A stretch of DNA of 64,000 bases from a virus (IMGVR_UViG_3300023223_001361:1-64000), one strand, 5' to 3'. Shown: positions 1 through 64,000, counted from the stretch's first letter. The notes: generated from the letters alone by a model not told the origin. Numbers and translations are program-made.

Positions 1-2
1 AA

Positions 3-3000
3 GTAACGGGACCAAATAGTATTCGATTTAGGGATCTATCTGGTCTTGGTGTTGGTGTTGGAGATGAAATTGCTGCTGTAATAACAATTAGAAAGAATGA
101 AACTGCTGCTGAAGAAAAAGGAAAAGATTTAGAAACGAATCAAATTATTCATTCTACTCCTAGTGAAACACAATTAAGAGAAATTTTCATCAGAGACTTT
201 GATGGCCCTCTCGGTGCTGGCGGTGGAACTCAAGAATTTTTTGCAGATATTTTTCAAATTAATTCGATAACTATGTCTGCGGATTTTACAACTGCCGCTT
301 TGTCTAGTGATACAGATATTACAGATCGTTATATTTTAGATGATGGTCAAAGAGATAATTTTTATGGTCCAGGGAAATTACTTTTAAAGAATACAGCTCC
401 GCCTCCCATTGGAAGAATCCGGGTAGATTTTGATTTTTTCTCTCATGAATTAAATAAGAATTATTTTTCGGTAGATTCATATGACATTCCTTATGAAGAT
501 ATCCCATCGTATATTTCTCCAGAAAACGGAGTTAAATATGAATTAAGAGATTGTTTAGATTTTCGACCAAGAATTAATAGCACTAATACGGGCTTTGATA
601 ATATTACAGGTTCTCTTGTAGAAGTTGTAAAGGGGGATTTTGTAACTGCCGATTATTCATTTTATCTTAATCGAATAGATAAAGTATTTGTTGATCGCGG
701 TGGGGAATTTCATATTCTTAATGGTGTTTCTGATATTATACCAGTTCCCCCAAGTGATCCAACAGATGGAATGGTTCTCTATCGTTTGAATGTTAGAGCT
801 TTTACTCTTGATCAGAAAGAAATATTTGTTGATTTTGTTGAAAATAAACGTTTTACTATGAGAGATATTGGTAAGTTGGAACAGAGAATTGAAAACTTAG
901 AATTTTTTACTTCTCTTTCTCTTCTTGAAAAAGAAACAAAAGAATTTGAAATTAGAGATGAAGAAGGCTTTAATAGATTTAAAAATGGATTTATTGTAGA
1001 TCCGTTTCGTGGTCATGGTATTGGTGACGTGTTAAATCCCGATTATAGTGTATCTGTTGATGCTTCTAGAGAAGAACTTCGCCCAGTATTTACTTTAGAT
1101 AATATTAATCTTATACCGGTTGATGCTTCTACACCTGGAGCTGTAAATCTAGGTCACTTGAACAGTGGAAGTTTCAAACAAACTGGTGATTTGTTTACTT
1201 TAGATTATACTAATAAGTTAATGATTGAACAACCATTGGCAACTAATGCTGTAAATGTCAATCCATTTGCTGTTTTTAATTTTCTTGGAAATATTCAATT
1301 AGATCCACCAAACGATGAATGGAAGGAAACAGACCTTGCTCCTGATTTAATTATAAACCAAGAAGGTAATTTTGATGCGATTACTCAATTAGCTGATACT
1401 TATGGAACAGTTTGGAATGAATGGGAAACCGAATGGGCTGGCGTGGTTAGATTTGAAGGTGTTGAAAATCTTGGTGAACCTATTCGTGAAGTTGCTTTAG
1501 ATCGACAGCAACATAGAGATATCGAAGGAAATATTGATGATCCTAATTGGTGGAATACATCTACCGATATTCCAACATGGCCTGTTCGATTTACACAAAT
1601 TCAAAGAACAACAACTATTACTGATGAAAGTCAAACTCGTAGGGGTGTGAGAGCAAATGTTGTTCCAAAAACTGTAAGAGAAAATCTTGGTGAAAGAGTA
1701 ATTAATATTTCATATATTCCTTTCATGAGAACAAGAGATGTTGTATTTGTTGCGAAGGGATTTAAACCAGAAACAAGACTTTTTGGTTTTTTTGATGAAT
1801 CAAATGTTAATACAAATATTATTGCTCTGCCCCAAACTTTTGAGATTGGAGATTCCTTACCAGCCGTAAATCAATATGGAGATACTATCCCACCTGCAAG
1901 TCCAAGTGGGACACCTTCTTTAATTTCTGGTGCTGTTACTATAGATAATTTAGCAAATCAACTAATAACAGATTCTAGAGGTCAATGTTCTGGTTTATTT
2001 CGAATTCCAAATACAGATGCATTAAGATTTAAAACTGGTGAAAGATTATTAGTTCTGACTGATCAATCAGATAATAATGATAATCATTCATCTTTTGGCT
2101 CAGTAAGATATACGGCTTCTGGTTTACTAGAGACAAAACAAACTACTATCTTATCTACAAGAAATGCTGAAATTGTTCCAGAACAATTAGTCGAAAATAG
2201 GGTTATTAGCGATACTGAAATTGGTGTTTCGGTTTTCCAAACGCCTTGGATTGATCCTGTTGCTCAAAGTTTTTTAGTTGATGTAGATGGTGGTGCTTTT
2301 ATCACCAAAATTGGTGCTTACTTTAAAACAAAAGATGAAAATATTCCAATAACTATGCAAATTCGAGAAATGGTCAATGGATTTCCAGGACCAAGAATTC
2401 TTCCATTTGGAACCGTAACTAAAGATGCTGCTGATGTCAATATTAATGATCTAGGTCAAGATGCTTTTGGAGATGATGTAGTATTAATTAATGGTGTGGA
2501 ACAAACTGGTCAACCTGTTGATGCTTCGACTTTTCAAGCTACAGAATTTGTTTTTGATTCTCCAGTTTTTTTGCAACAAGGAATTGAATATTGCTTTGTT
2601 ATAATGGCTAACAGTAATGAATATGAAGTATGGATTGCCACCGCTGGAGCAGGCTTCGCGAAGTTTGGAACAGAACTTCCAATTCTCGATCAACCTTATG
2701 CTGGTGTACTTTTTAAATCACAGAACGCATCAACATGGACAGAAGATCAATTAGCAGATATGATGTTTGACATCTATCAAGCTGACTTTGATATCTCTAC
2801 AACAGGAAATATTTTCTTTTCTAATGATGATATTCCAGGTAGATTTCTTAGCAATAATCCATTACAATTTAGAGATGGGAGTCCATATATTAGAGTAAAT
2901 CACAGAAATCATGGTCATAGAACTGTATCTAGTCAAATAACTAAAGTGACTATTTCTGGGGTCGATACAACTTATTTTGGTGTTCCCGCCGCAGAAATAA

Positions 3001-4292
3001 ATGGTACACATGAAATTCTTCCGGTAAGTTCTCCTCCTGATAATCTTGCTCAATTTAGTCCCGATCTTGATAGCTATATCATTAAGGTAACTACTCCAGC
3101 CGTTGTTGCAGGCGGTGGAAATTCTTTTGGTGGTGGTCTTGATGTTGTAGCTACAGAAAATAAACCGTTTGAAACACTTCATTCTGTAATTGGAGACATG
3201 ACATTTGCTGGAACTAGTGTTGTTTATGGTGTAAAAACTACTTCGGGTCAATCTGTTCATTCTATTCCTTTAGCGGCTATCCCACCACAACAAATTGAAG
3301 ACGACTTTACAAATGTTATCGCAAATAGAAATATTAGTTTCTTTCAACCAAGAGCTATTTTATCTCCAATAAATGAAGATGATGATTCAATTACTAACGT
3401 AGTTGGTCCAAGCAAATCATTTTGGTTACAAGCAACTCTTGCCTCAGATAATCCGAATATTTCACCTGTGATTGATATTAATCGTTTAAGTGCTACGGTA
3501 GTAGGAAATAGAATAGATGATCCTTCTTTTACTGGTGTAGATAGTATTAATGTTATTAGCCCCGATGCTGGTGTAACTATAGGATTAGATGATCTTGCTC
3601 TTTTAAGTGATGTAGATGTCAATGTGCCTGCTATGGATAGTAAGGTTACTTTCAATGATACAACAAATGAAATTACTGTAACTGGTGATCCATCGGAAGC
3701 TTCTGCTTTGTCTATAGCTTCTGAGGGTAAATACCTAACAGTCAGTGGAGTAACAGGAGGACCGTCTGTATTGAATGGGGAATTCTTTAGAGTTGTTAGT
3801 GTAACACATGATCCTAGTTCTGGTGATGCAACTGTTGTTATTGGTGAAGAAACTCCAATTCCTTCTGGTGGACCTCATATTCCTACAGATGGAGAGTTAA
3901 TATTATTAAATAGATATATTAATGAAAGAGCATCAACTGGTGGGAGTAATACTTCAACTTATATGACTAAAAGAGTCGTACTTGCCCAATCTTCTACAGC
4001 TTTGAAGATTAACTTTGGTGCATATAGAAATGTTGAAACTACAATTGATATTTATTTTAAGGTTAAGCTAGTAGATGATACTAGAAATTTTGATGATATT
4101 CCTTGGGAATTCTCAAATTGTGATTTTGTAACTCCACCATCACAAAACCCAAACGAGATTAGAGATTATGAATGTTCAATTGATGGATTACCAGATTTCA
4201 CATCTGTTTCAGTTAAAGTGATATTGAGAGGGGGCGATCCTGCAAATCCACCTAGAGTTCAGGATTTAAGAGTAATCGCACTTGATGCATAA
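3..4292 (+). CDS. Large virion/baseplate-associated structural protein, VrlC/DUF4815-like (5'-truncated by the window)
   Basis: The frame of the 273..4292 ORF is open back to position 3, so the true start lies upstream. Motifs RFTMRDIGKLEQRIENLEFFTSLSLLE, RFKNGFIVDPF, NVNPFAVF, DPVAQSF and GVLFKSQNASTW are typical of the giant conserved structural protein of T4-like environmental phages. Confidence 0.8.
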   Translation, partial: VTGPNSIRFRDLSGLGVGVGDEIAAVITIRKNETAAEEKGKDLETNQIIHSTPSETQLREIFIRDFDGPLGAGGGTQEFFADIFQINSITMSADFTTAALSSDTDITDRYILDDGQRDNFYGPGKLLLKNTAPPPIGRIRVDFDFFSHELNKNYFSVDSYDIPYEDIPSYISPENGVKYELRDCLDFRPRINSTNTGFDNITGSLVEVVKGDFVTADYSFYLNRIDKVFVDRGGEFHILNGVSDIIPVPPSDPTDGMVLYRLNVRAFTLDQKEIFVDFVENKRFTMRDIGKLEQRIENLEFFTSLSLLEKETKEFEIRDEEGFNRFKNGFIVDPFRGHGIGDVLNPDYSVSVDASREELRPVFTLDNINLIPVDASTPGAVNLGHLNSGSFKQTGDLFTLDYTNKLMIEQPLATNAVNVNPFAVFNFLGNIQLDPPNDEWKETDLAPDLIINQEGNFDAITQLADTYGTVWNEWETEWAGVVRFEGVENLGEPIREVALDRQQHRDIEGNIDDPNWWNTSTDIPTWPVRFTQIQRTTTITDESQTRRGVRANVVPKTVRENLGERVINISYIPFMRTRDVVFVAKGFKPETRLFGFFDESNVNTNIIALPQTFEIGDSLPAVNQYGDTIPPASPSGTPSLISGAVTIDNLANQLITDSRGQCSGLFRIPNTDALRFKTGERLLVLTDQSDNNDNHSSFGSVRYTASGLLETKQTTILSTRNAEIVPEQLVENRVISDTEIGVSVFQTPWIDPVAQSFLVDVDGGAFITKIGAYFKTKDENIPITMQIREMVNGFPGPRILPFGTVTKDAADVNINDLGQDAFGDDVVLINGVEQTGQPVDASTFQATEFVFDSPVFLQQGIEYCFVIMANSNEYEVWIATAGAGFAKFGTELPILDQPYAGVLFKSQNASTWTEDQLADMMFDIYQADFDISTTGNIFFSNDDIPGRFLSNNPLQFRDGSPYIRVNHRNHGHRTVSSQITKVTISGVDTTYFGVPAAEINGTHEILPVSSPPDNLAQFSPDLDSYIIKVTTPAVVAGGGNSFGGGLDVVATENKPFETLHSVIGDMTFAGTSVVYGVKTTSGQSVHSIPLAAIPPQQIEDDFTNVIANRNISFFQPRAILSPINEDDDSITNVVGPSKSFWLQATLASDNPNISPVIDINRLSATVVGNRIDDPSFTGVDSINVISPDAGVTIGLDDLALLSDVDVNVPAMDSKVTFNDTTNEITVTGDPSEASALSIASEGKYLTVSGVTGGPSVLNGEFFRVVSVTHDPSSGDATVVIGEETPIPSGGPHIPTDGELILLNRYINERASTGGSNTSTYMTKRVVLAQSSTALKINFGAYRNVETTIDIYFKVKLVDDTRNFDDIPWEFSNCDFVTPPSQNPNEIRDYECSIDGLPDFTSVSVKVILRGGDPANPPRVQDLRVIALDA

Positions 4293-4540
4293 TGCGTAAA
4301 AATAAATTTGAAAATCATAAGCCAGTCGAAGATAATCCAGGTTGGTTTAGAGATCCTCAGAGTGGTGCTGTAGTGAGAATTGATAATCGTGCAAGAGAAA
4401 AATATCAGAAGCAGAAAGATAAAATAAATAAGAGGAAGCAAGTTGAAGTAGATAGAGAACAAAGACTTTCAAATGTAGAAGATAAATTAGATTATCTCAC
4501 ACAATTACTTGAAAAGACTTTGGAAAAGGATAAAGATTAA
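4292..4540 (+). CDS. Conserved hypothetical protein of T4-like phages (coiled-coil C-terminus)
   Basis: TAATG coupling to the upstream gene; motif PVEDNPGWFRDPQSGAVV. Confidence 0.7.
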   Translation: MRKNKFENHKPVEDNPGWFRDPQSGAVVRIDNRAREKYQKQKDKINKRKQVEVDREQRLSNVEDKLDYLTQLLEKTLEKDKD

Positions 4541-4746
4541 TGGCAATACCAGTAGTAGTAAAAGAAGATAGTTTTGGGATTTGGAGAGAGAAAACTAATC
4601 TGATTGCAGCTTTAGAAGGAGATTTAGATCTGTTACTTACAACAGTAAAGACAGACCTGGTATCTGCTATTAATGAACTATTTACAGCAATTGTAGATAT
4701 TGAACAGGATTCTCTAATATTTGCAGTTGCAATGTCTGGAGGCTAA
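4540..4746 (+). CDS. Small virion structural protein (fibritin/neck-whisker N-terminal-like)
   Basis: DSFGIWREKTN and L.T..KTDLVSAINEL motifs are seen at the N-termini of phage fibre proteins; coupled by TAATG. Confidence 0.55.
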   Translation: MAIPVVVKEDSFGIWREKTNLIAALEGDLDLLLTTVKTDLVSAINELFTAIVDIEQDSLIFAVAMSGG

Positions 4747-4759
4747 TCGGAGATAATAA

Positions 4760-5119
4760 ATGGCGAAAGAATTTAAAAGTAATGCAGAAATTGGAATTGT
4801 TGATTCATTTCGAACATTATTAACATCTAATGGTTCTACTGTTCTAACTGGTCTGTTAGTGTGTAGCACAATCAATACTGGTGTGACAGTAGATGTCAGA
4901 GTGACAAAGTTTATAGGTGGAACGGTAGTATTTCTTGGTAAAGCATTGCCTGTTCCTTTAGGTTCAAGTTTACAAGTGGTAGCTGGAGAAAAGATAATCT
5001 TAGAAGATCAGGATATCATTGAGATCCAATCTTCAAGTGCTGATACTTCAGGAAATGGTAGTGGTAACGTAGATGCGTTACTCTCTTATATGCAGAATGT
5101 TAACAATCCACCAGTATAA
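4760..5119 (+). CDS. Hypothetical virion structural protein
   Basis: GGAG RBS; beta-rich; VP.GSSLQV..GEKIILE..D motif common in tail-region genes of T4-like phages. Confidence 0.65.
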   Translation: MAKEFKSNAEIGIVDSFRTLLTSNGSTVLTGLLVCSTINTGVTVDVRVTKFIGGTVVFLGKALPVPLGSSLQVVAGEKIILEDQDIIEIQSSSADTSGNGSGNVDALLSYMQNVNNPPV

Positions 5120-5144
5120 TAGAAGTTCTTAAAGAAGGAGCATT

Positions 5145-7712
5145 ATGGGAGATTATATTGGCAACAAGCCAAGTTTTCAGGTTTTTCCTGAAAATACGAA
5201 AGATGATTTAATTCCTTTTGGTCTTAATGATCTGAGTGGAACGGGAAATACGTTTCTTCTTTCACAAGAAGTTCCAGGCGGGTATGAAGGAAACGTTCAA
5301 GTTGTTGTCAACAATGTAATTCAAGATATAGAAACTGCTTATACAATTGGTGGTATAGGTGTTAATCTTAATAGAGAGATTACATTTGTTGATGCATTAG
5401 CCAGTGCTGATACTGCTTATGTTATTCATCGTGGCAATGCCACACATAATTTTGTTCCATCTCCAAATTCTGTATCCCCAGAATCGCTTTCTTTCAATCT
5501 TAGAAATTTTGTAGTTGATAAGTTTGACGATACTACGAGTCCTTTTGATACAGATGGAATTAATGATGAATTTCTTTTAACTCAAAGTCCAGTAACTTCT
5601 AGTTCTCTGATTGTTACTTTAGATACTGGTGGTGGTCCAGTTATCCAAGATAATGATGATGCTAATATTGGTGATAATGGTGATTATAGAATTTCCGGTG
5701 AAATTCTTTTAAGAGTTGAACCTAGTGAACTTCCTTTGGGTCCATATGTTATTGGTGAAATTCTTGATATTAAACAAGGTGTCACTGTTATTGGAACTGG
5801 GAGAATTCTTTCTATTTCCTCTAATGAAATTACAGTTCAATCGATTGATGGTGTTTATCTGGATGCTGATAATATTGAAGGTCAAACTAGTTCAGAAACT
5901 AATACTCTTCAAGTTCTGGATCCTGTAGTTGAATTTCCTAAAGATTTAATTCAGTTTATTACTCCTCCCGCAATCGCAGCAAAAATTCGAGTTCTCCATC
6001 TTGGTTTTTCAACAGTAAGTCGTCGGTCAAATCTTACAGAAGTTGGTGTTCCACCTGGAGGTGTTGGAACTCTTGAATTAGAAGATGGATCAGTTACTAC
6101 TCCAAAACTTGCTGAGTTAGCGGTAACAAATTCAAAGATTGCTAATGATACTATCCAAGGAACAAAGATTCTTCTTGAGAATAACCAATATTTACGAGGA
6201 AGACTTTTTGCAGGAACAATTCAAAACATTCTCGCGATTCTTACTGATGATAGTCTTCGTTTTGAATCTGTTGCTGGTTTTACCTGGAGAGATGTAGGAA
6301 CAAATATTTTAAATTTGGCTGCCTTGGCTTTGAAACCATTAGTTGACAACGTGATGGATCTTGGTGGTATCGGTGAAAGATTCAAAGATGCTTTTATTGC
6401 TGGTGATATTGCATTAAATGGTAGTATCAACATGGATGCCTCAGAAACAGTTGATGGTGTGGATGTTTCTCAACTCAAATCCGATTTTGATGATGCTGTA
6501 TCGAATGGTGGGATTGCTCCTGTTGGAACAATTGTTATGTTTGGCGGTTCTGCGGCTCCTACGGGATGGCTTCTTTGTGATGGCACAAATTTTCCAACAG
6601 CAACTCATCCTATATTGGATTCTGTAATTGGAACTACTTTTGGTGGAAATCCTGGAGTAGATTTTGATGTTCCAGATTTCAGACAAAGATTTCCTATTGG
6701 TGTTAATGCCGGAGTACCAGCTTTGGGTGGTGTAGGTGGTTCTTGGAATCACGTTCATAGTATCCCTCTTCATGATCATGATGTCGTTCAAAATATTACA
6801 ATGCCAGCACATGTACATAATGCTCCAGGTGGAAATTTACGTGGAACATATAATCATAAACATAGACTTGATAGACATCATCACACAACAACACATGAAC
6901 ATTTTCTTAGAGGTCACGGTCATGCTGTTTTTGGTAATTCTGGAACTAGATCTATAGGTATTAGACCATCAATAGAAGTATTTACTGGTGAAGTTATGCA
7001 ACCATTAAATCATGGCCAATTTACAACACTTCAACCTGGTGCTAGAGATTATCATGCTCATAGAATAGGAGCATATCATTTAAGTGGCACAACTTTTACA
7101 AGTGCCTTTGCAGGAAGTGATACAATTGCTGGTGTTGCTTTAATACGAACTGGTGTAGCAGGTACGAATGTTAAACCTTTATTGACTGACTTTGCCCATA
7201 GTAATACCATGCCTGGATTTGGCGGTTTGACAGGAAGTTTTACTTCTGGTCCACACGGTCATGATCCTCTTATGTTTTTTGGTAGAGTTGGAGCATCAGG
7301 TGCATCGCAAGGAGCTGCAAATGTCCCTGGAAGTGGAATAATTACAGCGCCAACTGGAGATGATGAACAAGGATCTGCCGAAGCATCAGATTATCTTGCT
7401 ACTGGAGCAACTACTCAAGCTTCTGCTGAAGATGGAGATTTTGGAAGAGCTACTGCTGGTTTGGACAGTGGATCTTTTAATAGTACAAATGCAATTGTTT
7501 CTGCTGGTGGTTCAACTATTAGTGGTTTTGCCGCAACAGATGATCCAGATATTACAACAGTAAATATAACTGCTGGTGTAACTGGTCCGATAAATTCTGC
7601 ACCAAACATCGCGGTGAATCAAACAAGTGGAGATCAAAATCAAGGATCACAAGATACTGGAACAAATAATCCACCGTTTTTAGCAGTGAATTTCATAATT
7701 AAGCATGACTAA
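5145..7712 (+). CDS. Tail fibre protein with tail-collar domain and His-rich (HxH) tip
   Basis: Collar motif PVGTIVMFGG..APTGWLLCDG...F.VPDFRQRFPIG, C-terminal NNPPFLAVNFIIK and many HxH motifs; AAGGAG RBS. Confidence 0.8.
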   Translation: MGDYIGNKPSFQVFPENTKDDLIPFGLNDLSGTGNTFLLSQEVPGGYEGNVQVVVNNVIQDIETAYTIGGIGVNLNREITFVDALASADTAYVIHRGNATHNFVPSPNSVSPESLSFNLRNFVVDKFDDTTSPFDTDGINDEFLLTQSPVTSSSLIVTLDTGGGPVIQDNDDANIGDNGDYRISGEILLRVEPSELPLGPYVIGEILDIKQGVTVIGTGRILSISSNEITVQSIDGVYLDADNIEGQTSSETNTLQVLDPVVEFPKDLIQFITPPAIAAKIRVLHLGFSTVSRRSNLTEVGVPPGGVGTLELEDGSVTTPKLAELAVTNSKIANDTIQGTKILLENNQYLRGRLFAGTIQNILAILTDDSLRFESVAGFTWRDVGTNILNLAALALKPLVDNVMDLGGIGERFKDAFIAGDIALNGSINMDASETVDGVDVSQLKSDFDDAVSNGGIAPVGTIVMFGGSAAPTGWLLCDGTNFPTATHPILDSVIGTTFGGNPGVDFDVPDFRQRFPIGVNAGVPALGGVGGSWNHVHSIPLHDHDVVQNITMPAHVHNAPGGNLRGTYNHKHRLDRHHHTTTHEHFLRGHGHAVFGNSGTRSIGIRPSIEVFTGEVMQPLNHGQFTTLQPGARDYHAHRIGAYHLSGTTFTSAFAGSDTIAGVALIRTGVAGTNVKPLLTDFAHSNTMPGFGGLTGSFTSGPHGHDPLMFFGRVGASGASQGAANVPGSGIITAPTGDDEQGSAEASDYLATGATTQASAEDGDFGRATAGLDSGSFNSTNAIVSAGGSTISGFAATDDPDITTVNITAGVTGPINSAPNIAVNQTSGDQNQGSQDTGTNNPPFLAVNFIIKHD

Positions 7713-7722
7713 GGATTAAGAT

Positions 7723-8667
7723 ATGGCTTTTGGTTACATAGGAAGAGCAAATATTATTGGAGTTTTCCAAAAACAAATCCTCACTCCTAATGGGAGTACG
7801 ACGGATTTCTTATTGGACTTCCAAGTTGCATCTTCTAATTCAATTTTAGTCATCTATGGTGGTGTTGTTCAAGAAGCAGGAGAATCATACGCCGTAGCTC
7901 AAGGTGGTACAAGAATTCAATTTACTTTCGTGCCACAAACTAGTGTATCTCTTCACCTAACTTATCTTGGCCGAGAACTTGCAGTTCCTCGAACTGTAGG
8001 AAATGAGCCAGTTGTTCAGCAGTTTATTGCTACTTCTGGTCAAACAGTTCATAATGTAGGAGCAGATGGTCCAGTAGATGAAGCATCTATTTTAGTCTTT
8101 GTTAATAATACAATGCTGAGTCCTTTTACAGAGTATACTGTAGTTAATAATGTTGATGTAACTTTTACAACTCCATTAACACTTTTGGATAATGTAGATA
8201 TTTACTTTCATGGTAAAGAAAGAACAGAGTTTGATTCTCTTCAAGATGATGTTGTTACTACTCCAGCAATTGCAAATTTAGCAGTAACAAATGAAAAGAT
8301 TAATCTAACTTGGAAGACAGATTGGGTGCCTTCTTTTCAGACTTTTGATGGAATGATAATAAATAACTTGATTATTCATCATGCAAAATATATTGTTCAG
8401 GGTAAGAAGGTTGATATTGATTTAAGATTTAGTTGTGATTTTATTACAGCACTATCTAATAGAGTTAGATTTGAATTACCAGTCGATAATAATGGTGATA
8501 TTGCTGCTGGTTTATATGGGTCATTGACAACAGCCACTATTATCGAGCAACCAGTTGGAGTATGGGCCGGTGTTGATGTATTTGATATTTTTAGAAGTCA
8601 TGGAGTGGATTACAACCTAACTGAAAATTGGGATATCAAAGTTAAAGCAACTTATGAGGCAGATTAA
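7723..8667 (+). CDS. Tail/baseplate fibre-like protein with putative receptor-binding C-terminal domain
   Basis: Two N-terminal beta-sandwich repeats (NGSTTDF.L...GGVVQE; F.ATSGQT), a VTT..IAN.AVTNEKI linker and a C-terminal domain shared with the 9004 and 15266 ORFs. Confidence 0.65.
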   Translation: MAFGYIGRANIIGVFQKQILTPNGSTTDFLLDFQVASSNSILVIYGGVVQEAGESYAVAQGGTRIQFTFVPQTSVSLHLTYLGRELAVPRTVGNEPVVQQFIATSGQTVHNVGADGPVDEASILVFVNNTMLSPFTEYTVVNNVDVTFTTPLTLLDNVDIYFHGKERTEFDSLQDDVVTTPAIANLAVTNEKINLTWKTDWVPSFQTFDGMIINNLIIHHAKYIVQGKKVDIDLRFSCDFITALSNRVRFELPVDNNGDIAAGLYGSLTTATIIEQPVGVWAGVDVFDIFRSHGVDYNLTENWDIKVKATYEAD

Positions 8668-9002
8668 TGACTAAAAAGAAAGCAGAAGTAAAACTAACTT
8701 CAGATATTTTGAAGGTTAATGTTCGACAATTAACAAAAGAGTTAGAAGCTGAAAAAGGAGTTGCGGTGAAATCTGTTAGTAAAGCAAGAACGGAAACTCC
8801 TAGAAGTAAAGCTGGTTCTGAGCTCAAACCAAAAGTTTATCCTACTGAAGTTCAATTGGTTTGTGAAAAGAAACCAACGAAATCAAAGCTTGAAAAGCTT
8901 CAGAATATCGTAGATTCTCATAAGCCTAGAGGTCGTTCAAAAAAGGATATCTTATCTGAAGCTAAGAGATTATTAAAACAATTAGATTCATTAAGAGACT
9001 AG
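8667..9002 (+). CDS. Basic hypothetical protein
   Basis: TAATG coupling; Lys-rich 111-aa ORF. Confidence 0.6.
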   Translation: MTKKKAEVKLTSDILKVNVRQLTKELEAEKGVAVKSVSKARTETPRSKAGSELKPKVYPTEVQLVCEKKPTKSKLEKLQNIVDSHKPRGRSKKDILSEAKRLLKQLDSLRD

Positions 9003-9003
9003 T

Positions 9004-9390
9004 ATGCAAAGCAGAATTCCAGATCAACAAATAGAATTAACATGGGATACTTTTGTGGTAGGTCCAGTTGTGGGTATTGATGCTCCAACGACCAATCATG
9101 CTCGATTTATCAAATCGGGTCAAAAGGTAGATATGTTGGTCAATATTGGAGGCACAATAAGTATTGCTCCTGTTGAATTAACTTTTACTTTACCTGTTCC
9201 AGTAGTTACTGCTGGTGGTATTAAATCTCTTACTTGTTTATTTACTGAGGATGGCGGAGCGACTTGGGATCCTGCTGTTTGTTTGGTTACTATGTCAGAT
9301 AATCTGTGTCATATACAGAAATCAGGTGGGATTGCTTTTGTAAATGGACCAATTGAGATATCCGTTAATGGGGCATACGAGGTGGCTTAG
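9004..9390 (+). CDS. Stand-alone putative receptor-binding/head-like beta domain
   Basis: L.W...HARFIKSGQKVDM...LTFTLPV pattern similar to the C-terminus of 7723..8667 and to 15266..15694. Confidence 0.55.
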   Translation: MQSRIPDQQIELTWDTFVVGPVVGIDAPTTNHARFIKSGQKVDMLVNIGGTISIAPVELTFTLPVPVVTAGGIKSLTCLFTEDGGATWDPAVCLVTMSDNLCHIQKSGGIAFVNGPIEISVNGAYEVA

Positions 9391-9441
9391 AACCTATCTT
9401 ATAGTAATCGTTAGGATTTCAATGAAAGATATTGATCCTTT

Positions 9442-9449
9442 CCTAAATA
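9442..9449 (+). promoter_or_regulatory. Putative T4-type late promoter (CCTAAATA)
   Basis: xxTAAATA in the intergenic gap upstream of a structural gene; gp55 is present in the window. Confidence 0.45.
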
Positions 9450-9487
9450 GTAAGAACACGACGATCAACGAAAAAGTTTAGGTTTTC

Positions 9488-12400
9488 ATGGCAATTACGA
9501 CAATTACATCGCCCATTCTTGGGGTTGATAACGAAATTCTTGAGCTATTATTAGCAGGGATTGGTCTGACTGTTCTTGAAATTCGACCATTTCATATAGT
9601 TGGCATAACTCCAATTTCTACAGAAGTTGATCTAGACGGAACAATCATTCCGCCACTTCTTACCAATGCTCAAACCATCATCGATAATCATATTACATTT
9701 AAAGATTCTAATGTTCGTTTATTTGGTCGAGATCAAGTAGTAATTGCAACAGTTAATATTGGTAATATCCTTTTAAGTATTGATGGTACTAATACTTGGG
9801 AAGTAGATGTTAATGGTGATTTGTTACCTGCTGGAACTAGAAATTTTGGTAGTGCTTCTCGACCAATAAATCAAATTTATGCAAATGAGATTATTGGTGG
9901 TGCTCCAAGTATTACTCTTGCAAATGATACTTATTTAGAAAGTCGGAATTTTACCGATTCTGCTGATCTTGGATTAGTTAAAGGGAATACTTCTGATAAT
10001 ACTGAAGTTAACACAATAGCAGATGGGGATTTACTTTTTACTGAAGATGGGACTCTTATTGGTCGTTTTACTCAAACGGTTGATGGATATTCATTAGAAA
10101 TTGTTTCCGAAGCCTCAACTGATATTCTTCCTCTTTCTGGTAATGCTGTAGTTATTCCTGATACTGCTGGTAATAGAAGTTCAGTTCGATTTGTAAATGA
10201 TAGTGGTGGAAATCTTGGTGGTATTGTAGGTGAAGTTGAAACTGTTGGTGGAGATGGAACAAGTGTTGGGAGTTTGCAAGCTGTTATTGTAAATGCCGCA
10301 GTAGATACACCAGTTCAAACTTGGTTACATAACAATATTGATTTTTCCCCCGGTGGATTAAGCCGATGGTCTGTTGATTCGGGTGGTCAGTTTATTCAAA
10401 ATGCAACTAACGGCGGAGATATTGTATTTCAAAATTCTGCAACTGGATTAGATACAACTGCAATCGATTTAGAATTTCGTGTTGGTGGAATACTTTCTTG
10501 GTTAATGGCTAACACAGGAAACGATTTGGTTGCAAAGGTTGATGGTCTTGCTATTCGGCAAGATGCAACAGATAAACATCTTTATATTTCTGGTGGTTCT
10601 GGAATAGTCACAACTGGAGGCGCATTAATTGCCCTTTATGGTAATACACATGCTAATACTGGAAGATTAGATATTGCTGCTGGTAATGCTGGTATTATTC
10701 AATTTATTACAAATGGATCGAATGTCTGGCAAATTGCAAATGATGGCGCCTTACAATCAAATTCAAATGATCTTGTTTTTACTACAGCAGATGGATTAAT
10801 TAGAACTGATAGTGTTGATGCTACAGATACAAGAAGACTTTCAATTACTTCTGCTTCCGCAGCATCATCTACTCGTGGTGCATTTATTAATCTTCATGGT
10901 AATGAACATGTTTCAAGTGCTGGTGAATTAATTCTTGAAGCTGGGAATGTAGCCGGTGGTTTAATTCGTTTTAATACTGGTGGTGTTACGAATTGGAGAC
11001 TCGAAAATAATGGGAATTTAGTAGGTCTTAATACAGCAACAATTATTCGAACTAACGCAGATACGAAATCAATTTTTATATCTGGTGGTAGTTCAGCAGG
11101 AGTTGCCGATAGTGCTATTCTTGCTGCATATGGAAATACCCATGCAACTTTTCCAGGTCAACTCCATTTAACATCCAGTACTGATGGTACTGGTGGGATT
11201 CTTTTAACAACGACTTCTGCGCCAATTAAATTTATCCCAAATGGAGTTGAAGCTTGGCATATAGAATCTGATGGAGATGTAATTCCACAAACCACTAATA
11301 ATTATAATGTTGGTGCTTCAGGGAATTTGGTTGCAACTGTTTTTTCAAGAATTTTTCAGACAGAAAATGGAGCAAGAATTGGAAAATATGAAGCTGGGGC
11401 TTCTTCTGTAGATTTAGGAACAACGTCTAGTCATGATTTAAATTTTATCTCGAATGATTTAGCTAGATGGCAATTAGATTCTTCAAGTGGGAATTTAGTT
11501 TCTCTTGCAACTAATGGCGGCGATATTGTTTTTTCTGATAATCTGCGTGGCATTCTTCAAGGAACTTCTGATGCTGCTGATGATAATTCATTAGAGTTTT
11601 CTGGCGGTGGGGCTTTTCGTTCTGTAACGAGAGGTGCATATCTTAGTTTACATGGTAATGAACATGGAACTCGACCAGGTCATTTAAATCTTCGAGCCGC
11701 TGGATCCAGCGGCATCATTACTCTTGGGAATAATACACTAGATGCAGCATGGACTCTTGATGCTTCAAGTCATTTATTTCCTGGAACTAATGGAAACCAA
11801 GATATTGGAAAAAATACCAATCATGTAAGAACTTTATATGTTGATTCGATTGTTGGTACAAGTTTTGGTGTTACGTCAAATAATATTTGGATACAATGGC
11901 GTAATGCTGCTGATGATGCAGATATTAATGTTCTTCAAGTAGATTCAACTGATGATACGAATCTTCGATCTGACACAAGTAATGATATTAATCTTCTTCC
12001 TGGTGGAACTGAAAGATGGATATTTGAAGGTGGTTCAGATCCAGTATTAATTTATACAAATGGTAGTGGAATTATTCGAGCTTCTACTGCTGATGCATCA
12101 GATAATGCAAATATTAGTATTGCTGGCGGCGGCGGCAATTCTCATACTAGAGGGGCAATACTTACTTTATATGGTAATGAAGATAATTCCCAATCAGTAC
12201 CAGGATGGCTAGTTTGTGATACCGGTGATGCGGCAAACGCGAATATGTTATGGAGACTCCGCGGAACAACTGGAGGTTTCCAATGGCATACTGACGGTGC
12301 CACTGGCGCAGAAGGTTGGAGAATTGATGGATCAACAAATGAATTTAAACCATTAGCTGATGGTACTCATGATATCGGAACTACTTCAGCTCATGTTCAA

Positions 12401-12925
12401 GAAGTTTTTGCTCATCAGATTGCCAGAAGCGGCGGAATTTTTACAGTAGGAACTTTAACGAGTCATGATTTACAGTTTCTAATTAATAACACTCTTCGAT
12501 GGCAAATAACAAGTTCTGGACAGACAGAATTAAAATCACATGATAATTTTACCGGTTCTGGACATTTTACTTTAACAGATGCGATTCAAACAACTGATGC
12601 AACTGTAACAACGATGACCGATGTTGCTGTTCCAGACAATACAGTAATGGCATTTGAAATTATAATTGTAGCTAGGTTTGAAAACCTTTTAACAGATAAA
12701 AGTTATTGGTATAAAACAACAGGCGCAGTAAGAAGAAATAATGGTGGATCAGCCGTTATTGTCGGAACTCCATTAGAAATTGAGGATGATGAAGGTATTC
12801 CAGGTTATATTGCTAGTGTTGGAGTCAGTGGAAATAATTTAAGAATTTCAGTAACAGGAGCTTCCTCAGAAGATGTTAATTGGGGATCAACAATAAAATA
12901 TCAAGGAATATCACTTTCAGCATAA
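9488..12925 (+). CDS. Long tail fibre protein with internal repeats
   Basis: 1145 aa, Gly/Thr/Asn/Ser-rich; five GA.I.LYGN.H repeats and repeated F...G...W.I...G.L motifs. Confidence 0.75.
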   Translation: MAITTITSPILGVDNEILELLLAGIGLTVLEIRPFHIVGITPISTEVDLDGTIIPPLLTNAQTIIDNHITFKDSNVRLFGRDQVVIATVNIGNILLSIDGTNTWEVDVNGDLLPAGTRNFGSASRPINQIYANEIIGGAPSITLANDTYLESRNFTDSADLGLVKGNTSDNTEVNTIADGDLLFTEDGTLIGRFTQTVDGYSLEIVSEASTDILPLSGNAVVIPDTAGNRSSVRFVNDSGGNLGGIVGEVETVGGDGTSVGSLQAVIVNAAVDTPVQTWLHNNIDFSPGGLSRWSVDSGGQFIQNATNGGDIVFQNSATGLDTTAIDLEFRVGGILSWLMANTGNDLVAKVDGLAIRQDATDKHLYISGGSGIVTTGGALIALYGNTHANTGRLDIAAGNAGIIQFITNGSNVWQIANDGALQSNSNDLVFTTADGLIRTDSVDATDTRRLSITSASAASSTRGAFINLHGNEHVSSAGELILEAGNVAGGLIRFNTGGVTNWRLENNGNLVGLNTATIIRTNADTKSIFISGGSSAGVADSAILAAYGNTHATFPGQLHLTSSTDGTGGILLTTTSAPIKFIPNGVEAWHIESDGDVIPQTTNNYNVGASGNLVATVFSRIFQTENGARIGKYEAGASSVDLGTTSSHDLNFISNDLARWQLDSSSGNLVSLATNGGDIVFSDNLRGILQGTSDAADDNSLEFSGGGAFRSVTRGAYLSLHGNEHGTRPGHLNLRAAGSSGIITLGNNTLDAAWTLDASSHLFPGTNGNQDIGKNTNHVRTLYVDSIVGTSFGVTSNNIWIQWRNAADDADINVLQVDSTDDTNLRSDTSNDINLLPGGTERWIFEGGSDPVLIYTNGSGIIRASTADASDNANISIAGGGGNSHTRGAILTLYGNEDNSQSVPGWLVCDTGDAANANMLWRLRGTTGGFQWHTDGATGAEGWRIDGSTNEFKPLADGTHDIGTTSAHVQEVFAHQIARSGGIFTVGTLTSHDLQFLINNTLRWQITSSGQTELKSHDNFTGSGHFTLTDAIQTTDATVTTMTDVAVPDNTVMAFEIIIVARFENLLTDKSYWYKTTGAVRRNNGGSAVIVGTPLEIEDDEGIPGYIASVGVSGNNLRISVTGASSEDVNWGSTIKYQGISLSA

Positions 12926-12936
12926 AGAGATCAATT

Positions 12937-13194
12937 ATGGCAAGAATTAGAGGTGCCGATGAGGTATTTCAAGTAGATACATATGTTATTCGAGAAATCC
13001 CTTCTGGAACTATTAATGGAGCCAATACCGATTTCACCTTAGCAAATACTCCACAATCCAATACGGAAACGATAATGTTGAATGGGATGGTATTAAATGT
13101 TACAGATGATTATACAATTCTAGGCGATACGATAACATTTATTAATGCACCAATTTCTGGGGATAGAATATTAGTTACTTATTTAAAGCAATAA
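12937..13194 (+). CDS. Small virion protein (single beta-sandwich domain)
   Basis: ATG 12937 follows the upstream stop; EIPSGTINGANTDFTLANTP...DYTI...ITF..AP matches the C-terminus of the next gene. Confidence 0.7.
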   Translation: MARIRGADEVFQVDTYVIREIPSGTINGANTDFTLANTPQSNTETIMLNGMVLNVTDDYTILGDTITFINAPISGDRILVTYLKQ

Positions 13195-13198
13195 TTTG

Positions 13199-13206
13199 TA
13201 TAAATA
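13199..13206 (+). promoter_or_regulatory. T4-type late promoter TATAAATA
   Basis: Exact T4 late consensus in an intergenic gap. Confidence 0.7.
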
Positions 13207-13240
13207 TAAGAGATTAATTCAATTAATAAGGGGAAAATAA

Positions 13241-14581
13241 ATGGCAGTCACAAAAATTCGTGGTAATGTACAAATTCAAGATGGTACTGTTGATAATGCT
13301 CAAATTGGTGCATCTGCTGCTATTGCAACTAGTAAATTAGCCGACGCTGCTGAATTTTTACAACGTGATGGTTCTATTGCTTTAACGGGGGATTTAAGTG
13401 CTGGCTCAAATAAGATTACAAATCTTGCAGCTCCGACTAGTGATAATGATGCCGCTCGGAAAGTTGATGTTGATCTAGCAACTGCTGGTCTTGATGTAAA
13501 AGATAGTGTCCGTCTCGCTTCAACAGCTAATGTTGTAATTGCAAGTGCTTTAGAATCAGGAGATACTATTGATGGAGTCGTTCTTGCTGAAGGAGATAGA
13601 GTATTACTCAAAGATCAAAGTTCTGGAGATGAAAATGGTATTTATGTTGCAGTTGCCGCTGCCGCTGGAGCCGCTTCTCGTTCAACAGATGCGGATACAG
13701 ATGCTAAAGTAAATGCAAATATGTTTATGTTTGTTGAGGAAGGATCCGCAAATGCTGATACAGCATGGGTTTTAACTACAAATGAGCCAATTGTTTTAGA
13801 TACAACTGTTTTAGTGTTTACTCAATTTGCTGGCAATGGCGCTGGAGCTGTGAATAGCGCTTCCAATGTTAATGTTGGAGGTGTTGGTGTATTCAAACAA
13901 CTTAACGCTTCTGATTTAGAATTTCGTGGTATTAATACCTCTGATTCTATTATTACTGTTACTCTTGATGCTGCTAATAATGAGATTGATCTTGCTATTG
14001 CTTCTGATTCTATCACTAATACTGAAATTAATTCTTCTGCGGCAATTGCTCGTTCGAAGCTTGCTAGTGGAACTCTTAATCATGTTTTGATTAATGATGG
14101 TTCTGGAGTAATGAGTTCTGAAGCAACTCTTGCTGTCAGTCGTGGTGGTACAAATGCTGGAACGGCTTTGAATAATAACCGTGTTTTGCAAAGTTCTGGT
14201 GATGCTATTGTCGAAGCTGCGGCAATTACTGGAAGTCGTGCTTTAGAGTCAGATTCAAACGGAATTCCGGTTGCTTCTGCTGTAACAGCTACAGAGTTGG
14301 GTCATCTTGATGGTGTAACTTCTGCTCTACAAACTCAGTTGGATGCTAAAATGGCTGAAGCTGATTTTGTTGATAAGGAAGTTCCTTCAGGATTAATTAA
14401 TGGGGCGAATACTACTTATACCCTTGCGAATACTCCTATTGCTGGAAGTGATCATGTTTATCTTAATGGTATTCTCCAACAAGAAGGTGCTGGAAATGAC
14501 TATACTATTTCTGGTTTAACTATTACTTACTTGGCTGCACCACAAACGAATGACAAACTTATTGTAACTTATAGAAAATAA
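13241..14581 (+). CDS. Virion fibre/decoration protein
   Basis: KITNLAAPT..NDAA, GLDVKDSVRLASTAN..IDGV.L..GDRVLLKDQ...ENGIYV and VTATELGHLDGVTSALQTQLDAK motifs typical of phage fibre proteins. Confidence 0.75.
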   Translation: MAVTKIRGNVQIQDGTVDNAQIGASAAIATSKLADAAEFLQRDGSIALTGDLSAGSNKITNLAAPTSDNDAARKVDVDLATAGLDVKDSVRLASTANVVIASALESGDTIDGVVLAEGDRVLLKDQSSGDENGIYVAVAAAAGAASRSTDADTDAKVNANMFMFVEEGSANADTAWVLTTNEPIVLDTTVLVFTQFAGNGAGAVNSASNVNVGGVGVFKQLNASDLEFRGINTSDSIITVTLDAANNEIDLAIASDSITNTEINSSAAIARSKLASGTLNHVLINDGSGVMSSEATLAVSRGGTNAGTALNNNRVLQSSGDAIVEAAAITGSRALESDSNGIPVASAVTATELGHLDGVTSALQTQLDAKMAEADFVDKEVPSGLINGANTTYTLANTPIAGSDHVYLNGILQQEGAGNDYTISGLTITYLAAPQTNDKLIVTYRK

Positions 14582-14618
14582 TTTCAGAATGTGAATAACA
14601 GCTTAATTGGAGAATAGA

Positions 14619-14843
14619 ATGTCTGATGTAATTACAACGGTTGATAATAGTTACGACACAGAATTGGATAATGCTTTTTTAGAGTTCTTTGATAATCCTG
14701 ATGGTTTAACTGGTCGTCAACTTCTCAAATTACATGTTGATAACTTCCTTATGGATTGCCTAAATCGTTATAGGAAGAAGTCTGCTATAGACTCTGCTGT
14801 TTCTGGTGTCATTAAAGCAACTGATCTTTCTGTAGCAGAATAA
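14619..14843 (+). CDS. Hypothetical protein
   Basis: GGAG RBS before ATG 14619. Confidence 0.6.
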   Translation: MSDVITTVDNSYDTELDNAFLEFFDNPDGLTGRQLLKLHVDNFLMDCLNRYRKKSAIDSAVSGVIKATDLSVAE

Positions 14844-14912
14844 ATATTGATTTATTTGTGATCATATATAACTATGTGTGTTTTTAATACCTTAAAATAA
14901 TGGAGACTTATT

Positions 14913-15260
14913 ATGTCTATTGAATTTAATGTTGATGTAGATGTGGATGAATTGAAACTGAATCCTATGGAAAAAAGAATTGTTGAAGCTCAAGGTGTAA
15001 CTACTGTATTTGAAGGTCTTTTAACTGGACTTCTTCAGCAAAAAAATCCTGAAGGTTTGAAAGGTCAGGATCGTAAAATCTTTAATCGTATTTTGAATAA
15101 GCTTGATGCAACAGAGAATGCTTCAATTGAACTTGAATGTGCTGAAGTGGATTTGTTAAAATCCGTATTTAATGATGAAACTCCTGTTCCTCCACAATCG
15201 GTCCGAGTATTCAGTGTATTTGAAAGTAGGGTTGAACAAGCGGTAAAAGAAGTAAAGTAA
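14913..15260 (+). CDS. Hypothetical protein, possible tail-fibre assembly chaperone
   Basis: GGAG RBS; acidic helical protein with a SIELE..E.DLLK pattern, lying among fibre genes. Confidence 0.55.
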   Translation: MSIEFNVDVDVDELKLNPMEKRIVEAQGVTTVFEGLLTGLLQQKNPEGLKGQDRKIFNRILNKLDATENASIELECAEVDLLKSVFNDETPVPPQSVRVFSVFESRVEQAVKEVK

Positions 15261-15265
15261 AATAA

Positions 15266-15694
15266 ATGGGTTTAACAAAAACAGATGCAAGCGTTGTTGA
15301 TCTTCAATGGCAAACTGATTGGGTGCCATTTTTTGGCGCACTTGGAGGTATGACAGTAATTAATTCTGTTATTCAATATGCAAAATATAATATTATTGGT
15401 AATGTTTTAGATTTTAGTCTTGTTGCATCTATGGAAACCGTTGGACCTGCTTCGGATACGATCACATTCACATTACCTAACACTCAAATTTTCACGTTAC
15501 CCCTTTCCAATGCTGTTGATTCTCCTGGTGATATTTCTATTTCAGAAGATAATGGTGTTACCTGGATTGGAGGTTCCGCTCGTCTGCAAAATACTTTAAT
15601 GGAAATTGGGATATTTGATAGTTCAAATTTTGCTATTACTACAGATATTTTGATCAGTTGTTCTTCCAAATACGAAATTGAACCTCCATCTTAA
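15266..15694 (+). CDS. Stand-alone putative receptor-binding/head-like beta domain
   Basis: LQWQTDWVP.F....GM.V.N..I..AKY...G aligns with LTWKTDWVPSF...DGMIINN.II.HAKY..QG of 7723..8667. Confidence 0.6.
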   Translation: MGLTKTDASVVDLQWQTDWVPFFGALGGMTVINSVIQYAKYNIIGNVLDFSLVASMETVGPASDTITFTLPNTQIFTLPLSNAVDSPGDISISEDNGVTWIGGSARLQNTLMEIGIFDSSNFAITTDILISCSSKYEIEPPS

Positions 15695-15702
15695 GAGATA
15701 TT

Positions 15703-15867
15703 ATGACTGAATTGAAAATTGAAAAGATAAATAAAGCTAGTGGTGAACTCAAACAGAATTTAAAAGTTCTTGATATAGAACTGGAAAATTGTATAGAAAC
15801 CCATAAGAATGGTAATGGTAAAAAGCTTTGTAATGGTGAGGGTCAGAAACATGATCATACGGAGTAA
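15703..15867 (+). CDS. Small hypothetical protein (54 aa, not in the ORF track)
   Basis: MTELKIEKINKASGELKQNLKVLDIELENCIETHK...HDHTE fills the gap between neighbouring genes. Confidence 0.5.
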   Translation: MTELKIEKINKASGELKQNLKVLDIELENCIETHKNGNGKKLCNGEGQKHDHTE

Positions 15868-15869
15868 TA

Positions 15870-16286
15870 ATGTCAGACGACAACGAAAAGGATTCCAAAC
15901 CATTAAACGATTTGATGGGTGCTTTGGAATCGACCACATCATTAATACAAACACTTCTGCTAGACTTGAGAGCAAATTCTACTGCTTTAGGTTCTCTCGA
16001 AACTCAAGTCGATAGTATCCAAAAAGATTTAGATGAAATAGATTCTCTAGTTCGCGGTGGTGATATGCCATTGTTAACTAAGTTTGCTTTGGTTGCAAAG
16101 GATATCGAAAATATTCAAGAGCAATTGAGTGATTTATTGAAAAAATTAGAGAAAGAAGAAGTTAAACTAGATGATGCAAATAAGAAATCAAATAAGATTC
16201 AGTGGCGTATTATAGGTACTGTCATCACTGGTTTGCTAGGGATTATAGCTAGTATGGTAACATATTTTTTATCACAAGGAAACTAA
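15870..16286 (+). CDS. Coiled-coil protein with C-terminal transmembrane helix (possible holin/membrane-anchored protein)
   Basis: GGAG RBS; heptad-rich body followed by hydrophobic IIGTVITGLLGIIASMVTYFL. Confidence 0.6.
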   Translation: MSDDNEKDSKPLNDLMGALESTTSLIQTLLLDLRANSTALGSLETQVDSIQKDLDEIDSLVRGGDMPLLTKFALVAKDIENIQEQLSDLLKKLEKEEVKLDDANKKSNKIQWRIIGTVITGLLGIIASMVTYFLSQGN

Positions 16287-16289
16287 ACA

Positions 16290-17309
16290 ATGTCTTTACC
16301 AACCTGTAGAGAAGAATTGAAATATTGGGCTTTGCGAAAACTTGGTTATCCTGTTCTTAAGATCAATGTTGATGATGAACAATTAGAGGATCGTTTGTGT
16401 GAGGCATTAGATTATTTCCACCAGTTCCATGGTGATGGAACAGAAAAACTTTTTCTAAGACATAAAGTAACAGCATCTAGTTTAACTTTTGATGCCGCTT
16501 TAGTTGGTAAAATTCCTTCAGGTGGTAAAATAACTGGCCAAACGAGCGGAGCAGAAGGATTTGTTATTGATCAAGCTGATGATGATTTATCTTTGAGATT
16601 TCAATATAAGGATGGATTGCTTGTAGAAGATACAACTACTATTACAACTGTTCAGTTTGAAGAAGGTGAAGTAATTGAAAATGATGGTGCAACTATTACC
16701 GGAACCATTTCTGCCGGCGGTTATATTGTTGGAGACTTAGATAATCGTTTCATAACAGTTCCAGAAGATATTATAGCTGTAACGAATATATTTCCAGTTG
16801 GAAGTAGTATTTCTGGAGATGCTCATATCTTTGATGTTAGATATCAATTTGCTTTAAATAATATTCATGACTTAGTTAGTAGTCGGAGCGGTTTTGGATC
16901 AACACTTGTTGACTATACAAATACTTTACGTCATTTTGAATTACTAGAACAACTTTTTATTGGTTTTAAACCTCTTCGATTTAATAGATTGCAACAAAGA
17001 ATTTATATTGATTTTGATTGGGATGTGGATGCTATTGTTGATAGCTTTTTGGTATTTGAGGTTTATGCTGCTTTAGATGTCGATTCATTTACTAAAACTT
17101 TTGGTGATATTTGGCTTAGAAAATATACCACAGCTCTTTTTAAATGTCAATGGGGAGCTAACTTAATTAAATTTGGAGGTATGCAACTTCCAGGTGGAAT
17201 TGTCTTTAATGGTCAAACAATTTACGACCAAGCAATTCAAGAAATAAAAGATCTTGAAGAAGAAATAGAAAAGAAATGGCAATTGCCTGTAGATTTTATT
17301 GTAGGATAA
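16290..17309 (+). CDS. 13: Neck protein gp13
   Basis: REELKYWALRKLGYPVLKINVDDEQLEDR, QWGANLIKF.GMQLPGG..FNG motifs; synteny. Confidence 0.92.
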   Translation: MSLPTCREELKYWALRKLGYPVLKINVDDEQLEDRLCEALDYFHQFHGDGTEKLFLRHKVTASSLTFDAALVGKIPSGGKITGQTSGAEGFVIDQADDDLSLRFQYKDGLLVEDTTTITTVQFEEGEVIENDGATITGTISAGGYIVGDLDNRFITVPEDIIAVTNIFPVGSSISGDAHIFDVRYQFALNNIHDLVSSRSGFGSTLVDYTNTLRHFELLEQLFIGFKPLRFNRLQQRIYIDFDWDVDAIVDSFLVFEVYAALDVDSFTKTFGDIWLRKYTTALFKCQWGANLIKFGGMQLPGGIVFNGQTIYDQAIQEIKDLEEEIEKKWQLPVDFIVG

Positions 17310-17316
17310 TCATGTT

Positions 17317-18198
17317 ATGGCGAAGAATCCATATTTCGAAAATCTATCATGCGAAAATGAACAAGAATTATTAGAATGTCTTAATATCGAAGCTATTGAG
17401 ATATTTGGTTTCGAGTTCATTTATCTTCCTAGAGAATTTGTCAAAGAAGATATGTTATTTGGTGAAGATGTTCTTTCTAAATTCACAGAAGCATTCAAAA
17501 TAGAAGCATATATTGAAAACGTAGATGGCTTTGAGGGTGATGGTGATATACTTTCAAAGTTTGGTCTAGAGATTCGTGATGCTGCAACTATTGTTATTTC
17601 TCAAAAGAGATGGGATGAAGTTCTTTGTAAGTTTCCTAATATAACGAGAACTCGACCGAAGGAAGGAGACTTAATTTTCTTTCCCTTGAATAATAAAATG
17701 TTTGAAATTATGTTTGTTGAGCATGAAGATCCTTTTTATCAGTTGGGTAAGACATATGTTTACAAAGTGAAGATCGAAATGTTTGAGCATAGTGATGAAG
17801 ATATTGATACAGGTGCTCCAGATATTGATGCGGTTGATGATGTTAATTCTTATCAAATTGGAGTTGAACTTGGAGCCGGAGTTGGAAATTATGAAGTTGA
17901 GGAGAGTGTTTTTCAGGGTATTGATTTAGTTAATGGAACATTTACTGGAGAGGTTATTTCTTGGGATCCAACCGCTTTACCTAATCCTTTACTTATTCTA
18001 AAGAATATTACAGGTGTAGCAAATTTGACTGATCAGTTAGTTGGTGAAACTTCTGCTGCAAGTTATGCACTTGCTAATGCTCCAGACACACAAGAAAATC
18101 TTGGAGATCCTTTTCAAGATAATGTAATTATAGAAGTTGAAGCTGATGGTATTTTTGATTTTACTGAGATTGATCCATTTTCTGAGGGTGATTTCTAA
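17317..18198 (+). CDS. 14: Neck/head-closure protein gp14
   Basis: NPYF, EAIEIFG..YLPRE, LSKFGLEIRD, RPKEGDLIFFP, EHEDPFYQLGK motifs. Confidence 0.93.
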   Translation: MAKNPYFENLSCENEQELLECLNIEAIEIFGFEFIYLPREFVKEDMLFGEDVLSKFTEAFKIEAYIENVDGFEGDGDILSKFGLEIRDAATIVISQKRWDEVLCKFPNITRTRPKEGDLIFFPLNNKMFEIMFVEHEDPFYQLGKTYVYKVKIEMFEHSDEDIDTGAPDIDAVDDVNSYQIGVELGAGVGNYEVEESVFQGIDLVNGTFTGEVISWDPTALPNPLLILKNITGVANLTDQLVGETSAASYALANAPDTQENLGDPFQDNVIIEVEADGIFDFTEIDPFSEGDF

Positions 18199-18260
18199 TG
18201 AAAAGTTTTGAAGAATTTAACGAAGAAGAATTAATAACTATTTCTGGGTTGGATCAATAG
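18198..18260 (+). CDS. Putative 20-aa peptide MKSFEEFNEEELITISGLDQ
   Basis: TAATG-coupled to gp14; N-terminus resembles T4 internal-protein capsid-targeting sequences. Confidence 0.35.
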   Translation: MKSFEEFNEEELITISGLDQ

Positions 18261-18272
18261 AGGAAGAATTAG

Positions 18273-19100
18273 ATGTTTGGACATATCTTTTATCATCAAA
18301 CAATGAGAAAGCTCGTTGTCGGTTTTGGATCGTTGTTTAATGACATCACAATTGTTAGGACAGATAGTACTGGTGCCGAAAAAGAGAGAATAAAAGTTCC
18401 TCTTAATTATGGACCTAAAGCTAAATATATTGTTCGCATGAAACAAGATCCAAATCTTCTTAGGGATGTTGCTCTCACTGTTCCGAGGATGTCATTTGAG
18501 ATTCAAAACGTAGAATATGATGGTTCAAGAAAGCTTCAAACTATTACTAGAAATGTAAGAACTAAAGATCAAACCACAAAGTTAGTTCAATTTACACCAG
18601 TTCCTTATAATATTAATTTTGAATTGGGTATTCTTTGTAAGCATCAGGACGATGCTTTGCAAGTGGTAGAACAAATACTTCCATTCTTTACACCAGATTT
18701 TACCTATACGTATTTTGCTATTCCTACTATGGATATTAAGCATGATATTCCCATAGTATTAAACAATGTCTCGCATGAAGATATTTACGATGGAGATTTC
18801 ACAGCAAGAAGAGTTCTTACATGGACTTTATCTTTTACATCGAAAGCATACATATATGGACCAATCAAAGAGGATGGAGTTATTACAAAGATCCAAGTGG
18901 ATCAATTAATTCCGGCTGGAGATGTTGATGATCCAGTTGTTAGATCTGAAACTCCAAGAGTGGCAAGAGAAACTATTACACCTGATCCGCCTACTGCTAC
19001 TGCTGATGATGATTTCGGGTTTATGATTGACTTTGAAGAATTTGATGATGGTTTAAAATATAACCCCGTTTCAGGAGTTGATGAAGATCCACCAATTTAA
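18273..19100 (+). CDS. 15: Tail sheath stabilizer/terminator gp15
   Basis: FYHQTMRKLVVGFGSLFNDI, VPLNYGPKAK, PRMSFE, QVVEQILPFFTP motifs. Confidence 0.93.
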   Translation: MFGHIFYHQTMRKLVVGFGSLFNDITIVRTDSTGAEKERIKVPLNYGPKAKYIVRMKQDPNLLRDVALTVPRMSFEIQNVEYDGSRKLQTITRNVRTKDQTTKLVQFTPVPYNINFELGILCKHQDDALQVVEQILPFFTPDFTYTYFAIPTMDIKHDIPIVLNNVSHEDIYDGDFTARRVLTWTLSFTSKAYIYGPIKEDGVITKIQVDQLIPAGDVDDPVVRSETPRVARETITPDPPTATADDDFGFMIDFEEFDDGLKYNPVSGVDEDPPI

Positions 19101-19102
19101 TT

Positions 19103-19276
19103 ATGATATACCACGTTTATAAATTTACTAATATGATAAACAATAAAGTTTATATAGGCCAAAGTGGTGACATTGCCACTCGATATTCTTCTCCCAAGAA
19201 CATGTATTCCGTAGCAAGTGGAAAGAAAACACATCATAATGGTTGGAAGTGTTGGAAGTATGAAGAAGAAAGATAA
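19103..19276 (+). pseudogene. Internally deleted GIY-YIG homing endonuclease remnant (57 aa)
   Basis: Translates as MIYHVYKFTNMINNKVYIGQSGDIATRYSSPKNMYSVASGKKTHHNGWKCWKYEEER: a GIY-YIG N-terminus fused directly to a NUMOD1/IENR1-like tail; the catalytic Glu/Asn region is missing. Confidence 0.7.
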
Positions 19277-19790
19277 AGAAGAATTACTAGACGAAATTTT
19301 AGCAGATGCACACGAAGATTTGTCATCTGCAAATATTTCTAATATCATTGACTGCCCATCAGAGGATTTTGTCCGCTTACGCCCAAAAAAAGATACAACA
19401 CCAGAAGTTGTAGAGAAAAAAGAATTGATTCCTGGTGATAATGATCTAGAAGATGATGTAAAATATATTCGAGAAAATCTTCATCAAGTAATTGAACAAA
19501 ATCAACAAGCTATCAAAGATCTTTTGGGGTTTGCTCAACAGGGTCAGAGTGCTCGTTCTTATGAAGTTGTAGCAGCATTGATTAAAACTTTAAATGAAAG
19601 TAATAAAGATCTACTAGAACTGTATAGAACAAAGAATAAAATCGAAGAAGGTCCATCAGCTGGAAATGGTCCAGGACCAAAAAGCGTTCATCAAACAGCT
19701 ATTTTTCTTGGTAGTACAAATGATTTAGATGAAATGCTTTCAGATGCTATAAAGAAGATGATTCCGGTCGATGCAACAGTTAAAAAATAA
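19260..19790 (+). CDS. 16: Terminase small subunit gp16
   Basis: D..YIRENL, ARSYEVVAALIK, AIFLGSTNDL motifs; upstream of gp17. Confidence 0.88.
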   Translation: MKKKDKEELLDEILADAHEDLSSANISNIIDCPSEDFVRLRPKKDTTPEVVEKKELIPGDNDLEDDVKYIRENLHQVIEQNQQAIKDLLGFAQQGQSARSYEVVAALIKTLNESNKDLLELYRTKNKIEEGPSAGNGPGPKSVHQTAIFLGSTNDLDEMLSDAIKKMIPVDATVKK

Positions 19791-21489
19791 AAATTATTCT
19801 AAAAAGATAAAAAGATATCTGAACAATGCCAATCTCAAAGCTGAAAACCAACGAATGGAATTCACTGATGAGCAGGTTGCTGAATATCTGAAATGTAAGA
19901 ATGATGTAATTCATTTTATTAGAACTCATGTAAAGATTAGAAATCTTGATAATGACATTATTAATTTCGATCTATATGATTTCCAAGAAGAACTTCTGAA
20001 TATAATTCATTCTAATCGATTTACTATTGTAAAGTTTCCGAGGCAGGTTGGAAAAAGTACTACAATTGTTGCTTACCTTCTTTGGGTTATTCTATTTCAT
20101 CCATTTAATGAGATTGCTATTCTTGCTAACAAAGGTGATAGTGCAAGAGGTATTCTTAATCGCTTGCGCATGGCATATGAATATATTCCTCTATGGATGC
20201 AACAAGGAGTTCTTCAATGGAACAAAGGTTTCATTGAATTAGAAAATAAATCTTCTATTGTCGCGGCTTCCACTAATTCAAGTGCTGGTCGTTCAGGCTC
20301 ATATAATATTGTCATGTTAGATGAGTTTGCATTTATCCCATCAAATATAGCTCATGATTTTTTCAAATCTGTTTTTCCGACTGTATCTTCAGGTATGAAC
20401 TCTAAGGTTATCATAGTTTCAACACCAAATGGAATGAATTTATTTCACAGAAAGTGGATTGATTCTAAAAAAGGCAGAAGTGGTTTTGTTCCTTACGAAG
20501 CTCACTGGTGGGATGTTCCTTGGAGAGACGAAGAATGGAAAGAAAATGAAATTAAAGAACTTGGTGAAGAAGGTTTTCAACAAGAACATGGTGGAGAATT
20601 TCTTGGTGCTACAAATACTCTTATTGCTGCAAGCAAATTAAAAAGTCTTTCTCCTTTATTTGAAGATCCTAAATGGTCGAATGGGGGTTTTGAGATGTAT
20701 GAGGCCCCAACAGAAAAAGGAATTTATATTTTGATTGTTGATCCTTCAGAGGGTCAAGGTTTAGATTATTCAGCTTTTACTGTTATAGATGTCACTGAGA
20801 TGCCGTATAAAGTGGTAGCAAAATATAGAAGTTCTACTATTTCTCCTTTGATTTTTCCTAGTGTTATAGCTGGTGCTGGAGAAAAATATAATCAAGCTCA
20901 TATTTTAGTAGAAGTTAATTTGATCGGAGGAGAGATTGCTAATATTTTACATTATGAATTAGAGTATGAGAATATATTTAAAACGACTAATGCTGGTGGT
21001 AGAGGTGGTCAACAAGTATCTTCTGGTCATACTAACAAATCTAAGTACGGGGTGAAAACGACCGCTTCTGTGAAAAGTATAGGTTGTTCAACTCTAAAAT
21101 CTTTAATAGAAATGGATCAGCTTTTCATCAGTGATTTTGATATTTTGTCTGAATTAACTACCTTTATTGCAAAAGGAAAGAGTTTCCAAGCTGAGCCTGG
21201 ATGTAATGATGACTTAGTTATGACACTTGTTTTATTTTCTTGGTTATCAAATCAGAGCTATTTCAAAGACTTAACTGATTCAAATATTCGATTACGTTTG
21301 ATGAAAGAAGAGAAAAGAAAGGAGGAAGAAGAGATGCTTCCATTTGGTTTCATAGTAAATGCTGCGGAAAGTGAGGTCACAATTGATAAAGATGGGACTG
21401 TTTGGCATGACGCTCCAGACTGGGCAACAGAGGAACAGATAGTAGCAAGAGATTTTTGGAATATATTTAAGAACAATGATGAGTTTTAG
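19771..21489 (+). CDS. 17: Terminase large subunit gp17
   Basis: YLNNANLK, Walker A PRQVGKST, Walker B IVMLDEFAF, STPNG coupling motif, nuclease DPSEG..DYS and DDLVM. Confidence 0.97.
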   Translation: MQQLKNKNYSKKIKRYLNNANLKAENQRMEFTDEQVAEYLKCKNDVIHFIRTHVKIRNLDNDIINFDLYDFQEELLNIIHSNRFTIVKFPRQVGKSTTIVAYLLWVILFHPFNEIAILANKGDSARGILNRLRMAYEYIPLWMQQGVLQWNKGFIELENKSSIVAASTNSSAGRSGSYNIVMLDEFAFIPSNIAHDFFKSVFPTVSSGMNSKVIIVSTPNGMNLFHRKWIDSKKGRSGFVPYEAHWWDVPWRDEEWKENEIKELGEEGFQQEHGGEFLGATNTLIAASKLKSLSPLFEDPKWSNGGFEMYEAPTEKGIYILIVDPSEGQGLDYSAFTVIDVTEMPYKVVAKYRSSTISPLIFPSVIAGAGEKYNQAHILVEVNLIGGEIANILHYELEYENIFKTTNAGGRGGQQVSSGHTNKSKYGVKTTASVKSIGCSTLKSLIEMDQLFISDFDILSELTTFIAKGKSFQAEPGCNDDLVMTLVLFSWLSNQSYFKDLTDSNIRLRLMKEEKRKEEEEMLPFGFIVNAAESEVTIDKDGTVWHDAPDWATEEQIVARDFWNIFKNNDEF

Positions 21490-21511
21490 ACTATTGTAAA
21501 GTCTAGTATTT

Positions 21512-21519
21512 TATAAATA
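21512..21519 (+). promoter_or_regulatory. T4-type late promoter TATAAATA
   Basis: Exact consensus upstream of gp18. Confidence 0.75.
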
Positions 21520-21619
21520 ATATTAGACTAAGTGTAGATTAAGGCTTTGACTGAAGCTCTAAACTGTGCCAGTTTTTGAGATTTTTCAAAATTACTAGAA
21601 ATTTAGAGGAGATAAAAAC

Positions 21620-23722
21620 ATGGGATTCCAGATTTCGCCGGGTGTAAATGTAACCGAGATCGATCTCACCAATATCGTTCCTGCTGTCTCTACGACAGAT
21701 GGCGCTCTTGCTGGAGCTTTCCAATGGGGTCCGGTAGAAGAGATTAAGCTTGTTGCAAATGAAGACATCTTAGTTGAACGCTTTGGTCGACCAGACGATA
21801 ACACATACATAGATTTTTTTACTGCCGCAAACTTTTTAGCATACGGAAACAAACTTCGTCTCGTTCGAGTGATTGATTCTGCTACTGCTGTTAACTCTAG
21901 TGTTTCTGGAGATTCTGACGTTCTTATTAAAAATGAAGATGACTACGATGCAAATTGGTCTGCCGGACCGGGTTCTGCACCTGCTGATGCTGATGAATTT
22001 GCTGGTAAATATCCAGGAACAAGAGTAGAAGGTGTTGAGCTTTCCGTTTGTGGATCTGCTCAAGCTTTTGAACAAGCAAGAACTCTTAGTTCAACTGGTA
22101 CAGCACTACATGAAAGTACAACTCTCGTACCTGGAGATGACTTAGAAGATGTTGTCGAAGTGGGAACTATAGTTTCTGATACGGTTTCTGGAGAAGAAAG
22201 AAGCGTAGCTTCTATCACTGCTGGAACTTCTGAAGCATTAACAACTACTGGAACTGATATTGATGGAACAGCTACAGCTTTTCTAACAACTCTTTCTGTG
22301 GGTATGATGCTAGAATCTGGTGGAGAGCGTAGAGTTGTTGTGGCAATTGCTGATGATACAAACGCAACTCTTGATGCTGCTTTCACGGTTGATGTTTCAC
22401 CTGCTGCTGCACTTCCAACTTTAGTTGTAGTCCTTGCTTCAGCATTTACTGTTGACTTAGCTTCTTCTGCAACTTTGCTTCAGTGGAAACATAAAAGTCT
22501 TTTTGGGATAGCTCCAGGAACTTCCGATTATGTTGCTGCAAGAGGTGGTTCTAATGACGAAATGCATATAGTTCTTATTGATGCTGCTGGAAATGTTACA
22601 GGTCGAGATGGAGAAGTTTTAGAACTTTTCTCATTTATTTCTGCTGCCAGTGATGCCAAATCAGAAGATGGATCTTCACTCTATTATGTGGATGTTCTTA
22701 ATCGACAATCAGAAATTGTCTGGTGGACAGATCATCCTGCCGCTGGTGTCAATTGGGGTTCTGTTGCAAGTGGAACTGCTTTTACTGAGCCAACTACTAC
22801 TATCACTCTTACTCTTACAGGGGGAGTTGATGGAAACTCAATTAGTGATGCTGATAAAATTAATGGATACGATCTTTTCAAGAATACTGAAGAAGTAGAT
22901 GTTTCTTTAGTTCTTGGATCAGATGCTAGTCCTGCTGTAGCTATTCATTTAATCAATAATATTTGTGAATTTAGATTGGATTGCATTGCACTTCTTTCGC
23001 CTGAGTTTGCAGATGTTGTAAACAATGCCGGAGATGAAGTTGATGATATTATCACTTATCGTTCAGCATTACCATCAAGTTCTTTTGGCGTATTAGATAG
23101 CGGCTGGAAGTTTCAATTTGACAAATACAATGATACTATGAGATGGGTTCCCCTTAACGGAGATATTGGTGGTTTAATTGTTCGTACAGATATAACAAGA
23201 GATCCTTGGTGGAGTCCTGCTGGATTGAATAGAGGTCAAATTAAAAATTCTATCAAGCTTGCATTTAATCCTAATAAGGCTGAAAGAGATGATCTATATG
23301 CGAGAAGCGTTAATTCAGTTGTAACTTTTCCGGGTGAAGGAACTGTTCTTTTTGGTGATAAAACATTACTTTCAAAACCAAGTGCTTTTGATCGAATTAA
23401 TGTTCGTCGATTGTTTATTGTTCTTGAAAAAGCGATTGCAACTGCTGCTAAATTCCTACTGTTCGAATTTAATGATGAGTTCACTAGACAGTCATTCAGA
23501 AATTTGGTTGAACCTTTCTTGAGAGATGTTCAAGGTCGTCGTGGGATTTTTGACTTCCGTGTTATTGCTGATGAGACAAATAACACACCAGAAGTAATTG
23601 ATCGAAATGAATTTGTTGGAGATATCTATATTAAACCAGCTCGTTCTATCAACTTCATACAGCTTAATTTCATCGCTGTAAGAACTGGGGTAGAATTTTC
23701 AGAAATTGTCGGTCAGTTCTAA
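21620..23722 (+). CDS. 18: Tail sheath protein gp18
   Basis: SPGVNVTEIDLT, FQWGP, PWWSPAG.NRG, SAFDRINVRRLF, IKPARSINFIQLNF. Confidence 0.97.
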   Translation: MGFQISPGVNVTEIDLTNIVPAVSTTDGALAGAFQWGPVEEIKLVANEDILVERFGRPDDNTYIDFFTAANFLAYGNKLRLVRVIDSATAVNSSVSGDSDVLIKNEDDYDANWSAGPGSAPADADEFAGKYPGTRVEGVELSVCGSAQAFEQARTLSSTGTALHESTTLVPGDDLEDVVEVGTIVSDTVSGEERSVASITAGTSEALTTTGTDIDGTATAFLTTLSVGMMLESGGERRVVVAIADDTNATLDAAFTVDVSPAAALPTLVVVLASAFTVDLASSATLLQWKHKSLFGIAPGTSDYVAARGGSNDEMHIVLIDAAGNVTGRDGEVLELFSFISAASDAKSEDGSSLYYVDVLNRQSEIVWWTDHPAAGVNWGSVASGTAFTEPTTTITLTLTGGVDGNSISDADKINGYDLFKNTEEVDVSLVLGSDASPAVAIHLINNICEFRLDCIALLSPEFADVVNNAGDEVDDIITYRSALPSSSFGVLDSGWKFQFDKYNDTMRWVPLNGDIGGLIVRTDITRDPWWSPAGLNRGQIKNSIKLAFNPNKAERDDLYARSVNSVVTFPGEGTVLFGDKTLLSKPSAFDRINVRRLFIVLEKAIATAAKFLLFEFNDEFTRQSFRNLVEPFLRDVQGRRGIFDFRVIADETNNTPEVIDRNEFVGDIYIKPARSINFIQLNFIAVRTGVEFSEIVGQF

Positions 23723-23728
23723 TAAATA
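23721..23728 (+). promoter_or_regulatory. Putative late promoter AATAAATA
   Basis: Near-consensus directly upstream of gp19. Confidence 0.5.
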
Positions 23729-23761
23729 AGATTGAACTTAATCTAAGAAGGAGATAAAAAT

Positions 23762-24316
23762 ATGGCGTTTAACATAGACGATTTTAGAGCGAATCTAAAT
23801 CTAGGTGGCGCACGTCCAACTCTTTTCGATGTATTGATTACAAATAAAATTGATGGATCAGCAGATCAAAAGATGCAGTTTACTTGTAAAGCTGCTCAAC
23901 TTCCTGCTGCAACACTTGGAACTATTGAAGGTCCATATTTTGGTCGCAAGGTCAAACTTGCTGGAGATAAGACTTTTGCTGAGTGGACGGTTACAGTAAT
24001 TAATGATGAAGATTTTTTGGTAAGAAATGCTATGGAAGCATGGCATCAAGCAATTAACTCTCATTTACCAAATCTTCGGGAAGGTGGAGCCACTTCAGCG
24101 CCCGCCACCTATAAAAGTCAAGCACAGGTTAGACAGTATGGTAAAGATGGAGCACTAATTAAAACTTACAACTTTGATGGTCTTTGGCCTTCAGAAGTTG
24201 GAGCAATTGATGTTTCATGGGAAAGTAATGATACCCTTGAAGAATTTACAGTTACTTTCCAATATGATTTTTGGGAAAGTGGTGCTAATATTGGTGGCGT
24301 TCCAAGAATTCTCTAA
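23762..24316 (+). CDS. 19: Tail tube protein gp19
   Basis: GGARPTLF, CKAAQLP, GRKVKLAGDKTFAEWTVTVIND, EEFTVTFQYD. Confidence 0.96.
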   Translation: MAFNIDDFRANLNLGGARPTLFDVLITNKIDGSADQKMQFTCKAAQLPAATLGTIEGPYFGRKVKLAGDKTFAEWTVTVINDEDFLVRNAMEAWHQAINSHLPNLREGGATSAPATYKSQAQVRQYGKDGALIKTYNFDGLWPSEVGAIDVSWESNDTLEEFTVTFQYDFWESGANIGGVPRIL

Positions 24317-24385
24317 TATCCACAGCTTGAATAAGTGGAGCCTAGATATTAGGTTCCATTTAAAATATACTAATTATGGAGTGGT

Positions 24386-25987
24386 ATGAGATTACTCGAA
24401 AATTTATTTGCGTTTCAAACAACAGCTAAGGATAAAAGCCGAGAAGAAAGAGAAAACGAAAAACGTGCTTCTTTTGCTTTACCTGCTGATGATCCTTCAT
24501 TAATTACCACAGCAGGCTCTTTTGGTGTTCAGTTCTTTGATGCCAATCCATATTTTAGTAATGAATTTCAACTAATCACTCAATATAGAGAAATGGCTTT
24601 ACACGCTGAAACGGATGCTGCAATATCTGATGTTGTAGATGAATCTCTTGTAATGGATTCAATTAATCCCCCGGTTAGTATAAACTTAGAAGAAGTTCCA
24701 CTAAAAGCTGTAATAAAAGAAAAAATAAAAAAGTCTTTTGAGGAAATTCTTATTCTATTGAATTTTAGAAAGCAAGGATATGATATTTACAAAAATTGGT
24801 ATGTTGATGGCAGACTCTACTACCATGTTATTGTTGATACTGATGACGAAAAAAAAGGTATCATTGAATTGAAATATATCGATCCTAGACAAATTCGTAA
24901 AGTCAAAGAAATAGAAAAAACTGTTGATGAAAAGACTGGTGTTCCTTTATTTGTGACTAAAAATGAATTTTTTGTTTACAATGCCGAAGGGATCCAAGTC
25001 GCTCAACCTAAGAATGGTATAGAGATTGATAAAGATGCTATAGCTTTTGTTCATTCAGGTATGTTTGATCAACATCACAAAATGATTATTTCTCATCTTC
25101 ATAAAGCAATTAAACCCTTGAATCAAGTTCGAATGATTGAAGATGCTCAAGTTATTTATCGTATTTCTAGAGCTCCAGAGCGTAGAATCTTTTATATCGA
25201 CGTGGGATCATTACCAAAAGGTAAAGCTGAACAGTATTTACAGTCTATGATGGCTAAATATAAGAACAAGTTAGCCTATAACCCTGATACCGGAGAAGTT
25301 CGAGATAAGAATAGAAGATATCAGACTATGCTTGAAGATTTCTGGCTTCCAAGGAGAGAAGGTAGCCAAGGCACAGAGATACAAACTTTGCCGGCAGGTC
25401 AGAATCTAGGAGAGATTGAGGATATTGAATATTTCCTCAAGAAACTTTATAAAGCTCTTAATGTTCCAGTCAGTAGATTAGAACAGAATAAGGGTTTCAG
25501 TCTTGGAAGAAGTTCTGAAATCCAAAGAGATGAATTGAAGTTTACGAAATTTGTTAATAGACTTAGAACAAGATTTTCTCATTTGTTTGATACACTTTTA
25601 GAGAAACAACTTATTTTAAAGAATATCATTCTTCCCGAGGAATGGGAAACAATAGGTCAAACTGTTAGGTATGAATTTCAAACTGATTCTCAATTTACTG
25701 AGTTGAAAGAGAGTGAAATTTGGACAGAAAGGTTTAATCTTTTGAGTGCTGCACAAGAAGCTATTGATACTGGATATGTTTCTAGACAATGGATCAAAGA
25801 TAACATTTTGAGATTAGCTCCAGAAGAACAGAAAACCATTGATAAAGAGATTAAAACTGAAAGTGGAGAACGAGAAGAATTTCCAACTCCAGCCGAAAGG
25901 GAAACACAAGATGCTGAAAAGCAACCAGTAGATCCTGATAAAATTAATACTGATGACTTTGAAGGAGATAATAATAATGGCTCGTAG
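24386..25987 (+). CDS. 20: Portal vertex protein gp20
   Basis: WYVDGR, HLHKAIKP.NQ.RMIED, RAPERRIFYIDVG.LPK.KAEQY, EDFWLPRREG. Confidence 0.98.
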   Translation: MRLLENLFAFQTTAKDKSREERENEKRASFALPADDPSLITTAGSFGVQFFDANPYFSNEFQLITQYREMALHAETDAAISDVVDESLVMDSINPPVSINLEEVPLKAVIKEKIKKSFEEILILLNFRKQGYDIYKNWYVDGRLYYHVIVDTDDEKKGIIELKYIDPRQIRKVKEIEKTVDEKTGVPLFVTKNEFFVYNAEGIQVAQPKNGIEIDKDAIAFVHSGMFDQHHKMIISHLHKAIKPLNQVRMIEDAQVIYRISRAPERRIFYIDVGSLPKGKAEQYLQSMMAKYKNKLAYNPDTGEVRDKNRRYQTMLEDFWLPRREGSQGTEIQTLPAGQNLGEIEDIEYFLKKLYKALNVPVSRLEQNKGFSLGRSSEIQRDELKFTKFVNRLRTRFSHLFDTLLEKQLILKNIILPEEWETIGQTVRYEFQTDSQFTELKESEIWTERFNLLSAAQEAIDTGYVSRQWIKDNILRLAPEEQKTIDKEIKTESGEREEFPTPAERETQDAEKQPVDPDKINTDDFEGDNNNGS

Positions 25988-26276
25988 AGGTGGTAGAAGA
26001 AATAAAGGCAGAGGAGTTATTCCTTATGCCCCAGCAAGAGAAGTTCTGACTGAACCAGCTCCAGAAGACGCTGTAAATCCTGGCTCGAAAATTGTTTTAG
26101 ATTCAAAAGAATCTGATGGAGTTTTGAGAGAATTGCTTACTGAACCAGCTCCAGGAGATCGTTTAGAAGAGGAGAGAATTGCTGCAATGGTTAATGAAGG
26201 TTCACCAGTAAAGCTCAAGGCTAAACGAAAAAAGAAATACCCAAATAGCAATGAAGGAAAATACGATGTCAGATAA
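25977..26276 (+). CDS. Hypothetical head-region protein with basic termini and duplicated LTEPAP motif
   Basis: AAGGAG RBS before ATG 25977; lies between portal and core genes. Confidence 0.6.
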   Translation: MARRGGRRNKGRGVIPYAPAREVLTEPAPEDAVNPGSKIVLDSKESDGVLRELLTEPAPGDRLEEERIAAMVNEGSPVKLKAKRKKKYPNSNEGKYDVR

Positions 26277-26430
26277 AATTAATGATCTTGTTCAAGCGTG
26301 TCAAAAACAAGAACCAGTATCGGCGAAAGCAGCTTTTACTGATGCTATTAAAGCTAAACTCCAAACTGCATTAGCAGATAAAAAGACCGAAGTAGCTACT
26401 ACGCTTTTAACAAAGTCGAATGAAAAATAA
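26266..26430 (+). CDS. Prohead core protein, gp67-like (54 aa, not in the ORF track)
   Basis: MSDKINDLVQAC...AKAAFTDAIKAKL..AL.DKK.EVA pattern; position after the portal gene; AAGGA RBS. Confidence 0.7.
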   Translation: MSDKINDLVQACQKQEPVSAKAAFTDAIKAKLQTALADKKTEVATTLLTKSNEK

Positions 26431-26800
26431 TATTCTTAGTTTAATTGAATTGGCTGCAAAGAGAAATGTTATTGCTTTTGAACAAGAAGCAAAGAAGACA
26501 CTCAATAGAGTAAAGGAATCAAAATTACAAAAATTTGGCTCCATAATAAAGAAAGAGTTTTTGAATACTAAAGGTTTTAATAAAGATACTTTAAGAAGTA
26601 TTGTTGAAACAAAGAATGCAAGAAGAGTAAGATTTATAGATGGTAGCACAGCTAGAATTGATTTTTTCAGTGCAAATACTTTAGTGAAAATTTATGATGC
26701 TTTGATATCCGAGAATCAAGAGAAAATGATGAAGACTCTTGGTAAAAACGAAGCAGAGTATAAAAAAATACTCAATTTTGCTTTAAGCCATACGGGATAA
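26420..26800 (+). CDS. Prohead core-associated protein (gp68 position)
   Basis: VRF.DG....ID..SA..L..IYD.L..ENQ.K motif seen in head-region genes of T4-like phages; synteny. Confidence 0.55.
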   Translation: MKNNILSLIELAAKRNVIAFEQEAKKTLNRVKESKLQKFGSIIKKEFLNTKGFNKDTLRSIVETKNARRVRFIDGSTARIDFFSANTLVKIYDALISENQEKMMKTLGKNEAEYKKILNFALSHTG

Positions 26801-26807
26801 ACGACAA

Positions 26808-27464
26808 ATGAAATTAATTGTAGAAACTATAGATGATGTAGAATTTATCAGTGAAGGAACTGGTGAAGGTAAGCAATTTTTTATTGAAGGTATCTTTATG
26901 CAAGCTGATATTACCAATAGAAATGGCAGAAGATATCCAATGGGTATTTTAGAGAATGAGGTTAATAGATACGTTAGGGAAAAGATCAAAACTGGTAGAG
27001 CCTTTGGTGAACTAGGTCATCCAGAGGGACCACAAATTAATCTTGATAGAGCTTCCCATATTATTGTAGATCTTCATCGAGAAGGGAATGATTTTATTGG
27101 GAAAGCAAAAATTATGAATACTCCGATGGGAAATATTGCTCGTAATATTATGGAGAGTGGTGGAAAATTAGGAGTTTCTTCAAGAGGTATGGGTTCTTTG
27201 AGAGCTAGTGGTGGTGTAAATGAAGTTCAAAAAGATTTTCATCTAGCTACTGCTGCTGATATAGTAGCTGATCCATCAGCGCCTAAAGCATTTGTTAATG
27301 GAATACTTGAAGGAAAAGAATGGGTTATAGTAGATGGTAAGATTAAAGAACAGACCATTGAAGAATATAAAAAACAGTTTAATAATTGTAAAATGAATGA
27401 ATTCGAGAGTTTAATGATAACATTATTCGAAGATTATTTGAAAAAAGTTGACTTAAAATTATAA
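26808..27464 (+). CDS. 21: Prohead protease gp21
   Basis: IEGIFMQA..NRNGR.Y, GELGHP, GVSSRGMGSL, DIVADPSAP.AFV. Confidence 0.97.
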   Translation: MKLIVETIDDVEFISEGTGEGKQFFIEGIFMQADITNRNGRRYPMGILENEVNRYVREKIKTGRAFGELGHPEGPQINLDRASHIIVDLHREGNDFIGKAKIMNTPMGNIARNIMESGGKLGVSSRGMGSLRASGGVNEVQKDFHLATAADIVADPSAPKAFVNGILEGKEWVIVDGKIKEQTIEEYKKQFNNCKMNEFESLMITLFEDYLKKVDLKL

Positions 27465-27468
27465 AATT

Positions 27469-27476
27469 CATAAATA
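27469..27476 (+). promoter_or_regulatory. Putative late promoter CATAAATA
   Basis: Near-consensus upstream of gp22. Confidence 0.55.
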
Positions 27477-27536
27477 TATTAGATTAAAGAGTTTTCAATT
27501 GAGCTTCCAGTTTTAATGACTATAGGAGAGTAACAG

Positions 27537-28907
27537 ATGTCACATAGAATGTCCTTGGACGAAAAAATTGCTGCCCTCGTCGAACAGAAGAAAGCAGAAA
27601 AGGATCCTAAAAAGAAGGATCCCGACATGGATGAAGTCCATGACAGAGAAGATGCATCAAAGTCTAAGAAAGACAAGAAAGACGATAAGGACATGGATGA
27701 AAGTGATGCTAAGCATAAACGCCCTGCTGACAAAGATCAAAAAGAAAAAGAAGAAGTTAGTAAGACTAAACAAGTAGGTGTCAAAGAGGATGATGAAGAT
27801 GATGAGGATGAAGAAGACATGGATGAGAGGAAAGATGAAGATGATGAGGATGAAGATAAAAAAGTAGCTGAACAAAAAGATGATGAAGATGATGAGGATG
27901 AAGAAGACATGGATGAGAGGAAAGATGAAGATGATGAGGATGAAGAAGACATGGATGAGAGGAAAGATGAAGATGATGAGGATGAAGATAGTGTTCCTAC
28001 TGCTAAGAAAAATAAGAAGAATATGAAAGAAAGCGATGCTGCGCATAGGCGAAAAGCTGATAAAGAGCAACGCGAAAAACATCCTCCAATGAAGAAAGCA
28101 AAAGGCCAAGATTCAGCTCAACAAACTGATCCAGATAATAAAAAAGCTTTTGACTACACACAAACGAAACCTAACTTTTCTGTTGGTGAGGATATTGAAG
28201 CTCTTTTTAATGGCGAAGATCTTTCAGAAGAATTCAAAACCAAAGCAACCACGATTCTTGAAGCTGCTGTGAATCGACATCTGGATAAAGCTCTTGAGCA
28301 AATTCAAGAAGATGTTGATGCAAGACTCCAAGAGGAAGATGAAGCTCGCACTAAAGCTTTAGTTGAACAAGTGAGTAAGTATCTTGATTATGTTGTAGAA
28401 GAGTGGTTGGAAGAAAACAAATTAGCAATTGAGCGCGGGTATGCGATTGAAACAACTCAAGATTTCATTACTGGTTTGAAAGGTCTTTTTCAAGAACACT
28501 ATATTGAAGTGCCAGATGTACCAAAAAATGTTCTTGATGAACTTCAAGATAAACTTTATCAACAAGAAAAAGATCTCAATGAAGCTCTTAATAGAATCAT
28601 TGATTTGAGTACAGATAATGAAGAAAAAAAGAAAGAGCAAATCTTTTCTGATGTAACTTCGGAACTTACTGATACTCAAGTAGACAAATTTCGGGAGCTT
28701 TCAGAAAGCGTAGAGTTTTCTGGAGACGAAGATTATCGTGACAAACTTGACACGATTAAGACAAACTATTTCCCTAACGAGCAAAAGTCCGGACAGGAAA
28801 TTGGAGATTCGGTAGATGGAGGCTTTGAACCCAAAGCACCGTCGACGCCACAAGTTAAAGCGTACGCTGATGCCCTTACGAGAACATTGGCGCACAAAAA
28901 ATTGTAA
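27537..28907 (+). CDS. 22: Prohead core scaffold protein gp22 with long acidic N-terminal repeats
   Basis: LSEEFKTKATTILEAAV, YLDYVVEEW..EN..AIE, FITGLKGLFQEHYIEVP; synteny before gp23. Confidence 0.93.
   Translation: MSHRMSLDEKIAALVEQKKAEKDPKKKDPDMDEVHDREDASKSKKDKKDDKDMDESDAKHKRPADKDQKEKEEVSKTKQVGVKEDDEDDEDEEDMDERKDEDDEDEDKKVAEQKDDEDDEDEEDMDERKDEDDEDEEDMDERKDEDDEDEDSVPTAKKNKKNMKESDAAHRRKADKEQREKHPPMKKAKGQDSAQQTDPDNKKAFDYTQTKPNFSVGEDIEALFNGEDLSEEFKTKATTILEAAVNRHLDKALEQIQEDVDARLQEEDEARTKALVEQVSKYLDYVVEEWLEENKLAIERGYAIETTQDFITGLKGLFQEHYIEVPDVPKNVLDELQDKLYQQEKDLNEALNRIIDLSTDNEEKKKEQIFSDVTSELTDTQVDKFRELSESVEFSGDEDYRDKLDTIKTNYFPNEQKSGQEIGDSVDGGFEPKAPSTPQVKAYADALTRTLAHKKL
27792..27989 (+). repeat. 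42-bp coding repeat (DEDDEDEEDMDERK), 3 full copies plus partial copies
   Basis: GATGAAGATGATGAGGATGAAGAAGACATGGATGAGAGGAAA at 27792, 27882 and 27924. Confidence 0.9.
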
Positions 28908-28947
28908 TTGATACTTTAATAGTAAAAATAGAAGGAGAAAATTACTA

Positions 28948-30324
28948 ATGTATCTTAATGAAAACCTAAAAGAAAAATGGTCTGGGGTTCTTGATCACGA
29001 AGATTGTGAACCAATCAAAGATCCATATCGAAAGGGTGTTATAGCGCATCTACTTGAGAATACCGAAGAGGCAATCCGTCAGGATAATGAACAGTCTGGT
29101 TTTTTCACAGGAACTCTTACTGAGGCACCTGCTAACCAATCTGGGGCGTTTCCAAATAATCCAAACCTCCAAGGTTATAATCCAGTTTTGATTTCACTTT
29201 TGCGCCGTGCAATGCCAAATCTTATTGCATTTGATGTCGCTGGTGTTCAACCAATGTCTGGTCCTACTGGTCTTATTTTCGCGCTACGCTCTAAGTACAC
29301 ATCGCAAGGTGGAACTGAAGCCCTTTTTAACGAAGCTGATACTGAATTCTCTTCAGATGATACGCCTCCACATGAAGGAACTTCGGATGACTTCTTGCCA
29401 CTTGCTGGAACAACTATCGCTCCCGGTACGGATCTCGAATCCTTTGTTGGTGGTGGTGCTCAAAGTTACTCCCGTGGAGCTGGCTTGGATACCCTAGAAG
29501 GTGAATCTCTTGGTGATGGTTCTGCCCCTGAGTTTGCTGAAATGGCATTCAGTATCGACAAAGTAGTTGTTGAAGCAAAGACTCGCGCACTTAAAGCCGA
29601 GTACACAATGGAACTTGCTCAAGACTTGAAAGCTATTCATAACTTAGATGCTGAAACTGAGCTTGCAAATATTCTATCAGCGGAATTGCTTTTCGAAATT
29701 AACCGAGAGCTTATCCGTTCGATTTACTTGATTGCTGTTCCTGGTGCCCAAGAAGGCGATATCGCTTCTCCTGGAGTATTCGATCTTAATGCTGATGCTG
29801 ATGGTCGTTGGTCTGTAGAGCGATGGAAAGGTCTTATGTATCAGCTCGAAAGAGATGCTAATGCTATTGCTAAGTCAACCCGTCGAGGACGTGGTAACTT
29901 CATGATTTGTTCATCGAATGTTGCCTCTGCTCTGTCGATTGCTGGTTTACTTGCCTCTGCTACTGCACTCAAAGATAACTTGAGCCATGACGGTGATAAC
30001 GGTAACACTTTCGTAGGTGTTCTTAATGGACGTATCAAGGTTTATGTAGATCCATATTCCGATACTGCTGGAAAAGATTACTACGTTATGGGATATCGTG
30101 GTTCATCTGCAATGGATGCTGGACTTTTCTACTGCCCATACGTACCACTTCAAATGGTTCGTGCGGTTGGCGAAAATAGCTTCCAACCTAAAATCGGTTT
30201 CAAAACTCGTTACGGAATGAGAGTAAATCCATTCTCCAATGCAACGGGTGATGCTGATGGTGTGTTGAGACTATCAAGCAACATTTACTACAGACGTGTC
30301 CAAGTAGATAATATTCTTGTATAA
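28948..30324 (+). CDS. 23: Major capsid protein gp23
   Basis: PVLISLLRRAMPNLIAFDVAGVQPMSGPTGLIFA, KTRALKAEYTMELAQDLKAIH, DAGLFYCPYVPL, FQPKIGFKTRYG. Confidence 0.99.
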   Translation: MYLNENLKEKWSGVLDHEDCEPIKDPYRKGVIAHLLENTEEAIRQDNEQSGFFTGTLTEAPANQSGAFPNNPNLQGYNPVLISLLRRAMPNLIAFDVAGVQPMSGPTGLIFALRSKYTSQGGTEALFNEADTEFSSDDTPPHEGTSDDFLPLAGTTIAPGTDLESFVGGGAQSYSRGAGLDTLEGESLGDGSAPEFAEMAFSIDKVVVEAKTRALKAEYTMELAQDLKAIHNLDAETELANILSAELLFEINRELIRSIYLIAVPGAQEGDIASPGVFDLNADADGRWSVERWKGLMYQLERDANAIAKSTRRGRGNFMICSSNVASALSIAGLLASATALKDNLSHDGDNGNTFVGVLNGRIKVYVDPYSDTAGKDYYVMGYRGSSAMDAGLFYCPYVPLQMVRAVGENSFQPKIGFKTRYGMRVNPFSNATGDADGVLRLSSNIYYRRVQVDNILV

Positions 30325-30350
30325 ATCTGAGTAAACAGATAAATTCTTTG

Positions 30351-30381
30351 AAAGAGCTAGTGTTACACTAGCTCTTTTTTT
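30351..30381 (+). terminator. Rho-independent terminator after gp23
   Basis: AAAGAGCTAGTG-TTA-CACTAGCTCTTT followed by a T run. Confidence 0.9.
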
Positions 30382-30460
30382 GTTTAATAGTTGGATAACT
30401 ACTTATAATTATTAAAGAATTAAGGATAGTGACAGAATTGATGTCTTTGGATAAATACTC

Positions 30461-30489
30461 TTGACATATTGATTGGAATTTGAGATAAT
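30461..30489 (+). promoter_or_regulatory. Sigma70-like early promoter
   Basis: TTGACA-17 nt-GATAAT. Confidence 0.7.
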
Positions 30490-30505
30490 AGTAAATAGGT
30501 TTATT

Positions 30506-30748
30506 ATGAATGAAAGAAGAATGTATCAATTGAAGAATAAGATTTCTGGTCATTGGTGGGCAGGTAATCGTGGTTGGTCGAAAAATCCAAAGATATATAA
30601 AAGACTTTGTGATTTGAGATCTGCTATCACATACCATAAAGATTGGTGGATTAGATTGAACAAAGAAGCTAATAAAACTGTTATCGATTTGGTCATTGTG
30701 GAATTTAAAATAGAGAAACATTCAACTTATCCTGTAAACATGGAGTAA
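30506..30748 (+). CDS. Hypothetical protein
   Basis: ATG 30506 lies downstream of the promoter with an AGGT RBS; Trp/Lys-rich small ORF. Confidence 0.65.
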   Translation: MNERRMYQLKNKISGHWWAGNRGWSKNPKIYKRLCDLRSAITYHKDWWIRLNKEANKTVIDLVIVEFKIEKHSTYPVNME

Positions 30749-30751
30749 TAA

Positions 30752-31291
30752 ATGCCTCTTCAACCAGACAATATAAACTTTCTTCACAACAATAAGTTTC
30801 AATTAAACTTTGCTATTCTTCCAGGAATAACTTATTTTGGAACTGGTGTTACTTTACCTGGATTAACTTTACCCACTGCTGATTTCCCTAATCCTCATGC
30901 GAATATCAGAATTCATGGTGACACCCTACAGTTCGATGATTGGTTAGTTACTTTTAATGTTGATGAGGAATTGTCTTCATGGTTTCAGATTTTTGATTGG
31001 ATGAATGGTTTAGGAAAACCACAAAATTTTCAACAGTTCAAATCAAGAAAAGGAAAAGAGAATTTACCTAAAGGTGTTATTCTGCCTACAACAGAAAATG
31101 CTGCATTGTATTCTGATGCCACTTTGTTAATACAAACAAGTGCCAAAAACCCAAAAATTGAATGCCACTTTGTTAATATTTCTCCTACAGCTTTAGGTGG
31201 TGTGGAACTCACCTCACAAGATAATGATACAAATGTTATTTCAGCAACCGCAAATTTTGTATACGATTACTACACTATAGACATCAATTAA
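30752..31291 (+). CDS. 3: Tail completion/tube terminator protein gp3
   Basis: NFL..NKF, V.LPG.TL, GD.LQF....VTF.VDE, W..IFDWM.GLG.P, YSDATL.I.TS; position after gp23. Confidence 0.88.
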   Translation: MPLQPDNINFLHNNKFQLNFAILPGITYFGTGVTLPGLTLPTADFPNPHANIRIHGDTLQFDDWLVTFNVDEELSSWFQIFDWMNGLGKPQNFQQFKSRKGKENLPKGVILPTTENAALYSDATLLIQTSAKNPKIECHFVNISPTALGGVELTSQDNDTNVISATANFVYDYYTIDIN

Positions 31292-31328
31292 ATTATGAGA
31301 TGTATTTGTTATGACATTGATGAGAGGA

Positions 31329-31694
31329 ATGATGGCTAAGAAAATTATAAAGTTGCCTATTGATAATTTGAAGATAGGCTATGCTGATTTCAAGCTCACT
31401 GCTTTGACTGAGAAGGATGCCGGACGAAGATTGATTGATGGTGAATGTCACTTGAAGGAACAAGAAATTGATTACGATTCAGCAATGCATGAACAATTAA
31501 TAATGAATACAATTTTACATGAAGCTGGTCATGCTATGGTTCATGTATTTGGAATGAAATTCAAAGATGATGATCATGAAGAACATTTAGTCAATGCTTT
31601 AATGGGCGGAGTCATCACTCTATTCAGAGACAATCCAAAATTATATCGAGAAGTTGGTCGAGTATTTAATCTACTTGAAAAAGAGGAAGAATAA
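31329..31694 (+). CDS. Putative zincin-like metallopeptidase
   Basis: NTILHEAGHA (HExxH) with downstream EE; GAGAGG RBS. Confidence 0.6.
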   Translation: MMAKKIIKLPIDNLKIGYADFKLTALTEKDAGRRLIDGECHLKEQEIDYDSAMHEQLIMNTILHEAGHAMVHVFGMKFKDDDHEEHLVNALMGGVITLFRDNPKLYREVGRVFNLLEKEEE

Positions 31695-32032
31695 TGGAAG
31701 AAGTTTTATTGGATTTAGTTGATTATAATGGTATAACTGTTGTTACTCAGCACCCGCACGGTTTTCAAGGTTGGGAGATGCCTGATACAGACAAACCAGT
31801 GTGGCAAACCCTAGATGGATCGTATGTTCCTCTAAGGGTGATGACAGATGATCATGTAATAGCTTGCTATCAAATGATAAATGAAAGTATGAAAGAGGAT
31901 AATATTCTCAAAAGTATTTTTGGTCATGAGCCAGAATCTTTGAAGCACAGAAATGAATGTTGGATGGCTTGGGAAGAAGCTCTTTTTAATGAAGCAAATA
32001 ACAGGGGTTTCGTCACTAAGTTATATGACTAA
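31694..32032 (+). CDS. Hypothetical protein
   Basis: Coupled ORF; W.T.DG..V....MTDDH...C motif common in phage small ORFs. Confidence 0.65.
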   Translation: MEEVLLDLVDYNGITVVTQHPHGFQGWEMPDTDKPVWQTLDGSYVPLRVMTDDHVIACYQMINESMKEDNILKSIFGHEPESLKHRNECWMAWEEALFNEANNRGFVTKLYD

Positions 32033-32050
32033 AACAATAGAGGAAAGTAA

Positions 32051-32233
32051 ATGATTAAAATATGGTTAAAGAAATTATTATTTGGTTTTGTATCTTGTAA
32101 ATGTAGAGATTGTAAAGATTTAGTATTTCCAGATGATATGTCAAACAGACATCCTATTTGTGTGAATTGCGAAATGAAATCCAAATACCAAACAAAGAAA
32201 ACATCATCTTATTTGAAAGGTTTCGGTTTATAA
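32051..32233 (+). CDS. Small Zn-finger-like hypothetical protein
   Basis: CRDC...CVNC; GAGG RBS. Confidence 0.55.
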   Translation: MIKIWLKKLLFGFVSCKCRDCKDLVFPDDMSNRHPICVNCEMKSKYQTKKTSSYLKGFGL

Positions 32234-32631
32234 TGAAAAAGAAAAGTCTTGGAATTAAAATAATTCCAACTGTTCATTATGCTCCAGGTCAAATGCTCGC
32301 TGGCACCAGTGAAGATTATGGAGAAGAAGAGGTGGAATTTTTTGAATATGAATGTGAGTATTGTAGTCATACAAGTAGAGATGAAATAGAAATAAAAAAC
32401 TGTGAAAGGAGATGTATTATTCGAGAGAAACAGTTGAAATGCAAACATAAAAATAAAAATTATCATGTATCTGAAGATAATTTATTAATATGTTATTGTT
32501 TAGATTGTAATATTCGTTTTGAGGGCATTGATATTGGATATAATAATCTTCATACATGTTACCCAGAAGAATATGAAATGTTACAACAATGCTTACAAAC
32601 AATATGGGAGAAACATGGGGAAAGCAAGTGA
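32233..32631 (+). CDS. Cys-rich hypothetical protein
   Basis: TAATG start; CEYC, CKH, CLDC motifs. Confidence 0.6.
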   Translation: MKKKSLGIKIIPTVHYAPGQMLAGTSEDYGEEEVEFFEYECEYCSHTSRDEIEIKNCERRCIIREKQLKCKHKNKNYHVSEDNLLICYCLDCNIRFEGIDIGYNNLHTCYPEEYEMLQQCLQTIWEKHGESK

Positions 32632-33065
32632 AGTTAGACGAAATTTTAGGTCTGTGGAGGGTTGATACTAAGATTGATCGTGGCAAACTGGATGAAGAAT
32701 CTTTAAAGATTCCAGAACTCCATCATAAATATTATAAGATTTTTTGTCAAGAACGTATGCTTTTAAAAAAGAAGCAACTGGATTATAAAAAGCTCTACAG
32801 ACAGAAGATGGAATATTATGAGGGTAGACTTGATAAAGATGAGCTTGATGAAAATGAATGGGAACAATTTGATATTAAAGTTTTGAAAAAAGATGTTCCT
32901 ATCTATATAGAGGGTGATACCGATATAGTTAATCATCTTTTGGGGATGCAATATCAAGAAGAGAAGGTAGATCTATTGAAAAGTATATTGAATACTATTA
33001 ATGCCAGATCTTTTCACATAAAAGATGCAATTGAATTTCTTAAATTCACCCAGGGAAATTTTTAA
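32628..33065 (+). CDS. uvsY: Recombination mediator UvsY
   Basis: W..D.KID..KLDEESLKIP.LH.KY, EYY.G, I.ARSF.IKDAIEF.KF; GTGA overlap start. Confidence 0.92.
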   Translation: MKLDEILGLWRVDTKIDRGKLDEESLKIPELHHKYYKIFCQERMLLKKKQLDYKKLYRQKMEYYEGRLDKDELDENEWEQFDIKVLKKDVPIYIEGDTDIVNHLLGMQYQEEKVDLLKSILNTINARSFHIKDAIEFLKFTQGNF

Positions 33066-33163
33066 TGGAAAAATTACTGAAATATTTTTTAGAAAATATG
33101 CAGGATATAGAACTTGAATTTGTTGATGTTGTAGAAGAAGATTTTTGGGAGCTGTTAGCATAA
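33065..33163 (+). CDS. Putative 32-aa acidic peptide
   Basis: TAATG-coupled at both ends (MEKLLKYFLENMQDIELEFVDVVEEDFWELLA). Confidence 0.45.
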   Translation: MEKLLKYFLENMQDIELEFVDVVEEDFWELLA

Positions 33164-33375
33164 TGGAAATAGAGGAACAGGATCCTGAGATACTTGTCGA
33201 TATATTCGCTAAAGTTGTGGGAGGATTTTTAGAAAACATGGAAGCTATTCATGTTGAGTGGGAAAATTTTAGGTATATGGTTTATCGCCAAGAAGATACT
33301 ATCCATGTTGTTGGTGTTGAAGATGATGAAGACTTTGAAGATCTTACAAAGTTTATGTTAGTAGAGATGCACTAA
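33163..33375 (+). CDS. Acidic hypothetical protein
   Basis: Coupled ATG at 33163. Confidence 0.55.
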   Translation: MEIEEQDPEILVDIFAKVVGGFLENMEAIHVEWENFRYMVYRQEDTIHVVGVEDDEDFEDLTKFMLVEMH

Positions 33376-33626
33376 TGACAAACGAAGAAGCGCTGGCAAA
33401 AATAATATCTGATGGGATTCTTCGAGATTTAGATTTACTTGCTGGTGGAAGAGAGAATTTACTTATGACTATACATGATATAAAAGAAGAACGTTTAGGA
33501 GCGGATTTCGGAGTGGATTTTATTCGGTTGGCTCACATACCAACTGGGATTTATGTTGAAGGTGATTCGGATAGACGATATGAATTAATTAAAGAGTTAT
33601 GTGAATTATTGAGAGAACCTTTATGA
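33375..33626 (+). CDS. Hypothetical protein
   Basis: Coupled ORF; IRLAHIPTGIYVE resembles the release-factor-like short motif seen in phage ORFs. Confidence 0.55.
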   Translation: MTNEEALAKIISDGILRDLDLLAGGRENLLMTIHDIKEERLGADFGVDFIRLAHIPTGIYVEGDSDRRYELIKELCELLREPL

Positions 33627-34141
33627 AATTGATAGTTGCCGGTTCCAGAGATTTCACAAATGGAGAACTGATTTACCATATTCTTGATCTCTGGAAGCCT
33701 AAGATAACAGAGATTGTATCTGGCAAAGCCAAAGGTGTTGATAATTTTGGAGAAACTTGGGCACTTAAAAACCAAATTCCTATTAAAGAATTTCCTGCTG
33801 ATTGGAAACGTAAAGGCAAATCTGCTGGTCCAATTCGTAATGGGAAGATGGCTGAATATGCTGATGTTCTGTTTGCTTTTCATGAACCAACTAGTAGAAG
33901 TGGCGGCAAAGGCACTCTGAATATGATAAATTGGATGAAGGAATCTGGAAAAGCTTATATCATTTGGGAAAATTCTCACAACATACCACTGGAACAAATT
34001 TTAACATCAGGTCACACTTTTGGTATTCATCCTGAAGAAACAAAAGTCGAGAAGAAACCAAATCCTTTTAAGGTTATCGAAAGTGATACCATCGCAGTCG
34101 ACAAGTCTATATTCGATCCTATCAAACACTTACTAGGATAA
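33623..34141 (+). CDS. SLOG-family (YspA/DUF2493-like) protein
   Basis: KLIVAGSRDF, IVSGKAKGVD, ADW...GKSAGPIRN..MAEYAD, KGT.NMI. Confidence 0.85.
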   Translation: MKLIVAGSRDFTNGELIYHILDLWKPKITEIVSGKAKGVDNFGETWALKNQIPIKEFPADWKRKGKSAGPIRNGKMAEYADVLFAFHEPTSRSGGKGTLNMINWMKESGKAYIIWENSHNIPLEQILTSGHTFGIHPEETKVEKKPNPFKVIESDTIAVDKSIFDPIKHLLG

Positions 34142-34159
34142 TCTCTTCAAAATTACCCA

Positions 34160-34167
34160 CCTAAATA
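34160..34167 (+). promoter_or_regulatory. Putative late promoter CCTAAATA upstream of uvsW
   Basis: xxTAAATA in the gap; uvsW is late-expressed in T4. Confidence 0.45.
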
Positions 34168-34172
34168 TTTTC

Positions 34173-35678
34173 GTGGATATTATTAAAATATACAAGAAAG
34201 ATGAAGTGTACATGTATATTGCCACTTCGTCATCGATTGACCATGAGTTGCAGGAATTTTTCAAATTCCGTGTTCCAGGGTGTAAGTTTATGCCAAAATA
34301 TAAAAGTGGTCAATGGGATGGATTTATTAGATTATTTAATAAATTCACAAAAGAACTTTACCTTGGCTTGTTTCCCTACGTTATTCGTTTCGCAAAAGAA
34401 AGAGATTATGAGATAGAAGTTGATGATGTTATTCTCGAAAGGGAATATCTCTCTCTTGTGGATGCTGAGAAATTTTATAAGAAATTGAAGCTGCCAGTTG
34501 TAGCAAGAGATTATCAAATAGAAGCTTTATCTAAATCAGTAACCAGTAAGAGAAGATTAATTCTTTCGCCAACTGCTTCTGGAAAATCATTAATCATTTA
34601 TGCACTTGCTCGATATTATAATAAAAAAACTTTATTGATTGTCCCAACTGTATCTCTCGTTTCTCAAATGTATAATGACTTTGATGAATATTCATCTAAA
34701 GATAAGAGTTTCAATGTAGAAAAGAAGTGTCATAAAATCTTTGAAGGTCAGAAGAAAACTTCCGACAAACAAATTTTTATTTCGACTTGGCAATCATTGT
34801 ATCGGCTACCGAAGAAATATTTTCAACAGTTTGATGTTGTGATTGGTGATGAAGCCCATCTAATGACAGCTGATTCCTTGAAAACTATTTTGTCTAATCT
34901 TTCTAATGCAAAATATAGATTTGGCACAACAGGAACAATAGAAGAGAGTAAAACCCACAAGTTAGTTCTAGAGGGGTTATTTGGTAATTTGTACCAAGCC
35001 ACAACTACCAAAGAATTAATGGATAGGAAAGAACTTGCAAACCTAAATATTAAGTGTATAGTTTTGAAATATAGTGAGGAAACTAGAAATCAAAACAAGA
35101 AATTAAAATATCAGGAAGAAATAAAATTCTTAGTGGAGAATAAAAATAGGAATGAGTTTCTTGCAAACCTTGTTGTAAAAATGGAATCAAATTCTTTGAT
35201 TCTTTTTCGACTTATTAATCATGGTAAATTACTAGCTCAATTAATTGAAAAAAAAGTCGATAAAAGAAGAAAGGTATTTTTAGTATATGGTGGAACAGAT
35301 AAGGAAACTAGGGAAGAAGTTCGGAAGATCACTGAAAAAGAAAAAAATGCAATTATTGTTGCTTCAGTTGGTGTCTTTAGTACTGGCGTTAATATTAAAA
35401 ATCTTGTTAACATAATCTTCGCATCTCCGTCTAAGTCTCGCATCAGAACTTTACAATCTATAGGAAGAGGCTTACGAATAGGAAGAAAAGATTATGCTAA
35501 TTTATATGATATAGTTGATGATATGTCTTACAAATCTCGTAAGAATTTTGCCTTGATTCATTTTGTTGAACGGATGAAGATATACAATTCAGAAAAGTTT
35601 CAGTATAAAATCTTCAAATTGCAACTAAGGGAACACTCAAATGGCAATCCGAATACTAAAGCTATTAAACGGAGATAA
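34173..35678 (+). CDS. uvsW: SF2 DNA helicase UvsW
   Basis: SPTASGKS, DEAH, GTTGT, QSIGRGLR, WDG.IRLF. Confidence 0.97.
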   Translation: MDIIKIYKKDEVYMYIATSSSIDHELQEFFKFRVPGCKFMPKYKSGQWDGFIRLFNKFTKELYLGLFPYVIRFAKERDYEIEVDDVILEREYLSLVDAEKFYKKLKLPVVARDYQIEALSKSVTSKRRLILSPTASGKSLIIYALARYYNKKTLLIVPTVSLVSQMYNDFDEYSSKDKSFNVEKKCHKIFEGQKKTSDKQIFISTWQSLYRLPKKYFQQFDVVIGDEAHLMTADSLKTILSNLSNAKYRFGTTGTIEESKTHKLVLEGLFGNLYQATTTKELMDRKELANLNIKCIVLKYSEETRNQNKKLKYQEEIKFLVENKNRNEFLANLVVKMESNSLILFRLINHGKLLAQLIEKKVDKRRKVFLVYGGTDKETREEVRKITEKEKNAIIVASVGVFSTGVNIKNLVNIIFASPSKSRIRTLQSIGRGLRIGRKDYANLYDIVDDMSYKSRKNFALIHFVERMKIYNSEKFQYKIFKLQLREHSNGNPNTKAIKRR

Positions 35679-36018
35679 TGTAATTTGTGAGCTTATAGAA
35701 ATCCTCAATGGGGAATATAGAGTAAGAAACGTATTAAGAATAATCGAAAACTATAACAAGAAACAGAAAGCTCATAATATATTCCTTGTTCAATGGTTGC
35801 CATACACACAAGAAGTAATATTCCGGATTCCAAAAAATCATGTGGTGGTCATGGTTACTCCCACAGAAGGTATGCCAGATCATTATTATCGAAGAGTTGA
35901 TGAGGTATTTGGATTCCCTGAAGATGAGATACATCTTACAGAAGAAGATATCCTTTTGCTCCAAGATTTTGAGGATGCTATGGCAGAATTACCCGATGAT
36001 GACGATATTATTCACTAA
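35641..36018 (+). CDS. Conserved hypothetical protein (Sm-like fold, T4-like)
   Basis: ILKL.NGD.VIC...W.PY pattern at the usual position between uvsW and gp55. Confidence 0.65.
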   Translation: MAIRILKLLNGDNVICELIEILNGEYRVRNVLRIIENYNKKQKAHNIFLVQWLPYTQEVIFRIPKNHVVVMVTPTEGMPDHYYRRVDEVFGFPEDEIHLTEEDILLLQDFEDAMAELPDDDDIIH

Positions 36019-36202
36019 TCAAAAAATTCGTGTTTTATTCTCCTTTAATTCCGGGTACTTATTGGGGGTAAATTAAAGGAAAATTGTGTTAAGGTATCCG
36101 AGATAAGGTTAGTTCTATTTTTAGGTGTTTCAATTTAATGGGATGTGTTAAGATCCCAAAAATATTATACTTTTATACCATATATTTCATCTTATATTTT
36201 TC

Positions 36203-36231
36203 TTGACTTAGTTGCGAGATTACAGTATACT
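36203..36231 (+). promoter_or_regulatory. Sigma70-like early promoter
   Basis: TTGACT-17 nt-TATACT. Confidence 0.75.
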
Positions 36232-36267
36232 GAAAGTATTATTTTAATATAATCATAAAAAGGTAGT

Positions 36268-36825
36268 ATGTTCCATAAGCAATATAAAGAGTCTTTATGT
36301 CAAGTTGTTTTTGATGAGATGCAAAAGGTTTATCAAAGTTTCGATCAAGGTGTGAATAATATTATTCATCAAATGAAAACTCAGACATTTTGCTTCCAAT
36401 CGGGTATGCCTCAGTATCTTTATGTAGATGGTCAAGAAACACAAATTAAAGAAGTTCTCAAAGAATATTATGATACTGGCGTTGGTCTTGAAGCCACAGT
36501 AGATAAGATTGAAAAGATTTTCTATCCTAAATTAGAGGAAACAATTTCTTGTGGACTTTTAGATATTGCTATCAAAGCTGAAAATAGATTCCAGTCTGGA
36601 TTTATTGATTCATCAAAAACTGATGAGTTGTGTTGTGGAGATCCTAATTCTTGTGGTAAGAAACCTTGTAGCATACTTCTTGAAAGTATAAGCGATGATC
36701 CAGATAGTAATCTTAATGATTGGGTCCCAAACGCTTTCGGCTCAGCTTTAATATATGAAATAATAGAAAACCCGTACAGGACTTATCCTGTAATTTTAAC
36801 TTACCAAAAAAGACTGCTTACCTGA
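36268..36825 (+). CDS. Hypothetical protein
   Basis: AAGGT RBS; own promoter; no recognisable motif. Confidence 0.65.
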   Translation: MFHKQYKESLCQVVFDEMQKVYQSFDQGVNNIIHQMKTQTFCFQSGMPQYLYVDGQETQIKEVLKEYYDTGVGLEATVDKIEKIFYPKLEETISCGLLDIAIKAENRFQSGFIDSSKTDELCCGDPNSCGKKPCSILLESISDDPDSNLNDWVPNAFGSALIYEIIENPYRTYPVILTYQKRLLT

Positions 36826-36856
36826 TGAAATTCCAGAAGATTTTTAAATAAAAAGC

Positions 36857-36885
36857 TTGCATTAAGTTTTATTTTCTGTTATACT
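36857..36885 (+). promoter_or_regulatory. Sigma70-like promoter for gp55
   Basis: TTGCAT-17 nt-TATACT with extended TG. Confidence 0.65.
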
Positions 36886-36895
36886 TCAAGTATGT

Positions 36896-37441
36896 ATGGA
36901 AAAGAAAATTAAAAAAAATCATTATATAAACAATGAAAAATTTCTCAAAGAAATGGTTTCGTGGTTGGAAGATGTCAAAAAAGCTAAGAGGAAAGGTCAA
37001 CCTAGACCGAAAGTTCCTGATTATATTGGCGAATGTTTGTTAGCTATTGCAACTAATCTATCATACAAACCCAACTTTATTAATTATCAGTATCGAGATG
37101 ATATGGTGATGGATGGAGTAGAAAATTGTCTTCAATATATTACTAATTTTGATCCAGAAAAATCTAGTAATCCTTTTTCATATTTTACACAGATATCTTA
37201 TTGGGCATTTGTAAGGAGAATTGAACGAGAAAAAAAACAACTCTATGTAAAATTGAAATCAATTCAAGATAATATTATTCACGATGAAAAAGTAACAGTC
37301 ACTCAATACGGAAGTGATCACGCAAATTCACAGATGGAGCAGTTTATACAACAGTTTGAAGAAAAGAAAAAAGCTAAGAAGAAAGTCAAAGAAAAGAAAT
37401 CCAAGTCGGCCATAACTGATCTTATCAACAGAGTTGATTGA
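36896..37441 (+). CDS. 55: Late-transcription sigma factor gp55
   Basis: HYINNEKF, YIGEC...IA..LS.KPNF.NY.Y...MV.DG.ENC, NPFSYFTQI...AF.RRI. Confidence 0.96.
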   Translation: MEKKIKKNHYINNEKFLKEMVSWLEDVKKAKRKGQPRPKVPDYIGECLLAIATNLSYKPNFINYQYRDDMVMDGVENCLQYITNFDPEKSSNPFSYFTQISYWAFVRRIEREKKQLYVKLKSIQDNIIHDEKVTVTQYGSDHANSQMEQFIQQFEEKKKAKKKVKEKKSKSAITDLINRVD

Positions 37442-37449
37442 AATAGAAT

Positions 37450-38514
37450 ATGAAAATAGCTGTAATCGCGGATACACATTGCGGTGCTCGTAATGATACA
37501 GAAGTATTTAATGCTCATTTTCTTAAATTTTTTCATGAGCAGTTTTTTCCATATCTAGATGAGCATAATATCAAAACTATTATTCATCTTGGCGATGTAT
37601 TTGATCGTCGTAAATATGTTAATCTAAAAACTTTAAGTAGTTGGAAGAATAATGTGTTTGATGCCCTTGAAGAAAGAGGTATCGAAATGCATATTATTAT
37701 TGGAAACCATGATACTTATTTTAAGTCAACTAATGAAGTGAATTCCCCAACAGAACTTTTATCCGAATATTCCAATATTATAGTTCACACAAAACCAACA
37801 ACTATTCAAATAGATGGTTTGGATATTTGTATTTTGCCATGGATCAATGATGATAACTTAGACGATACAGTAAAAGAAATAGAAACCACCAAAGCTGAAA
37901 TCGCAATGGGTCATCTTGAGATACTAGGTTTTGAACAAGTAAAAGGACATATTAATTATGATAAAGGGTTTGACAGAACTCAGTTTAATAAATTTGATGC
38001 TGTATTCAGTGGCCATTATCATCATCGGTCTAATGGGGGGAATATTTGGTATGTCGGATCTCCTTATGGTTTTGTGTGGTCTGATTGGAATGATAGTAGA
38101 GGCTTTCATATACTTGAAACGAAATCCAGAGAAATGGAATTCATTGAAAATCCGAATGAAATCTTCCACAAAATATATTATAGAGATGGTGCAAAAACTT
38201 ACGAAACCATAAGAGATACAGATTATTCTTATATTAAAGATTGTTATGTAAAAGTTATAGTAGAAGAGAAAACAAATCCTTATTTGTTTGAACAGTTTCT
38301 TGATAAACTTTATCAACAAAATCCTGCCGACTTAAATGTAGTTGATGGATATGATGATTTGGATGATGAAGATCCTGAAGCAATTGATCAAGCTAAAGAT
38401 ACTTTGACTATTCTTCGGGAATATATTCATCAGATAGATGTGAGTGAAGATAAGAATGAATTAATAACTCTTATGCATGAGTTGTATAGTGAAGCTGCCG
38501 ATATAGAGGTGTAA
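37450..38514 (+). CDS. 47: Recombination endonuclease subunit gp47 (Mre11-like)
   Basis: DTH.GAR, HLGDVFDRRK, GNHD, GHLE, FSGHYH. Confidence 0.96.
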   Translation: MKIAVIADTHCGARNDTEVFNAHFLKFFHEQFFPYLDEHNIKTIIHLGDVFDRRKYVNLKTLSSWKNNVFDALEERGIEMHIIIGNHDTYFKSTNEVNSPTELLSEYSNIIVHTKPTTIQIDGLDICILPWINDDNLDDTVKEIETTKAEIAMGHLEILGFEQVKGHINYDKGFDRTQFNKFDAVFSGHYHHRSNGGNIWYVGSPYGFVWSDWNDSRGFHILETKSREMEFIENPNEIFHKIYYRDGAKTYETIRDTDYSYIKDCYVKVIVEEKTNPYLFEQFLDKLYQQNPADLNVVDGYDDLDDEDPEAIDQAKDTLTILREYIHQIDVSEDKNELITLMHELYSEAADIEV

Positions 38515-38515
38515 T

Positions 38516-38848
38516 GTGGATAATACTATTAGTATACACGTTAAAGAAAAGGAAATTTGTCGAATCGATGAACTTGGAATTTGGTTAACAAAATATTCTT
38601 GGTGTCAAGATCCAAAGACTGTTGCTGACTTCCTGTTTGATGTTTTTGAACGGTGTTGGCATGGAAGCTTTCAAAGTAATCCAATATTAAATCGAACAGT
38701 TGATATGAGAGTTGAAAATAAACTAGTATGTTTAATTAGTAGGGATAATATATGGTTCAATTCTGATTTAGTTATACCAGATTACTTTACCGAAGAAACA
38801 ATACGACTATTACAAAAGAGATGGAGAGAAACTTTATCTAAAAAGTAA
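38516..38848 (+). CDS. Hypothetical protein with an internal duplication
   Basis: GAGGTG RBS and GTG start; two ~52-aa halves share a pattern. Confidence 0.6.
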   Translation: MDNTISIHVKEKEICRIDELGIWLTKYSWCQDPKTVADFLFDVFERCWHGSFQSNPILNRTVDMRVENKLVCLISRDNIWFNSDLVIPDYFTEETIRLLQKRWRETLSKK

Positions 38849-38855
38849 TTATACT

Positions 38856-40568
38856 ATGATTTATTTTGAAAAGATTCGATGGAAGAACTTTCTAGCTACT
38901 GGAAATCACTTCATCGAAATCGAACTTGACAAATCTAAGACCAGTATTCTACTTGGTCCGTCTGGGAGTGGTAAGAGCACGTTGCTCGACGCAATGTGTT
39001 TTGCTTTATTTGGTCGTGCCTTCCGAGCGATAAACAGAGATCAATTAGTCAACTCAGTCAATGAAAAGGATTGCTTAGTTGAAATTGAATTCAAAATTGG
39101 AACCAAAGAATATGTGGTGCGACGTGGCATCAAACCAAATATTTTTGAAATCTATCGTAATGATAGAATGATTGAACAGGATGCAAGCGTTCATGATTAC
39201 CAGATGAAGTTAGAGAAACAGATATTAAAGTTTAATCGTAAGACATTTACCCAAATTGTTGTATTGGGAGCATCAAATTTTACACCATTTATGCAATTGA
39301 AGCCTTCAGATAGAAGAATTATTATTGAGGAACTTCTGGATATTGAAATTTTTTCCGTAATGCATAATCTTTTGAAAGAAAGAATTTCTAAGTTGAAAGA
39401 AGAAACTACAGAAAATGAAATGCAAATTAAGATGCTTGAAAAAGAAATAGAATTGCATGAGCAGTATGTTAAAAGTTTAGCAAGCGACAAGAATTCAAAG
39501 ATCGAAAAAAATGAAGAAGATATAGTCGAGAATACTTTACAGATACAAGCATTGCAGAAAATTATTGATGATTCTAAGGATATATTGGATGGTTTAAAGA
39601 AAGATATCGAGGATCAAAAAGAGGTTGATAAAAATATCCAAAAGTTTTATGATTTAGAAGATCAAATCGAACGTAATATCAAGAAGACTAAAAAAGAAAT
39701 AACTTTCTATGAAGATCATGATGATTGCCCAACATGTAATCAACCAATTAATGAACAGTTTAAGTTAGAGGAAATAGGAAGAAAAGAAAATAAGCTTTCT
39801 GATTTTGCTGCTGGTATTAAACAGATTCAAGATAATATATCAACACTCCAAAAAAGATTATGTGATATTTATTCTACTAAAGGTGTAATAAATGACAAAG
39901 AAAGGGAAAGAACTAGAAATATATCTTCTGTAAATGCTTTAAGAAACTATGTCAAGAAATTGGAAGATGAAAACGAAGAGTTAAAGAAACCAAAGAAATC
40001 AATTTCAGATGAAAAGGATAATATTAGAAGTATGTATGGTGATAAAGTTGAGTGTACAGATAAAGCACAATCTTTTTCATATAAAAAAGCTTTGTATGAT
40101 ACCACCTCAAATCTTCTAAGAGATGGTGGAATTAAGTCTAGGATTATAAAACAATACTTGCCTTTAATTAACAAATATGTTAATAAATATCTTAATTCCA
40201 TGAATTTTTTTGTCAGTTTCCATTTGGATGAAGAGTTTAATGAGAGTATAAAATCTAGAGGAAGAGATATTTTTTCTTATGAAAACTTTTCCGAAGGAGA
40301 AAAACAAAGAATTGATTTAGCTTTACTCTTCACTTGGCGTGCAATAGCACGTATGAAAAACTCAGTAAATACTAATTTGCTTATCATGGATGAAGTATTT
40401 GATAGTTATTTGGATAATGCTGCAACTGAGAATGTTATTGAGTTATTAAACTCAGATTTGTTTCGCAATACTAATATTTTTGTAATTTCACATAAAGATA
40501 CTATTGCTGATAAATTTCATCGATTAATTCGTTTTACTAAAGTTAAAAGTTTTAGCAGGGTAGAATAA
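38856..40568 (+). CDS. 46: Recombination endonuclease subunit gp46 (Rad50-like ATPase)
   Basis: KNFLATGN, GPSGSGKST, CPTC zinc hook, FSEGEK signature, LIMDEVFD, ISH. Confidence 0.97.
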   Translation: MIYFEKIRWKNFLATGNHFIEIELDKSKTSILLGPSGSGKSTLLDAMCFALFGRAFRAINRDQLVNSVNEKDCLVEIEFKIGTKEYVVRRGIKPNIFEIYRNDRMIEQDASVHDYQMKLEKQILKFNRKTFTQIVVLGASNFTPFMQLKPSDRRIIIEELLDIEIFSVMHNLLKERISKLKEETTENEMQIKMLEKEIELHEQYVKSLASDKNSKIEKNEEDIVENTLQIQALQKIIDDSKDILDGLKKDIEDQKEVDKNIQKFYDLEDQIERNIKKTKKEITFYEDHDDCPTCNQPINEQFKLEEIGRKENKLSDFAAGIKQIQDNISTLQKRLCDIYSTKGVINDKERERTRNISSVNALRNYVKKLEDENEELKKPKKSISDEKDNIRSMYGDKVECTDKAQSFSYKKALYDTTSNLLRDGGIKSRIIKQYLPLINKYVNKYLNSMNFFVSFHLDEEFNESIKSRGRDIFSYENFSEGEKQRIDLALLFTWRAIARMKNSVNTNLLIMDEVFDSYLDNAATENVIELLNSDLFRNTNIFVISHKDTIADKFHRLIRFTKVKSFSRVE

Positions 40569-40765
40569 TGGATTTGCCAATAAAATATACTGTGTTTATC
40601 ACTACCAATAAAATAGGTAGGAGAGCTGTTCATTGGTCAAGTAGCAATCCAAAAGCAAAGGTAACACGTTCAACAATTGCTAAAGATATTCAACAGCTTT
40701 TACCATCGTGGGAAGAAACATGGGGAAAGATATTAAAGATTGAAATAGTTAGGGGTGATTACTAA
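40568..40765 (+). CDS. Hypothetical protein
   Basis: TAATG-coupled on both sides. Confidence 0.6.
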   Translation: MDLPIKYTVFITTNKIGRRAVHWSSSNPKAKVTRSTIAKDIQQLLPSWEETWGKILKIEIVRGDY

Positions 40766-42741
40766 TGGATACAAAAAAGATAGCAGAAATCGAAGCGAAG
40801 CAAGAGCATCTCAAATGGGTCAACAAAAAACTTAAGGAACACTTTGTTGGGATTGACAATATTATAGATGATGTCACAGATAGTCTTGAAGCTTGGTATG
40901 TCATGCCAGAACTTCAGATGCGACCTACTGTTATTTGTTTGTGGGGTATGACTGGTGTCGGCAAAACTGATCTAGTAAATCGTTTGGTAAAACTTCTTGG
41001 TTGGGATGATTCCTTTTTAAAGATTGAACTAGGGGATAGGACAAATTATTTCAAATCTATTCTTTCTCAGTTGAAAGATCAGAGTAATATTATGAATGGT
41101 ACTTCTGGTATTCTTTTATTTGATGAGATACAAAAATTTAGAACTGTTGATGAAGACAGAAAAGAAAAACCTGATGCCGGCTATAGTGATTTTTGGGAAA
41201 TGCTTTCTGATGGTCATATCGACCAACGTCATATTATTAAGGATATTATTGATACCCTTTCAGCAAAGATACGTCAACAGGAAAAAAAGAAAGCTGAAAA
41301 AGCTTTAGGGGAAAACAAAGAAACAAGAAAGAAAGGAATAAATCAGAGTCTTCGAGAGATAATTGGCGGTGGTGATGATGAAGAAGATGTTGAGGAGGAT
41401 GTTGATGTGAAAATATATAGTTACGATGCTGAAAAAATAATTTATTATCTTGGTTTAGATAAGATGCATAGTTCTGATATTACTGGCATTGGTGAAAAAG
41501 AATTGGTAGAATTTTGCAAAAAATTATTGAATAGCTCAAACAAACACTTCTTCGATATGTCAAAGACATTAGTATTTATTTCGGGAAATTTGGATGAAGC
41601 ATACTCATTTGCAAAAACTGTTCAGGATGCTGATACACATGCAGATATTTATCATGAGCTTTCAAAAAAGATTAGTTTTCTTGATATTAAGGAAGCATTA
41701 TTGCAAAGATTTCGTGCTGAGCAGATAGCAAGATTTGGGAATTTTCATTTAGTATATCCTTCTTTATCCAGTAAATCTTATAAGGAGATCATTAAAAGAA
41801 GATTAAAAACAGTTTCGAATAACGTTTTGGATAAACATAATATCGATGTTCAATATGATGATAGTATATACAAATATATTTATGATAATGGTGTTTTTCC
41901 CACACAAGGTACACGCCCTGTGTTTTCTACGATACAAATGGTTGTAGAGAATAATCTTCCAAAGATTTTATTAAATTGTTTCAAAACTTCTATTCTTAAT
42001 GTAAAACTATTTTCCGAAGATGGGAAAATTGTTGCAAAGTATGGTGATAAGACTTTACATATTCCTTATGTTGGTCAAATTGATTCAATTCGGAAGAAGA
42101 AAACACTAGATCAACTTGCGATGGTTAGTGTGCATGAAGCTGGTCATGCTCTTGCAATAGGTAAACTCTTTGGTGTTGCACCATCACAGATTAGCGCACG
42201 AGCCTCTAAGTCTGATGTTGATGGATTTGTTTTCATGCCTTATATTAAAATGTCAAAGGGCAATATATTGAAAAAGATTATATGTGCTTTAGCTGGTCGA
42301 GTAGCAGAAGAATTTTATTTTAAAGATGAAATGATATCTCCTGGTGCTGCTGAAGATATTGCACACGCAACAGAGATGGCTTGTCTCATGATGAACGATT
42401 GGGCAATGACAGAATGTAAAGATGGTATTCCTTATAGAACTGGTACAAGAAATTTTAATGAAAGAGGTAATTATATCCCAACACAGGATGAAATGTATTC
42501 CGATTCAACATTTATTATAAGAGAATCATATAAAAAAGCACAACAAATTATTGAAGAGCATTCGGAGTTGTTGAAAGATTTGGTTGAAATATTGATTCGA
42601 GATACTACTATTAGTCCTGAAAATTTTGTTATATTATGTGATGCTAATGGTATGGATAACATTCGAGTTATGAAAGATGGTGAAGAAATCTCTGACAGTT
42701 ATTCGGATGCCTTAAAAGTGAAGCATGATCGCAAAAACTAA
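40765..42741 (+). CDS. AAA+ ATPase fused to an FtsH-type (M41) zinc protease domain, no membrane anchor
   Basis: Walker A GMTGVGKT, Walker B ILLFDE; C-terminal HEAGHA, LAGRVAEE and GAAEDI as in the FtsH protease domain. Confidence 0.85.
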   Translation: MDTKKIAEIEAKQEHLKWVNKKLKEHFVGIDNIIDDVTDSLEAWYVMPELQMRPTVICLWGMTGVGKTDLVNRLVKLLGWDDSFLKIELGDRTNYFKSILSQLKDQSNIMNGTSGILLFDEIQKFRTVDEDRKEKPDAGYSDFWEMLSDGHIDQRHIIKDIIDTLSAKIRQQEKKKAEKALGENKETRKKGINQSLREIIGGGDDEEDVEEDVDVKIYSYDAEKIIYYLGLDKMHSSDITGIGEKELVEFCKKLLNSSNKHFFDMSKTLVFISGNLDEAYSFAKTVQDADTHADIYHELSKKISFLDIKEALLQRFRAEQIARFGNFHLVYPSLSSKSYKEIIKRRLKTVSNNVLDKHNIDVQYDDSIYKYIYDNGVFPTQGTRPVFSTIQMVVENNLPKILLNCFKTSILNVKLFSEDGKIVAKYGDKTLHIPYVGQIDSIRKKKTLDQLAMVSVHEAGHALAIGKLFGVAPSQISARASKSDVDGFVFMPYIKMSKGNILKKIICALAGRVAEEFYFKDEMISPGAAEDIAHATEMACLMMNDWAMTECKDGIPYRTGTRNFNERGNYIPTQDEMYSDSTFIIRESYKKAQQIIEEHSELLKDLVEILIRDTTISPENFVILCDANGMDNIRVMKDGEEISDSYSDALKVKHDRKN

Positions 42742-44008
42742 GAAAGATTATGATGAAGAATTTCAAGAGTGGTTAAAAAAGAATCCCACTAGTGAAGTTC
42801 CTGATATAGATTTTCATGATACTCGTGAGAAAGTCATAGATATATTGTCTTATGTTTCTCAGATGACTGTTCAGGAATATACTTTGTATGAGAAGTGGCA
42901 AGAAATTCGGAGAAAGTATCCGACAGAAATTATGAGTACTTTAGATCATGATAAATCAACAGAAGTTCTTTTGGATCCTAAAAAGATTTTAGAAGTTAAA
43001 AAATGTAAGAATAGTATTTGGATTCCAGAATCACCTGAAGATTATTTAAAGCTTCAACCGGAAATTCTTTACACAAATAATGGGGAAGAAGCTGATCATC
43101 TTATGACAGAGTGGTCTAATTTGAGGTTATTGATTCACACGATGCCTTATAATAGTGCGGTCGGTCGTAATATGCATTTCATTATCAAAGATAAAGTTTC
43201 AGAAAAATATCTTGGTATTATTTGTATCTCTTCAGATTTTATGGATCTAACCTGTAGAGATAATTATATTGGCTGGACCAGACAGATTAAGACAGATGAG
43301 CGTATGATTAACCATATAGCGATAGGTTCAACTATCGTTCCAACACAACCACTTGGATTTAACTTCTTGGGTGGGAAATTATGCGCTTTACTTTGTCTAT
43401 CTGATGAAGTTCAAACTGCTTGGAAAGACTCATATAATCAGATTTTAGTAGGCTTGACAACTACTTCATTATATGGTACACTATCACAATATAACAGTTT
43501 ACAATACTGGAACAAGCGAGGAGCTACAAAGGGTAGCATCGGATATAATCCGGGTCGCCATTTAAGAAAACAGATGATGTACTGGCTCCAAAAGAATGAG
43601 CCAAGAATGTATTGGGATTGGTATCATGCCATGAATGAAAAGAATCAAAGATCGAAACGGGATTACCGGAATCGAGCTTTGCTTTTTGCTTATAGAAAGT
43701 TTAATATACCAAAGGAATTAATACATACCAAGCATCAACGGGGCGTATATTTTTCCCCTTTGTATAATAATACTTGTGATTTTTTGAGAAAGGAAATAGA
43801 TAAGGATGGTTTGGTGAAGAGAATGGATACTTCCGTCGATCATTTGGTTCAGGTTTGGAAAGATAGATATGCATCAAAGAGAGCAGAAAAGATGGTAAAG
43901 CAAGGAAGATACAATACTGAGACTCTTTTTTATGGTGATTTGATTTATATGGATAATTTTGAGGACGTTAAGGCTAAATATCTTTCTAAAGTAGGTATTG
44001 ATAGATGA
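42725..44008 (+). CDS. DruA/DUF4338-like protein
   Basis: VGRNMHFIIKD..S.KYLG.I..SSD......RD.YIGW, IVPTQP.G.N.LGGKL.ALL, TTTSLYG motifs. Confidence 0.75.
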   Translation: MIAKTKKDYDEEFQEWLKKNPTSEVPDIDFHDTREKVIDILSYVSQMTVQEYTLYEKWQEIRRKYPTEIMSTLDHDKSTEVLLDPKKILEVKKCKNSIWIPESPEDYLKLQPEILYTNNGEEADHLMTEWSNLRLLIHTMPYNSAVGRNMHFIIKDKVSEKYLGIICISSDFMDLTCRDNYIGWTRQIKTDERMINHIAIGSTIVPTQPLGFNFLGGKLCALLCLSDEVQTAWKDSYNQILVGLTTTSLYGTLSQYNSLQYWNKRGATKGSIGYNPGRHLRKQMMYWLQKNEPRMYWDWYHAMNEKNQRSKRDYRNRALLFAYRKFNIPKELIHTKHQRGVYFSPLYNNTCDFLRKEIDKDGLVKRMDTSVDHLVQVWKDRYASKRAEKMVKQGRYNTETLFYGDLIYMDNFEDVKAKYLSKVGIDR

Positions 44009-44094
44009 TTGAGTGGCTTACAGAACCAGCTTTATTTAGTCGATTAGAAATGGCATTAATGTTATTTGGGTTGTATTTGGTTCTTAATAAATAA
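44005..44094 (+). CDS. Putative small membrane peptide (29 aa)
   Basis: ATGA overlap; MIEWLTEPALFSRLEMALMLFGLYLVLNK. Confidence 0.4.
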   Translation: MIEWLTEPALFSRLEMALMLFGLYLVLNK

Positions 44095-44100
44095 TTAAAT

Positions 44101-44174
44101 GCGCTTGTAGTATAATGGCATTATGTCTGCCTTCCAAGCAGAAGACCACAGTTCGATTCTGTGTTGGCGCTCCA
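44101..44174 (+). tRNA. tRNA-Gly(TCC)
   Basis: Cloverleaf: anticodon arm TCTGC-CTTCCAA-GCAGA, T-arm CACAG-TTCGATT-CTGTG, U73 discriminator, encoded CCA. Confidence 0.9.
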
Positions 44175-44182
44175 ACTAAATA
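44175..44182 (+). promoter_or_regulatory. Putative late promoter ACTAAATA
   Basis: xxTAAATA directly upstream of two putative structural genes. Confidence 0.45.
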
Positions 44183-44214
44183 GCAATGTAATAAAATTAA
44201 CTTAGAGGAATAAA

Positions 44215-44445
44215 ATGGCAGAAGGAAAACATGCTTTCGCAATTACGCCGGATGATGGAAACGATTTGCCGGAAGTTGCTTTGAAATTATATGTTGATGT
44301 TGGTGGAGATGTTGTTGTTACTTTGTCTGCTGATACTGTTTCGATAACTTTATCAGTTGCTTCTAATTCGTTTATAGATGATTTGCGGATTAAGAAGGTT
44401 CATGCAGCTGGAACAACTGCAACTGGTTTAATCGGATTTAACTAA
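44215..44445 (+). CDS. Head spike-base-like protein (RcGTA Rcc01079-like), copy 1
   Basis: AFAITPDD..DL.....LYV..GGDV.VT....IKKV.A.GTTAT.L.G pattern; GAGG RBS. Confidence 0.7.
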   Translation: MAEGKHAFAITPDDGNDLPEVALKLYVDVGGDVVVTLSADTVSITLSVASNSFIDDLRIKKVHAAGTTATGLIGFN

Positions 44446-44455
44446 GGAGAAAATA

Positions 44456-44692
44456 ATGGGAGATTCAAGAAATTCGGTAAGCATCACTCCTAATGATGGT
44501 GCCGATTTAACAAATCTTGTTAATAAAATTCGTGTAGATGGGCTTGCTGGAGATGTTGTTGTTACACTTGCTGGTGATTCAACCTCACTAACTTTTGCTC
44601 TTGCTGCTGGAGAATTATTAGAAGGATTTCTAATTAAGAAAGTACACGCAACTGGAACAACTGCAACTGTTTTGGTTGGATTTTACGAGTAA
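44456..44692 (+). CDS. Head spike-base-like protein (RcGTA Rcc01079-like), copy 2
   Basis: Clear paralogue of 44215..44445 (ITP.DG.DL, GDVVVTL, IKKVHA.GTTAT); AAGGAG RBS. Confidence 0.7.
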   Translation: MGDSRNSVSITPNDGADLTNLVNKIRVDGLAGDVVVTLAGDSTSLTFALAAGELLEGFLIKKVHATGTTATVLVGFYE

Positions 44693-44769
44693 ATAATGAA
44701 AAATGTATCTTGTCAATTTTGGTTACTATTGTTACTCGCGTAAGCGAGATAATATAGTTACGATCAAAT

Positions 44770-44845
44770 GGCAGGGTACGCAAACGGTATAGCGGTTAGT
44801 TTTAGAAACTAATGATTGTGGGTCCGAATCCCTCCCCTGCTACCA
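44770..44845 (+). tRNA. tRNA-Leu(TAG), short variable loop
   Basis: Acceptor GGCAGGG/CCCTGCT, anticodon arm TTAGT-TTTAGAA-ACTAA, A73, encoded CCA; T-loop TCCGAAT. Confidence 0.8.
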
Positions 44846-44974
44846 TTCTACCCCAAAAAAGCTGAAAAATCTAATTCCTACAGATTCCGACAAATTATTT
44901 TTCCCAAAATTTTTCCGCAAGGGTCGAAAAAGTAAATTATTTAAATTTTTCAATAATTACGGATATTTAATGTC

Positions 44975-45003
44975 TTGACAAGCTTTATGGGGTATGAGAT
45001 AAT
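44975..45003 (+). promoter_or_regulatory. Sigma70-like early promoter
   Basis: TTGACA-17 nt-GATAAT with extended TG and an AT-rich upstream element. Confidence 0.75.
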
Positions 45004-45027
45004 GATAATGTAATAGGGAGGAAACGA

Positions 45028-45123
45028 ATGAAAAACGACAAAATATTCCCGATTTTTTTGGTGATTTTTGATGTGACAATAATTCTTTTTAATGTTGTTG
45101 CACTAGCAATAACGGTTTATTGA
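45028..45123 (+). CDS. Small single-pass membrane peptide (31 aa)
   Basis: Strong RBS GGGAGG; MKNDKIFPIFLVIFDVTIILFNVVALAITVY. Confidence 0.6.
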   Translation: MKNDKIFPIFLVIFDVTIILFNVVALAITVY

Positions 45124-45125
45124 TA

Positions 45126-47315
45126 ATGTCTAAAGTTGATATATCAGTAAAAGATATTCTTGCTCAGCTTATGGCAACAGAAAAACTTTCGATTGAACAT
45201 CGTTCTGGTGCTCATACTGCTGCTTTTGATTTAAAAAACAGAATTCTCATTTTGCCAATTTGGAAAGAAATGGATGACCATCTTTATAATATGTTGATAG
45301 GTCATGAAGTTGGTCATGCTCTTTATACTCCTCAAGATTACATTGAAGAAGTGAAGAAAAATGCTTCACTTAGTTCGTATCTCAATGTTGTTGAGGATGC
45401 TAGAATCGAAAAAATCATCAAAAATGATTTTCCAGGAATTCGACGATCTTTTAGAGAAGCTTACCAACAATTAAATAAGAGAGATTTCTTTGGTAGACAA
45501 AAAACAGGTAATCTTAAGAAATATGATTTAATTGATCGAATCAATCTCCATTTCAAATTGAATTCTTACATCTCTGAAGAGATTGCTTTTACTGATGAAG
45601 AAAAGTTTTGGGTTGAAAAAGTGGATTCGTGTAAAACTTTTTCTGATGTTGTTAGAGTAGCAAAAGAACTTTTTAAATACCAAAAAGAACAAAACCAACA
45701 ACAACAAAAAGCCAAAATTTCAGAAGATGGTGATGGAAAAATTGATTCAGGAACTATGGAAAAGGATAATTCTGAAGAAAATAGTTCCACTTCTGATAGT
45801 TCTGAAGAATTTCAAGATTCTGAAACCAATCAATCCAAAGCTGATCAGGATTCTGATGAAAAAGATAAGAATTTGCAAGATCCCTTTTCCGAAACAGATC
45901 AAAATCTTCAGGAAAATTTAAAAAATCTACGAGATGAATTTGCTGATGAATATGCCTATGTTGATTTTCCAAATCTCTCAAAGGAAGAAATTAGTAATTA
46001 TATAATTCCTTTCCAGACAGTTCATAGACAAATTCGAGAGCATTACATTAAAGAATATGAAAGAAATCTTTCTTATACTGAATCTCATCGTGGAGAAAAT
46101 TGTTGTTGCTTAAATGAACTTAAAGAGGCAGAAAATAGACTTTCTCAATTTAAATCGGAGAGTATTAAAGTTGTTAATTATCTTGTCAAAGAATTTGAAA
46201 TGAAAAAAGCAGCACATATCCATGACAAAACGAGGATTTCTAAAACTGGCGTTATTGATATGAATAAACTTTTTTCTTACAAATATAATGACGATATTTT
46301 TAAAAGAAGTTCAGTTGTTTCCACAGGAAAAAATCATGGTATTTTAATTTTTTTTGATATGTCAAATTCGATGTCTTCTCATATGGCAGGAACTATAGAA
46401 CAAATGATAAATCTCGTTTTGTTCTGTAAGAAAGTTCAAATCCCTTTTGAAGTTTATGGTTTTACGACTTGCGATAATAATTCTCGAATTGATTCAGCCC
46501 CAAACGTACCAAAGAAGGAAATTATTTTAGGAAACCATTTTACATTAAGGAATTATTTTTCTCATCGAATGAATTCTGGACAATTTCAAAATGCTTTAGT
46601 CAACATGATGGCAATTTTACATTATTATGAAATCGCAAAGGAGTATCCCACAAAAAAATATAGTTTACCTACTTCTGAACAATTACACTATACTCCATTG
46701 AATCAAACAATAATTATTGCTACTCATCTTGTTCCACTCATTCAAAGGAAATATAATATTGAGATAATGAATTGTATCTTCATTACTGATGGATGTCATT
46801 ATACAGGTGGTCAAGATTTGAGATTTATAGATTATGATGGTTTTTCGAAATCTTTATGTCAATATCAGAAAATCTTCATCAAAAAAGATAATAAACAATA
46901 TGAATCGAATTCGCGGGAAGATAATTTTACAAAAATCTATTTTGAAATATTAAAAAAATCTTGTCAAACAAATAATATTGGCTTCTTTATCCTCCAATCT
47001 GGTAAAAGTGGATTTGAATCTGTGATTTCCCAAAAAGATAATAATCTCCAAAATAAAAGTAAAACAGAAAAGAAAGATATCATTAATAAGTTATATGATC
47101 AATATCAAAATGATGGTTTCTTTAATGTTCAAACTGCTGGCTATGATGATTATTTTGTTGTTCCGGGTGGTGATCAGTTAAGAACTCATCAAGGTTATAT
47201 CCCAGTCAAGCCAGGAGCTTCACGACTCAAGATAACGAAAGCATTCAAAAAGAGTCAAGCTATTATGATAACTAGTAGAGTTATGCTTTCCAAATTTATC
47301 GACAGGATAGTATAA
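45126..47315 (+). CDS. CobT-like VWA-domain protein with N-terminal HExxH peptidase-like domain
   Basis: TAAFD..NR.L.LP.W, HEVGHAL.TP, NVVEDARIE; acidic linker; MIDAS DMSNS, TPL, ITDG. Confidence 0.85.
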   Translation: MSKVDISVKDILAQLMATEKLSIEHRSGAHTAAFDLKNRILILPIWKEMDDHLYNMLIGHEVGHALYTPQDYIEEVKKNASLSSYLNVVEDARIEKIIKNDFPGIRRSFREAYQQLNKRDFFGRQKTGNLKKYDLIDRINLHFKLNSYISEEIAFTDEEKFWVEKVDSCKTFSDVVRVAKELFKYQKEQNQQQQKAKISEDGDGKIDSGTMEKDNSEENSSTSDSSEEFQDSETNQSKADQDSDEKDKNLQDPFSETDQNLQENLKNLRDEFADEYAYVDFPNLSKEEISNYIIPFQTVHRQIREHYIKEYERNLSYTESHRGENCCCLNELKEAENRLSQFKSESIKVVNYLVKEFEMKKAAHIHDKTRISKTGVIDMNKLFSYKYNDDIFKRSSVVSTGKNHGILIFFDMSNSMSSHMAGTIEQMINLVLFCKKVQIPFEVYGFTTCDNNSRIDSAPNVPKKEIILGNHFTLRNYFSHRMNSGQFQNALVNMMAILHYYEIAKEYPTKKYSLPTSEQLHYTPLNQTIIIATHLVPLIQRKYNIEIMNCIFITDGCHYTGGQDLRFIDYDGFSKSLCQYQKIFIKKDNKQYESNSREDNFTKIYFEILKKSCQTNNIGFFILQSGKSGFESVISQKDNNLQNKSKTEKKDIINKLYDQYQNDGFFNVQTAGYDDYFVVPGGDQLRTHQGYIPVKPGASRLKITKAFKKSQAIMITSRVMLSKFIDRIV

Positions 47316-47355
47316 ATGTTTGAAATTATTGAATAAATTTTAAATGGTTAAATGT

Positions 47356-47384
47356 TTGACAGATGTTTATGAATATGACATAAT
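47356..47384 (+). promoter_or_regulatory. Sigma70-like early promoter
   Basis: TTGACA-17 nt-CATAAT with extended TG. Confidence 0.7.
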
Positions 47385-47407
47385 ATAAGAGTAAGAAGGA
47401 GATAAAA

Positions 47408-47635
47408 ATGTCACTCAATTTAAAATATGTTAAAGTAGGTGATTTGGTCCAACTGGTTGCTCAATCTGATGCTTATTCAAATCGTATTAAACGACAAATG
47501 GCTTCAGTTGAAAAAATTACTAATAGGATTTATCTTTTTGCCCTTCGGAATAGTTTAAGAAATTTGAGTTTTAGTAATGTGATTTTTGATGTGAAATCTT
47601 ATGGGAAAGATTGGTATCTTGAAAATATTGAATAA
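47408..47635 (+). CDS. Hypothetical protein (SH3/KOW-like)
   Basis: AAGGAG RBS; VKVGDLV motif. Confidence 0.6.
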   Translation: MSLNLKYVKVGDLVQLVAQSDAYSNRIKRQMASVEKITNRIYLFALRNSLRNLSFSNVIFDVKSYGKDWYLENIE

Positions 47636-47647
47636 TTTGGAGGTATA

Positions 47648-48844
47648 ATGCGTTTAGCTAAAAGAAATAAAGTTCATGAAGAGAGAAAAAATTTTGCTGA
47701 GCTTGCTTATGAAGAATATGGTTCCCCAATTAACAGAAATCAACTTGAATATTTTTGTGCTAAACATGGTTACAGTTGGCCTTCTTGGTTAGTGAAAGGT
47801 CATGAATATCGAGCTGGTTACGGTTTATATTATTTACCTGTAGGAGATTTTGAAAGCGCTTTACCTGAAAAATCAGTTTCAAAAAAACAAAAAGTAGAGA
47901 GTATTACAACTTCAATTGAAAATTATACCAATTTAGAAGAAAAGATAATCCCGGATAAAGATCCTCTTTATGTTCCTTTTGGTCAATTTGAGTTAGTTGA
48001 AAAAATAGTTGCTTCAGGAATTTACTATCCCTTATTTGTCACTGGTCTTTCTGGTAACGGGAAAACTTTTATGATTGAACAGGTTTGTGCCCAAACGAAA
48101 AGGAATCTTTTCCGAGTTAATATTACAATTGAAACTGATGAGGATGATTTACTAGGTGGTTTTCGGTTGATTGATGGTGAAACAGTTTGGTTTAATGGTC
48201 CTGTTATTAAAGCTATGCTTACTGGATCAGTTTTACTTTTAGATGAAATTGATCTTGCAAGTTCTAAAATTCTTTGTTTGCAACCAGTTCTTGAAGGTAA
48301 AGGTGTTTTTCTCAAAAAGATTAATCAATTTGTGAAACCTGCTCCTGGTTTTACTGTTCTCGCAACAGCTAATACTAAAGGTAAAGGTTCTGAAGATGGT
48401 CGTTTTATTGGAACTAATATTTTAAATGAAGCTTTTCTTGAACGCTTTCCTGTAACAATTGAGCAAGAATATCCTGGTCGATCCGTAGAAGTCAAGATTT
48501 TGAGACGTGTTTTAAAAAGTCACAATATTAATAATCTCGATTTTGCAAAGAGACTTGCAGAATGGGCAGATGCAATTCGTGATACATTTTTTGATGGTGT
48601 GATTGATGAATTAGTTTCAACTCGTCGCCTGGTACATATCGTTAATGCTTATGCGATTGTTAAAGATAAAGAAGAAGCAATCAGACTTTGTATCAATCGT
48701 TTTGATGCTAAGACGAAAGAAGCTTTCATGCAACTTTGGTCAATGTTTAATCTGTCCCCGGAAGAATTAGAAAGAAATCAACAAAGTGAAAGAGATGAAG
48801 AATGGCTAGAAGAAACGGAAAAAGCAACAACTATTCCTTTTTAA
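47648..48844 (+). CDS. cobS: MoxR/CobS-like AAA+ ATPase
   Basis: GLSGNGKT, RVNIT.ETDEDDLLGG, LLLDEID, ATANTKGKGS.DGRF.GTN.LNEAFLERF, STRRL. Confidence 0.9.
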   Translation: MRLAKRNKVHEERKNFAELAYEEYGSPINRNQLEYFCAKHGYSWPSWLVKGHEYRAGYGLYYLPVGDFESALPEKSVSKKQKVESITTSIENYTNLEEKIIPDKDPLYVPFGQFELVEKIVASGIYYPLFVTGLSGNGKTFMIEQVCAQTKRNLFRVNITIETDEDDLLGGFRLIDGETVWFNGPVIKAMLTGSVLLLDEIDLASSKILCLQPVLEGKGVFLKKINQFVKPAPGFTVLATANTKGKGSEDGRFIGTNILNEAFLERFPVTIEQEYPGRSVEVKILRRVLKSHNINNLDFAKRLAEWADAIRDTFFDGVIDELVSTRRLVHIVNAYAIVKDKEEAIRLCINRFDAKTKEAFMQLWSMFNLSPEELERNQQSERDEEWLEETEKATTIPF

Positions 48845-48911
48845 TAATTATTAACTCCCTGCTATACTTACGAAATTCGTAAGTTATTGGAATTCTTCGA
48901 AAAAATATCTC

Positions 48912-48940
48912 TTGACTTCTACTAAGGATTATAGTATTAT
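48912..48940 (+). promoter_or_regulatory. Sigma70-like promoter
   Basis: TTGACT-17 nt-TATTAT. Confidence 0.6.
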
Positions 48941-48990
48941 AATAATTGAAAAGAAAAAGTGAAATTATTAACTTAATGAAAAGGAAAATT

Positions 48991-49245
48991 ATGATGGCTA
49001 AAACACAAATTGAAAAGGTGCTGAATTTCCTAGCTTCGGGAAAGCAGCTCACAGTAAGTGAAGCTCGTAGTCGTTTTGGTGTGCAGAATCTTCGATCGAT
49101 AATTGATCGGCTGCGAAACCGAGATGGTTTTACTATCTACACAAACCAAAAAACATTTAGTCGTGGTCTTCATCGAGGTCGAATGGTTACTACTTATCGT
49201 CTTGATAATGCAGATCAAGAGTTTGTTCTTTCTGGTAGAGGATAA
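48991..49245 (+). CDS. Winged-HTH DNA-binding protein
   Basis: TQ.EKVLN.L.SG..LT..EA.SRFGV.NLR..I..LR..G..IY.N...YRL. Confidence 0.8.
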   Translation: MMAKTQIEKVLNFLASGKQLTVSEARSRFGVQNLRSIIDRLRNRDGFTIYTNQKTFSRGLHRGRMVTTYRLDNADQEFVLSGRG

Positions 49246-49289
49246 TTCCAGAAAGTGATTTGAAATGATTCCGCCAAGCGGCGCTTGAC

Positions 49290-49317
49290 AAGCGGGAGTA
49301 GACTACTCCCGCTTTAT
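49290..49317 (+). terminator. GC-rich hairpin/putative terminator upstream of gp45
   Basis: AAGCGGGAGTA-GAC-TACTCCCGCTT followed by TATT. Confidence 0.6.
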
Positions 49318-49341
49318 TCAACTATTTAAGGCAATTATATT

Positions 49342-50034
49342 ATGAAAATTTCTTCTGATACTCTTACCGTCCTAAAGAATTTTGCTTCTATTAATCAAGC
49401 TTTGCTGGTGAGAAAAGGAGACGTTCTACAAACTATTTCCCCACAAAATATTATTGTTTCTGAAGCTATTGTTGATGACTCCTTTCCACAAGATTTTGCA
49501 ATCTATGATTTAAATAAATTGATTAATGTTGAAAGTTTGCTTGAAGAACCTGATTTCTCATTTAAGAAAACTAATTTACATATTGTTAGCGGAAATCGTT
49601 CAGTAAATTATATTTATGCAGATCCTTCTAACATTCATACTTTGCCTGAAGGTTTGAAAGAAAAACTTGCAAGTTACCTTTCAAAAGCTGAGATTTCTTT
49701 TAAGTTTTCTGAAGATGATTTTTCTGGAGTTCTAAAAGCTTCTTCGGTAATGGGTTTTGAACATCTTGTAGTTGTTGGAAATGGTGAAGTTATTAGTCTT
49801 GTTGCTGAATCATCTGGCCCTAAGAAAAAGACACAAGGAAATTTTGTTATTTCTCTTCAAGATACAACAATTCATACATTTAAGATTGTTTTTAATATTG
49901 AGCATTTAAAACTTCTGCCTGGAAATTATGATGTCAATATTTCATCAAAAGGTATTGGTCATTTTCAGAACAAGGATGTACAAGTTGAATATTGGATTAC
50001 AGCTCAGAAAGAACTAACCGAATTTGGAGAATAG
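49342..50034 (+). CDS. 45: Sliding clamp gp45
   Basis: MKIS..TL.VLKNFASINQ, FPQDFAIYDL, Y.YADP, LLPGNYDV.ISS, YWI. Confidence 0.95.
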   Translation: MKISSDTLTVLKNFASINQALLVRKGDVLQTISPQNIIVSEAIVDDSFPQDFAIYDLNKLINVESLLEEPDFSFKKTNLHIVSGNRSVNYIYADPSNIHTLPEGLKEKLASYLSKAEISFKFSEDDFSGVLKASSVMGFEHLVVVGNGEVISLVAESSGPKKKTQGNFVISLQDTTIHTFKIVFNIEHLKLLPGNYDVNISSKGIGHFQNKDVQVEYWITAQKELTEFGE

Positions 50035-50035
50035 A

Positions 50036-50308
50036 ATGACTGACACAAAACAACTAAGCGACGAACAACTGGCGGAATTCAAGTCTTATGTGCCTGAAGG
50101 GCCTATCGACAATGTTAGTGTTGATATTAGATACGCGCACGGCGCGATCAGGGAGCTCCTCACAGAAATCTCCCGACTGCGGAAGACGGGCACAAAACTA
50201 AACGAGGTAGCAGCAGAAGCATATCAATACATCGGTTCCAACGGTGAAGGATGGTCGGAAAAACAAACAGTAGAGTTGTTGGACAAGCTTACGGAACAAA
50301 TCAAATGA
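50036..50308 (+). CDS. Hypothetical protein (GC-richer insert)
   Basis: GGAG RBS; AIRELLTEISRLR motif typical of phage accessory ORFs. Confidence 0.6.
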   Translation: MTDTKQLSDEQLAEFKSYVPEGPIDNVSVDIRYAHGAIRELLTEISRLRKTGTKLNEVAAEAYQYIGSNGEGWSEKQTVELLDKLTEQIK

Positions 50309-50565
50309 CTGACAAAAAACCAGAAGTTACACCAAAAGAAACTGTTCAAGAAAATATGGTGCGTCCCAGACCACCAGTAGGAACTTATAATTCTTATGAG
50401 AATGAATTTTTAACTGTTTTGCATCTTCTTAAATATAATCTACATCTTAATGCTAAAGCAATTGTATTTGCTGGTCTTTTAGCTAAAACATCTACTACTG
50501 AAGAAGCTGTTGAGGCTACTCAAAGAGTTATGGAAGCAATGAGATTGAAAGACGACGTAAAATAA
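50305..50565 (+). CDS. Hypothetical protein
   Basis: ATGA overlap with the upstream gene. Confidence 0.55.
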   Translation: MTDKKPEVTPKETVQENMVRPRPPVGTYNSYENEFLTVLHLLKYNLHLNAKAIVFAGLLAKTSTTEEAVEATQRVMEAMRLKDDVK

Positions 50566-50596
50566 TCATTTGGCAACTTGAACGGAAAAATTTATT

Positions 50597-51541
50597 ATGT
50601 CTAAGCGTGAATCCTTTTTGTGGACCGAGAAATATCGACCTGCCACAATATCCGATTGTATTTTACCCAAACATATTAAAGATGTATTTCGTGGATCACT
50701 GAAAAGTGGTGAGATTACTAACTTTCTACTTTGTGGTAAACCGGGCATGGGAAAGACCACTGTAGCAAAAGCTCTTTGTTCTGAATTGAAACTTGATTAT
50801 CAGTTTATCAATGGTTCAGAACAAAACGGCATTGATGTTCTAAGAACTATGGTGAAGGATTTCGCTTCTTCTGTAAGTCTTATCAGTGATAAAAAGGTTG
50901 TCATTATTGATGAAGCGGATTATATTACTGCTAATGCTCAAGCTGCTTTGCGTGGAATGATTGAAGAATTTTCATCTAATTGTACTTTTATCTTTACTTG
51001 TAATTTTGAGAATAAAATCATTGACGCTATACACTCTAGATGTGCTGTTGTTCAGTTTGTCGTGAGAGATAAAGATAAACTATCTCTTATACAGGATTTC
51101 TACAAAAGAACTTCTCATATTTTAGAGAAAGAAAATGTGGAGTTTAATAAGGAAGTTCTAGGTAAAGTAATTGTTGATAATTTTCCAGATTTCCGAAGAA
51201 CTATCAATGAGCTACAAAGATTTGCTACAGCAAACGGAAAGATTGATGAAGGTATTTTAGCTCAAACGTCAAACATCAATATTGATAGTTTGTTTAAAGC
51301 GATCACAAATAAAAAATATGGTGATTTACGTGAGTGGGTTGTTGAATCTCTTGATAATGATTCGACAAAGATTTATCGACAAATCTATGATGCACTTGCG
51401 GATTATTTGGAGCCTGGTAGCGTGCCAATGGCAGTTATGATTCTTGGAGATTATCAATATAAAGCTGCATTTGCGGCAGATCACGAAATCAATTTACTAG
51501 CTTGTTTAACTGAAATTTGGAAAGATTGTGAGTTTAAGTAA
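50597..51541 (+). CDS. 44: Clamp loader ATPase subunit gp44
   Basis: LWTEKYRP, GKPGMGKTT, IIDEAD, SRC, FPDFRRTINELQR. Confidence 0.97.
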   Translation: MSKRESFLWTEKYRPATISDCILPKHIKDVFRGSLKSGEITNFLLCGKPGMGKTTVAKALCSELKLDYQFINGSEQNGIDVLRTMVKDFASSVSLISDKKVVIIDEADYITANAQAALRGMIEEFSSNCTFIFTCNFENKIIDAIHSRCAVVQFVVRDKDKLSLIQDFYKRTSHILEKENVEFNKEVLGKVIVDNFPDFRRTINELQRFATANGKIDEGILAQTSNINIDSLFKAITNKKYGDLREWVVESLDNDSTKIYRQIYDALADYLEPGSVPMAVMILGDYQYKAAFAADHEINLLACLTEIWKDCEFK

Positions 51542-52008
51542 TGTCCGCACGATATGAAGCTGAGCTAAAGAGATTAAGTATGTTGCTCAAACAATTAGTT
51601 GGCGAAGAAGTGGAATGGCAAGCGCAAGAAGGTAGACGCGCTGCCGACCTGAAGCGGTTGGAGGAGCTGGAGGACTCGCTTACAGGCAAAGCAACTACTC
51701 CGCTTGAATTAATAGAAGAGCTTGATTTTGTTTGCAAACAAAAGGACGAAGTAATCGAAATAGCCCGTCGTGCGAGCGCCGGAGATGGAGAACCGGTCCG
51801 GACTGTGGTCCATCCACCGCTCTTTGTGAATACGAAAGTATTTGAAGAACAATGCCGAAAATGGGCGAAGAAACCATCAGCCGAGCAATTGAAGCGGTGG
51901 AAGAACGCGATACAGAATTTTGAGTGGTTTTCTCATGTAGAAGCACCACTTTATGATGCCGCCCGTGAAATGCTGGATTTTTTAAAAGATGACAAAAGAA
52001 CCAACTAA
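51541..52008 (+). CDS. Hypothetical protein (GC-richer insert)
   Basis: TAATG coupling; composition differs from the flanking core genes. Confidence 0.6.
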   Translation: MSARYEAELKRLSMLLKQLVGEEVEWQAQEGRRAADLKRLEELEDSLTGKATTPLELIEELDFVCKQKDEVIEIARRASAGDGEPVRTVVHPPLFVNTKVFEEQCRKWAKKPSAEQLKRWKNAIQNFEWFSHVEAPLYDAAREMLDFLKDDKRTN

Positions 52009-52168
52009 AGAACAATTAGAGCGGTGGGAAGCATTTCTCAATCAGGTAGTAATAATGGAAACGTCTCCACTTCTTTCGACTATCGAAAGTATCTATGTTC
52101 GAAATATACATGAAGCACTAGGTGCCGCCAAAGAAATGTTGGAGTTGTTGAAAGGTGAAAGCAGATGA
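51989..52168 (+). CDS. Hypothetical protein (59 aa), paralogous to the C-terminus of 51541..52008
   Basis: MTKEPTKEQLERWEAFL...ALGAAKEMLELLK versus KKPSAEQLKRWKNAI...LYDAAREMLDFLK. Confidence 0.6.
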   Translation: MTKEPTKEQLERWEAFLNQVVIMETSPLLSTIESIYVRNIHEALGAAKEMLELLKGESR

Positions 52169-52189
52169 CAACGCCTGGAGGTGGATTAA

Positions 52190-52844
52190 GTGAATAATTG
52201 GCAAGAAATACTTTCCGAAGAATGTAAAAGGGATTACTTTATTAAAATTCAATCTTTTCTTCGGGAAAAGAGAAAAGAAGGCATTACTGTTTACCCAAAG
52301 AAAGAAGATTTATTTGCTGCTTTTTCTCTTACACCATTTGAAAAGATTAAAGTTGTAATTTTAGGTCAAGATCCTTATCATGGTATGAATCAAGCTCATG
52401 GTTTGGCTTTTTCAGTACATGATAAGATTCAAATTCCACCATCTTTGCAAAATATTTTCAAAGAATTGATGCGTGATGTTGGTAATGTGACTATTTGTGA
52501 AGGTGGATGTCTTATTAATTGGGCAAAACAAGGTGTGTTATTGTTAAATTCAGTTTTTAGTGTAGAAGCCGGTCACCCAGGGTCACATTCTAATATTTGT
52601 TGGCAGCGTTTTAGTGATTTTGTTATCGAATCAATTAATAAAGAACATAAAGGAATTATTTTTCTTCTTTGGGGGTGCATATGCACAATCAAAAGAAAAT
52701 CTTATTGATAAGAAAAAACATTATGTATTGAAAACTTCTCACCCTTCTCCTTTATCTGCCCATCATGGATTTTTGGGATGTGGTCATTTTTCAGAAGTAA
52801 ATCGTATTTTATGTGAACAGAACAAACAAGAAATTAATTGGTGA
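52190..52844 (+). pseudogene. ung: Family-1 uracil-DNA glycosylase, frameshifted at the G5 run 52671..52675
   Basis: First frame has GQDPYH, QAHGLAFSV, PPSLQNI, WAKQGVLLLN, FLLWG; second frame continues AYAQ...SHPSPLSA..GF.GC.HFS..N. Removing one G restores LWGAYAQ. Confidence 0.9.
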
Positions 52845-52849
52845 TTAAA

Positions 52850-53230
52850 ATGAAAGAAACATTAGTTCAAATTGGAGACGTTATTAAATCCGAAATGTTT
52901 GGTTGTGTTTCTGTGCTGGGTCGACAGGTTCCTATCAAAAAAGGTAAACATGGCGTGATGCAAGTGGTTGAATTTATCGATGAAACTTTAGCTGATGCAG
53001 AGTTTGTTGTCGAGGAGACAAAATCTAAGGGAGGGGGAATCGGACATGGTCCACATGACATTTATCCAAATGGATGGCATGTTACTGCAAGAAAATTATC
53101 AAAAGATGGAAGTTATAATCCAGATGGTGAGGTTATCAAATTTTACCAAAGTGGTGCTTTCTCAAATAAGATATCAGAAGTGGAAGTTGTGGGCAAGATG
53201 GAAATAAGTAAAAGTTTTGTAAGATTATAA
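52850..53230 (+). CDS. Hypothetical protein
   Basis: GGG.GHGPHD.YP.GWHV.ARKL...G.Y...G..I.FYQSG motif-rich ORF of unknown function. Confidence 0.65.
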   Translation: MKETLVQIGDVIKSEMFGCVSVLGRQVPIKKGKHGVMQVVEFIDETLADAEFVVEETKSKGGGIGHGPHDIYPNGWHVTARKLSKDGSYNPDGEVIKFYQSGAFSNKISEVEVVGKMEISKSFVRL

Positions 53231-53231
53231 T

Positions 53232-53618
53232 ATGGCAGAAATAAAGCTATTTGATTTTCTCAATTCCATTAACTTCACGAAAGAAGATATTTTGACTGAA
53301 GAAAATCAGAAAGAGTATACACCTTATGTCATTAATCATTTTTTATCTGGGACGATGGATACCATTCTTGCTGCCAATGAGATGAATATTAGACATCATC
53401 TAGATAAACGAATGCAATATGATTTTTTGAAAAGGATTGTTCGTAAAAGGAAAAGATTTACTAAGTGGTTGAAACCAGATAAGTTTGATAAGATAGATGC
53501 TATCAAAGAATATTATGGTTACAGTAACAATAAAGCTAAGTCCGTTGCAGATTTAGTCTCGGATGAGGAATTAGAACATATGCTCAAACGCCTGGAAAAA
53601 GGAGGCGTCAAAAAGTAA
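53232..53618 (+). CDS. 62: Clamp loader small subunit gp62
   Basis: LFDFLNSIN..K, Y.PY.IN..LS...DT, QYDF, RKRKRF.KW.K, KEYYGYS..KA. Confidence 0.93.
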   Translation: MAEIKLFDFLNSINFTKEDILTEENQKEYTPYVINHFLSGTMDTILAANEMNIRHHLDKRMQYDFLKRIVRKRKRFTKWLKPDKFDKIDAIKEYYGYSNNKAKSVADLVSDEELEHMLKRLEKGGVKK

Positions 53619-53678
53619 AAATCCTATTATCCTAAATAATTACAGTATTATTTTACATTACTGATGATAGGATTGAAA

Positions 53679-54116
53679 ATGAGCAATGTTGTAGATGATT
53701 TAATTGAGGTGAAGTTAAAAGCTCCAGATGATTTTTTGAAAGTTCGAGAGACTCTAACAAGAATCGGTGTTGCTTCCCGGCACGAAAAAACTCTCTATCA
53801 GAGTTGTCATATTCTTCATAAACGAGACAAAAAAGTTAAAGATGAAACTACAGGTTTAGGCTTGAGCAGATATTATATAGTTCATTTCAAGGAACTTTTT
53901 AAATTGGATGGAAAACCTACTAATATGGATGAAAGTGATATTGCTCGGAGAAATACAATAGCTAATATTTTGGAAGAGTGGGGCTTAGTTGAATTAGTTG
54001 ATTCGGAGAAAAGTGAAAATCCAGTAGCACCAATCAGTCAGATTAAAATACTTCCTTTTAAAGAAAAAGAAAACTGGACTCTAGCAGCAAAATATAATAT
54101 CGGTAATAAAAAATAA
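53679..54116 (+). CDS. regA: Translational repressor RegA
   Basis: DDFLKVRETLTRIGVAS, LYQSCHILHK, YYIVHFKELF.LDG, RRNTIA..L..WGL. Confidence 0.96.
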   Translation: MSNVVDDLIEVKLKAPDDFLKVRETLTRIGVASRHEKTLYQSCHILHKRDKKVKDETTGLGLSRYYIVHFKELFKLDGKPTNMDESDIARRNTIANILEEWGLVELVDSEKSENPVAPISQIKILPFKEKENWTLAAKYNIGNKK

Positions 54117-54250
54117 TGATTTTAATAATTGGTTATACCGTTTTAATTTCTTTGTTGATATATCAAATTATCTTCACAGTCAATTTAAACAAAACAAGAA
54201 AGAAACGAAAAATAAATGTAGAGGAAATTATTAAAAAATATTTTGATTGA
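54116..54250 (+). CDS. Small membrane protein (44 aa)
   Basis: TAATG-coupled; hydrophobic N-terminus then a basic tail (MILIIGYTVLISLLIYQIIFTVNLNKTRKKRK...). Confidence 0.45.
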   Translation: MILIIGYTVLISLLIYQIIFTVNLNKTRKKRKINVEEIIKKYFD

Positions 54251-54270
54251 TTATTTACAGGTGATTTATT

Positions 54271-54777
54271 ATGAACGAATTTTTTCGTGTTAGTGATCAA
54301 GTTATTCCTCCAAAATATGCTACAGATGGTTCTTCTTGTTTTGATATTTGTGCTTATTTGCCAGCAGAAAAACATGTTCAATTCAAAATGTCCAGCAATA
54401 TAAATTTTTTTCGCATGGTAATGAATAGTCATACAGTTATATCTCCAGGAGAAAGAGCTCTTATTCCAACAGGTTTACATTTTAATATTCATTCAGGATA
54501 CGAATTAAAACTTTATTCTCGTTCCGGCATTCCTTGGAAACACAATATTACTGTTCATAATGGTGTTGGTGTTATTGATAGTGATTATATTAATGAGCTT
54601 TTTGTGATGTTACAGAATCATGGTAGTAAGACTTTTATTATCAATCATGGTGATAGGATTGCTCAAGCTCAGTTTGTAAAGATTTTGAGAAAACCTTTAA
54701 AAGAAACTGTGATTAAACCTACTCAAAAAACTAGTAGAATTGGTGGTTTTGGATCAACTGGAGTAAATAAATTATGA
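54271..54777 (+). CDS. dut: Trimeric dUTPase
   Basis: GSSCFDI, SRSG, GVIDSDY, GDRIAQ, R.GGFGSTG. Confidence 0.95.
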   Translation: MNEFFRVSDQVIPPKYATDGSSCFDICAYLPAEKHVQFKMSSNINFFRMVMNSHTVISPGERALIPTGLHFNIHSGYELKLYSRSGIPWKHNITVHNGVGVIDSDYINELFVMLQNHGSKTFIINHGDRIAQAQFVKILRKPLKETVIKPTQKTSRIGGFGSTGVNKL

Positions 54778-54983
54778 GAATCTATGAAATGAAATCTATA
54801 CCTGGCCTTAAAATTGATTTAGAGAAAATTTCTTGTTTTTCTGTTGATGATATTTCTTTTGATATTCGTGTTGATGGAGTAACTTTCCATTCTTATCATG
54901 TAGCAAAAAATCAAGAAGTTTTTGATGCAGATGTATATTTTATTAATAAGTTTTTAGATTCGAGGAAATGTAATGCCTTCTAA
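54774..54983 (+). CDS. Hypothetical protein
   Basis: Overlaps both neighbours in a coupled arrangement. Confidence 0.55.
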   Translation: MRIYEMKSIPGLKIDLEKISCFSVDDISFDIRVDGVTFHSYHVAKNQEVFDADVYFINKFLDSRKCNAF

Positions 54984-55836
54984 ATTAATTATGACAAAAG
55001 GCTTGCCTGGTTCTGGGAAAAGCACTTGGGCAAAACAAATGGTAGAAGAATCTGGGTTCAAAAGGGTGAATAAAGATGACTTACGTGCAATGATTGATGG
55101 TGGAAAATGGTCAAAAGCTAATGAGAAGTTTATATTAAATATCAGAGATAGGATTGTTCAACATGCTTTGCTAGCTAGACATAATATTATTGTAGATGAT
55201 ACCAATCTCCATCCAAAACATGAAGAAAATCTCAGGGCGGAAGCAAAATCTAATGGAGCAGAATTCAAAATAAAAGATTTTACTGATGTTCCATTGCAGA
55301 CTTGTATAGAAAGGGATTTACTTCGACAGGTTTCGGTTGGCAAAGATGTTATCTTAAAAATGCATCGAGAATTTTTGAAAGACAAATCAGGTAGGCGGAC
55401 TCCAGAATATAATCACACTTTACCAAATTGCATTATTGTAGACATTGATGGAACACTTGCTATCAATGATGGTCATCGTCAATTTTATGAATGGGATAAA
55501 GTTGGTCTTGACAAACCGAATAAACCGGTTGTTAACTTAGTTCGATATTGTGATGATTTAACAACACGCATTATTGTTTTTTCTGGTCGAGATGGTTCAT
55601 GTATAGATTTATCTAGAGAATGGTTAATTGCGAACGAAATCCCTTTTGATGCTTTATATCAAAGAGCTTCTGGTGATAGTCGTAAGGACAACATAGTAAA
55701 GCGGGAATTATATGATGCTCATGTGTTGGGAGTATACAACGTTTTATTTGTTTTGGATGATAGGAATCAAGTTGTTGATATGTGGAGGAATGAACTAGGT
55801 TTGACTTGCCTGCAAGTAGCTGAAGGAAATTTCTAA
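54973..55836 (+). CDS. pseT: Polynucleotide 5'-kinase/3'-phosphatase (PseT)
   Basis: GLPGSGKSTWA, NKDDLR, DDTN; HAD domain DIDGTLA, SGR, DDRNQVVDMWR, QVA.GNF. Confidence 0.95.
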   Translation: MPSKLIMTKGLPGSGKSTWAKQMVEESGFKRVNKDDLRAMIDGGKWSKANEKFILNIRDRIVQHALLARHNIIVDDTNLHPKHEENLRAEAKSNGAEFKIKDFTDVPLQTCIERDLLRQVSVGKDVILKMHREFLKDKSGRRTPEYNHTLPNCIIVDIDGTLAINDGHRQFYEWDKVGLDKPNKPVVNLVRYCDDLTTRIIVFSGRDGSCIDLSREWLIANEIPFDALYQRASGDSRKDNIVKRELYDAHVLGVYNVLFVLDDRNQVVDMWRNELGLTCLQVAEGNF

Positions 55837-56522
55837 TGACTAAGTTTGTTTGTATTTCAGATACACATGCTACAGAAAATCGACTGCATTATCCTATTCC
55901 CGATGGAGATGTTTTATTGTTTGCTGGCGATGTTATGACTTGTGGTTATAGGGAATATGAAATTGTTGAATTTCTCAATTGGTTTTCGGCACTTCCCCAT
56001 AAACACAAAATTTGGATTGCTGGAAATCATGATAGGAAATTTGAATATAATCCTGAAAGTGTAAAAGAATTACGAGATGAAAATAGTATACTTTTGGAGA
56101 AACAAGGTTTTATATCTCCAATTTATTTACAAGATGAATCTGTTACTATTGAAGGCTGGAAAATTTATGGTTCCCCTTGGCAGCCTTGGTTTTGTGATTG
56201 GGCGTTCAATCTGCCTCGTGATGGGGAAATATTAGATGAAAAGTGGGCAGTAATTCCTGATGATACAGATATTCTTATTACTCATGGTCCACCTTTTAAA
56301 ATTCTTGATAATTCACCTGGAGTTTGTCATAGTGTTGGTTGTAAACTTCTTATGGAAAGGGTTAAGAGATTAAAGCCTAAAATTCATTTGTTTGGGCATA
56401 TTCATGGTGGTTATGGTGTTCACTTCGATGAAAACATTAATACATACTATGTTAATGCAAGTCTTGTTGACGAAAGATATGAACCGGTAAATGCCCCAAT
56501 TGTAATAGAGCTATATAAATGA
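55836..56522 (+). CDS. Calcineurin-like metallophosphoesterase (MPPED/239FB-like)
   Basis: ISDTH, AGD, IAGNHD, YGSPWQP, LITHGPP, HLFGHIH. Confidence 0.9.
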   Translation: MTKFVCISDTHATENRLHYPIPDGDVLLFAGDVMTCGYREYEIVEFLNWFSALPHKHKIWIAGNHDRKFEYNPESVKELRDENSILLEKQGFISPIYLQDESVTIEGWKIYGSPWQPWFCDWAFNLPRDGEILDEKWAVIPDDTDILITHGPPFKILDNSPGVCHSVGCKLLMERVKRLKPKIHLFGHIHGGYGVHFDENINTYYVNASLVDERYEPVNAPIVIELYK

Positions 56523-57043
56523 TAAATTATTGGAAAATAGAAAAGATAAAGAAAAAACGATTTACTATCGATAAAGATGTAGATCATGAATGTAGTCAAG
56601 AATGCATCGATCTAATTAAGTATTTTGAGGGTTTTAAAAAAGAAGCTTATCCAGATACAGGTGGTGTCTGGACTATTGGTTACGGAACAACTCGTTATAG
56701 TAAATTCAAAAGAGTAAAAAAAGGCGATGTTGTTACAAAAACTCAGGCAGAAGCATATCTCAAAGAAGATGTTGCTAGATTTGTTAAAGCCGTCAATAAA
56801 CGTGTAACTGTTCCTTTAGAGCAACATCAATTTGATGCTTTAGTATGCTGGACTTATAATCTTGGCGAGACAAATTTACGAAAGTCAACTATGCTCAAGG
56901 TTTTGAATAAGGGTTTGTATGACCAAGTTCCAAATCAAATGAGAAGGTGGAATAAGGATAATGGTAAAGTAATAAGAGGATTGGTCAGGAGAAGACATGC
57001 TGAAGCTACATTATTCGAAAGTGGAATTTCTATTAGAGGATAG
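56519..57043 (+). CDS. Lysozyme/endolysin, GH24
   Basis: FEG....AY.D.GG.WTIGYG (E-D-T triad), QFDALV...YNLG, GLVRRR.AE..LF. Confidence 0.93.
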   Translation: MINYWKIEKIKKKRFTIDKDVDHECSQECIDLIKYFEGFKKEAYPDTGGVWTIGYGTTRYSKFKRVKKGDVVTKTQAEAYLKEDVARFVKAVNKRVTVPLEQHQFDALVCWTYNLGETNLRKSTMLKVLNKGLYDQVPNQMRRWNKDNGKVIRGLVRRRHAEATLFESGISIRG

Positions 57044-57046
57044 ATT

Positions 57047-57394
57047 ATGTCAGAAAAGAAAACCGAAAAGAAGAAATATAATATCAAATTGGTTCATACT
57101 CATCTTGGGGAAGATATTGTTGCTGATGTTGAAGAAAAGAAGGATTCTGTGCTTTTAACAAATCCAATTGTTATTGGTATGGTTGGCAGAGCTGGTCCAC
57201 CACAAGTAGCGGCTTCACCTTGGTTGTTATTTTCTACTGAAACTTTTGTAGATCTGGATCGATCTTTCATCATGTATATTAAAGAACCAGTTCAACAACT
57301 TCGTGATGAATGGCAAAGAATTTTCAATCCTAGCCAGATTATTCAACTATCTGGCGATAACAAAGTAGTAGTTCCTGAATTGAAAGTAAAATAG
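57047..57394 (+). CDS. Conserved hypothetical protein (Sm-like) upstream of gp43
   Basis: IKLV....GEDIVA.V......L.NP......PW..F pattern; synteny. Confidence 0.7.
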   Translation: MSEKKTEKKKYNIKLVHTHLGEDIVADVEEKKDSVLLTNPIVIGMVGRAGPPQVAASPWLLFSTETFVDLDRSFIMYIKEPVQQLRDEWQRIFNPSQIIQLSGDNKVVVPELKVK

Positions 57395-57397
57395 TAC

Positions 57398-57426
57398 TTT
57401 ACTAGTTTACAACATTGTGATATAGT
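57398..57426 (+). promoter_or_regulatory. Sigma70-like promoter for the DNA polymerase
   Basis: TTTACT-17 nt-TATAGT with extended TG. Confidence 0.5.
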
Positions 57427-57432
57427 TACATT

Positions 57433-58914
57433 ATGCGTTTTTTTACGAATTGTTTATGTATTCAGAATAAGATATATTTACGTGAAATCGTGGATGGCAA
57501 CCGCAACAAGCGCAAGCTCAATTATCAACCTACTCTATTTTTGCCAGCTAACGAAGAATCCAAGTGGAAAACTCTTGATGGTAAAGATGTCAAACCGATG
57601 CAATTCTCATCTATTAAAGATTCTAGGGAATTCATATCTCAGTATAAAGATGTAGAAAATTTTGAAATATATGGGAATACGAATTATCATTATTGTTTTA
57701 TGGGTGATGAATATCCTGGAAAGATAGAATATAATTTTGATGATTTGATTGTTTGTAATTTAGATATTGAGGTGGCAAGTGAGAATGGTTTTCCTACTGC
57801 CGATCTTGCACAAGAAGAAGTTATAGCAATCACAATGAAAGTAAAAGATTTATTTTTTGTGTTTGGCTGCGGTAATTACAAAAATTATAATCCGAAAGTG
57901 ACTTACTTTCAATGTGAAGATGAAGTTGAATTACTTTCAAGATTTCTTGATATTTGGGAAAAAATTTCTCCAGATATCATTACTGGATGGTATATAGAAG
58001 ATTTTGATATACCATATCTTGTTAATAGAATTACTAAATTGCTTGGTAATCAAGAAGTATCAAGACTTTCTCCTTGGAAATGGGTTAAGGAGAAACGGTA
58101 TTTTTATCAAGGAAAAGAAAAGATTTTGTATAATTTGGTAGGAATTTCTTGTCTGGATTATTTGACACTTTATAAGAATAAAAGTTTGAATCCTAAAGGT
58201 GCAAATAAAGAAAATTATAAGTTGAATACGATTGCTCATCTTGAACTTGGTGAAAAGAAGCTTTCCTATGAGGAATACGGAAATCTGTATAACTTATATA
58301 AGAACAATTATCAGAAGTTTATTGATTACAATATCAAGGATGTTGAGCTTGTTGATAGATTGGAAAATAAATTGAAATTTATTGAGTTAGTTGTGGGGGT
58401 CGCATATGATGCGAAAGTAAATTTTGATGATGTTTTATATCAAGTGAGAACTTGGGATACAATTATATATAATCACTTAAAAGATAGAAATATTGTTATT
58501 CCACAAAAAGAAAGACATGTTAAGAAACAACAATATGCTGGAGGGTATGTCAAAGAACCCCAGTGTGGTATGCATGATTGGGTTATGTCTTTTGATTTGA
58601 ATTCATTGTATCCTCATTTAATTGCTCAATTTAATGTATCACCCGAAACAATTCGCCCGGAAATGTTTAAAGTGGTAAATGTAGAAGGTTTGCTGAAGGG
58701 GAGTTTTGATTTATCAGATTTAAAGAATAAGAAAGTTACAATGGCAGCAAATGGTCACCATTTTGATACTACTAAAGAAGGATTTTTACCAAAGATTTTA
58801 ATGGAAATGTATTCCCTAAGAACTGTTTATAAGAACAAGATGCTTAATGCTGAAAAAAAGTTGGAAAATATCAATACTGAAATGCGCAAAAGAAAATTAG
58901 AAGTAAATGAGTAA
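57433..58914 (+). CDS. 43A: Family-B DNA polymerase gp43, N-terminal part (43A: exonuclease, palm motif A, first finger helix)
   Basis: ExoI DIEV, ExoII TGWY...FDIPY, ExoIII YNIKD, YAGGYVKEP, motif A SFDLNSLYPH; stops after the first fingers helix. Confidence 0.95.
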   Translation: MRFFTNCLCIQNKIYLREIVDGNRNKRKLNYQPTLFLPANEESKWKTLDGKDVKPMQFSSIKDSREFISQYKDVENFEIYGNTNYHYCFMGDEYPGKIEYNFDDLIVCNLDIEVASENGFPTADLAQEEVIAITMKVKDLFFVFGCGNYKNYNPKVTYFQCEDEVELLSRFLDIWEKISPDIITGWYIEDFDIPYLVNRITKLLGNQEVSRLSPWKWVKEKRYFYQGKEKILYNLVGISCLDYLTLYKNKSLNPKGANKENYKLNTIAHLELGEKKLSYEEYGNLYNLYKNNYQKFIDYNIKDVELVDRLENKLKFIELVVGVAYDAKVNFDDVLYQVRTWDTIIYNHLKDRNIVIPQKERHVKKQQYAGGYVKEPQCGMHDWVMSFDLNSLYPHLIAQFNVSPETIRPEMFKVVNVEGLLKGSFDLSDLKNKKVTMAANGHHFDTTKEGFLPKILMEMYSLRTVYKNKMLNAEKKLENINTEMRKRKLEVNE

Positions 58915-59080
58915 TCATATACAAATTTTTAAAAAATATAAGAGTGTTTGCTGTAAAGCGCCAATTCAGAGAGAAAGCTGGCAAATTAGGTGGTTAGCTG
59001 GAACGCATCATATTTGCACCAACTGTAAAAATTTTGTTTCTGATCCTGAGATTTGTTTATCTGATAGGAAAATAAAATGA
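58907..59080 (+). CDS. Small Zn-ribbon-like protein (57 aa, not in the ORF track)
   Basis: MSNHIQIFKKYKSVCCKAPIQRESW...HHICTNCKNF...; overlaps the 43A stop and is ATGA-coupled to the next gene. Confidence 0.6.
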   Translation: MSNHIQIFKKYKSVCCKAPIQRESWQIRWLAGTHHICTNCKNFVSDPEICLSDRKIK

Positions 59081-59910
59081 TCGGCGAAACAAAATATGGG
59101 CCTACTGTTCCGATAACAAAAATTGATGGATATGATAGACTATTTGCTGTTGGTGACGTTCATGGTTGCAAAGCTGAATTAGATATTATTCTAAATCATC
59201 TTGTGGAAAAAGAAAAGCTCACTCAGAATGATCAATTGGTTTTCATTGGTGATTATATTGACCGTGGACCCGATTCACCTGGAGTTATCCAGACCTTAAT
59301 AGAATTCAAGAAAAAGTTTCCAAGGACGGAATTTCTTCGTGGAAATCATGAGGATATGTTGATAGGTTATCTTTATGGCGAAACGGGAATGTCTAGTTGT
59401 AGCCCAAATCGGCGCTTCGGCGGTCTATTTGGTAATATGTTTTTCTATAATGGTGGTAATGAAACTGCAACGCAATATGATCCAGATATTCATTTCAGTG
59501 AAGCAATACCGCACGACCATAAAAAATTTATATTAAATTGCAAACTAATAATTGATACACCAAATGCATATTTTGTTCATGCTGGTTTCGAGAATTTTAA
59601 GAAGGTTCCTCTTGAAGAACAAGTTCTTGGATGTGTTACATGGATGCGTTTCCCATTTCTACATGCTCAGTGTAAATTTGGAAAGACTGTTGTACATGGT
59701 CACACTCCAACAGAAAGGCTACATTGGATTACTACAAAAAATGGTGCAGATCAGGTTAATCTTGATACTGGATGCGTTTATCATGGTAAAAGAGTTAAGA
59801 ATGGAAGGTTGAGCTGTTTGAATGTTAAAGAAAAATATGCTTTCTGTGTTACTAAAGGTGAAACAGAAATTGTTGATGTTAATAGGAAAGAACTTTTTGA
59901 AAAGCAATAA
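59077..59910 (+). CDS. Ser/Thr protein phosphatase-like metallophosphoesterase (lambda-phosphatase/ApaH family)
   Basis: GDVHG, GDYIDRGPDS, RGNHE, FVHAG, HGHTP, LDTG. Confidence 0.92.
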   Translation: MIGETKYGPTVPITKIDGYDRLFAVGDVHGCKAELDIILNHLVEKEKLTQNDQLVFIGDYIDRGPDSPGVIQTLIEFKKKFPRTEFLRGNHEDMLIGYLYGETGMSSCSPNRRFGGLFGNMFFYNGGNETATQYDPDIHFSEAIPHDHKKFILNCKLIIDTPNAYFVHAGFENFKKVPLEEQVLGCVTWMRFPFLHAQCKFGKTVVHGHTPTERLHWITTKNGADQVNLDTGCVYHGKRVKNGRLSCLNVKEKYAFCVTKGETEIVDVNRKELFEKQ

Positions 59911-59985
59911 TCCGGGGTAGCTCAACGGTTGAGCAGACGGCTGTTAACCGTCCGGTTGCAGGTTCGAATCCTGCCCTCGGAGCCA
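59911..59985 (+). tRNA. tRNA-Asn(GTT)
   Basis: Canonical cloverleaf: TCCGGGG/CCTCGGA, GACGG-CTGTTAA-CCGTC, GCAGG-TTCGAAT-CCTGC, G73, CCA. Confidence 0.95.
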
Positions 59986-59994
59986 AAATTTGAA

Positions 59995-60696
59995 ATGAGA
60001 GAAGCAAAAATTTATATGATAGAGCATAAAACTCTCTATAGAAGATATATAGGTTTTACATTAAATTTAAATGCCAGAATTTCTTGTCATAAAAATTGTA
60101 AAGAAAATGGATTACTTCATAGAGATATAAAAAAATATGGTTGGGATGCTTTTGAAACAACAATTTTATACGAATCACCAGATGAATATCACACTTTACT
60201 ATCTATGGAGCCTTATTTTATTGGATTACATCAATCTCATGTAGCCTTTGGTGGCTATAATCAAAGTTTTGGTGGGGAACATGGTCAATTAAAATTAGAG
60301 AGTTATATTATAAGGAAAGGAGGTACGAAAAATAGGGATAGTAAGCTTTATGGTCATAATCAATTTGAAGTTCCAGGAAAGATTTACTTTCCTGAAAGTG
60401 AAAAATTTGAATTAAATCCACCATCTGTTGCTTTACCTAAGCAACCCAGAACAAAAAGATTAGAATGGAATAATCTTTTGGAGTATGTTGAAGATGCTAC
60501 ACGATGTAAAGATAATATTGGTAAATATGCAATTTCTTATAAGGATAAAATAAAAATCCTTGACAAAGAAAAATTAAAAGAGTATTGTAATAAAAATTAT
60601 TTAAATTTTTGGCATATGCTTCAAAAGGCAGAGGGAAAGAAAAATCAACATCTTAAATATCACAGTAAGTGGCATTTTATTAAAAGGATAAGATGA
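59995..60696 (+). mobile_element. Free-standing GIY-YIG (Seg-like) homing endonuclease
   Basis: KIY.I......RRYIG.T.....R...H, LH..IKKYG...F, E.YFI, GYN...GG. True start is ATG 59995, because the longer ORF call overlaps the tRNA. Confidence 0.85.
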
Positions 60697-61793
60697 ATTT
60701 ACAAAACTTAACAAATCAAGAATTAAAAGCTCTACATTCCAAAACATCTGATGAAGTTTTTGAATTTAAGAACTTGCAGGAAGCTAAGAAGGTTCAGCTT
60801 AACTCAGCTTATGGTGCCTTGGGGAACCAATATTTTCGTTTTTATGATATTAGACAAGCTGAAGCTATTACACTTTCTGGTCAACTTGTGATTCAGTGGA
60901 TTGAAAAAACTTTGAATGATTTTCTAAACAAAATGCTTCATACTGAAGATATAGATTATATCATTGCAATGGATACTGATTCAGTTTATGTGAAATTGGA
61001 TAAATTAGTTGATACAGTTTTTAAAGGTAATGTACCAGAACCAAACAAAGTCGTTGACTTTTTAGATAAAGTAGCCGAACAAACTTTTAAGCCATTAATT
61101 GATAAGTCTTATCAGAAACTAGCAGATTATCTTAATGGATACGCACAAAAAATGCAAATGGATCGTGAAGTGATTGCTAGAAAGGGTATTTGGACGGCAA
61201 AGAAACGATATGCTTTACAAGTATATGATTCTGAAGGTATTCGATATAAAAAGCCAAAAATCAAAGACATGGGTTTGGAAACTGTCAAATCTAGTACACC
61301 TGAATTTTGTCGAAAAAAGCTAAAAGAAGCACTAGAAATTTTAATGGTAAAGGATGAAGTTGCAATACAAGAATTTATTGCTAAAGTAAAAGAAGAATTT
61401 GATGCACTTCCACCAGAAGAAATGGCTTTCCCGAGAGGTGTGAATAATCTAGAAAAGTATGCAAATAAAGAATTTATCTATAGTTCAGGAACACCACAAA
61501 ATGTGAAAGCTTCTCTGGTTTATAACCACTTGTTAAAAAAGCATAAATTAACCAGAAAATATCATCTGATCAAGAGCGGGGATAAGATGAAATTTTTACC
61601 TTTAATCTTGCCTAATTCTGCACAAAATGCTATAATAGGATTTTCAGATGAATTACCAAAAGAGTTTAATTTACATGATCAGATTGATTATGATAAGCAA
61701 TTTGAAAAATCTTTTCTCCATCCTTTAGTTGGATTATTAAAACATGTTGGTTGGGAAACCGAGAAAAAATCTTCTTTGTTGGATTTTTTATAA
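60693..61793 (+). CDS. 43B: Family-B DNA polymerase gp43, C-terminal part (43B: second finger helix, palm, thumb)
   Basis: Motif B KVQLNSAYGALGN, AITLSGQ, motif C MDTDSVY, MDRE, KKRYAL, GLETVKSSTP; own ATG with AAGGA RBS. Confidence 0.95.
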   Translation: MNLQNLTNQELKALHSKTSDEVFEFKNLQEAKKVQLNSAYGALGNQYFRFYDIRQAEAITLSGQLVIQWIEKTLNDFLNKMLHTEDIDYIIAMDTDSVYVKLDKLVDTVFKGNVPEPNKVVDFLDKVAEQTFKPLIDKSYQKLADYLNGYAQKMQMDREVIARKGIWTAKKRYALQVYDSEGIRYKKPKIKDMGLETVKSSTPEFCRKKLKEALEILMVKDEVAIQEFIAKVKEEFDALPPEEMAFPRGVNNLEKYANKEFIYSSGTPQNVKASLVYNHLLKKHKLTRKYHLIKSGDKMKFLPLILPNSAQNAIIGFSDELPKEFNLHDQIDYDKQFEKSFLHPLVGLLKHVGWETEKKSSLLDFL

Positions 61794-62545
61794 TGATAGA
61801 ATTATTTCTTGGTGACTGTTTAGAAATTATGAGAAATATAGATGATAATTCTATAGATATGATTCTATGTGATTTACCTTATGGTACAACAAGATGTAAA
61901 TGGGATATTCCTATTCCTTTTAAATTTCTATGGAAAGAATATGAAAGAATTACAAAAGAAACAGCTAATATTATACTAACTTCAGCTCAACCATTTACAA
62001 GTAAATTGATTTTAAGTAATCTTAATTTATTCAAATATGAATTAATTTGGAATAAACGAAAAGTTACTGGTTTCTTAAATGCTAAAAAGCGCCCTTTAGT
62101 TCAACATGAAAATATTTTAGTATTTTATAAAAAATTTGGAACTTATAATCCAATAATGCATGATAATAAACTAAAAAGAGAATTTAAAGAAGTGAAAAAA
62201 ATCGATAAGACAAAAGTTTATGGAAAACAAAAATCTCATATAAAAAATATCGAAGATAATATTTCTTATCCAAGAAGTATAATTGAAAAAGTGGGTGTTC
62301 TTGGAAATAGTGATGAAAAGGTTAATCATCCAACACAGAAACCAATCGGTTTATTTGAATATTTAATTAAAACTTATAGTAATCCTAATGATTTGGTTCT
62401 AGATAATTGTATGGGTTCAGGTACAACTGGCGTTGCTTGTAAAAGAAATAATCGCAATTTTATTGGTATAGAATTGGATAAAGGATATTTTGACATAGCT
62501 AAAGATAGGATTGATGGTGAAAATAATTTGTTGGAATTTTTATAA
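61793..62545 (+). CDS. Orphan DNA amino-methyltransferase (beta class, DLPY)
   Basis: GDCL, DLPYG, HPTQKP, VLDNCMGSGTT, FIGIE. Confidence 0.9.
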   Translation: MIELFLGDCLEIMRNIDDNSIDMILCDLPYGTTRCKWDIPIPFKFLWKEYERITKETANIILTSAQPFTSKLILSNLNLFKYELIWNKRKVTGFLNAKKRPLVQHENILVFYKKFGTYNPIMHDNKLKREFKEVKKIDKTKVYGKQKSHIKNIEDNISYPRSIIEKVGVLGNSDEKVNHPTQKPIGLFEYLIKTYSNPNDLVLDNCMGSGTTGVACKRNNRNFIGIELDKGYFDIAKDRIDGENNLLEFL

Positions 62546-62970
62546 TGGGAAACTATACTTATATGGAGCTTTGGGATATGCCTAATGTAGAAATGAGTAA
62601 ATTAGTAGGTAAGGTTTTCACTTCTATAGATGTAGGAGATGATAGTATTACATTTAAAGCAAATGATGGTTCTGAGTATGTCATGTGGCACAATCAGGAT
62701 TGTTGCGAAAATGTTTATGTTGAAAGCGTTGTTGGTGATATAATAGATTTAATAGGAAATCCTATTTTACTTGCAGAAGTAGTGAGCCAAAATGAGACAC
62801 CAAAAGGAATTTCAGATGAGGAATTATCTACTGGAGAAAGTTTTACTTGGACTTTTTACAAATTAGCAACGATTAAGGGTCATGTTGATATTCGATGGTT
62901 TGGCTCATCTAATGGTTATTATTCTGAAAGGGTTAATTTAGTCGAAACGAAAGATGCTAAAGTTGAATAA
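62545..62970 (+). CDS. Conserved phage hypothetical protein
   Basis: H.QDCCE.V, TWTFYK..T.KG.V..RW.GSSNGYYSE motif widespread in phages. Confidence 0.75.
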   Translation: MGNYTYMELWDMPNVEMSKLVGKVFTSIDVGDDSITFKANDGSEYVMWHNQDCCENVYVESVVGDIIDLIGNPILLAEVVSQNETPKGISDEELSTGESFTWTFYKLATIKGHVDIRWFGSSNGYYSERVNLVETKDAKVE

Positions 62971-63751
62971 AATATATCATGGCAATTGTCTTGAGTTGAT
63001 GAATGAACTGGATGATGGTTGTATTGATTTAACTGTAACTTCTCCACCTTATGATAACTTAAGAGATTATAACGGATATGAATTTCGATTTGATGAAATC
63101 GCAACTGAGTTGTTTCGGATTACCAAACCTGGAGGTATTGTTGTTTGGGTTGTGGGTGATGCTGTTATAAAAGGAAGTGAAACTGGCACTTCATTTCAGC
63201 AAGCATTATATTTTAAAGATATTGGTTTTCGGTTACATGATACAATGATTTGGCAGAAAAGTAATTTTTCAAATCCTAGTAAAAATAGATATCATCAAAT
63301 TTTCGAATATATGTTTGTGTTTTCAAAAGGTAAACTAAAAACATTTAATCCTATTAAAGACAAGAAGAATAAGTATGTTGGTCAAGCTACAGTGGGAAAG
63401 AATACTAGAAGATTAGCTAATGGAGAAATGGTTGAGTCAAAAAAGAATATTATTAATGAATATGGTATGAGAACAAATATTTGGTTCATGAATACAGTAG
63501 GTCAGGAATACATGTGTAAAAAGTTGCCGCATCCAGCTATGTTTCCCGAAAAACTTGTAAAGGATCATATTATCTCGTGGTCAAATAAAGGTGATTTAGT
63601 TTTGGATCCCTTTATTGGGAGTGGGACAACTGCTAAAGTAGCTATGTTGAATAATCGAAACTATATTGGGATGGATATTTCAAAAGAATATTGCGAAATG
63701 GCAAGAGCAAGAATTGATGAGAGTCAAGGATTGCTATCAGTCATGAAATAG
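62954..63751 (+). CDS. Orphan DNA amino-methyltransferase (beta class, SPPY; likely N4-cytosine)
   Basis: TVTSPPYD, HPAMFPE, VLDPFIGSGTT, YIGMDIS. Confidence 0.9.
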   Translation: MLKLNKIYHGNCLELMNELDDGCIDLTVTSPPYDNLRDYNGYEFRFDEIATELFRITKPGGIVVWVVGDAVIKGSETGTSFQQALYFKDIGFRLHDTMIWQKSNFSNPSKNRYHQIFEYMFVFSKGKLKTFNPIKDKKNKYVGQATVGKNTRRLANGEMVESKKNIINEYGMRTNIWFMNTVGQEYMCKKLPHPAMFPEKLVKDHIISWSNKGDLVLDPFIGSGTTAKVAMLNNRNYIGMDISKEYCEMARARIDESQGLLSVMK

Positions 63752-63760
63752 GAAAAAATT

Positions 63761-64000
63761 ATGGAATGGAAATTAATTGAAACAGTAGAAGACTTTGGCA
63801 AAATTTTTGAGGTTGGTGGATTCAAAGTATGGGAAGCATCACCACTTGCTCTTTTACATGGCGCGCTTCCTTATCAAATGTTAATGGTGTTGGCTGCCGA
63901 CGAAACTAAAAAAGAATTGGCGAGTTTTTCTGATAGAGAAAATGTAGAATCTTTTATAGAAGAGGGAATGAAATTAGAAGGGATGAAATATGATGGCAAA
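63761..64000 (+). CDS. Hypothetical protein (3'-truncated by the window)
   Basis: ATG 63761 after AGGA; frame open to the end of the window. Confidence 0.55.
   Translation, partial: MEWKLIETVEDFGKIFEVGGFKVWEASPLALLHGALPYQMLMVLAADETKKELASFSDRENVESFIEEGMKLEGMKYDGK

Follow-up and report, generated by a model that had tools for sequence, protein, structure and literature searches.

We analysed a window of 64,000 nucleotides (IMGVR_UViG_3300023223_001361:1-64000) from a phage genome whose record is complete, at 160,399 bp with direct terminal repeats. Near the end of the window, a predicted T4-type family-B DNA polymerase gene (gene 43) is split into two cistrons, each with its own stop and start. 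The 1,778 nt between them are tightly packed with genes, all on the same strand. The features of the locus are as follows.

57433-58914, + strand: gene 43A, 493 aa; T4-type family-B DNA polymerase, part with the N-terminal domain, 3'-5' exonuclease, motif A of the palm and first helix of the fingers
58907-59080, + strand: 57-aa Cys-rich ORF, an orphan and putatively coding, with an 8-nt overlap with the 43A stop
59077-59910, + strand: PPP-family (lambda-phosphatase / NinI-like) metallophosphatase, 277 aa, starting through an ATGA overlap; Pfam Metallophos
59911-59985, + strand: tRNA-Asn (anticodon GTT) with the CCA end encoded, found by ARAGORN; Rfam 65.9 bits
59995-60696, + strand: gene for a free-standing homing endonuclease of the GIY-YIG type, 233 aa when read from the ATG at 59995; Pfam GIY-YIG
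60693-61793, + strand: gene 43B, 366 aa; part of the same polymerase with the second helix of the fingers (including motif B), motif C of the palm, the thumb and the C-terminal tail

An initial sequence-only reading had described a gene 43 split in the fingers domain, with a Cys-rich ORF, a phosphatase, a tRNA-Asn and a GIY-YIG gene coupled to the 43B start in the gap, and every one of these elements is present. 43A matches Pfam DNA_pol_B_exo1 and DNA_pol_B, and 43B matches DNA_pol_B. Against PHROGs, 43A aligns to positions 7-503 of the 856 in phrog_262 and 43B to positions 493-850, and each also matches a family of its own kind of half (phrog_2062 for N-terminal halves, phrog_1918 for C-terminal halves). 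The C-terminal tail of 43A reads KMLNAEKKLENINTEMRKRKLEVNE and is closed by the stop codon at 58912-58914. 43B opens at the ATG at 60693 with MNLQNLTNQELKALH, closely preceded by an AAGGA Shine-Dalgarno sequence, and the positions of this start and Shine-Dalgarno are conserved in relatives.

Alignment to the T4 and RB69 gp43 structures pairs residue 492 of 43A with RB69 residue 511 and residue 5 of 43B with T4 residue 529 (43B spans T4 residues 529-896), which places the break at the fingertip of gp43. It falls in the variable loop that connects the two long finger helices, with motif B following, and the same loop is broken in Aes012 and Abraxas. The 43A tail and 43B leader together form native fingertip sequence, which is contiguous in the unsplit relative L003; the two ends align residue-for-residue to the L003 fingertip with nothing left over. 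The catalytic motifs are intact, as had been claimed: in an alignment with 23 relatives, Exo I-III and motif A in 43A, and motif B, DTDS and KKRY in 43B, all occupy invariant columns.

A pseudogenised polymerase or a chimeric assembly might give a similar picture. The genome record is metagenome-derived, and one related contig (L137) is frameshifted in this finger helix at a poly-A run. However, the catalytic motifs here are intact and invariant, PHROGs has a separate family for each half, and independent assemblies from different samples show this break again, each time with clean stops and starts. This recurrence, together with a complete genome bearing direct terminal repeats, makes misassembly of the junctions, which the sequence-only reading had named as a possible refutation, very unlikely. 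We regard a defect or artefact of either kind as exceedingly improbable.

Alternatively, a full-length polymerase could still be made if an unrecognised group I or II intron, a split intein or translational bypass took the interruption out of the RNA or the protein. Introns with large inserts can evade covariance models; in ICP1, some essential genes that look fragmented, their pieces parted by an endonuclease gene, are spliced (PMC10448857), and 43B of phage 25 carries a group I intron (PMC2993671). Against this, an Rfam search of positions 56500-62600 at E<=1 matched only the tRNA, with no Intron_gpI or other ribozyme, and five split relatives gave no intron match at E<=0.1. Neither 43A nor 43B matched an intein or Hint domain, and the earlier statement that intron and intein signatures are missing is borne out by these searches. 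Besides a tRNA, the gap contains three ORFs that lie in different frames, 43A ends at a stop of its own, 43B has its own conserved start, and the same kind of split yields two co-purifying proteins in phage 25 (PMC2988022). We consider removal of the interruption very unlikely. Two specific forms were rejected: an intron-interrupted gene 43 of the phage 25 43B or phage JSE type, as there is no intron RNA match in the window or the relatives, and a split-intein fractured gene, as there is no intein or Hint match and the ends align directly to the contiguous L003 fingertip.

We co-folded 43A and 43B, a check suggested in the sequence-only reading. The pair scored 0.83, compared with 0.01 for the best of three controls, a result that may reflect likeness to the solved RB69/T4 gp43 structures; the mark used is one that 58 of 80 solved complexes attain, as do 2 of 110 mismatched pairs. 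Three runs shared at least 90% of contacts, with partner pLDDT of at least 87. In the models, residues 368-404 of 43A lie against residues 90-103 and 146-171 of 43B, and a periodic ladder of contacts joins 43A 452-492 with 43B 3-42, where the 43A tail and 43B leader form a paired antiparallel helical hairpin. The main modelled interface is the reconstituted palm. We propose that 43A and 43B are translated separately and then reassemble into one enzyme, predominantly by rebuilding the palm sheet, to which 43A would bring motif A and 43B motif C, and that the two finger helices would pair as an antiparallel hairpin. The earlier suggestion of reassembly through a coiled coil is retained only as this predicted hairpin, whereas the sequences that form it are native fingertip and the main contacts are predicted in the palm.

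Next to 43A, the stop of the Cys-rich ORF overlaps the phosphatase start. This ORF has no Pfam, PHROG or NCBIfam match, and no relative was found among 5.8 billion proteins. The phosphatase is best matched in PHROGs by phrog_246, a NinI-like Ser/Thr phosphatase (1.6e-44), and lambda PP (1G5B) is its only full-length match among solved structures (residues 15-238 aligned). Its GDxHG, GDxxDRG, GNHE and HGH motifs are invariant in the alignment, and it scores below the NCBIfam cut-offs for Pnkp, ApaH, PrpE and PrpA/B. We classify it from these comparisons as a generic lambda-PP-type enzyme. The tRNA-Asn begins one base past the phosphatase stop, and 12 of its 21 stem pairs stay paired in the alignment through changes on both sides. 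Its presence has a plain candidate explanation in codon usage, since AAT makes up 4.9% of codons and AAC 0.9%. As the tRNA lies mid-transcript, its processing could upset the balance between 43A and 43B expression, and promoter-like sites that might serve 43B independently occur only at chance level.

The endonuclease is a separate ORF between the tRNA and 43B, outside any intron or intein, and its stop overlaps the 43B start (ATGA). Translation most likely begins at ATG 59995; the alternative start, TTG 59929, falls within the tRNA. The N-terminal GIY-YIG domain (PF01541) scores 32 bits against a cut-off of 22.6, and the IY..YIG, Arg, Glu and Asn positions can be read in the sequence. The protein also matches phrog_7168 and phrog_314 (homing endonuclease) and, below its cut-off, an NCBIfam group I intron endonuclease subfamily, while residues ~105-233, where a C-terminal DNA-binding domain would be expected in a seg-type enzyme, have no Pfam family match. 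It is the sole solid GIY-YIG gene in the genome. Its 1,884 distant relatives align mostly over the catalytic domain only; a few align full-length, and one of these carries NUMOD3. The best-scoring relative among 1.84 billion proteins (P0002) is encoded in a gene-43 gap, and so the endonuclease belongs to a gene-43-associated lineage. Another full-length relative (P0009) is likewise found in a gene-43 gap; both sit between 43A and 43B in another phage lineage, accompanied by a dCMP deaminase and by neither phosphatase nor tRNA. Presence at this fixed locus is sporadic, with a related endonuclease in L095 and none in L002 of the other lineage. The enzyme is a plausible candidate for homing into gene 43.

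Comparison with the two closest relatives, L179 and L180, indicates how the locus may have been built. Both are split at the same point (43A 79% and 43B 75.7% identical to the window for L179, 78.7% and 72.7% for L180), and both have a phosphatase orthologue in the same gap (71% and 56% identity, respectively) with a tRNA-Asn at the equivalent place. The slot of the Cys-rich ORF is empty in L179 and holds an unrelated 123-aa ORF in L180. The GIY-YIG gene is missing from its slot in both. In its place, directly before 43B, lie a BglII-like ORF in L179 and a 525-aa, GmrSD_N/HNH-like ORF in L180, nuclease assignments that are language-model leads plus one weak Pfam match (E 0.018) and fall below profile significance. 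The stop of each of these ORFs overlaps the 43B start. As split, phosphatase and tRNA-Asn are common to these relatives and the window, and only the ORF in the slot differs in kind, the split is probably older than the GIY-YIG gene, a conclusion based on two relatives, L179 and L180. The opposite history, with an ancestral GIY-YIG gene later replaced in L179 and L180, is a possible alternative.

Among about 145 related loci, a split gene 43 is rare, and the inserts vary. In a quick tree search, the split state requires at least three changes on the polymerase tree, and the fingertip split appears to have arisen at least three times independently. The same gene-43 site holds an HNH-NUMOD3 gene in L015, a zinc-finger/HTH ORF in L001 (its HNH-like motif was spotted only by eye), a dCMP deaminase in L002 and L095, and a 2OG-Fe(II) oxygenase in L004-L011.

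These comparisons bear on the proposal that the whole 1.78-kb cassette is one composite mobile element, which homed into an intact gene 43, made the split and carries counter-defence cargo. Its four genes are co-oriented and tightly coupled, the endonuclease has relatives in gene-43 gaps, and genes between the polymerase arms would, by analogy with PMC2988022, be co-converted during homing. The HNH gene of L015 stands alone in an otherwise unsplit clade, so making a split may be within the capacity of an endonuclease. For the cargo, the phage genome has the four GUN tRNAs, together with a Pnk-like gene and a ligase of the Rnl2 family. However, the closest relatives carry split, phosphatase and tRNA-Asn without GIY-YIG, P0002 and P0009, the relatives of the endonuclease, are accompanied by a dCMP deaminase, the parts are combined at no locus outside this lineage, and the phosphatase lies below every specific family cut-off, with a full-length match to lambda PP only. 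Judged from these comparisons, the cassette is a set of several parts and not one mobile unit, and we regard the composite element as unlikely. Of the splicing-free homing element put forward in the sequence-only reading, the absence of any need for splicing and a plausible gene-43-homing enzyme stand. A single unit that made the split is not supported, and neither is a counter-defence role for the cargo, in which the phosphatase is generic and the tRNA has a plain candidate explanation in codon usage.

Nor is the system undescribed, as had been suggested: the arrangement adds one more case to a kind of split known from Aeromonas and Acinetobacter phages. Fingertip-split gp43 has been published for phages 25, 44RR, 31, 65 and 133, and so have a GIY-YIG gene in the phage 25 gap and multi-gene gaps of the 133 type (PMC2988022, PMC3061061, PMC2677866). 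In Aeromonas salmonicida phage 25, the gap between 43A and 43B holds a GIY-YIG gene, seg43(25) (Petrov, Ratnayaka & Karam 2010, as summarised in PMC2988022 and PMC2993671), and the two polymerase proteins co-purify as an active complex (PMC2988022). Phage 25 thus shares with the window a fingertip-split T4-type PolB and a free-standing GIY-YIG gene directly upstream of 43B. Its 43B has a group I intron thought to be mobilised by the endonuclease, whereas none was found here, and neither a phosphatase nor a tRNA is reported in its gap. The polymerases are also distant, with that of Aes012, from the same group, ~30% identical to the window's. The reviews already argue that in phage 25 the split may have come before the endonuclease, as phage 44RR is split without it (PMC2988022, PMC2993671).

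Gaps of the Acinetobacter phage 133 type are multi-gene and reach 3 kb; for split gp43 in general, PMC3061061 cites gaps from 2 bp to 3 kb. The 133-type genomes resemble the window in having a multi-gene cassette between 43A and 43B at a break in the same fingertip loop. The annotated record of Abraxas (Lazarusvirus, 133-type) has five small ORFs plus MobE beside 43B in a 3-kb gap; the endonuclease of this type is the HNH-type MobE on the opposite strand, and its cargo ORFs are all hypothetical and without a tRNA. In Aeromonas phage Aeh1, nrdA is split by mobE (Friedrich/Gibb/Edgell, cited in PMC2988022, PMC2677866). This too is a free-standing endonuclease gene inside an essential enzyme gene, without splicing, and the polypeptides reassemble into active enzyme, but the host gene encodes ribonucleotide reductase, the endonuclease is of another family and a single gene is inserted. 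The fractured genes with split inteins and Vsr-like endonucleases of Dassa et al. 2009 (PMC2677866) are marine phage replication genes in two ORFs with a free-standing endonuclease between, and endonuclease-free alleles exist. There, split-intein halves ligate the pieces, whereas here there is no intein and the ends are native fingertip residues. Finally, Pfu polymerase keeps its full activity when a fingertip split is engineered into it (Hansen et al. 2011, PMC3061061). It is likewise a family-B polymerase cut near the fingertip, its halves translated from an overlapping stop/start (AUGA), but it is artificial, archaeal and without intervening genes.

We favour, with good confidence, a bicistronic T4-type polymerase with an old split, whose gap hosts a stable core and variable slots and was later invaded by the GIY-YIG gene. 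The split would be old within this phage lineage, and the gap would have become a stable place for extra genes, with the lambda-phosphatase-like enzyme and the tRNA-Asn as the conserved core and variable slots around it. In the slot directly before 43B, unrelated nuclease-like genes would replace one another, and the GIY-YIG gene most likely entered a gene that was already split. The predicted endonuclease probably cuts gene 43 alleles without an endonuclease in co-infecting relatives, after which repair would copy the gene in; any gene between the two conserved polymerase arms may be copied along.

A further reading, which we consider doubtful, is that the phosphatase and tRNA-Asn are a functional unit fixed inside the polymerase gene, which would supply tRNAs with GUN anticodons or protect them, for instance from a colicin-E5-type anticodon nuclease. 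The phage encodes the full set of GUN tRNAs and the Pnk-like and ligase enzymes named above. If this reading were true, the unit would be shielded from deletion because an essential gene flanks it on both sides, whichever nuclease fills the adjacent slot could spread the unit between phages, and excision of the tRNA would cut the 43A-43B message and so set the expression ratio of the two polymerase halves.

Gene 43, encoding the T4-type family-B DNA polymerase (gp43), is present in the window as two separate halves, 43A and 43B. The source genome, whose first 64 kb form the window, is complete (160,399 bp, direct terminal repeats, 33.9% G+C), and 57433-61793 holds six features, all on the plus strand and with nearly no spacing between them.

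Features of the gene-43 locus
57433-58914, +, 43A
58907-59080, +, 57-aa Cys-rich ORF, its ATG overlapping the final codons of 43A
59077-59910, +, phosphatase, ATGA overlap
59911-59985, +, tRNA-Asn(GTT), beginning one base past the phosphatase stop
59995-60696, +, GIY-YIG endonuclease ORF, best start ATG at 59995
60693-61793, +, 43B, ATGA overlap, with AAGGA upstream

The two halves jointly cover a single full-length profile, phrog_262 (856 positions), at 7-503 for 43A and 493-850 for 43B. In alignments to solved structures, 43A reaches approximately residue 511 of RB69 gp43 and 43B begins at approximately T4 residue 529, which places the break at the fingertip, with the post-motif-A helix on one side and the motif-B helix on the other. 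Exo I-III, motifs A, B and C, and KKRY are invariant columns across 23 relatives. 43A and 43B also match phrog_2062 and phrog_1918, respectively, and the existence of such families, composed of halves only, indicates that the split recurs in known phages. The sequence-only reading of the split and its gap contents was correct in every detail, including the lack of an intron or intein signature. The tRNA was the sole Rfam match at E≤1 in 56500-62600, and no intein domain was found in the polymerase halves. On this evidence we rejected both a split intein and a group I intron as explanations. Promoter and terminator scans of 56900-62000 were at chance level, and the T4 late-promoter motif TATAAATA is absent from the region.

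Upstream of 43A (54973-57394) is a conserved group of genes, namely a Pnk-like kinase/HAD phosphatase, a second Metallophos gene, a lysozyme and a small ORF. This block is entire in L180, a close relative described below, while the related locus L095 has the Metallophos gene, lysozyme and small ORF; the whole genome holds four Metallophos genes. Downstream of 43B are two N6/N4 DNA methyltransferase genes (61751-62545 and 62954-63751). With its listed TTG start, the first ORF shares 43 nt with the 3' end of 43B, so its true start may be later.

The arrangement had been put forward as a candidate for an undescribed system, but it is published in phage 25, the 133-type phages and others, and annotated records agree. 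In Aeromonas phage 25, according to PMC2988022, the gene between 43A and 43B is seg43(25), which encodes a seg-type (GIY-YIG) endonuclease, and the two polymerase proteins co-purify and are active. The same paper notes a split without an endonuclease in phage 44RR, so that the endonuclease may have entered an already-split gene. Fingertip splits are documented in phages 133, 44RR, 31, 25 and 65, with gaps of 2 bp to 3 kb, and fingertip-cut Pfu polymerase retains full activity (PMC3061061). Phage 25 is also listed among endonuclease-fractured genes without inteins (PMC2677866). In annotated records, Acinetobacter phage Abraxas has a 3-kb gap with five small ORFs and MobE, and Aeromonas phage Aes012 a gap of 53 bp. 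The window locus is a real, clean example of this published arrangement, in a new phage lineage.

The closest relatives, L179 and L180, were reached by the phosphatase search and not by the polymerase search. L180, from a 55-kb contig, is syntenic with the window throughout, in the order Pnk-like gene, Metallophos, lysozyme, small ORF, 43A, gap, 43B, methyltransferase. Identity to the window is 78.7% for 43A and 72.7% for 43B in L180, and 79% and 75.7% in L179. The split falls at one residue position in all three. Within the gap, both relatives carry an orthologue of the phosphatase (56% identical in L180, 71% in L179) together with a tRNA-Asn(GTT). In an alignment that includes the L181 copy, 12 of 21 stem pairs keep pairing despite changes on both sides, and these compensatory changes argue that the genes are maintained as tRNAs. 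The remainder of the gap varies.

Occupants of the variable slots in the gap
43A to phosphatase: Cys-rich ORF (window); empty (L179); unrelated 123-aa ORF (L180)
Phosphatase to tRNA: HNH_3 endonuclease (L179 only)
tRNA to 43B, window: GIY-YIG
tRNA to 43B, L179: 195-aa BglII-like-looking ORF (Pfam E 0.018, atlas 0.95)
tRNA to 43B, L180: 525-aa ORF resembling viral GmrSD_N + HNH proteins (atlas 0.97, no profile match)

The end of the last-slot ORF overlaps the 43B start codon in all three phages. L179 has a further endonuclease-like gene directly 3' of 43B (L179:3605-4273; phrog_681, E 1.5e-26; faint DUF723/T5orf172), so that its 43B is bracketed by nuclease genes.

This comparison of cassette content, suggested by the sequence-only reading, speaks against its proposal that the GIY-YIG cassette made the split, since L179 and L180 share the split, phosphatase and tRNA-Asn without GIY-YIG. 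Judged from these sequences, the simplest history would be an old split that holds a resident phosphatase-tRNA core, beside which nuclease-like genes replace one another in an adjoining slot. The GIY-YIG gene would then be one recent occupant of that slot and would not itself have caused the split.

The gap gene is the one solid GIY-YIG gene in the whole genome. A word-indexed protein search found no relative for it, nor any for the Cys-rich ORF. An exhaustive HMMER search returned 1,884 relatives of the endonuclease, none better than 1e-18, and nearly all match only the catalytic domain of approximately 100 residues. The best relative, P0002, occurs on two contigs in the order 43A, 216-aa ORF, GIY-YIG, dCMP deaminase, 43B, uvsX. 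A second, P0009, is the GIY-YIG of L095, likewise inside a gene-43 gap, and a third, P0020, adjoins uvsY in a T4-like phage. The contexts of P0002 and P0009 associate this endonuclease lineage with gene-43 gaps and lend support to its proposed homing on gene 43. When close relatives of the endonuclease or the phosphatase were sought directly in IMG/VR, the matches were weak and partial only, with no tRNA or polymerase nearby.

We compared the polymerase more widely. The region had no Megablast match in 50,697 phage records, among which the best polymerase relatives are cyanophages, at 45% identity. Searches with the polymerase halves yielded approximately 160 loci at 43-54% identity; about 145 have both halves, roughly 12 of them split. 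With 43B as query, a scan of metagenomes reached 54% identity at most, and the loci concerned are almost all unsplit. An apparent 44-nt split in L137 (430-600) proved to be a frameshift, located at a poly-A run in the first finger helix, a reminder to check splits with short gaps when they come from metagenome contigs.

At the fingertip loop, L015 carries an HNH-NUMOD3 endonuclease and L001 a zinc-finger/HTH ORF in which an HNH-like motif was recognised by eye only. L004-L011 have a 2OG-Fe(II) oxygenase in the gap (L004:2899-3456, L009:8410-8949) and L002 an ORF of unknown function with a dCMP deaminase (9053-9565); no endonuclease is present in these gaps. L095 has both L002 gap genes (deaminase 4908-5369) together with a GIY-YIG. 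The oxygenase and deaminase are metabolic gap genes without a nuclease domain, from other aquatic T4-like lineages.

A quick maximum-likelihood tree was built from 68 polymerases, leaving out Abraxas, loci whose halves are incomplete, and L095, L179 and L180, which were retrieved later. In this tree the window falls with L001, L002 and L003 (SH-aLRT 97), L015 is nested among unsplit polymerases, and the split state changes at least three times on well-supported branches. This distribution shows repeated hits at the fingertip, with at least three independent origins among the sampled loci. L003 is unsplit, yet sister to the split L002. The two (L002:6428-12868, L003:2143-7437) are 100% identical far upstream and approximately 85% identical over the last 600-800 nt of 43A, staying so for more than 3 kb downstream. 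This drop places a recombination boundary beside the insertion site, as has been reported where phages exchange nuclease-flanked DNA (PMC10448857).

The gap phosphatase has the full set of PPP-family motifs and matches NinI-like phage phosphatases; among solved structures, the lambda phosphatase is its only full-length match. It falls below every cut-off for the Pnkp, ApaH, PrpE and PrpA/B families, and its homologues at approximately 40% identity are ordinary bacterial chromosomal genes. Close phage homologues adjoin tRNA genes or arrays in L181:1674-2957, L187/L188:6001-6861 and L239:647-1912. Counted as independent contexts, 4 of 6 close phage homologues adjoin tRNAs against 4 of 76 distant ones (one-sided Fisher p = 5.5e-4, on small numbers), a hint that this phosphatase subfamily may be linked to tRNA clusters by function or by mobility. 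An exact-match search with the tRNA-Asn core found three unrelated contigs, in each of which the tRNA sits in an ordinary tRNA array, thus giving no sign that it travels with the cassette. The phage has the full set of four GUN-anticodon (queuosine-family) tRNAs, for Asn, Asp, His and Tyr. Only tRNA-Asn, in the gene-43 gap, is set apart from the other three, which lie beyond the window at 135502, 136289 and 138340. NAT codons greatly outnumber NAC in the genes of this phage, a plain translational reason for these tRNAs. A Pnk-like gene, here upstream, and an Rnl2-family ligase are standard T4-type equipment. We regard a role of the cargo in tRNA repair, or in counter-defence as first proposed, as a hypothesis.

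Finally, we co-folded 43A and 43B using 23-row alignments and three controls. The pair scored 0.83, against 0.01 for the best control. Among solved complexes, 58 of 80 attain that mark, and among mismatched pairs 2 of 110 do. Three runs agreed in at least 90% of contacts, with partner pLDDT of at least 87, and the modelled interface comprises the palm sheet and a periodic ladder of 43A 452-492 against 43B 3-42. Because the RB69 and T4 gp43 structures are solved, this predicted complex is to be read as likeness to those proteins, not as binding. The halves had been suggested to rejoin by a coiled coil. In the fingertip alignment the heptad-like 43A tail and helical 43B leader are native fingertip, contiguous in unsplit L003, which rules out added zipper sequences.

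The locus adds little to polymerase biology, since tolerance of fingertip breaks and resident homing endonucleases are both known for family-B polymerases. Its value is comparative. A phenomenon described in a few cultured phages of Aeromonas and Acinetobacter is now seen in uncultured aquatic T4-like phages as well, with evidence for a conserved phosphatase-tRNA core and turnover of adjoining nuclease-like genes as a useful extra. Together the loci form a natural series, from the unsplit allele (L003), through splits without an endonuclease (L002, L004-L011), to splits with endonuclease or endonuclease-like genes of several families (the window, L015, L095, L179 and L180). Such a series may be used to follow the turnover of selfish nucleases at a single site, and the way in which ordinary genes (phosphatase, tRNA, dCMP deaminase, 2OG oxygenase) lodge inside the gap of an essential gene.
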